A DNA stretch of 27,288 bases from Candidatus Omnitrophota bacterium (GTDB lineage: Bacteria; Omnitrophota; Gorgyraeia; JAFGHF01; JAZDEE01). The position numbers were made by a program, and so were the translations under genes. The stretch's first letter is position 1. Each line of letters begins with the position of its first letter. The notes under the pieces are model-generated. The model worked only from the letters and a program-made list of their open reading frames with translations. It ran no database searches and was not told where the DNA came from. The stretch spans positions 1 through 27,288 of the forward strand of contig JAZDEE010000102.1 of assembly GCA_043809065.1 (NCBI GenBank), given 5' to 3'. Positions 1-27,288 of the stretch are shown in pieces.

Positions 1-7883: not shown

Positions 7884-8037
7884 CTTTATCCTTGTTTGCC
7901 TCTTTAACGCACCTGCTATAGAAATCACACCTGGGGCAGCAAAGATACTCTTCATTACGTTCGCCGCGGTACCACTTGGTGTCGCAAGTCCAGTAAATCT
8001 GGCATTCTTCGCAGCAGTGCAGTTTATTTTTCTTCAT
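7855..8037 (-). CDS. 60-aa Cys-rich miniprotein with two CCxxCxxYxxC motifs
   Basis: CCEECQIYWTC and CCPRCDFYSRC; purine-rich RBS (GGGAGAG) before the ATG; overlaps both neighbours within an apparent operon. Confidence 0.65.
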   Translation of the reverse strand: MKKNKLHCCEECQIYWTCDTKWYRGERNEEYLCCPRCDFYSRCVKEANKDKDAGDQEVSG

Positions 8038-8827
8038 TTTCTCTTCCTTTCAATAGAGTCCCTATTGTTTCCAGGATTTCCTTATGCACTATTCCATTGG
8101 AAGCAATATAATTAGGAGCATCTATATTCCAGGGCCGGCCGGCAAAATCCGTAGCCTGGCCGCCCGCCTCTTCCACCAGTAAAAGTCCGGCGGCAAAATC
8201 CCAGACCTTATCGTTAAATTCCACCTCCGCCTCGGCCTTCCCGGAGGCAACATAAGCCAGACTGCGCACCGTTGAGCCGAACATCCGGATATTAAAAACC
8301 TGCGGCGCCAGTTTTTCCAAACCACCTAACATCTTCTTGCTATTATAATGAATACTGCTGTCATATATTAAGGTGGCATCAGCCAGTTTTCTCCGGGATA
8401 CCCCAATCTTCTTCCCGTTGCAAAAAGCGCCTTCTCCCTTTTGAGCGGTATAAAACTCATCGGCGCCGGGCATATAAATTATCCCCAAAATGACTTCTTT
8501 TTCCCAGGCCACCGCGCAAGACGTGCCAAAAATATCTATGCCGTGAATAAAATTATGCGTGCCGTCAATAGGGTCAATGATCCAGGTCCAGCCTGAACCT
8601 GAAGGAGAAGCCGGCCGTTCTTCGGATAAGATGCCGTCCGCGGGATAATATTTATTCACCAGCCGGATAATCGCTTCTTCGCATTTTTTGTCTATATCCG
8701 TAACCAGGTCTTTTTGGCCTTTGCTTTCTATTTTAAGCTCCCGGCCAAAATTATGCAATAGGATACTGCCTATTTCCCGGCAGGCCTCAATGGCTATTTT
8801 TTTTCTTTTTTCTATTTCTTTTTTCAT
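8024..8827 (-). CDS. Inositol monophosphatase family protein (SuhB/HisN-like)
   Basis: DLVTDID, ILSEE, WIIDPIDGTHNF, KVWDFAAGLLLVEEAGG. Confidence 0.95.
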   Translation of the reverse strand: MKKEIEKRKKIAIEACREIGSILLHNFGRELKIESKGQKDLVTDIDKKCEEAIIRLVNKYYPADGILSEERPASPSGSGWTWIIDPIDGTHNFIHGIDIFGTSCAVAWEKEVILGIIYMPGADEFYTAQKGEGAFCNGKKIGVSRRKLADATLIYDSSIHYNSKKMLGGLEKLAPQVFNIRMFGSTVRSLAYVASGKAEAEVEFNDKVWDFAAGLLLVEEAGGQATDFAGRPWNIDAPNYIASNGIVHKEILETIGTLLKGRENEEK

Positions 8828-9495
8828 TGTTTTTCTTGCCGCGCCGCTCTTGGCCCAAAAATCTTACTGCCCACCCGGATAATATTCGCCCCTTCCTCTA
8901 TCGCCATACGATAAGAGTCGGACATTCCCATAGAAAGATAGCGCATCTGTACGCTATTAATGTAGTCGTTGGCGATTTCATCAAAGAGCTTCTTAGTCCG
9001 CCTAAAACAAGGCCGGGTTATTTCGGGATTTTCTGTCTGGGGACCCATAGTCATCAATCCCATTACCCGGATATTCTTAAGAAGAGAAATTTCTTTTATA
9101 AATTCCTTAACATTCTGCGGAAATAGGCCAAACTTTTGTTTTTCTGCGGAGCTGTTTACTTCTATCAGGACAGGCATAATCTTTCCCTGCCGGGCGCATA
9201 TCGTATCTATCTCTTCAGCGAGCTCCCTGGAATCAACTGTTTCAATAAGATCAAATATCCGGACGGCCTTCTTGACTTTATTCTGCTGCAAATGGCCGAT
9301 AAAGTGCCACCGGGCTTTTCTGCCTACTACACGGAAAATCTTTTCTGCCTCTTGAAGATAATTTTCGCCGATTATCCGGACTCCCGCGGCTATCGCCTGA
9401 AGGATCTCCTCACTCGTCCGGCCTTTCGCTGCCGCTTCCAACTGTACTCCATCCGGCAGTTCCTGCAGAAGCCGGCCTACATTTTCCGCGATCAT
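8824..9495 (-). CDS. yggS: PLP homeostasis protein (YggS/PLPBP)
   Basis: IGENYLQE, WHFIGHLQQNKVK, GLMTMGP, LSMGMSDSY, IEEGANIIRVGSKIFG. Confidence 0.96.
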   Translation of the reverse strand: MIAENVGRLLQELPDGVQLEAAAKGRTSEEILQAIAAGVRIIGENYLQEAEKIFRVVGRKARWHFIGHLQQNKVKKAVRIFDLIETVDSRELAEEIDTICARQGKIMPVLIEVNSSAEKQKFGLFPQNVKEFIKEISLLKNIRVMGLMTMGPQTENPEITRPCFRRTKKLFDEIANDYINSVQMRYLSMGMSDSYRMAIEEGANIIRVGSKIFGPRAARQEKQ

Positions 9496-10161
9496 TTAAA
9501 ACAAAACCCTCATCACCATCCCTGTCCCGAAATACAATAATATCAATCCGCAAATACCACTAAACACTTTGTAGACCTGCGGCTTTTTGCGCAAGAAACC
9601 GGCAGCGCCGCCGGACAAAGAAGCAAACAAAAATAACGGCGAAACCAACGTCCCTATTCCAAAGGCCAGCCCGAACAAAGCGCCCTGGAGTAAATTCTCG
9701 GCCTTAAAAGCAATATAAACAAGCAGTCCTATCATCGGAACACAAGGGGCAAATCCGGTTAAAAGCCCCAGTAGAAACAATCCTTTTCTTCCCCCGGGGG
9801 AATCGCCCGGAGCCGGATGCGTTTTAACCGAGGGGCATCCCCAAAAATGCAAAGACTGTTTACTAATAATTACTATACCTAATACAACCAGACACCCCCC
9901 CATTATACCATCAACAACCGCTCCGGCATAGCTTTCGTAAGCCTTGCTGATTATACACCGGCCCAACCCCGCGCTCAGTAGACTCAATATTACGTAGGGA
10001 ATTATCCGCGCCAGAGAAAAAACCAAGCCGGCTTTGTATCCCTCACGCCATCCTTGCTGAGTAGCCGCCACATAAGGCAACATTATCGGCGCGCAAAAAG
10101 CCAGACACTGCCCCCAGCTCAAGGCCACGCCGATCATAAAGACATCCAGGAATAACTTCAA
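9496..10161 (-). CDS. Membrane protein, sulfite exporter TauE/SafE / DsbD_2 (cytochrome c biogenesis-like) family
   Basis: About six hydrophobic segments; Cys-bearing motifs GQCLAFCAP and GFAPCVP; TTG start. Confidence 0.75.
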   Translation of the reverse strand: MKLFLDVFMIGVALSWGQCLAFCAPIMLPYVAATQQGWREGYKAGLVFSLARIIPYVILSLLSAGLGRCIISKAYESYAGAVVDGIMGGCLVVLGIVIISKQSLHFWGCPSVKTHPAPGDSPGGRKGLFLLGLLTGFAPCVPMIGLLVYIAFKAENLLQGALFGLAFGIGTLVSPLFLFASLSGGAAGFLRKKPQVYKVFSGICGLILLYFGTGMVMRVLF

Positions 10162-10162
10162 A

Positions 10163-10387
10163 TTATATTGCTTCCACCTTCTTTACCTGGGGAACCTTGG
10201 CTTTGATGGCCTTCTCGACTATAGACTTTATGGTCATCTGAGAAGAAGGACACCCGCAGCAACCGCCGGTCAACTTCACTTTGGCCACCCCATCCGCGGT
10301 TACCTCGACCAAACTTACTCCCCCGCCATGCGCGGATAACATTGGGTTGACTTCTTCCTTTAATACCTTCTCAATCTTTTCTTTCAT
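10163..10387 (-). CDS. NifU C-terminal domain (Nfu-type Fe-S carrier)
   Basis: EVNPMLSAHGGGVSLV...VKLTGGCCGCPSSQMTIK; 74 aa stand-alone domain. Confidence 0.92.
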   Translation of the reverse strand: MKEKIEKVLKEEVNPMLSAHGGGVSLVEVTADGVAKVKLTGGCCGCPSSQMTIKSIVEKAIKAKVPQVKKVEAI

Positions 10388-10458
10388 TTTTCCCTCACTT
10401 TTTTAAAGCTGTGAACCTTTATTAACTTTATCTATCTTTTCCAACCAGCCTTGAATAT

Positions 10459-10487
10459 ATTTTACATCTAAACTGTTTTTTTGTCTA
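10459..10487 (-). promoter_or_regulatory. Candidate sigma70 promoter for the Nfu...def operon
   Basis: TAGACA (10487-10482), 17 nt spacer, TAAAAT (10464-10459). Confidence 0.5.
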
Positions 10488-10519
10488 ATTAAAAGCCCAT
10501 ATTCTTTGGGAATGACATG

Positions 10520-10591
10520 AGAGTCTAAAGGCAACCCTTGAATTGAAAATTGGGGTAAGTAATTCCAGATTCAAGGGCCGACCCCGTTTTC
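10520..10591. repeat. 72-bp palindromic repeat, copy 1 (overlaps the deaminase 3' end)
   Basis: 62 of 72 nt identical to 12024-12095 by my count; internal inverted arms GGCAACCCTTGAAT...ATTCAAGGGCCGACC. Confidence 0.88.
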
Positions 10592-11980
10592 TTTAATATG
10601 TTCGGCTAAAACCCTCATGTCGCCGATGGCTTTCTGCTCATCTATGGTCAATAGTTTCTTGCCCTTCATGACAACCTTGCCCGCTACCATAACTGTGTCG
10701 ACATCGGCTCCGTTTGCAGCGTAAACAAGGAGCGAGTAAATATTGTAAAGCGGTACGAGGTGCGGCTGATCAACATCTATAATAATAATATCCGCTTCTT
10801 TACCTTCTTCCAAAGACCCTATCTTGTCCTGAAGCCCCAAAACTTCTGCGCCGCCTATCGTGGCTATCCTCAGGACACTACGCGCATCAAGAACTGTTGG
10901 TGTCCAGGTATACACCTTGTGTAAAAGCGCGGCAGTCCTCATCTCTTCGAACATATTGAGATCATTATTACTGGCCGCCCCATCCGTTCCCAGGCCAACT
11001 TTAACCTTTAACACCAGCATCGGCGGTACCGGCGCAACCCCTTCAGCGAGTTTCATATTACTCTGGGGGTTATGAGCCACGCCTGTTTTTCTGGCCGCCA
11101 GTAGTTCTAACTCTTCATCTGTAACCTGTATAGAATGCGCTGCTATAGTCCGGTCGGTTAATAACCCCAAGCTGTCAAGATAGGCAACAGGTCTCATCTT
11201 ATACCGCTCTACTATATCGTTTACTTCATCCTTTGTTTCTGCAAGGTGAATATGCAACGGTGAATTATATTTCTTTGACAAGTCCGCCGCCTTTTTTAAT
11301 AGCTCTCCGGAACAGGTATAAGGCGCGTGAGGCGCTACAGCAACCGTGACCAAGCGATCTCCGCTGTATTTTTTAAGCAACTCCTCTGTGTACTTCAGCC
11401 CCGCTTCAGGCGTCTTGCTGTTAGGAGTCGGGTAATCCAAGAGGCCTTCTCCTATCATCACCCTGATTCCCGCTTCTTTTGCGACCTGGGCAACATCATC
11501 CTCGAAAAAATACATGTCATTAAAAGTAGTTGTGCCGGAACGAAGCATCTCGGCTATGGCAAGCCTTGAAGCAATGCGGACATTTTCCCGGCTTATAAAC
11601 TCGGCCTCGGCCGGCCATATATACTCCTTAAGCCACTGCAACAATGGAAGATCGTCCGCATAACCCCTAAACAACACCATAGCGGCATGAGTATGTGTAT
11701 TCACAAGCCCCGGCATCACGATCTTTCCCGCAGCATTAATTGTTATGTTCGCTTTGAATTTGCCTTCAATGACATTTCTTGTTCCCACAGCGACCATTAC
11801 GCCGTTTTTTATGGCGACAGCTCCGTCTTCTATAACAGCCATATCACTGTTCACGGTTACAACAGTGCCGCCTGAGATCAAAGTGTCGACAGCCTGCCGT
11901 TGTGAAGCGGCATAACTATCTACACAACCCAAAACTGCACAGGTGAAAGCAATCAAAATAGTCAGTATCGTTCTTTTCAA
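10571..11980 (-). CDS. Metal-dependent amidohydrolase, MTA/SAH (MtaD-like) deaminase subfamily, with N-terminal signal peptide
   Basis: GLVNTHTHAAM, APHAPYTC, HIHLAET, AAHS, GLGTDGAASNNDLNMFEEM. TTG start after AAGGAAG. The N-terminus MKRTILTILIAFTCAVLGCVDSYA is signal-like. Confidence 0.88.
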   Translation of the reverse strand: MKRTILTILIAFTCAVLGCVDSYAASQRQAVDTLISGGTVVTVNSDMAVIEDGAVAIKNGVMVAVGTRNVIEGKFKANITINAAGKIVMPGLVNTHTHAAMVLFRGYADDLPLLQWLKEYIWPAEAEFISRENVRIASRLAIAEMLRSGTTTFNDMYFFEDDVAQVAKEAGIRVMIGEGLLDYPTPNSKTPEAGLKYTEELLKKYSGDRLVTVAVAPHAPYTCSGELLKKAADLSKKYNSPLHIHLAETKDEVNDIVERYKMRPVAYLDSLGLLTDRTIAAHSIQVTDEELELLAARKTGVAHNPQSNMKLAEGVAPVPPMLVLKVKVGLGTDGAASNNDLNMFEEMRTAALLHKVYTWTPTVLDARSVLRIATIGGAEVLGLQDKIGSLEEGKEADIIIIDVDQPHLVPLYNIYSLLVYAANGADVDTVMVAGKVVMKGKKLLTIDEQKAIGDMRVLAEHIKENGVGP

Positions 11981-12023
11981 ATAAACTTCCTTTTAATTTA
12001 TTGTTTATTTTCCCGATTTAAAA

Positions 12024-12095
12024 AGAGTCTGGGGGCAACCCTTGAATTAAGAATTGGAGTAAGTAATTCGAGATTCAAGGACTGCCCCCGTTTTC
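12024..12095. repeat. 72-bp palindromic repeat, copy 2
   Basis: GGGGCAACCCTTGAAT ... ATTCAAGGACTGCCCC inverted arms; direct repeat of 10520-10591. Confidence 0.88.
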
Positions 12096-12118
12096 CTCGT
12101 GTAATCATCTTATTGACA

Positions 12119-12147
12119 AATATAACCCTTTGGGTAAAAAAAGTCAA
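12119..12147 (-). promoter_or_regulatory. Candidate sigma70 promoter for the amidohydrolase
   Basis: TTGACT (12147-12142), 17 nt spacer, TATATT (12124-12119). Confidence 0.55.
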
Positions 12148-12151
12148 AAAC

Positions 12152-13519
12152 TTATTTTTCCAAAGCACCAATATCCACCTGAGGATACTTTTTGAGCCTC
12201 TCTATAAAAATGCCTTTTATTTCCTCTAACCTCTCCGGCCTTTGTGCCTCGAACCTTAAGATAAGCTTGGGCGAAGTGTTGGATTTACGTAAGAGTCCCC
12301 AGCCATCGCCAAAGAGCACCCGCACTCCATCTACGTCAACACAAGGATACCTTTTTTTAAAGTAATCTGCCGCATCAGCGACTATCTTTCCTTTATCCGC
12401 GTCAGGGCACGTTATCCTTATCTCCGGCGTGCTGTAATATCTGGGCACGTCTTTAAGCAATTCGCTTAAAGATTTATCCTGCGCCGATAAAATCCGAAGA
12501 AGACGCAAAGAGGCATAGATGGCGTCATCAAAACCAAAATACTCATCGGCAAAAAACATATGCCCGCTCATCTCTCCGCAAAAAGGCGCATTTACCTGCC
12601 GCATTTTGGCTTTAATCAGGGAATGCCCCGTGGGGCAAAACTGCGGCCGCCCGCCTAACTTTTCTATCTCTTCCCAAAGGGCCTGTGAACATTTCACCTC
12701 GACCAGGCACGGCGCTTGCGGATATTTAGCCAGGATTTCCCGGTAAAATAAAATCATCAGTATATCCGGCCAGATAATCTCTCCCTTTTCATTGGCTACG
12801 CCTATCCGGTCCACGTCGCCATCGTAAGCAATCCCCGCGGCGGATTTTTCCTTTTTGACTTTCTTAAATAAATCCTGAAGATTGGCCAGAACAGAAGGAT
12901 CGGGAAAATGATGGGGAAAATTTCCATCCGGGGCACAGTATAATTCATCCACTACACAGCCTAAATCCCGCAAGAGCTTCGGGACAACCAATCCCGCGCA
13001 GCCGTTTCCGGCGTCTACAGTTACTTTCAGGCCTTTGCGCAGTTTAATCTTTTCCTTGAGCATCCGCGTATAGACGGATAGTATATCTTCGAAACTCTGT
13101 TTGCCCTGGCCTTTTTTGTATTTCTTCAGCTTTATATTCTTATACAAGGCCTGAATTTCTCCGCCATAAAGAGCATTTGTCCCTTTACACATCTTCAGCC
13201 CGTTAAACTCCGGAGGGTTATGACTGCCTGTAACCTGCACCCCGCCGGCCGCTTGATAATGATGCAAGGCAAAATACAAGGCCGGCGTCGGGACTGTGCC
13301 GATATCAATCACATTCAAGCCGGCCGAAAGCATACCCGCGCTCAGGGCTTGTTTAATCCGCCCGCTGCTCGGGCGGACGTCTCCTCCGACAACTATACTG
13401 CCTTCTCCCACATAACCGGCCAAGGCACAGCCAATGTTCCTCACCACCTCGTCGGTAAGGTCCTGTTCGGCTATTCCCCGGATATCGTATTCTCTAAATA
13501 TTTGCGGATTAATCTTCAT
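12152..13519 (-). CDS. Phosphomannomutase/phosphoglucomutase (AlgC-like)
   Basis: IFREYDIRG, VTGSHNPPEFNGLK (catalytic Ser), YDGDVDRIG (metal loop), CGEMSGH, RKSNTSP. Confidence 0.97.
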   Translation of the reverse strand: MKINPQIFREYDIRGIAEQDLTDEVVRNIGCALAGYVGEGSIVVGGDVRPSSGRIKQALSAGMLSAGLNVIDIGTVPTPALYFALHHYQAAGGVQVTGSHNPPEFNGLKMCKGTNALYGGEIQALYKNIKLKKYKKGQGKQSFEDILSVYTRMLKEKIKLRKGLKVTVDAGNGCAGLVVPKLLRDLGCVVDELYCAPDGNFPHHFPDPSVLANLQDLFKKVKKEKSAAGIAYDGDVDRIGVANEKGEIIWPDILMILFYREILAKYPQAPCLVEVKCSQALWEEIEKLGGRPQFCPTGHSLIKAKMRQVNAPFCGEMSGHMFFADEYFGFDDAIYASLRLLRILSAQDKSLSELLKDVPRYYSTPEIRITCPDADKGKIVADAADYFKKRYPCVDVDGVRVLFGDGWGLLRKSNTSPKLILRFEAQRPERLEEIKGIFIERLKKYPQVDIGALEK

Positions 13520-13529
13520 CTTTTCTCTT

Positions 13530-14582
13530 TCACGTATTATCCGGACGGCTAAGCAATTCCTTCAGCCGGGCGGCCTTCTGACGGGAGCAAATTAAAATAT
13601 TTTTATTGGCCGAAACAATCACTAAGTCGGAAACCCCAAAAGTGGTCACCGGGATATCCGGAGAATAAATTATACAGTTTTGAGTATCCACGGTCTGATG
13701 TTTTCCTATAGAAACATTCTCCGCCGGAAGCGCTTTTTGAATACGGGCAAGGGCGGTCCAATCCCCCACGTCATCCCAGGTAAACCCGGCGGCAACAGCC
13801 ACGCAATCCCTGGCCTTTTCCAAAACGCCGTAATCAATGGAAATATTTTTCAGTTTTCTGTATTCCTCTTTTAGCGTCTCGGCCGCGTTTTCTTTTTTAA
13901 AACTTTCTCTGATCCGGCAAAGCGCCCGCCAATGCTCAGGCATATAGCGGCAGATCAGCGTCTGAATCAGAGAATTCTTCCAGATAAATATCCCGCTGTT
14001 CCACAAAAAACATCCCCGCGCTATAAATGTCTCCGCCTCAGCCTGGGCCGGCTTTTCCAGAAAATTGAGCGCTTCCAACACCCCGGGGGCACATTCCTTA
14101 CCTATCTCTAAATAACCATATCCTGTTTCCGGCCGTTTCGGAGTTATCCCTAAGGTTACAACACAATCTTTTACCGCTAAAAATTCCACGCCCCTGGTTA
14201 AGGCGGCAATAAATTTATCTTCCTCCAGGATATAATGATCCGCCGGTAAAACCAGCATTATTGCCTGCGGGTTTATCCGCTCCAAATAGAGAGAGGCTAA
14301 ACCGAGACAGGCAGCGGTATTTTTTCCTTCCGGCTCGACTATATAATTCTCCTGGGCAAGATGGGGCGCCTGTAACCGCGCCTCATTTAAATGCTGAGGG
14401 GAAAGCACCGCGAAGATTCTCTCTTTGGGAACGACTTTCTGTATCCTTTCCACAGTCTGCTGAAAAAAGCTTGGGCCACCCCACAAAGAAAGAAAAGGCT
14501 TGGGTTTTTGTTCCGTACTTAACGGCCAAAGCCTTTCCCCCTTGCCTCCGCACATAATTACCGCATAAACGTTATCCAGCAT
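13530..14582 (-). CDS. manC: Mannose-1-phosphate guanylyltransferase (no PMI cupin domain)
   Basis: AVIMCGGKGERLWPLS, EPEGKNTA, PADHYI, PETGYGY, FLEKP, WNSGIF, ISIDYGVLEK, WDDVGDW. Start set at 14582; the track extension runs through a REP. Confidence 0.93.
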   Translation of the reverse strand: MLDNVYAVIMCGGKGERLWPLSTEQKPKPFLSLWGGPSFFQQTVERIQKVVPKERIFAVLSPQHLNEARLQAPHLAQENYIVEPEGKNTAACLGLASLYLERINPQAIMLVLPADHYILEEDKFIAALTRGVEFLAVKDCVVTLGITPKRPETGYGYLEIGKECAPGVLEALNFLEKPAQAEAETFIARGCFLWNSGIFIWKNSLIQTLICRYMPEHWRALCRIRESFKKENAAETLKEEYRKLKNISIDYGVLEKARDCVAVAAGFTWDDVGDWTALARIQKALPAENVSIGKHQTVDTQNCIIYSPDIPVTTFGVSDLVIVSANKNILICSRQKAARLKELLSRPDNT

Positions 14583-14616
14583 TCGATTTCTCTCTTGTTC
14601 CCCCATCAAGTTTTTC

Positions 14617-14642
14617 GGCCCGTTCGGGGAACGGGCCCTACA
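14617..14642 (-). repeat. GTAG-type REP-like hairpin
   Basis: Minus strand TGTAG-GGCCCGTTC-CCC-GAACGGGCC. Confidence 0.75.
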
Positions 14643-14775
14643 AAATATGTTCCCAACGGACATAACAGATTAACGGACAGGAGCACCTGACTTCCGCAAC
14701 GGGACACCTAAACAACCGTCATACCGGCGAAAGCCGGTATCTAAGAAGTTACAGCTTACCTGGATTCCGGCTTCC

Positions 14776-14915
14776 CAGACTGTGTCAAAAGTACCTTTTT
14801 TGTCATTGTCCGGCTTGACCGGACAATCCAGAAAATATTTGTCGTCGGGGATGGATTCCCTGGTCAAGCCAGGAAATGACAAAATTCGTTATTTTGCCTG
14901 TTTTGACACAGTCTG
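14776..14915. mobile_element. 140-bp MITE-like insertion with perfect 15-bp terminal inverted repeats and a 3-bp target duplication
   Basis: CAGACTGTGTCAAAA (14776-14790) / TTTTGACACAGTCTG (14901-14915); TCC on both sides (14773-14775, 14916-14918); no transposase. Confidence 0.85.
14802..14880. repeat. Inner GTCATT...AATGAC double-hairpin palindrome carried inside the MITE
   Basis: gtcattgtccggcttgaccggacaatccag ... tggattccctggtcaagccaggaaatgac. Confidence 0.85.
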
Positions 14916-14944
14916 TCCGCCGGAATGACGAATTTTTCCCCGTA

Positions 14945-15505
14945 TTACTGACGGAACAGAGATAACTGCTTCATATAAAGCGCCCTGACGGCCTTGAAAA
15001 TCTCCAGGTATTCCTTGCTTCGGTAATCCGGGTAGGTCCATTCCTGCGGGGCAAAGCTGTTTCCGCGGTATTGCAGGGTTACTTCCGCATAGATACCTTT
15101 TCCCAGATAGATACGGTGGGAATAGTCTTTGCAGGTAGCTAAGACTAATTTGGCAGCGCAAATATATCCCGGGTCAAGATTTATCCGGCGGGGAAAAACC
15201 TTATTTTGCCGCACAGCGCCGCGCTTGCGGCTGAGTTTCGCTTCTAACTTGTTGGTGTATAACTTAATATCCGCCAGACGTTTCGGCTCAATCAATCTCT
15301 CGACGCTCAAGAACTGCCGCCTCAGATCCGGCCCCATCTGGTCATCATAATAGGCAGTATAATTAAAAGGCAAAACCGCGCTCTGGAAATCAAACGGGCC
15401 AAATCTCTTTTGCAGGTAAACCTTGACCTGAGGCAGGACATCCTCCGCTGAGAACAAAACTCCGATAATAAATTTTACTGGTACAGCTCCGATTACCTGC
15501 GCCAT
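14945..15505 (-). CDS. DUF4416 family protein
   Basis: RRINLDPGYI, KLVLATCKDYSHRIYLGKGIYAEVTL, WTYPDY. Confidence 0.85.
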   Translation of the reverse strand: MAQVIGAVPVKFIIGVLFSAEDVLPQVKVYLQKRFGPFDFQSAVLPFNYTAYYDDQMGPDLRRQFLSVERLIEPKRLADIKLYTNKLEAKLSRKRGAVRQNKVFPRRINLDPGYICAAKLVLATCKDYSHRIYLGKGIYAEVTLQYRGNSFAPQEWTYPDYRSKEYLEIFKAVRALYMKQLSLFRQ

Positions 15506-15542
15506 TGCTTAATTCCACCCGCCATCCCCTTGGATTAGATAA

Positions 15543-15893
15543 TTACAGCGAAGGATTTTCTATAATGTCATTGAGCATCAGCTCAATTAAATATTCGGGA
15601 TTAGTGCTGATTTCTACCTGTTCTTTTATCAAAGGCCGTAGTTTTGTCTGCGCGTCTTCTTTGCTTATTCGCTTCTTGCGGTAATCTTCTTTTATTTTCT
15701 GGATCTCTTGCATTATTTCTAAATTTCTTTTTTCGAATTCATATAGTTTCGGATTCTTCTGCTGGAGCAAGCCCAAGGCCTTCTCTCGTTCGGCAAAAAA
15801 TTTCTGATAAGAAAACTCCTGGGCAAAGCAGACAGGAGAAAAAAGGATCAGCAGAGATACCATCAAAATTAACTTTTTTATTTTTTGTATCAT
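15543..15893 (-). CDS. Secreted hypothetical protein, predicted helical
   Basis: Signal peptide MIQKIKKLILMVSLLILFSPVCFA, then a charged heptad-like sequence; co-oriented with neighbours. Confidence 0.7.
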   Translation of the reverse strand: MIQKIKKLILMVSLLILFSPVCFAQEFSYQKFFAEREKALGLLQQKNPKLYEFEKRNLEIMQEIQKIKEDYRKKRISKEDAQTKLRPLIKEQVEISTNPEYLIELMLNDIIENPSL

Positions 15894-15934
15894 AATTTTC
15901 CCTCTTTTTTTACGGGCGGACACTCCGGTCGCCC

Positions 15935-16471
15935 CTACTGGCAACAGATAATTGCTGTACCAGATGGAAAGGCAGGAGGATTAGTCGTCCATCCCGATGG
16001 ACAGGCCCCACCTGGGGGATAAAATATATACTCCGCAGCTCGATTGCAATACCCCCAGTCCCCCGCAGTACCCATATTGTTATACCCGGCCAGGCAACTG
16101 CCCGTATAAGAAACATAACAGATGCTCGTTACCCTGGCCCAAGCTGTACCGTTGGCATACTTGAGCGTGCCTTGAGTAGAATTATAAATAACCTCGCCCG
16201 CTTTATTAGGGTCTACTGCCGGGTCACTGGCCTGCCCTTTAAAAATCACACTGTCTTCCACCCAGATCTCTCCCTGGGCCAAAGCCCCCACTGTGCCTAT
16301 CGCCGAACTGCTGATGTTCCCTACCGCCAGGCTTTTCTTCGTCTCCAAATCCCGATAGCTGCCATAAGGCGAAGGATAATAGGAGGTAATTTGATACGTC
16401 TCGGCAAAAACCGTACCGGCAAGAAAAACTGTTAATAATAGTAAAAATACTATAATGTTACGTTTAACCAC
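15935..16471 (-). CDS. Secreted YYPSPYG-motif protein with Cys-rich C-terminal domain (adhesin/fibre-tip-like)
   Basis: GAGGAGG then GTG at 16471; signal peptide ending TVFA; ETYQITSYYPSPYGSY; GEVIYNSTQGTLKYANGTAW; C-terminal domain with six Cys ending IICCQ. Confidence 0.72.
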   Translation of the reverse strand: MVKRNIIVFLLLLTVFLAGTVFAETYQITSYYPSPYGSYRDLETKKSLAVGNISSSAIGTVGALAQGEIWVEDSVIFKGQASDPAVDPNKAGEVIYNSTQGTLKYANGTAWARVTSICYVSYTGSCLAGYNNMGTAGDWGYCNRAAEYIFYPPGGACPSGWTTNPPAFPSGTAIICCQ

Positions 16472-16539
16472 CTTGTCCCTCCTCGGACTTATTTGTTTGG
16501 GCAGGCGCATTACAATTTTACATATATTTTCTGAAAAGC

Positions 16540-17301
16540 TCAAGATAAATCTACACTGTTTTTATAATGGCGCAAAGTCTCCAATTCCTTTTTTAAAGGC
16601 GCCCAGTATTCTATATCCTTCCGGCGTTCTGTCAACTCTTCTTCCTGAAGATGGGAATTAAGTTCCTGTATGTCAAGATTAATAAGCGACGATAAAAGGG
16701 GACGTTTAGCAACAGACTTTTGGGCAATTTCAGGATAAACTTTAGCAAGGTTAATAAGAGATTGAACGTTCCTGCTTTCCAGAAACCACCATTTTATCCG
16801 CTCAGACGCAGGATTATTTTTATTTAAAACAATGTCATTCTCTACCAAAAGTTTAAGCATTAACCAATCTTTATCGCGTTGGGTCTTTTTGCTTTGAACA
16901 AGGTCATTAAGCCCAATAACGTTTATCTTAGCGCCGCCCTTCAAACTAATTGTTTTTTTTCGTTCCCATAATTTTTCAAACGGTTCACATCCCCTTAATT
17001 TTGACATCACATCTATACGCAACTTTCGCACATCTTCGGCGTTACATCTAAAATGACAGGCATGCCCCCGTTCTAAATAATCCGCCTCTAATGGAGGGAC
17101 ATAAATAAGTTCTGCCTTCAAGGCCTTCAAGGCTTTTTTAAACCGTTCAAGGTTATCCTGAGCGCAAAGCACGACAAAATCAGAGTCACGGCTGAATTCA
17201 GCCGCGCCGTAAATAATGCAGGCTTGTCCGCCTATTAACAGCGATTTTACTCTATGTTTTTGAAACGTAGAAAGGACTTTGAGGATCGGGTTCAGGGTCA
17301 A
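16540..17301 (-). CDS. Pol-beta superfamily nucleotidyltransferase (minimal-NT-like) with C-terminal helical extension
   Basis: LLIGGQACIIYGAAEFSRDSDF (GG and DxD motifs), RIDVM, DLVQSKKTQRDKD; TTG start after GGGAGG. Confidence 0.78.
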   Translation of the reverse strand: MTLNPILKVLSTFQKHRVKSLLIGGQACIIYGAAEFSRDSDFVVLCAQDNLERFKKALKALKAELIYVPPLEADYLERGHACHFRCNAEDVRKLRIDVMSKLRGCEPFEKLWERKKTISLKGGAKINVIGLNDLVQSKKTQRDKDWLMLKLLVENDIVLNKNNPASERIKWWFLESRNVQSLINLAKVYPEIAQKSVAKRPLLSSLINLDIQELNSHLQEEELTERRKDIEYWAPLKKELETLRHYKNSVDLS

Positions 17302-17434
17302 GACTTCCTCCCAGCGCTAAATAGAGCTGCCATAATTTGGTGGTTTCCAAGACGCGTTGAGCAGGCGTTATCTTAACCCACTCTTCTTGTTCGTCTATAA
17401 AACCTGATTCAAGCAAATCTTTTTTTCGCCGCAT
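17252..17434 (-). CDS. Small protein overlapping and upstream of the nucleotidyltransferase (putative TA partner)
   Basis: 60 aa, W...TPAQRVLETTKLWQLYLALGGSLDPEPDPQSPF; overlaps the NTase start by 50 nt. The start is uncertain. Confidence 0.6.
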   Translation of the reverse strand: MRRKKDLLESGFIDEQEEWVKITPAQRVLETTKLWQLYLALGGSLDPEPDPQSPFYVSKT

Positions 17435-17580
17435 ATTGTCCAGCCGTCAGATATTTTTCAATTCTCTGATTATCCCACTAAATTCCAGTTGCTAATGCAA
17501 AATATAAGGTTAACCGAATTTCTCATTCGGGTTACAATATATTTGTCTTGTATTTTACACATATTCCCGGGAATTCTCAA

Positions 17581-17618
17581 GAAAAATCGCCTTCGGCGAA
17601 GCTTTTAAGCGATTTTTC
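17581..17618. terminator. Hairpin after pyrF (terminator-like)
   Basis: GAAAAATCGC ... GCGATTTTTC 10-bp inverted repeat about 20 nt past the pyrF stop. Confidence 0.45.
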
Positions 17619-17637
17619 ACAGGCACCGTTAGAAATT

Positions 17638-18360
17638 TTATTTCTCACAGGGTAAAGCTATGGTAATTTCGCTGATTATTTTTTGCGCGGCGCCAAAAGG
17701 GTCTTTGGCCTGCGTAATCGGCCGGCCAACTACAAGATAATCCGCTCCCTGGGCAATCGTATCTTGAGCAGACATCGTCCTTTTCTGGTCATCAGGCGGC
17801 GCGTCAGCCGGGCGTATCCCCGGAGTAACGATAATAAATTTTTTTTCTATACCGCAGCGCAGCATATTTATTTCCCGCGGGGAAGCCACCACCCCATCCA
17901 AACCGGCCTGAACAGCCATCCGGGCAAGAGTTAATACCTCTTCCTGAACAGCAGCAGGAATACCAACCTCGGATAACTGATTCTCGTCCATACTGGTCAG
18001 CACAGTTACCCCCAGTATCTTCGTCCTGGTTGAAGAACGCCGGACAGCTTCTACTGCCGCCCGCAGCATATTCACGCCGCCCAAAGTATGCACAGTAAGC
18101 ATCGCCGGATTATACCGGCAGGCCGCCTGCACCGCCAGGTGAACGGTATTAGGAATATCGTGGAATTTCAGGTCCAGAAAAAACTCCGCTTTCTTCTTTT
18201 TTATAAATTCCAGGATATTCGGACCACAGGCAGTAAAAAGCTGGCTGCCTACCTTAAAAAGCTTCACTGCAGGGGCAAGTATCCTGACCAGTTCTTTTGC
18301 CGTTTTAAAGTCGGCAACGTCTAAAGCAACTATCAATCTATCTTGTGGATTTACCCGCAT
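17638..18360 (-). CDS. pyrF: Orotidine-5'-phosphate decarboxylase
   Basis: LIVALD, LFKVG, FLDLKFHDIPNTV, GVTVLTS, DGVVAS, VTPGIR, DDQKR, VVGRPIT. Start set at 18360; the track's N-terminal 38 aa come from repeats. Confidence 0.97.
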   Translation of the reverse strand: MRVNPQDRLIVALDVADFKTAKELVRILAPAVKLFKVGSQLFTACGPNILEFIKKKKAEFFLDLKFHDIPNTVHLAVQAACRYNPAMLTVHTLGGVNMLRAAVEAVRRSSTRTKILGVTVLTSMDENQLSEVGIPAAVQEEVLTLARMAVQAGLDGVVASPREINMLRCGIEKKFIIVTPGIRPADAPPDDQKRTMSAQDTIAQGADYLVVGRPITQAKDPFGAAQKIISEITIALPCEK

Positions 18361-18383
18361 CAGAGAGAGCCTTCTTCTATTGT

Positions 18384-18408
18384 GGACAGGGGCAAGCCCT
18401 GTCCCTAC
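18384..18408 (-). repeat. GTAG-type REP-like hairpin
   Basis: Minus strand GTAG-GGACAGGG-CTTGC-CCCTGTCC; same CTTGC loop as the 7370 copy. Confidence 0.75.
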
Positions 18409-18432
18409 TGCTCTGTCACATAAATTATTGTT

Positions 18433-18578
18433 AAATTCGAAGCACGAAATCCGAAACAAATTCGAATTCTCCAATGCTCAAATGTTCAAAACAATATTCT
18501 TTAGGTATATGTTTGGGTCCTATGTATTTTGAGAATTTAAACATTGTTTCGGATTTCGATATTCGGATTTCGGATTTT
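18433..18578. repeat. Heptamer-periodic imperfect palindrome, copy B
   Basis: aaattcgaagcacgaaatccgaaacaaattcg... / ...ttgtttcggatttcgatattcggatttcggatttt; the loop shares ATATTCTTTAGG with copy A. Confidence 0.85.
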
Positions 18579-18606
18579 AAATTATAGAAATTAATGGGAC
18601 AATGCA

Positions 18607-19666
18607 CTACGGCATCTCGCTTAATTTAAAAACGCAATAGTCCTTGCATTTCAATCGTAAATAGGCATTTTCGTCTATCCCCATCTCACTATGAAATTTA
18701 TCAATAAAGGCCTGGGCGGCCAGAAAATGCCCATAAAGATTGGGATGCACTATATCCTCGGCAGCAATCTTAAGATTGTTGAATCCCGCCTGTTCAAATT
18801 TATCCACCATGTTCAAATATTTAATATCTAATTCTTCCAGAATGGCAATGACAGTTTCCCGCGCTTTTTTTTTGCCAGCCGCGATCGTATACAGCTTCAT
18901 CTAAGTGGGGATACAGGATGCAAAATAATAACGCTCCGTTTTTAGCGGCATACTCCTTAATTTTTGAAAAACCCTGTTTAACAATAGAGCTGTTCGCAAT
19001 CACTCCTTCAACCGAAGAATACTTTTTTATCCCAAACTGGGCTTTTTTAATTTTAAAATATCTATATACCGCCGAATATCTAAACAAAGCGGGATTATAT
19101 TCCCCCGCCGGTCCAAACAAGTTGTAAGCCATTTTCTTATCACGCGGGACAATCGTCATACAGGGCGTAAAATCATTCTCACAAAACCCAACTATTATTA
19201 TTTCAGGGGTCATTTTGATTCTTGTTTCCAAGTACAGCGCTTCTTGTAATGTATTATAGCCTCCTATCCCCGCGTTCCAGATTCGGTATGGTTCTTTCAG
19301 AAAAAATTCGAATGCCTTTTCCAAATATCTATACTGAAGCAAAGAATCACCAATTAAAAGGATGTCCTTTCCCTGTCCTGCCATATTTAAATACTTTTTC
19401 CCGTTCTGGCATCCGCAACAGCCGTCCGACGCAATCCAGGCTGGTCCAGGCACATATCCCAACTCGGAATCAGCAATCCATAAGTTATCTTTTATATGCC
19501 GATTAAAGTTAGGGTTGACGTCATCAAAAGTAAAATAGTGGCAGGCATTGTATTTACTCAGACAATATTCCAGAACTAACCAACATATAATTAGAGTGAC
19601 CAGCAGGATTGCCCAATTGGCCGCTATATTCAAAATCTTTTCACGAGCGCTAAAATTTTTCTTCAT
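18607..19666 (-). pseudogene. Membrane-anchored SGNH/GDSL hydrolase or O-acyltransferase, split by a frameshift at an A9 run (possibly phase-variable)
   Basis: ORF 18821-19666 has an N-terminal TM plus blocks I-III (LLIGDS, NAGIGGYN, GFCEND). ORF 18607-18900 has block V (EDIVHPNLYGH). Removing one A at 18865-18873 fuses them into 352 aa. Confidence 0.85.
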
Positions 19667-20885
19667 CTCTGGGGTTCTCGGTTAGCGGTTGGCGGTTAGC
19701 GGTTTTTGTAATTTTGTTATACGCTGACAATATAGAGGCTGCTGTCCGCTCCCAGGTATACTTATTCTCGATTCTCTGCCGGCTGAGCCGGCTTATTTTT
19801 TCCCTTAACGTTTCGTGCTTAAGCAATTTTAATATCCCCTCCGCTAAAGGATGCTGTTCCCCCGGTTTAACTAAAATGCCCACTCCTCCGACCATTTTTC
19901 TCACTTCACCCACGTTACTGGCCACAACCGGCTTACCGGAAGCCAGATATTCTACTATTTTCAGAGGACTCTTGCAGCGGGTTACCTGAGTGTCCCTGAA
20001 AGGCGCGACGCAAATGCTGGCCGCGGCAATATAACTGGGTATCTCCTGATGCGGCACAGCGCCGGTAAAAATTACTTTGTTCCCGATCCCTAAATCAGCG
20101 GCCAGCCGCTTTAAGGTTCCCTCCAGGAAGCCTTCTCCCGCCACCATAAAAGTCACCGCAGGGAACTCGTGTCCAACAATATTAGCCGCCCTTAAGAACA
20201 AATCCACATATTGCGCCCCGTGCAGCTGACCGACATAAAGAACCAGAGGCCCCCTAATGTCATATTTTTCCCGCACCCATCCGCCATATAATCCGGGTTT
20301 GAATCTTTGCAAATCCGCGCCTACCGGACTATCAAAGATGTACTCGTCTTTTACTCCGTATTGCCTGGTCAGGTCCTTTAAATGACTGCTGGCGCAGGAA
20401 ACGGAATCAGCCAGAACCGGCAGCCATCTTTCCAGTATCTGAAAAGACCTGCCAATAAACCGCGAATGCAGCCCCCGGCCGCAGGATTCATACCAGATTT
20501 TTTCTTCCCAGTCATCCCAGTCATAATGCAATGGTTTAGCGCTAAGATAGGCCGCAACTACCGCGGGAACAGCGGCATAATGATGGCACTTCTGAAAATG
20601 CACGACATCCGCCCAGCGGCACAACCTGGTTAAAACCAGGGTATTCACAATAAAAGAATACGGTGACGGCGTTCTGTCCAGGGTAATCAATTCCACTAAA
20701 GGTTCAGTCTGAGCTTTCTTTTCATGCATAGCTAAAGGAAAATAGCACAATTTAACCTTATGACCATTTCGGATAAATTCCCGGGCAATATTTTTTATTC
20801 TGATTGTCCAAGGCTCAGATGAATCGAACAAGTCATGCGGATGCACCATTAAAATATTCACGGTTTGCTTTTTCCTCCGCCCCAT
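19650..20885 (-). CDS. Glycosyltransferase family 4 (GT-B)
   Basis: VLYVGQL, VAGEG, VIFTGAVPHQEIPSYIAAA, SPLKIVEYLASGKPVVASNVGE. Confidence 0.93.
   Translation of the reverse strand: MGRRKKQTVNILMVHPHDLFDSSEPWTIRIKNIAREFIRNGHKVKLCYFPLAMHEKKAQTEPLVELITLDRTPSPYSFIVNTLVLTRLCRWADVVHFQKCHHYAAVPAVVAAYLSAKPLHYDWDDWEEKIWYESCGRGLHSRFIGRSFQILERWLPVLADSVSCASSHLKDLTRQYGVKDEYIFDSPVGADLQRFKPGLYGGWVREKYDIRGPLVLYVGQLHGAQYVDLFLRAANIVGHEFPAVTFMVAGEGFLEGTLKRLAADLGIGNKVIFTGAVPHQEIPSYIAAASICVAPFRDTQVTRCKSPLKIVEYLASGKPVVASNVGEVRKMVGGVGILVKPGEQHPLAEGILKLLKHETLREKISRLSRQRIENKYTWERTAASILSAYNKITKTANRQPLTENPRDEEKF
19679..19704. repeat. Heptamer microsatellite (CGGTTRG)n inside the GT4 3' end
   Basis: cggttag cggttgg cggttag cggtt, encoding TANRQPLT. 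Confidence 0.75.
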
Positions 20886-21904
20886 AGTACCTGTTTCTTA
20901 ACAATCATATACATCCAGAAATACATAATATAAAAAAATGTGCAGCCGAAAAGCGCGCATAAGGCCGCCCACTTGAATAAACGTCTCTTTTTTCCCTTAA
21001 TACTTTTAGCGGGTAAAAATGTCCCTTTATCCTCCAGAACCGCTGCTTCGCACCGGCGGCACAAAAACTCATCAGACATCGGCTGTTTGCCCTTAATCCG
21101 CTGCCAAACCTGTCTCCTTGAGCCACTCCAGACCCGGGTAATACTTTCTTGATTCAAATCCCCCAAAATTACTTCCCGGCGCCAATCCATACAGCATAAA
21201 ACCACTTTCCCGTCTTCAACAATATGCAGCATTTGATCCGCCCAAATGGTATTACACCCTAAGACACTGCCTGGATTGCGGACTTTGGGTAAATCAGGGA
21301 CATTTCCCGCCCGGGAAATAGGCCCGTCAAAATAATTTATCCTTTCCAGGCCTCTTTTCCGCCAAAAGGCGATGGCCTCTTCTTTTTCTTCTTCGGAAAG
21401 ATATTTATGCCTGAGGAAAGTAAGCATTACATATTCTTTTATGTTTTTTCTATCCCTGGCTTGATCAATAAAGTTGTTGATTCTCTGAAAAGTAATCTCG
21501 TAAGGCAGTCCCATGGCTTTTTCAATAGTTTCCTTTTTAAGCCCGTGAAAACTTATCCCAATCCAGTCCAATTGAGAATCCAAAAGCTTACCAGACATCT
21601 CTCCGGTAAGCAGCAAACCGTTGGTCAGAATATGCACCCCCGCGCGGGGAACCATTTCTTTCGCGTAATTTATCCGCTCGATCAAATACGGATCCGTCAA
21701 CGGCTCGTTGTTCATATAAAGCAATATTTTTTCAATATGGTTATGGCTTGCGCATTCATCAATAATCTTGCGATAAAGACCCATATCCATAATCCGGGCG
21801 GGAAAAGTATCCTTTATCTCTTTATAGGGACAAAAGATACACCCGGCATTGCATAAAGATGTCGTTTGAATGGAAAGATACCGGGGAAAACCCAATGACT
21901 CCAC
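20858..21904 (-). CDS. Radical SAM protein with SPASM/twitch domain and C-terminal transmembrane helix
   Basis: CNAGCIFC (CxxxCxxC), YMNNEPL, ILTNG; SPASM-like CNTIW...GKVVLCCMDW...CRRC; C-terminal KWAALCALFGCTFFYIMYFWMYMIVKK. Probable GTG start at 21904 after GAGGG. Confidence 0.88.
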   Translation of the reverse strand: MESLGFPRYLSIQTTSLCNAGCIFCPYKEIKDTFPARIMDMGLYRKIIDECASHNHIEKILLYMNNEPLTDPYLIERINYAKEMVPRAGVHILTNGLLLTGEMSGKLLDSQLDWIGISFHGLKKETIEKAMGLPYEITFQRINNFIDQARDRKNIKEYVMLTFLRHKYLSEEEKEEAIAFWRKRGLERINYFDGPISRAGNVPDLPKVRNPGSVLGCNTIWADQMLHIVEDGKVVLCCMDWRREVILGDLNQESITRVWSGSRRQVWQRIKGKQPMSDEFLCRRCEAAVLEDKGTFLPAKSIKGKKRRLFKWAALCALFGCTFFYIMYFWMYMIVKKQVLWGGGKSKP

Positions 21905-21934
21905 CGACAAGCCCTCATATAATATGTTAAAATT

Positions 21935-22061
21935 AAATCCGAAGCACGAAATTCGAAACTCGAAACAATTTTCAAATAAAATCCAAATAACCAAAACAAA
22001 ATTTATGAAAATTGAAACATTCGGATTTGTTTCGGATTTCGATATTCGGATTTCGAACTTT
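21935..22061. repeat. Heptamer-periodic imperfect palindrome, copy C
   Basis: aaatccgaagcacgaaattcgaaactcgaaacaa... / ...tttgtttcggatttcgatattcggatttcg. Confidence 0.85.
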
Positions 22062-22089
22062 CATATCTTTACCACTTTAAGAGACGCGC

Positions 22090-22578
22090 CTAAAACACGC
22101 TGATATTCGCCCAGACAGCGAAATCCGTATATTCGTTATCCAGGCTGGTGACTTTGAGAGTTAATTCTTTCACGTTGTCTATCGGTATTTTTACCTCATC
22201 TACCGCTCCGGCGCATAAGGGAATACTGGTAAAGATCGCGGTTCCATCAGCGGAAATCTCAAAAACTAATTTGCTCTTGTAATCAAAATGCTTGTTTCCG
22301 ATGCCGATTTTCGCGTTAAGCTCCTTATAATTTTTTTCTAACTTGATTTTTAACTCCGTACCAGCCTCCATACAAATGCCTTTTTCATAGAGGATAGAAT
22401 CAAGCTGGATAGTTTCTCCGTCAAAATCCTTGTTTACAGAAAAAGTAGACTGTTTTTCTAACGGCAAATCGCTAAGGTAAGTATGTTCGGGATTAGCCTG
22501 TACAAAGGGATGCTCCTGGGCAAAACAAAATGAAGTCAACAACATTATTATTCCTAAAAAACAGATGGTCTTTTTCAT
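22090..22578 (-). CDS. Secreted NPCBM/NEW2 carbohydrate-binding domain protein
   Basis: GAGGAGG before ATG 22578; signal peptide ending CFA; YLSDL, NKDFDGETIQL, YEKGI, VFEISADG, VKELTLKV, AVWAN. Confidence 0.82.
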   Translation of the reverse strand: MKKTICFLGIIMLLTSFCFAQEHPFVQANPEHTYLSDLPLEKQSTFSVNKDFDGETIQLDSILYEKGICMEAGTELKIKLEKNYKELNAKIGIGNKHFDYKSKLVFEISADGTAIFTSIPLCAGAVDEVKIPIDNVKELTLKVTSLDNEYTDFAVWANISVF

Positions 22579-22679
22579 TTCCCCTCCTCTTTTTTCTGTC
22601 TCAAGCCCTTTCATCCAAATTTTTCTTTCCAACCGCCCCTCCTTTCCCGCACTGCGGTTCTGTAAAAAACATAAAATTT

Positions 22680-22854
22680 AATCACCACATCGAAATAACC
22701 AATAACCAAGAAACAATACCCAAACAATCACCAATAACCAAATTCAAATAACCAAACACGACGGGTTGTTTGATTATTGGTTATTGGGCTTTGGTTATTG
22801 TTTGGAATTTGTATCTTGGTCATTGGTTATTTTCTCACTGGTCATTGGAAATTT
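22680..22854. repeat. Heptamer-periodic palindrome, AATAACC/GGTTATT type (copy D)
   Basis: aataaccaataaccaagaaacaatacccaaacaatcaccaataacc... mirrored by ...ttattggttattgggctttggttattgtttggaatttgtatcttggtcattggttatt. Confidence 0.85.
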
Positions 22855-25800
22855 CAATCATGGCCTTCCTTCATAATTTTTTCATTATGCATTAAATTAT
22901 CGCATTCTTTCCGGCAGCCGATTTCTTTAAAATAAGCGTCTTCTTTAGACAAGTATTTCGCCTTGGCCCGGAATTCATTATATCGCGGGGAAAACCATAA
23001 GTTTTCAAACGAGTCCCGGTTAATATTACCCATTATCTTCTTTACCCCCCGGCAACAAGGCGCGACGCTGCCATCCGCCAATATCCGGGCAAAGGTCCAT
23101 CCCGCGTAACAAGGAATGCTGTCTATAACTGTCCGGTCATATTCTCCTTTGGCTAACCCTTCCGCTGGTTGAGACAGCCTTCTTAGAAATCCGGTAAAAA
23201 ACTCTAAACGCATATTGTCTTTTTTACTTCTCTCTTCTATCATTAAAGCGTCTTGGCGCAGTTGTTCCCGCTGGACACTATTCAGGAGAAATCTGTCGGT
23301 TTGCCCGGGCATAACATCCACCAGAGTAAAATAAAGCGCGTCCGCGCTGTATGACAAAGCAAACTCATACATATCCTGGATACCTTGAGCATTGATATTC
23401 ATAATTACGTTGGCCAGGGTCAGCCGCGGTTTGTCCCTTTTTATTTCCTTCAGGTAACGCAGATTATCGCATATCCGCGCGAAATAGCCGGGAGCTGCTC
23501 CCGGATGAACCGCGCAATATCCCCGGCTATCGGCCGCCCAGATACTGACGCATAATTCTTCCAGGCCTAAATTCACTAATCTCCGGATATCCTGCGGAGA
23601 AACCAGTCCAAAATTTGTAGTCAGCTCCACCAACAGCCCTTTTTTGCCGGCATATTCCATAATCTCCAGGAGGCCCTTGTGCATAAACGGTTCTCCTCCG
23701 CCGGTAAAACGGATTCTTTTTGTCCCCAGAGAAACCAAATCGTCGATTAGTTTGTATACTATATCTTTGGACAGCTCTTTCTGCAGCCATTCATGAGCGG
23801 ATTTTGTCTCTTTCAGAAAAGGAGAGTGCAGCCAACAGGCTACGCAGCGCAAATCGCATTTATTGGTCAGGTCAATGACTACCTGTTCCGGGCCGGTAAA
23901 AGCCCGGCGTCCGTGAACAATACCGGCGATTAACGGACTGCCGCGGTGATATTTCTGATATCCCTCTTTCCGGGTGCTCAGGCGCCGGACAATTTTAAGA
24001 TATTTAGCGGCCGTCTTAAGCAAGGCCCTCTCCGGAAGACTTAACATCGTCTTGCGGCTATGCATCCAGGTATTTCTGCCGATATCGTCGCAGCTTTTAT
24101 AACAGCCGGCTTCTTTGATTCCGGCATCGTTGCCGATAAGCCTAAAAAAAGGGTCGTTTTTTTGGTAAACCAGGGTCTTCTTACGGAAATTTGCCTGCCG
24201 GGAAGAATTCCATATCTCCGAAAACCTGTCCGAATATAATGACCCGGTAGGAATCCTATGCGCCTTTAAACAAGAATGCACTTCACCATTAGGGATAATC
24301 CGGGCAAAAAGCCAGCCGATATAACAAGGCATCCGGTCAATGATATTACGGTCATATTTGGCCTGCCGCGCGTCGGAAGATACTGAAATCCTGCGCAAAA
24401 ATTGGTCGAATTGAAAAATCAACACATTTTTGTCTTTCAATCTCCGGCAGTTATCCAGCCGGGATTCAATATTCCGGCACGATTTCCTTAACTCAGCAAG
24501 CTGTTCTTCATTCAACAGGAGAGCATCTGTGGCCCCGGGAATAGTATCCACTAAAGTAAACTCCACCGACTCCGACTTGGTTTCCTGGGCAAAATCGAGC
24601 ATTTGCTCTACCTCAAAATAATTCATATTAAAGAGGACATTGTAGAGTTTAATAAAAGGCTTGTTTTTTTTATGTGTATTCAGGTAAAGTAAATTATCTT
24701 TTAACCTGTAAAAATCTTCTTTTGTTCTGTTGCAGTGAGTCGCGACGTAAGTTTCTGCCCGCGCCGCCCAGGCGCTTACCGTAAGAAAATCCACTCCTAT
24801 ATCCACCAGGTAATCTAAACGTTCTTTATCCAGCAAGGTAAAGTTAGTATTCACGTGGCAGGTTAACCCTTTCTTCTTGCTGTATGCTAAAACATCCATA
24901 ATCTGCGGATGCATAAACGGTTCGCCGCTGCCGGAATAATAAATCTCCGCCGCCCCCATCCGGCGCAGTTCATCAAGCAGTTCCTTAACCATACCCAAAG
25001 GCAGGTATTGTTTTTTCTGCTCTTCGGACAATTTCTTTTCTTTTAACAGCGGCGAATTACACCAACAGGCAATACAGGCATTATTGCAATTATTAGTCAA
25101 ATCTATCTGCACGTGAAACGGGCCTTTATATCCGTATTCTCCATCGTAAATCCCCAGCATCTCTATATATCTGGCTTTAAAATTTTTTCGTAAACCGGAC
25201 AAAATTTTGGCCAGTGTAGGTTTTACCCCCCTTAAAGACACGCTCCTGCTGATCGCCGCCCAATAATTATGTTGGTTACGCTTTACTATAAACTTCGCCT
25301 GGGATCCTTCCGGAACAAAACTAAACGCCTCGATATGCGGGATATAGCCCCGGCTATACAAGCGCATATTATGTCTGCCCCTATTCAGCTCAATAGCGGC
25401 CTCCTTAAACCACTGGACATATTGGCTTGTCCATCCTCCCGTGCTGCTGCCCAAGGCGTTTTTCTTCAGCAATATCCCGTCAATATATATCTCCACGGGA
25501 CGAAACAGCCCGCTGGCATATTTAGCATAAAATACATATTTTTGATGCTCCGCCGCAAAAAACTCATATTCCGCCTGAGCCCAGCCCGCGCCTCCATCGA
25601 CAACTAAACCTTCCCCAAAATTGACGTCCCGCGCGTTCAAGTTTCCTGCTTTAAATTCCCGGGCTTTAATAAGAATGGCCCCTTCCGTCTTGCGGTCTCT
25701 TTTTTGTTCGTCCAGCCTTTGAAACAACTCTAAATTCATTCCCCGGTTATCGCAGCTTCGGACACAATTTATTTCCGCGAAACAGGCATTGTTTTTAGGC

Positions 25801-27134
25801 AGATTCCTGGCGTTAAATCTAAACTCTTGATACGCCGGGGAATTCCAGATCGCGAAGAAGGCCTCCCGGAATATATTTCCCAAAGAACTCCCGGAGGCCT
25901 TACAACAGGGAATCACATCGCCACTGGTGAGCACCCGCGCGTAATACCAGCCGATATAACAGGGAGAATGGATAATCTCCTGTTCGTAAATTCCTTTTTC
26001 TATATCAGGAGAAAGGCACCTGCGAATAAAAGAGCCAGCGCCCAAAATATTCATCAAGCGGACAGTCAATCTTCCGTCCGGTAAACAACGCGCGTTTTCC
26101 GCGCATCCTTTACATTGACTACTGGGAAAATTATATAAAAAAGCGCCCGGCCGCGTGCTCTGCGAGGGGTTGCCCGCTGAGCCGGCAATGATTTCATTTT
26201 CGATACGATAACCCTTTGGGCATACTAAAGCAGCGCAGGCCTTTTCTACTTTAAACCCGAGGATCGCGTTTTTCCAAATCTTACCAATACCGGCAATTTC
26301 CTCCGCGGAAAATTCAGTTAAAGGCGTATCGGAAGCAAACCCAAAGGAAACCATATCCTGCCGTTTTTGCAGCGTTTGGAATTGGCCAAGGACTTCGTTT
26401 AAATTGGCAGCGCTAAGCGCTAAATGATCGGTTTTACCCGGTATTGTATCTATAATTTGAAACTCCAGGGAATCCGCGTCGGCCTCTTTAGCGAATTCCG
26501 CCATTTCTTCGATATGGTTATAGTTACCGCGGCAAACCACATTGTAGATTTTCAAGTGCGGCAGACAAGAATGTTGTTTATTTTTATAAAAAACCAATCC
26601 GGCTAAATTAGCTTTTATATTTTCAAAATCTTCCTTTTGCTTGCCCGGATGCGTATCGCTATACCCCTGAGCGCTGCCTGCCCACATACTAACGGTAAGC
26701 AAATCTACCTTATATTCAAGGATAAACCGCGCCATTTCCTCGTTAATCAGGGCGGCGTTGGTAATGATGGTCAAATACATCTGCCGCTCCTTGATTGCGG
26801 CGATAACTTCTCTTATGGCCGGATATAAGAATGGTTCTCCGGATCCCGAAAGAATGATTTCCCGTGTTCCCCCTTTGTGCAATTCTCCAATAAGCTTCTT
26901 TACTAATTCTAAAGGAAGCTCTTTTTTCCCCCGAGGGAAAGCCTGTTTGCTGTCCACAAGCGGAGAATGCACCCAGCAGCCAATGCAGGAGTTATTACAT
27001 CTGTCGGTCAAATCTATCTGCACAGTATGCGGACCGCAAAATGCCTGCCGGCCATTCTCTATGCCCTTAAAAATCTTCGGCCAAATATCCGCGGTTGGCG
27101 GTTGGCGGTTGGCGGTTGGCGGTTTAGGATTCAT
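22854..27134 (-). CDS. 1426-aa protein: three tandem radical SAM + SPASM-like units with an internal CBM6/35-like domain
   Basis: CxxxCxxC at aa 46 (CNNSCIGC), 683 (CNNACIAC) and 1093 (CDLRCVAC), each followed by a G[SG]GEPF motif and a PCY[IA]GW...G-x-V-x-x-C...C-x3-CD region. A jelly-roll-like segment at about aa 486-606 contains AEYEF, YAS, RPVEIYIDG, TGGW, GRH, PHIE. Confidence 0.92.
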   Translation of the reverse strand: MNPKPPTANRQPPTADIWPKIFKGIENGRQAFCGPHTVQIDLTDRCNNSCIGCWVHSPLVDSKQAFPRGKKELPLELVKKLIGELHKGGTREIILSGSGEPFLYPAIREVIAAIKERQMYLTIITNAALINEEMARFILEYKVDLLTVSMWAGSAQGYSDTHPGKQKEDFENIKANLAGLVFYKNKQHSCLPHLKIYNVVCRGNYNHIEEMAEFAKEADADSLEFQIIDTIPGKTDHLALSAANLNEVLGQFQTLQKRQDMVSFGFASDTPLTEFSAEEIAGIGKIWKNAILGFKVEKACAALVCPKGYRIENEIIAGSAGNPSQSTRPGAFLYNFPSSQCKGCAENARCLPDGRLTVRLMNILGAGSFIRRCLSPDIEKGIYEQEIIHSPCYIGWYYARVLTSGDVIPCCKASGSSLGNIFREAFFAIWNSPAYQEFRFNARNLPKNNACFAEINCVRSCDNRGMNLELFQRLDEQKRDRKTEGAILIKAREFKAGNLNARDVNFGEGLVVDGGAGWAQAEYEFFAAEHQKYVFYAKYASGLFRPVEIYIDGILLKKNALGSSTGGWTSQYVQWFKEAAIELNRGRHNMRLYSRGYIPHIEAFSFVPEGSQAKFIVKRNQHNYWAAISRSVSLRGVKPTLAKILSGLRKNFKARYIEMLGIYDGEYGYKGPFHVQIDLTNNCNNACIACWCNSPLLKEKKLSEEQKKQYLPLGMVKELLDELRRMGAAEIYYSGSGEPFMHPQIMDVLAYSKKKGLTCHVNTNFTLLDKERLDYLVDIGVDFLTVSAWAARAETYVATHCNRTKEDFYRLKDNLLYLNTHKKNKPFIKLYNVLFNMNYFEVEQMLDFAQETKSESVEFTLVDTIPGATDALLLNEEQLAELRKSCRNIESRLDNCRRLKDKNVLIFQFDQFLRRISVSSDARQAKYDRNIIDRMPCYIGWLFARIIPNGEVHSCLKAHRIPTGSLYSDRFSEIWNSSRQANFRKKTLVYQKNDPFFRLIGNDAGIKEAGCYKSCDDIGRNTWMHSRKTMLSLPERALLKTAAKYLKIVRRLSTRKEGYQKYHRGSPLIAGIVHGRRAFTGPEQVVIDLTNKCDLRCVACWLHSPFLKETKSAHEWLQKELSKDIVYKLIDDLVSLGTKRIRFTGGGEPFMHKGLLEIMEYAGKKGLLVELTTNFGLVSPQDIRRLVNLGLEELCVSIWAADSRGYCAVHPGAAPGYFARICDNLRYLKEIKRDKPRLTLANVIMNINAQGIQDMYEFALSYSADALYFTLVDVMPGQTDRFLLNSVQREQLRQDALMIEERSKKDNMRLEFFTGFLRRLSQPAEGLAKGEYDRTVIDSIPCYAGWTFARILADGSVAPCCRGVKKIMGNINRDSFENLWFSPRYNEFRAKAKYLSKEDAYFKEIGCRKECDNLMHNEKIMKEGHD
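27090..27124. repeat. Heptamer microsatellite (GGCGGTT) x5 just inside the start of the giant radical SAM gene
   Basis: cgcggtt ggcggtt ggcggtt ggcggtt ggcggtt; on the coding strand it begins 10 nt after the A of the ATG at 27134. Confidence 0.9.
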
Positions 27135-27288
27135 TATACTCTGCTTCCTATGTACCTGATATTATCTATGGAATACTTTGCTGTCTTTTTTAAAGCTGCG
27201 GCAGGGCCTGAATGCCGCCAACAATAAAAGAAGTGGTGGAGATTACCCTTTATTCCTCTTTGCTTATTCTGGTGCCGGGCCCACCTGC
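27134..27288 (-). CDS. 3' end of an upstream gene (partial, unknown product)
   Basis: Open frame from the window edge (RWARHQNK...KYSIDNIRYIGSRV) ending in a TAA that overlaps the next ATG (TAATG coupling). Confidence 0.5.
   Translation of the reverse strand, partial: RWARHQNKQRGIKGNLHHFFYCWRHSGPAAALKKTAKYSIDNIRYIGSRV

Follow-up and report, generated by a model that had tools for sequence, protein, structure and literature searches.

The window, by which we mean the whole 27,288-nt stretch analysed (contig JAZDEE010000102.1 of Candidatus Omnitrophota assembly GCA_043809065.1), carries a reverse-strand gene, P0001, whose open reading frame has zero internal stops, ends at a stop codon at 22854-22856 and encodes a protein with three radical SAM units (Table 1). 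In a Pfam search the 1426-residue protein shows Radical_SAM (whole-protein E 2.1e-50) and SPASM (E 9e-34), each in three stretches, in agreement with the original prediction of three complete radical SAM plus auxiliary units in one reading frame. The predicted opening pattern, G-I-x-x-G...GP...V-x-IDLT, begins each of the three units, and the SAM-cluster motifs that follow are intact and 100% conserved in 64 homologs, each with a GGE-type SAM motif (GSGEP or GGGEP) 3' of it. By hydropathy scan only, the expected lack of a signal peptide is borne out: the Kyte-Doolittle mean stays at or below 1.16 in every stretch of 19 residues, and thus neither a membrane segment nor a signal peptide is apparent. 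In the literature searched, no description of this triple radical SAM family was found.

Table 1. Features of the triple radical SAM gene and its neighbours (positions in the window).
Feature	Position	Strand	Details
B12-binding radical SAM gene, 3' end (upstream)	27135..27288	-	stop overlaps start of triple gene (TAATG)
Triple radical SAM/twitch gene P0001 with embedded CBM35/6-like domain	22854..27134	-	1426 aa; 64 full-length homologs
Unit 1: radical SAM core, unit-specific insert, twitch-type auxiliary domain	25704..27134	-	residues 1-477
Unit 1 SAM-cluster motif CNNSCIGC	26976..26999	-	C46, C50, C53
Unit 1-only insert, 94 aa	26073..26354	-	residues 261-354; unmatched in alignment of unit 1 with unit 2
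CBM35/CBM6-fold beta-sandwich	25299..25685	-	residues 484-612, ~130-aa insert; AF2, Foldseek, VIA-align, profile match
Two-helix linker, CBM to unit 2	25185..25295	-	residues 614-650; two helices in the AF2 model (its residues 137-158 and 160-172)
Unit 2: radical SAM core, 4-Cys twitch domain	23985..25184	-	residues 651-1050
Unit 2 SAM-cluster motif CNNACIAC	25065..25088	-	C683, C687, C690, then invariant C692
Unit 3: radical SAM core, twitch domain	22857..23984	-	residues 1051-1426
Unit 3 SAM-cluster motif CDLRCVAC	23835..23858	-	C1093, C1097, C1100
NPCBM/NEW2-domain protein (downstream)	22090..22632	-	180 aa; Pfam E 2.6e-22
Fourth radical SAM/SPASM protein (downstream)	20858..21994	-	378 aa
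GT4 glycosyltransferase (downstream)	19650..20885	-	411 aa

A cysteine-rich auxiliary region closes all three units, as had been proposed, but it is of the twitch type, with 4-5 conserved cysteines, and not a full SPASM domain (7-8 Cys). The cysteine sets of unit 1 (C392, C410, C411, C457 and C461; Pfam Radical_SAM 42-156, SPASM 392-451), unit 2 (C937, C955, C1011 and C1015) and unit 3 (C1342, C1360, C1361, C1407 and C1411) are 100% conserved across the 64 homologs. Because three SAM-cluster motifs and three auxiliary cysteine sets are conserved, one chain is expected to hold six or more [4Fe-4S] sites. Four cysteines of the unit 1 insert, C305, C341 and C350 (100%) and C344 (84%), may form an extra metal or Fe-S site, possibly a seventh cluster, in line with the six or more clusters originally envisaged. 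Unit 2 is the most conserved of the three. Sequences matching it alone (~50% identical) occur in many Omnitrophota genomes, several of them in frames of single-unit size.

The domain between units 1 and 2 matches no Pfam or NCBIfam family, and the Pfam CBM models fail to reach the sandwich. Its AlphaFold2 model (mean pLDDT 88.5) is nevertheless a CBM-type beta-sandwich, close to where a CBM6/35-like domain had been predicted (25310-25680). Of the best 50 Foldseek matches in the PDB, almost every one is a CBM35/CBM6 module or an enzyme bearing such a module (E 1.6e-8; TM by target 0.72-0.78), VIA-align superposes 124 residues at 2.1 Å rmsd (Z 16.5), and a profile of the domain finds the CBM35 structure 2w1w at E 7.5e-5. 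Together these well support a CBM35/CBM6-type fold in the modelled domain. Clostridium thermocellum CBM35 (2W1W/2W47), Xyn30D CBM35 (4QB2) and agarase CBM6 (2CDP) all align at Z 15-16.5 and rmsd ~2.1 Å over ~120 residues and share the framework motif YA...RP...i.vdG. Sugar binding is putative, as fold alone does not prove it. Classical CBM6/35 modules are parts of secreted glycoside hydrolases or lyases, whereas the present domain lies within a cytoplasmic Fe-S enzyme. Its nearest copies, among the ten top matches scanned, are on other radical SAM/SPASM and B12-binding radical SAM (B12-rSAM) proteins, and in split forms it is attached either C-terminally to unit 1 or N-terminally to unit 2. 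The two-helix linker that follows is of low conservation (0.35).

In profile searches against the PDB, the twitch-domain enzyme BtrN ranks top for all units (E 6.6e-9, 2.1e-5 and 1.8e-11 for units 1, 2 and 3), the unit 1 alignment running through the twitch region. After BtrN, unit 1 finds BlsE, unit 2 finds DesII and BlsE, and unit 3 finds MoaA, BlsE and DesII; with unit 3 as a single sequence the best matches are BlsE (E 1.1e-6) and DesII (E 6.4e-4). The units resemble BtrN, BlsE and DesII remotely (E 1e-5 to 1e-11), mainly through generic core and twitch features. BtrN, the 2-deoxy-scyllo-inosamine dehydrogenase of butirosin synthesis (PDB 4M7S/4M7T), is the founding radical SAM enzyme with a twitch domain. 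Both of its hairpin-flanking cysteines are matched in the unit 3 alignment by the consensus cysteines of the PCyaGw and PCC segments, which are taken to be C1342 and C1360. BtrN uses four cysteines for one auxiliary [4Fe-4S] cluster (PMC9012708), and each unit likewise has the later cysteine pair and four cysteines available for such a cluster. Unlike BtrN, a single enzyme of the 250-aa class acting on a small aminocyclitol, the triple protein fuses three units of ~380-475 aa, has a distal CxxxC pair, an additional adjacent cysteine in units 1 and 3 and the Cys4 insert of unit 1, and overall identity is low. BlsE (cytosylglucuronate decarboxylase, PDB 7VOB) and DesII (PDB 8HZV) are sugar-modifying radical SAM enzymes and show that radical chemistry on sugar rings occurs in this branch of the superfamily. 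Both, however, stand alone in antibiotic pathways and work on monosaccharides linked to a nucleoside or nucleotide, without a CBM, tandem fusion or link to a polysaccharide exporter. Precedent for several radical SAM domains in one polypeptide comes from FbiC, a fused CofG/CofH; the phrase 'two radical SAM domains' reportedly occurs in a paper on an F420 precursor. In FbiC the two domains are non-paralogous and make one cofactor, whereas the triple protein combines three paralogous twitch units with a CBM.

The source genome, a MAG, is fragmented and 68% complete and includes strain-variant contigs, which leaves room for the view that the fusion is an assembly artefact or a set of separate genes with lost stop codons; the only public read run found contains 5% of the sampled words. 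The 64 full-length homologs (43-72% identity, 1390-1490 aa, nearly all from Candidatus Omnitrophota MAGs) make that view extremely improbable: they keep the same unit order, all three CxxxCxxC motifs and linkers of conserved length, most lie on contigs of different assemblies, and full-length open frames also occur in other genomes of the phylum. The predicted fusion is therefore real and conserved. The three units are mutual closest paralogs (35-42% identity), and in a tree they group by position and not by genome (support 100/100 for the unit 2 clade, 87/91 for unit 3); the fusion is ancient, and each unit position is orthologous across homologs. Relatives of 1917-1954 aa contain four radical SAM domains, with the B12-rSAM fused.

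Genomic neighborhood analysis places the triple gene in a glycan setting. Its translation is coupled to that of a B12-type radical SAM gene, the rest of which is borne by contig C64; C64 and the end of the window share an overlap of 468 nt (93% identity). Downstream, the NPCBM/NEW2 protein has a hydrophobic, signal-like N-terminus and no counterpart in the five loci compared. The fourth radical SAM/SPASM protein has counterparts in the same relative place in three of these loci (62-66% identical) and a 45% identical one in a fourth, and the GT4 protein has 48-67% identical counterparts in all five. A further downstream frame of 281 aa has no family assigned. Sugar-nucleotide genes lie nearby: the window encodes ManC and PMM, and L013 encodes GDP-mannose-dehydratase-type epimerases. 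In all eight relatives examined, the triple gene lies 3' of the B12-type radical SAM gene in a GT4/GT2 operon; seven of them have Wzm and a long Wzt immediately before these genes, and some loci also have Wzy_C or PMT_2 among the surrounding genes. The conserved order is amine-oxidase-like gene (4/8 relatives and the source genome), Wzm, long Wzt, B12-rSAM, triple gene, further radical SAM genes and GT4, with more GT4/GT2 in most relatives. Four overlapping contigs of the source genome (C93, C63, C64 and C102) rebuild this order. Upstream, these contigs overlap at only 90-93% identity and thus represent strain variants, not continuous sequence. The Wzt tail carries two to four copies of a separate domain of ~210 aa, and the B12-rSAM carries a single copy; the model of this domain (pLDDT 92.8) has a galactose-mutarotase-like supersandwich fold. 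Elsewhere in the genome, a GT2 fused to two radical SAM units adjoins a second Wzm/Wzt pair, whose Wzt carries a Pfam Wzt_C domain.

In O-polysaccharide export by Wzm/Wzt, as in E. coli O9a, the C-terminal carbohydrate-binding domain of Wzt recognises a chain-end modification. O9a-type pathways resemble the operon in pairing Wzm and Wzt with cytoplasmic glycosyltransferases, in the C-terminal beta-sandwiches of Wzt and in the co-encoded tailoring enzymes. They differ in that Pfam Wzt_C is replaced here by two to four copies of the uncatalogued ~210-aa supersandwich, and the methyltransferase/kinase terminator by 5-9 radical SAM domains.

The best explanation is that the triple protein is a soluble cytoplasmic enzyme of three paralogous BtrN-like, twitch-type modules with a CBM35/6-type domain between modules 1 and 2. 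We consider it moderately probable that it tailors a lipid-linked glycan in several radical steps before the glycan is exported; the original proposal of cytoplasmic radical tailoring on a glycan is supported, with substrate and reactions inferred from context. Each module would cleave SAM to a 5'-deoxyadenosyl radical that takes a hydrogen from a sugar carbon, and the auxiliary cluster would accept the second electron, as proposed for BtrN. At up to three positions this may yield keto-sugars or sugars that are epimerised, dehydrated or decarboxylated; the B12-rSAM partners may add C-methyl groups or rearrange rings, and the finished polymer would be exported by Wzm/Wzt.

Since small molecules are the substrates of BtrN, BlsE and DesII alike, the three modules could instead modify soluble nucleotide-sugar precursors, for which ManC, PMM and the epimerases would be suitable company, the CBM-like domain serving only to tether the enzyme to an assembly/export complex or nascent chain. 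This is rather unlikely, given that the CBM is kept, and at times duplicated, on radical SAM proteins and that a sugar-associated domain is common to the Wzt tail and the B12-rSAM. Both observations are easier to explain if enzymes and exporter recognise the same polymer. The same two beta-sandwich domains also argue against modification of a lipid (a polyprenyl or other carrier, or a glycolipid aglycone) in place of sugars, which is quite unlikely even though the best family match of the B12-rSAM is the hopanoid-pathway enzyme HpnJ, with weaker matches to lipid B12-rSAMs, the gene before Wzm in four of the eight relatives' loci and in the source genome encodes a phytoene-desaturase/HpnE-like FAD protein, and there are weak matches of unit 2 to the tetraether synthase Tes and of unit 3 to the GDGT-MAS structure. 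The HpnJ match is below the family cut-off and all lipid-enzyme matches lie far below theirs, HpnJ itself probably acts on the sugar part of a hopanoid, and the best-ranked solved structures for the units belong to enzymes of sugars or, for BtrN, of a sugar-like cyclitol.

Radical SAM/SPASM enzymes most often mature peptides, which counts against a glycan substrate. The units might accordingly modify a ribosomal peptide or protein (thioether, epimer or C-C crosslinks) for ABC-2 export, as the Pfam SPASM matches and weak NCBIfam matches to PqqE, AlbA, StsB, WgkB and YydG-type maturases could suggest; an Omnitrophota four-core-module cluster, which may or may not hold the triple family, has been classed by genome mining as a ranthipeptide-like RiPP cluster (PMC12016038). 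Such a role is very unlikely, however. Every maturase match is far below its cut-off, and the triple protein has no PqqD-like recognition element, with only ~35-45 residues before each CxxxCxxC. No shared small intergenic ORF or Cys-rich precursor candidate was found in nine stretches (the window downstream of 17000, three further contigs of the source genome and five relatives' loci). The loci have no peptidase or PCAT-type exporter; they encode a Wzm/Wzt-type transporter together with GT4, GT2, Wzy_C, PMT_2 and sugar-nucleotide enzymes. The conserved position of the triple gene in an operon for making and exporting a polysaccharide suggests radical chemistry on a sugar polymer of the cell surface.

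The triple enzyme is a 1426-residue protein in which three radical SAM (rSAM) units share one chain, with a middle domain resembling carbohydrate-binding modules (CBMs) placed between the first and the second. It is read from a single 1426-codon ORF with zero internal stops, on a contig belonging to a 1.36-Mb, 68%-complete MAG. A word-seeded search against 5.8 billion proteins returned 256 matches at E <= 1e-10, with 64 full-length homologs of 1390-1490 aa (43-72% identity across 97-99% of the query). The uninterrupted frame and these homologs, which all (64/64) keep the three CxxxCxxC motifs, bear out the three-unit fusion claimed in the original prediction. Every homolog whose source names an organism comes from Candidatus Omnitrophota, and public databases label them just 'radical SAM protein'. 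Variant forms include proteins of ~1290 aa in which the middle domain is absent, proteins of 1917-1954 aa with a B12-binding rSAM (B12-rSAM) fused in front to give four rSAM domains, and split forms with unit 1 separate from units 2 and 3. Across the phylum, 38 of 301 sampled genomes match the triple enzyme at E <= 1e-100; fused multi-unit forms occur in about a dozen of these, while many match unit 2 alone (~50% identical), several of the frames being single-unit-sized. The strongest 19-residue hydropathy mean in the protein is just 1.16, so that the scan finds neither a membrane segment nor a signal-like N-terminus, in agreement with the predicted lack of a signal peptide. Just within the start codon, four to five units of the 7-bp repeat CCGCCAA code for an N-terminal PPTANRQPPTA extension. 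This extension is absent from most homologs, where the first cluster motif falls at ~residue 33-36 versus 46 here; on strain-variant contig C64 the repeat count is equal, with one base changed.

Features of the triple enzyme, its neighbors and associated loci (nucleotide positions refer to the window unless a contig or locus is named; residues are those of the triple enzyme)
Feature	Nucleotides (strand)	Residues	Description
Triple enzyme	22854-27134 (-)	1-1426	
CCGCCAA repeat run	27090-27124		
Unit 1		1-477	
Unit 1 SAM-cluster motif	26976-26999 (-)	C46/50/53	CNNSCIGC; 100% conserved, 64 homologs
Unit 1 GGE-type SAM-binding motif		97	GSGEP
Unit 1 insert		261-354	94 aa; C305 100%, C341 100%, C344 84%, C350 100% conserved, 64 homologs
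Unit 1 auxiliary Cys		C392, C410, C411, C457, C461	conserved, 64 homologs
Unit 2		651-1050	
Unit 2 SAM-cluster motif	25065-25088 (-)	C683/687/690	CNNACIAC; 100% conserved, 64 homologs
Unit 2 GGE-type SAM-binding motif		735	GSGEP
Unit 2 auxiliary Cys		C937, C955, C1011, C1015	conserved, 64 homologs
Unit 3		1051-1426	
Unit 3 SAM-cluster motif	23835-23858 (-)	C1093/1097/1100	CDLRCVAC; 100% conserved, 64 homologs
Unit 3 GGE-type SAM-binding motif		1145	GGGEP
Unit 3 auxiliary Cys		C1342, C1360, C1361, C1407, C1411	conserved, 64 homologs
NPCBM/NEW2 protein	22090-22632 (-)		180 aa; hydrophobic signal-like N-terminus
ORF after GT4	18821-19666 (-)		281 aa; no Pfam or NCBIfam match
Amine-oxidase-like FAD/NAD-binding protein	C93 2-982; L009 3506-4810; L010 2112-3407; L014 2393-3676		directly upstream of Wzm
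~210-aa domain	L006 (C63) 2-1060, 1230-1877; C93 1626-3206; relatives L008-L012		
Apparently doubled B12-rSAM sequence	L006 (C63) 1917-3206 and 5058-5859; also L005 (C64)		~93% alike, flanking an rSAM/SPASM unit
Second glycan-export module	C41 (L007) 2-5933		Wzm and Wzt with two Wzt_C stretches

Pfam places three Radical_SAM domains (whole-protein E 2.1e-50) and three SPASM domains (E 9e-34) in the triple enzyme, and each third passes the gathering cut-offs when scanned separately, with PF04055 scores of 53-66 bits for the individual units and 171.6 bits for the whole protein against a 29.5-bit cut-off. The three SAM-cluster motifs are intact, as had been predicted, and the expected lead-in G-I-x-x-G...GP...V-x-IDLT is found ahead of all three. 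The units are each other's closest paralogs (42% identity between units 1 and 2, 38% between 2 and 3, 35% between 1 and 3), the remaining rSAM/SPASM genes of the same genome being just 22-29% identical to them. Maximum-likelihood phylogeny clusters the units by position, not by genome (support 100/100 for unit 2 and 87/91 for unit 3; the unit 1 clade is disturbed solely by long-branch outgroup placement), and the triplication is therefore older than the spread of the family. Among solved enzymes, BtrN is the best relative for each of the three unit profiles (E 1.8e-11, 2.1e-5 and 6.6e-9), in alignments that span the twitch hairpin and pair both flanking BtrN cysteines with the hairpin cysteines of the units; further matches are BlsE to all three units, DesII to units 2 and 3, and MoaA to unit 3. 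Named NCBIfam families (best: W_rSAM_matur, AhbD, NirJ, MoaA, PqqE) score far under their curated cut-offs unit by unit. N_Twi_rSAM passes its 170-bit cut-off over the whole protein (179.7 bits) only because the scores of the three units, 40-85 bits singly, are summed.

In each unit, two cysteines flank the hairpin and a CxxxC pair lies distal to it. This is the pattern of the twitch domain, a truncated SPASM that binds one auxiliary cluster, the SPASM pattern itself comprising seven cysteines (PMC9012708). The full SPASM pattern (7-8 Cys, CX2CX5CX3C after the hairpin) is absent, each unit having the CxxxC pair alone there, and the Pfam SPASM model is matched merely over positions 1-53 to 1-63 of 67. 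A CX2CX5C stretch exists in unit 1, but within an insert upstream of the hairpin. Of the SPASM-type region originally proposed to close each unit, the conserved cysteine sets thus stand, whereas the type is twitch. By its cysteine pattern, each twitch domain is equipped for one predicted auxiliary cluster. The largely invariant cysteines of the unit 1 insert, which separates the core from the twitch domain, could form a candidate seventh metal site.

The middle domain (residues 478-650) has zero matches in Pfam and NCBIfam. An AlphaFold2 model of the region, with 64 homologs as input (mean pLDDT 88.5), places a beta-sandwich at residues 484-612 ahead of two linker helices. Its top 50 matches in the PDB are nearly all CBM35/CBM6 modules or their carrier enzymes (Foldseek E 1.6e-8), structural alignment with VIA-align reaches Z scores of up to 16.5 (rmsd 2.1 A across 124 residues), and AlphaFold DB clusters agree with this assignment. 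A 64-sequence profile finds CBM35 2w1w/2w47 at E 7.5e-5 and CBM6E 8j3x at E 1.9e-4; a YA...RP...DG framework is common to the middle domain and 2w1w, and Y539, R545, W568, P599 and H600 are invariant. On its modeled fold and remote homology, the domain is of the CBM35/CBM6 type, so that the CBM6/35-like domain first placed at ~25310-25680 was right at both levels. An exhaustive HMM search gives a family of 1579 cluster representatives. The closest copies (ten top matches scanned) sit on other rSAM proteins, as one or two copies on unit-1-type rSAM, at the C-terminus of B12-rSAM and at the N-terminus of unit-2-type rSAM; remoter copies occur in exported Planctomycete-type PSCyt/PSD1 proteins. 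No similarity links the middle domain to the neighboring NPCBM protein (BLASTP E 0.085).

The genomic context resembles a Wzm/Wzt glycan locus in that genes for an ABC ATPase and its ABC-2 permease neighbor those of cytoplasmic glycosyltransferases. Directly downstream of the triple enzyme lies the NPCBM/NEW2 gene, which has no counterpart in five compared loci. Next on the same strand come a 378-aa rSAM/SPASM protein, fourth after the three fused units, then a GT4 glycosyltransferase and the 281-aa ORF. GDP-mannose-type nucleotidyltransferase and phosphomannomutase genes lie farther downstream. Upstream, the final 154 bases of the window hold the 3' part of a B12-rSAM gene whose stop overlaps the triple-enzyme start (TAATG). 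Gene order beyond this point was rebuilt by chaining contigs of the same genome (C93/C63, C64 and C102, the window itself), with C63, C64 and C102 overlapping at just 90-93% identity: C64 overlaps the window end over 468 nt at 93%, C63 overlaps C64 at 90-93%, and a long Wzt starts on C93 and ends on C63. The rebuilt order runs from an amine-oxidase-like FAD protein through Wzm, the long Wzt, a supersandwich domain/B12-rSAM/rSAM-SPASM fusion, a B12-rSAM, the triple enzyme, NPCBM and rSAM/SPASM to GT4.

Eight relatives, drawn from different assemblies, keep this backbone. Directly upstream, 7/8 encode a B12-type rSAM of ~730-800 aa, which in the eighth is fused to the triple gene; Wzm and a long Wzt (629-1165 aa) come just before the B12-rSAM in 7/8, and GT4 or GT2 genes are present in 8/8. 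Downstream of the triple gene, the relatives continue with more genes of the rSAM and B12-rSAM types, which GT4, GT4 and GT2 follow, and some loci add Wzy_C, PMT_2, a heptosyltransferase, GDSL/SGNH, or a GDP-sugar epimerase or dehydratase, the GDSL/SGNH genes occurring in L013 and in the locus of P0016. The best family match of the B12-rSAM partners is HpnJ, at 244 bits and under the cut-off. The amine-oxidase-like protein is PRK07208-like and weakly matches UDP-galactopyranose mutase and HpnE. The apparent doubling of the B12-rSAM coding sequence on C63 is either a tandem duplication or an effect of strain-mixture assembly. In the second export module, on contig C41, the Wzm/Wzt pair, its Wzt bearing the classical Wzt_C domain, adjoins a fusion protein that the contig end truncates; its sequenced part, at least 1150 aa long, joins a GT2 directly to an rSAM/SPASM unit and a second rSAM unit. 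The genome as a whole has 46 Radical_SAM (PF04055) matches in 1.36 Mb, ~one per 30 kb, some duplicated by strain-variant contigs and many falling in multi-domain proteins.

A second accessory domain connects the exporter with the radical enzymes. The Wzt tail carries 2-4 copies of this all-beta domain of ~210 aa, and the B12-rSAM has one at its N-terminus; elsewhere in these loci it forms the C-terminal end of other proteins or small stand-alone proteins. A Pfam search gives zero matches, its invariant residues are W..DS, W, Y and P, and its model (pLDDT 92.8) resembles a galactose-mutarotase-like supersandwich (TM by query 0.72, E 1.4e-5), which occurs in glycoside hydrolases and in the YidC periplasmic domain. 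It shows no kinship to the CBM35-like middle domain (hhalign probability 0.4%). Exporter and radical enzymes thus share a sugar-associated, recognition-type module. Of the indirect arguments for a single glycan handled by both, this is the strongest.

The three modules of the triple enzyme probably work in the cytoplasm, tailoring a lipid-linked glycan ahead of Wzm/Wzt export. The middle CBM would hold the glycan chain, each module would begin with hydrogen abstraction from a sugar carbon, and electrons would be accepted by the auxiliary cluster, a role proposed for it in BtrN (PMC9012708). Methylation or rearrangement would fall to the B12-rSAM partners, and the tailored glycan would then leave through Wzm/Wzt. 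A more elaborate version, a radical assembly line, is tentative: the CBM may guide a lipid-linked polysaccharide along three twitch-rSAM modules that differ in their catalysis, and these, together with the B12-rSAM partners, might install several non-classical modifications per repeat or at the chain end (for example keto, epimerised, C-methylated or carbocyclic sugars), to be read as an export signal by the shared Wzt sugar-binding domains. If true, polysaccharide tailoring would gain a class of chemistry for which no precedent is described.

Among the alternatives to glycan tailoring, action of the modules on soluble NDP-sugars, with the CBM as a mere tether, carries the most weight, though it is itself unlikely. 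Modification of a lipid is still less probable, and peptide or protein maturation of the RiPP type ranks slightly lower again. A mining study did call one Omnitrophota cluster with four core modules ranthipeptide-like (PMC12016038). Against RiPP maturation, the triple enzyme has no PqqD or RRE Pfam match and just ~35-45 residues ahead of each cluster motif. Moreover, no conserved small intergenic ORF and no Cys-rich candidate were found, considering ATG starts only, in nine compared stretches (the window downstream of 17000, three other contigs from the same MAG and the loci of five relatives). Last in weight, with a negligible probability, is a fusion created by assembly. Misassembly was judged from the 64 homologs, most of them on contigs of different assemblies; the sole public run found contains 5% of the sampled words, in contig form.

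Every component, rSAM, twitch, CBM35/6 and Wzm/Wzt, is already known individually. Their combination, in which one chain joins three catalytic rSAM units to a cytoplasmic CBM and is conservedly associated with a polysaccharide exporter, is not described in the papers searched. The literature searched on Omnitrophota radical SAM, multi-rSAM proteins and rSAM with Wzt does not describe the triple-enzyme family, and mentions rSAM domains merely in passing among long Omnitrophota proteins. To our knowledge, radical SAM chemistry on sugars has been demonstrated for small molecules alone, in aminoglycoside, nucleoside-antibiotic and deoxysugar pathways. With six to seven predicted clusters, the triple enzyme is a natural test case for the reduction and coordination of several Fe-S modules in one chain. 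It is also evidence that tools for genome mining may wrongly class gene clusters of this kind as RiPP loci. If the glycan-tailoring reading is true, radical chemistry would reach polymeric glycans of the cell surface, and the sugars of bacterial envelopes would be expected to bear modifications of kinds not observed there so far. In Omnitrophota, uncultured and very small bacteria whose lifestyle is probably predatory or host-dependent, surface chemistry therefore likely plays a central part in that lifestyle.

What the first reader, a model, noticed from the sequence alone, without database searches (positions are those of the whole stretch)
27090..27124. Heptamer microsatellite placed as an ON/OFF switch for the 4.3-kb gene
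Seen: five tandem 7-bp units lie just inside the start codon, which is translationally coupled (TAATG), and no in-frame Met follows before the first radical SAM motif. Gaining or losing one or two units would frameshift the whole gene; three units would preserve it. Established: heptamer repeats phase-vary glycosylation genes such as Neisseria pglE. Inference: the radical glycan tailoring is phase-variable.
Basis: partly seen in the sequence, partly recalled or inferred. Interest (0 to 1): 0.65.

Follow-up and report, generated by a model that had tools for sequence, protein, structure and literature searches.

The report
Translated heptamer repeat at gene start
A perfect five-unit 7-base repeat really sits just after the start codon of a large radical SAM enzyme gene in an uncultured Omnitrophota bacterium, but it looks like one more tolerated, translated copy of a repeat family that litters this genome (even housekeeping genes), and nothing yet shows it works as an on/off switch.

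Summary
Observation confirmed. Window 27091-27124 is a perfect period-7 tract of 4.9 units. On the minus strand it reads (CAACCGC)n and fills codons 4-15 of a 1426-aa triple radical SAM/SPASM gene. Orthologues start at the same stop/start overlap, so the ATG at 27134 is the true start. One or two units more or less leave 17-29-aa stubs with no restart; three units keep the frame.

The switch reading has only this mechanical support. The MAG is Omnitrophota, 68% complete. Period 7 dominates its tandem repeats: 156 arrays, 29 of them of the xAACCGC family. These arrays form intergenic hairpins. They also lie in frame, always sense strand, in ten genes, including PFOR alpha, PyrK, a Kdo transferase and the GT4 tail in this window. 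About 90 homologue N-termini lack the repeat peptide, so it is a lineage-specific 10-codon insertion in a length-tolerant tail. The only second copy (contig C64, 93% identical) has the same five units plus one substitution. No reads or closer relatives could be reached.

Best reading: a tolerated, translated array, slip-prone in principle, not a demonstrated contingency locus. The closest architecture is E. coli neuO. This scan has noted the same pattern before: 61 notes on at least 48 genomes matched heptamer/phase-variation/Omnitrophota.

The parts
27091..27124 (-). Perfect heptanucleotide array, (CAACCGC)n on the coding strand, 4.9 units, codons 4-15 of the gene, translated as KPPTANRQPPTA
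27132..27136 (-). TAATG stop/start overlap: TAA of the upstream B12-binding radical SAM gene and ATG of the triple radical SAM gene
   Evidence: Orthologues in G008 and G010 have an ATGA overlap at the same place.
22854..27134 (-). 1426-aa protein with three radical SAM + SPASM units, a family conserved in Omnitrophota (about 70 full-length homologues)
27134..27288 (-). 3' end (last 50 codons) of the upstream 501-aa B12-binding radical SAM gene, cut by the contig end
19679..19704 (-). Second array of the same xAACCGC family in this locus. It is translated as KTANRQPLTE in the C-terminal tail of the GT4 glycosyltransferase and ends about 12 nt before the next gene's ATG.

Best explanation
The tract is a lineage-specific, in-frame member of a genome-wide family of heptanucleotide arrays (unit xAACCGC). 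Whatever process makes and spreads period-7 arrays in this Omnitrophota genome put about 30 extra bases just inside the 5' end of the gene. They sit in an N-terminal tail that varies in length among homologues and precedes the conserved core. The array is translated into a hydrophilic Pro/Thr/Ala/Asn/Arg/Gln peptide that the enzyme tolerates, and selection keeps its length in frame. Shown: the array, the true start, the insertion relative to homologues, the genome-wide family, in-frame copies in housekeeping genes, and an identical unit number in a 93%-identical second copy. Inferred: that the array is neutral or nearly so, and that slippage, though physically possible, is not used as a regulatory switch.
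For: 1. Period 7 dominates the genome's tandem repeats. There are 19 perfect arrays of at least 3 copies, against 0-2 for other periods. TRF finds 156 period-7 arrays, 102 with at least 3 copies, against 10 such for period 6.
2. The xAACCGC family has 29 arrays. Some form intergenic hairpins (C95, C171, C196, C162, C32). The rest lie in frame inside genes.
3. The in-frame hosts include PFOR alpha, where the array lies in the interdomain linker, and PyrK, where it is a 9-residue insertion relative to 5ksw_B. Others are a radical SAM gene, a Kdo transferase, a weak two-copy array in GMD, a pseudopilin leader and the GT4 tail. In all ten genes AACCGC is on the sense strand.
4. About 90 homologue N-termini lack the peptide. 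The distance from Met to the first Cys is 29-36 residues in most and at most 44, against 45 here. The orthologues open MRKPDIW and MRKNLNIW.
5. Contig C64 is 93% identical over 468 nt without gaps. It has the same five units with one substitution.
6. MacGregor 2015 describes the same habit for TAACTGA heptamers: in-ORF copies sit at the very start or end of proteins (PMC4679880).
Against: The tract is perfectly pure, which fits recent or ongoing slippage. It exceeds the 3-unit cut-off used to call phase-variable 6- to 9-mers in Neisseria (PMC7371114). It lies where a frameshift kills the whole 4.3-kb gene, and the locus could be surface-glycan related. One diverged copy with the same length is weak evidence, because selection for the ON state would also give it.
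Confidence: 0.6

Rival explanations
1. True contingency locus, built like neuO. Slipped-strand mispairing changes the unit number at high frequency. The triple radical SAM enzyme, and whatever it modifies, is made only when the number is 2, 5, 8 and so on.
For: A perfect 4.9-unit heptamer lies 10 nt after a validated start codon. One or two units more or less give 17-29-aa stubs with no restart. The architecture matches neuO: a heptanucleotide 2 nt after the start, ON in one length class of three, translated as heptads (PMC3046976). It also matches pglE. Neighbours are GT4, NPCBM and ManC genes.
Against: No variation was seen: the 93%-identical copy has the same number of units. Arrays of the same family sit in housekeeping genes that should not be switched. 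No gene split at an array was found in this genome. At 5 units the tract is short compared with the 2-93 copies recorded for neuO.
Confidence: 0.2
2. Functional element that is not a switch. Either the C/A-rich array on the mRNA binds a post-transcriptional regulator or eases initiation of this coupled gene, or the PPTANRQ peptide is a useful flexible N-terminal extension, as NeuO heptads raise activity.
For: MacGregor proposed regulator binding for heptamer repeats next to start codons (PMC4679880). NeuO activity rises with the number of heptads. Other arrays in this genome lie right at gene starts.
Against: Predicted accessibility of the SD/AUG region is the same with 1 to 8 units and with a shuffled tract: 0.46-0.49 against 0.49 +/- 0.03. 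The peptide is absent from all homologues, so it is not needed for the enzyme. The same peptide occurs in unrelated proteins.
Confidence: 0.12
3. Artefact or wrong gene model: the tract is an assembly error near a contig end, or the real start lies downstream, so the tract is untranslated.
For: The tract lies 164 nt from the contig end, and the MAG is fragmented into 213 contigs.
Against: An independently assembled contig, C64, carries the same tract in the same context. Orthologues start at the same overlap. No canonical start exists downstream before the conserved strand.
Confidence: 0.03

Closest known systems
neuO poly-psi motif of E. coli K1 prophage CUS-3 (heptanucleotide AAGACTC VNTR in the 5' coding region)
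   Same: A heptanucleotide tandem repeat lies a few bases after the start codon. It is read through as a heptad peptide when in frame. Only one of three length classes gives the full protein, and the N-terminal extension is dispensable for the fold (PMC3046976).
   Different: neuO has 2-93 copies and documented high-frequency switching. Here there are 5 units and no variation has been observed. The enzyme family is unrelated (radical SAM/SPASM, not an LbH acetyltransferase). The tract here starts 10 nt after the ATG, not 2 nt. It belongs to a genome-wide family also found in housekeeping genes.
Neisseria pglE (CAACAAA heptanucleotide) and other simple-sequence contingency loci
   Same: A heptamer lies in the coding region of a gene in a putative glycan locus, and it exceeds the PhasomeIt cut-off of 3 units for 6- to 9-mers (PMC7371114, PMC7157529).
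   Different: pglE varies among isolates, and its phasotypes are tied to glycan phenotype. None of that is shown here. In Neisseria such repeats concentrate in surface genes, whereas here they are also in PFOR alpha and PyrK.
Genome-wide heptamer repeat families: TAACTGA repeats of Beggiatoaceae, Cyanobacteria and Bacteroidetes (MacGregor 2015), and cyanobacterial STRR heptamers
   Same: Period-7 direct repeats are strongly over-represented and mostly intergenic and near gene starts. A minority is translated at the very beginning or end of proteins. Their origin is unknown and their phylogenetic distribution is patchy (PMC4679880). That STRR heptamers are of this kind is from my own knowledge.
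   Different: The unit sequence differs (xAACCGC and others, not TAACTGA). Arrays here often pair into hairpins and also enter internal loops of enzymes. The phylum differs (Omnitrophota), and I found no paper on it.

Membership tests
Simple-sequence contingency locus (phase variation by slipped-strand mispairing) | Uninterrupted tandem repeat above the length used to predict mutability (3 or more units for 6- to 9-mers in PhasomeIt) | tested here: met
   4.9 perfect units; cut-off from PMC7371114.
Simple-sequence contingency locus (phase variation by slipped-strand mispairing) | Unit length not divisible by three, and tract between the true start and the functional domain, so that a one-unit change abolishes the product | tested here: met
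   Start validated by orthologues. Simulated changes of 1 or 2 units give 17-29-aa stubs.
Simple-sequence contingency locus (phase variation by slipped-strand mispairing) | Repeat number differs among reads, clones or close strains | tested here: inconclusive
   Only one comparator exists: C64, 93% identical, with the same 5 units and one substitution. No other copy is in the protein collection or in JGI metagenomes. Reads were not available.
Simple-sequence contingency locus (phase variation by slipped-strand mispairing) | Repeats concentrate in genes where switching is useful (surface or modification genes), not in housekeeping genes | tested here: not met
   The same unit family lies in frame in PFOR alpha, PyrK, Kdo transferase and GMD.
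Simple-sequence contingency locus (phase variation by slipped-strand mispairing) | Reversible ON/OFF expression linked to repeat number | not testable with these tools
   Needs cultures, reporters or time-series reads.
neuO-type translated heptanucleotide VNTR | Heptanucleotide array directly after the start codon, translated as heptads when in frame | tested here: met
   The array spans nt +11 to +44 and is read as PPTANRQ heptads. neuO is described in PMC3046976.
neuO-type translated heptanucleotide VNTR | Wide natural range of copy number and a dose effect of heptads on activity | not testable with these tools
   No population data and no enzyme assay.
Genome-wide heptamer array family (kind of STRR / TAACTGA repeats) | Period-7 direct repeats strongly over-represented against other periods in the same genome | tested here: met
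   19 perfect arrays of at least 3 copies against 0-2 for other periods. By TRF with at least 3 copies, 102 period-7 arrays against 10 for period 6 and 30 for period 8.
Genome-wide heptamer array family (kind of STRR / TAACTGA repeats) | The same unit recurs at many unlinked loci, mostly intergenic, with translated copies at protein ends or loops | tested here: met
   29 xAACCGC arrays on 20 contigs.
Genome-wide heptamer array family (kind of STRR / TAACTGA repeats) | Unit identical to a described family (TAACTGA, or the STRR heptamers) | tested here: not met
   The unit is xAACCGC. It works like those families but is not a member by sequence.

The most novel reading that the evidence does not exclude
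The array is a working neuO-like mutational switch in a free-living, uncultured Omnitrophota bacterium. It would turn a three-unit radical SAM/SPASM enzyme of a glycan or peptide modification locus on and off. It would be one visible case of a phylum-wide, undescribed use of sense-strand heptamer arrays as both building material for protein tails and contingency sites.
Probability: 0.15. Interest if true: 0.6.

Novelty: new member of a known kind. Interest (0 to 1): 0.35.

Why it matters
If the tract switched, it would extend simple-sequence phase variation from host-associated pathogens to an environmental candidate phylum, and to radical SAM chemistry.

As it stands, its value lies in context. 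It shows that in this genome a heptamer array in a gene is not evidence of a switch, because the same arrays are translated inside core metabolic enzymes. This guards against over-calling 'phasomes' in metagenome-assembled genomes.

The broader habit is period-7 arrays that form intergenic hairpins and enter coding regions only in the sense orientation. I found no published description of it for Omnitrophota, and it is the more interesting question. This scan has already noted it on many other genomes.

Tried and rejected
1. Closer relatives for counting units. A GTDB contig scan with the N-terminal domain found nothing. The JGI metagenome scan gave at best 52% identity.
2. RNA accessibility idea. 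Partition-function folding with 1-8 units and with shuffled tracts showed no effect on the SD/AUG region. Rejected as unsupported.
3. The TATAAT that overlaps the ATG as an internal promoter. No -35 partner was found and no promoter-like site was called.
4. Hairpin partner for the array. There is none within 800 nt, so this array is solo, unlike the intergenic paired arrays.
5. Scan for genes split by a frameshift at any period-7 array. The nine candidates all look like ordinary neighbouring genes with starts right after the array.
6. Using the MAG's 23 pairs of 85-98%-identical contig stretches to measure array indel rates. Only this locus offers an xAACCGC array in such a pair, too few for a rate.

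Full report
**The observation**

The window is the whole of contig C102 of a 1.36-Mb, 213-contig genome bin that is 68% complete. Database names of homologous proteins place it in Candidatus Omnitrophota. Tandem Repeats Finder reports 27091-27124 as period 7, 4.9 copies, 100% matches. On the minus strand the sequence reads ATG AAT CCT AAA CCG CCA ACC and onward, so the tract runs from nucleotide +11 to +44 of ORF 22854..27134(-). It is translated as KPPTANRQPPTA.

The ORF encodes 1426 residues with three radical SAM domains and three SPASM domains. The frame upstream of the ATG is open to the contig end and stops with a TAA that shares its last A with the ATG. Contig C64 carries the complete upstream gene. 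It is a 501-aa B12-binding radical SAM protein that ends in the same TAATG.

**Is the ATG the real start?**

Two orthologues from the same order begin at an ATGA stop/start overlap with the same upstream gene. They open MRKPDIW... and MRKNLNIW..., against MNPKP[PTANRQPPTA]DIW... here.

In 62 full-length and 18 partial homologues, the distance from Met1 to the first Cys of CxxxCxxC is mostly 29-36 residues and never above 44. Here it is 45. None of them carries the repeat peptide.

In Kaelpia genomes the upstream gene and this gene are fused into one protein of about 1917 aa. The region where the array sits is therefore a linker-like stretch that tolerates length changes. The array is a lineage-specific insertion of about ten codons downstream of a conserved start.

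**Mechanics**

I rebuilt the locus with 1 to 9 units. Changes of -2, -1, +1 and +2 units give products of 17, 22, 24 and 29 residues, with no ATG, GTG or TTG in the enzyme frame upstream of the conserved core. Changes of -3 and +3 units keep the frame. The tract passes the 3-unit threshold used for 6- to 9-mers in meningococcal phasome work (PMC7371114). pglE is indeed controlled by a heptanucleotide (PMC7157529).

The best architectural match is neuO. It has an AAGACTC array two bases after the start codon, with 2-93 copies. [quoted passage not shown]

**Context changes the reading**

Period 7 is by far the commonest tandem-repeat period in this genome. There are 19 perfect arrays of at least three copies, against 0-2 for each other period from 5 to 15. 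TRF finds 156 period-7 arrays, 102 of them with at least three copies, against 10 such arrays for period 6.

Several intergenic stretches of the window hold heptamer arrays: 3602-3862, 18403-18610, 21913-22077 and 22673-22832. They belong to dispersed elements with copies on dozens of contigs.

The unit family of the finding, xAACCGC, has 29 arrays. Some are paired in inverted orientation and form intergenic hairpins (C95, C171, C196, C162, C32). The others lie in frame inside genes, as follows.

| Gene (contig) | Where the array lies |
|---|---|
| Pyruvate/2-oxoacid:ferredoxin oxidoreductase alpha subunit (C114) | start of the variable linker between domains I and II |
| PyrK-type electron-transfer subunit (C67) | EPQTANRKPQTA, a nine-residue insertion relative to structure 5ksw_B |
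| Radical SAM gene (C110) | internal |
| Kdo transferase (C115) | internal |
| GDP-mannose dehydratase-like gene (C10) | internal; a weak, two-copy array |
| Pseudopilin (C89) | leader peptide |
| Secreted repeat protein (C90) | its roughly 65-aa modules carry 0, about 5 or about 10 units |
| GT4 gene of this window (19679-19704) | C-terminal tail |

In all ten genes that carry such an array (these eight, the large ORF on C143 and the gene of the finding) the AACCGC strand is the sense strand. The arrays are then read as Pro/Thr/Ala/Asn/Arg/Gln-rich peptides. Three of the four reverse-strand variants would also be free of stops, so this is a real orientation bias.

A genome that tolerates these arrays inside core enzymes does not use them specifically as switches. 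This matches what MacGregor described for TAACTGA heptamers: in-ORF copies survive at the periphery of proteins (PMC4679880).

**Variation**

The only second copy available is the 3' end of contig C64. It aligns to the window end over 468 nt at 93% identity without a gap. It carries the same five units with one C-to-T change in the second unit.

The bin holds 23 such pairs of 85-98%-identical stretches. C64 is therefore either a co-binned sister population or a recent paralogue. Contig C63 looks like the true upstream neighbour of the window.

Thirty-three substitutions with no length change argue for stasis, but the argument is mild. Selection for the ON state would give the same picture, and it is a single comparison.

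I could reach no other copy of this N-terminus, as listed under what was tried. A scan for genes split at arrays found nothing convincing.

**Other ideas tested**

- The array does not change the predicted accessibility of the ribosome-binding region.
- The TATAAT that overlaps the start has no -35 partner.
- The array has no inverted partner nearby.

**Distribution**

Four-unit xAACCGC arrays occur in 6 of 301 sampled genomes of the class, and in none of ten same-order genomes. There they are mostly intergenic hairpins. Five-unit arrays occur in more than 120 stretches from many phyla. The unit is therefore not private to this lineage.

No paper in the library pairs Omnitrophota or Omnitrophica with heptamer or heptanucleotide. 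Notes of this scan record the same pattern on other genomes: 61 notes on at least 48 genomes matched the words heptamer, repeat, phase variation and Omnitrophota, and the eight shown describe it in Omnitrophota. Most of those were judged stable translated arrays. One reported unit loss in natural populations. These are unchecked leads. My conclusion rests on the tests above.

**Verdict**

The most likely nature of the tract is a tolerated, translated member of a genome-wide heptamer array family sitting in a permissive N-terminal tail (0.6). A working neuO-like switch remains possible (0.2) and is cheap to test from reads. The find is a new member of a known kind and of moderate interest.

Noticed in passing
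L018 about 3850-3855 (G010:C20): The orthologue in a same-order genome has TGA in place of the second Cys codon of the first CxxxCxxC motif (CNNT*IGCW). This could be a pseudogene, a sequencing error or a recoded codon.
   Followed up: no
L002 (G000:C90) 1-1857, minus strand: A 619-aa secreted-looking protein without Pfam hits is made of roughly 65-aa modules. Their linkers (SSANREPRTANRDQ and the like) are encoded by xAACCGC heptamer arrays of 0, about 5 or about 10 units. This shows that array length changes inside coding sequence over evolutionary time.
   Followed up: partly
window 3602-3862, 14772-14930, 18403-18610, 21913-22077, 22673-22832: Intergenic elements of 130-260 nt, most of them built from 7-nt periodic units, have copies at 70-98% identity on dozens of other contigs of the bin. 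They form a very abundant dispersed repeat family for a genome this small.
   Followed up: partly
L001 (C64), L051 (C63) and window 26821-27288: The bin holds a second copy of this locus at about 92% identity (C64). C63 carries two copies of the 501-aa B12-binding radical SAM gene. In all, 23 contig pairs share stretches of at least 300 nt at 85-98% identity. The cause is either a co-binned sister population or recent duplications, and it probably explains the contig break 154 nt upstream of the ATG.
   Followed up: partly
L017 2919-8672 (G039:C24); proteins P0063-P0065: In Candidatus Kaelpia the upstream B12-binding radical SAM gene and the triple radical SAM/SPASM gene are fused into one protein of about 1917 aa. 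The two products therefore very likely work together.
   Followed up: no
L048 (G000:C89) about 265-320: A pseudopilin gene has a 14-nt-period array (alternating xAACCG units) in its leader peptide, MKLNSQAQTDNRKPITATGR, ahead of AFTLIE. This is a second gene in the genome with an array just after the start codon.
   Followed up: partly
G000 contigs C114, C67, C110, C10, C115, C143, C90, C89, C102: In all ten genes that carry an in-frame xAACCGC array, the array is on the sense strand, although most reverse-strand variants are also free of stop codons. The cause could be selection on the encoded peptide or a strand-specific origin.
   Followed up: partly
Genome-contig loci L052-L131: Arrays of five or more xAACCGC units occur in over 120 stretches from many phyla, including Methylotuvimicrobium, Steroidobacteraceae, Streptomyces, Acidobacteriota and Planctomycetota. 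Their context was not examined.
   Followed up: no
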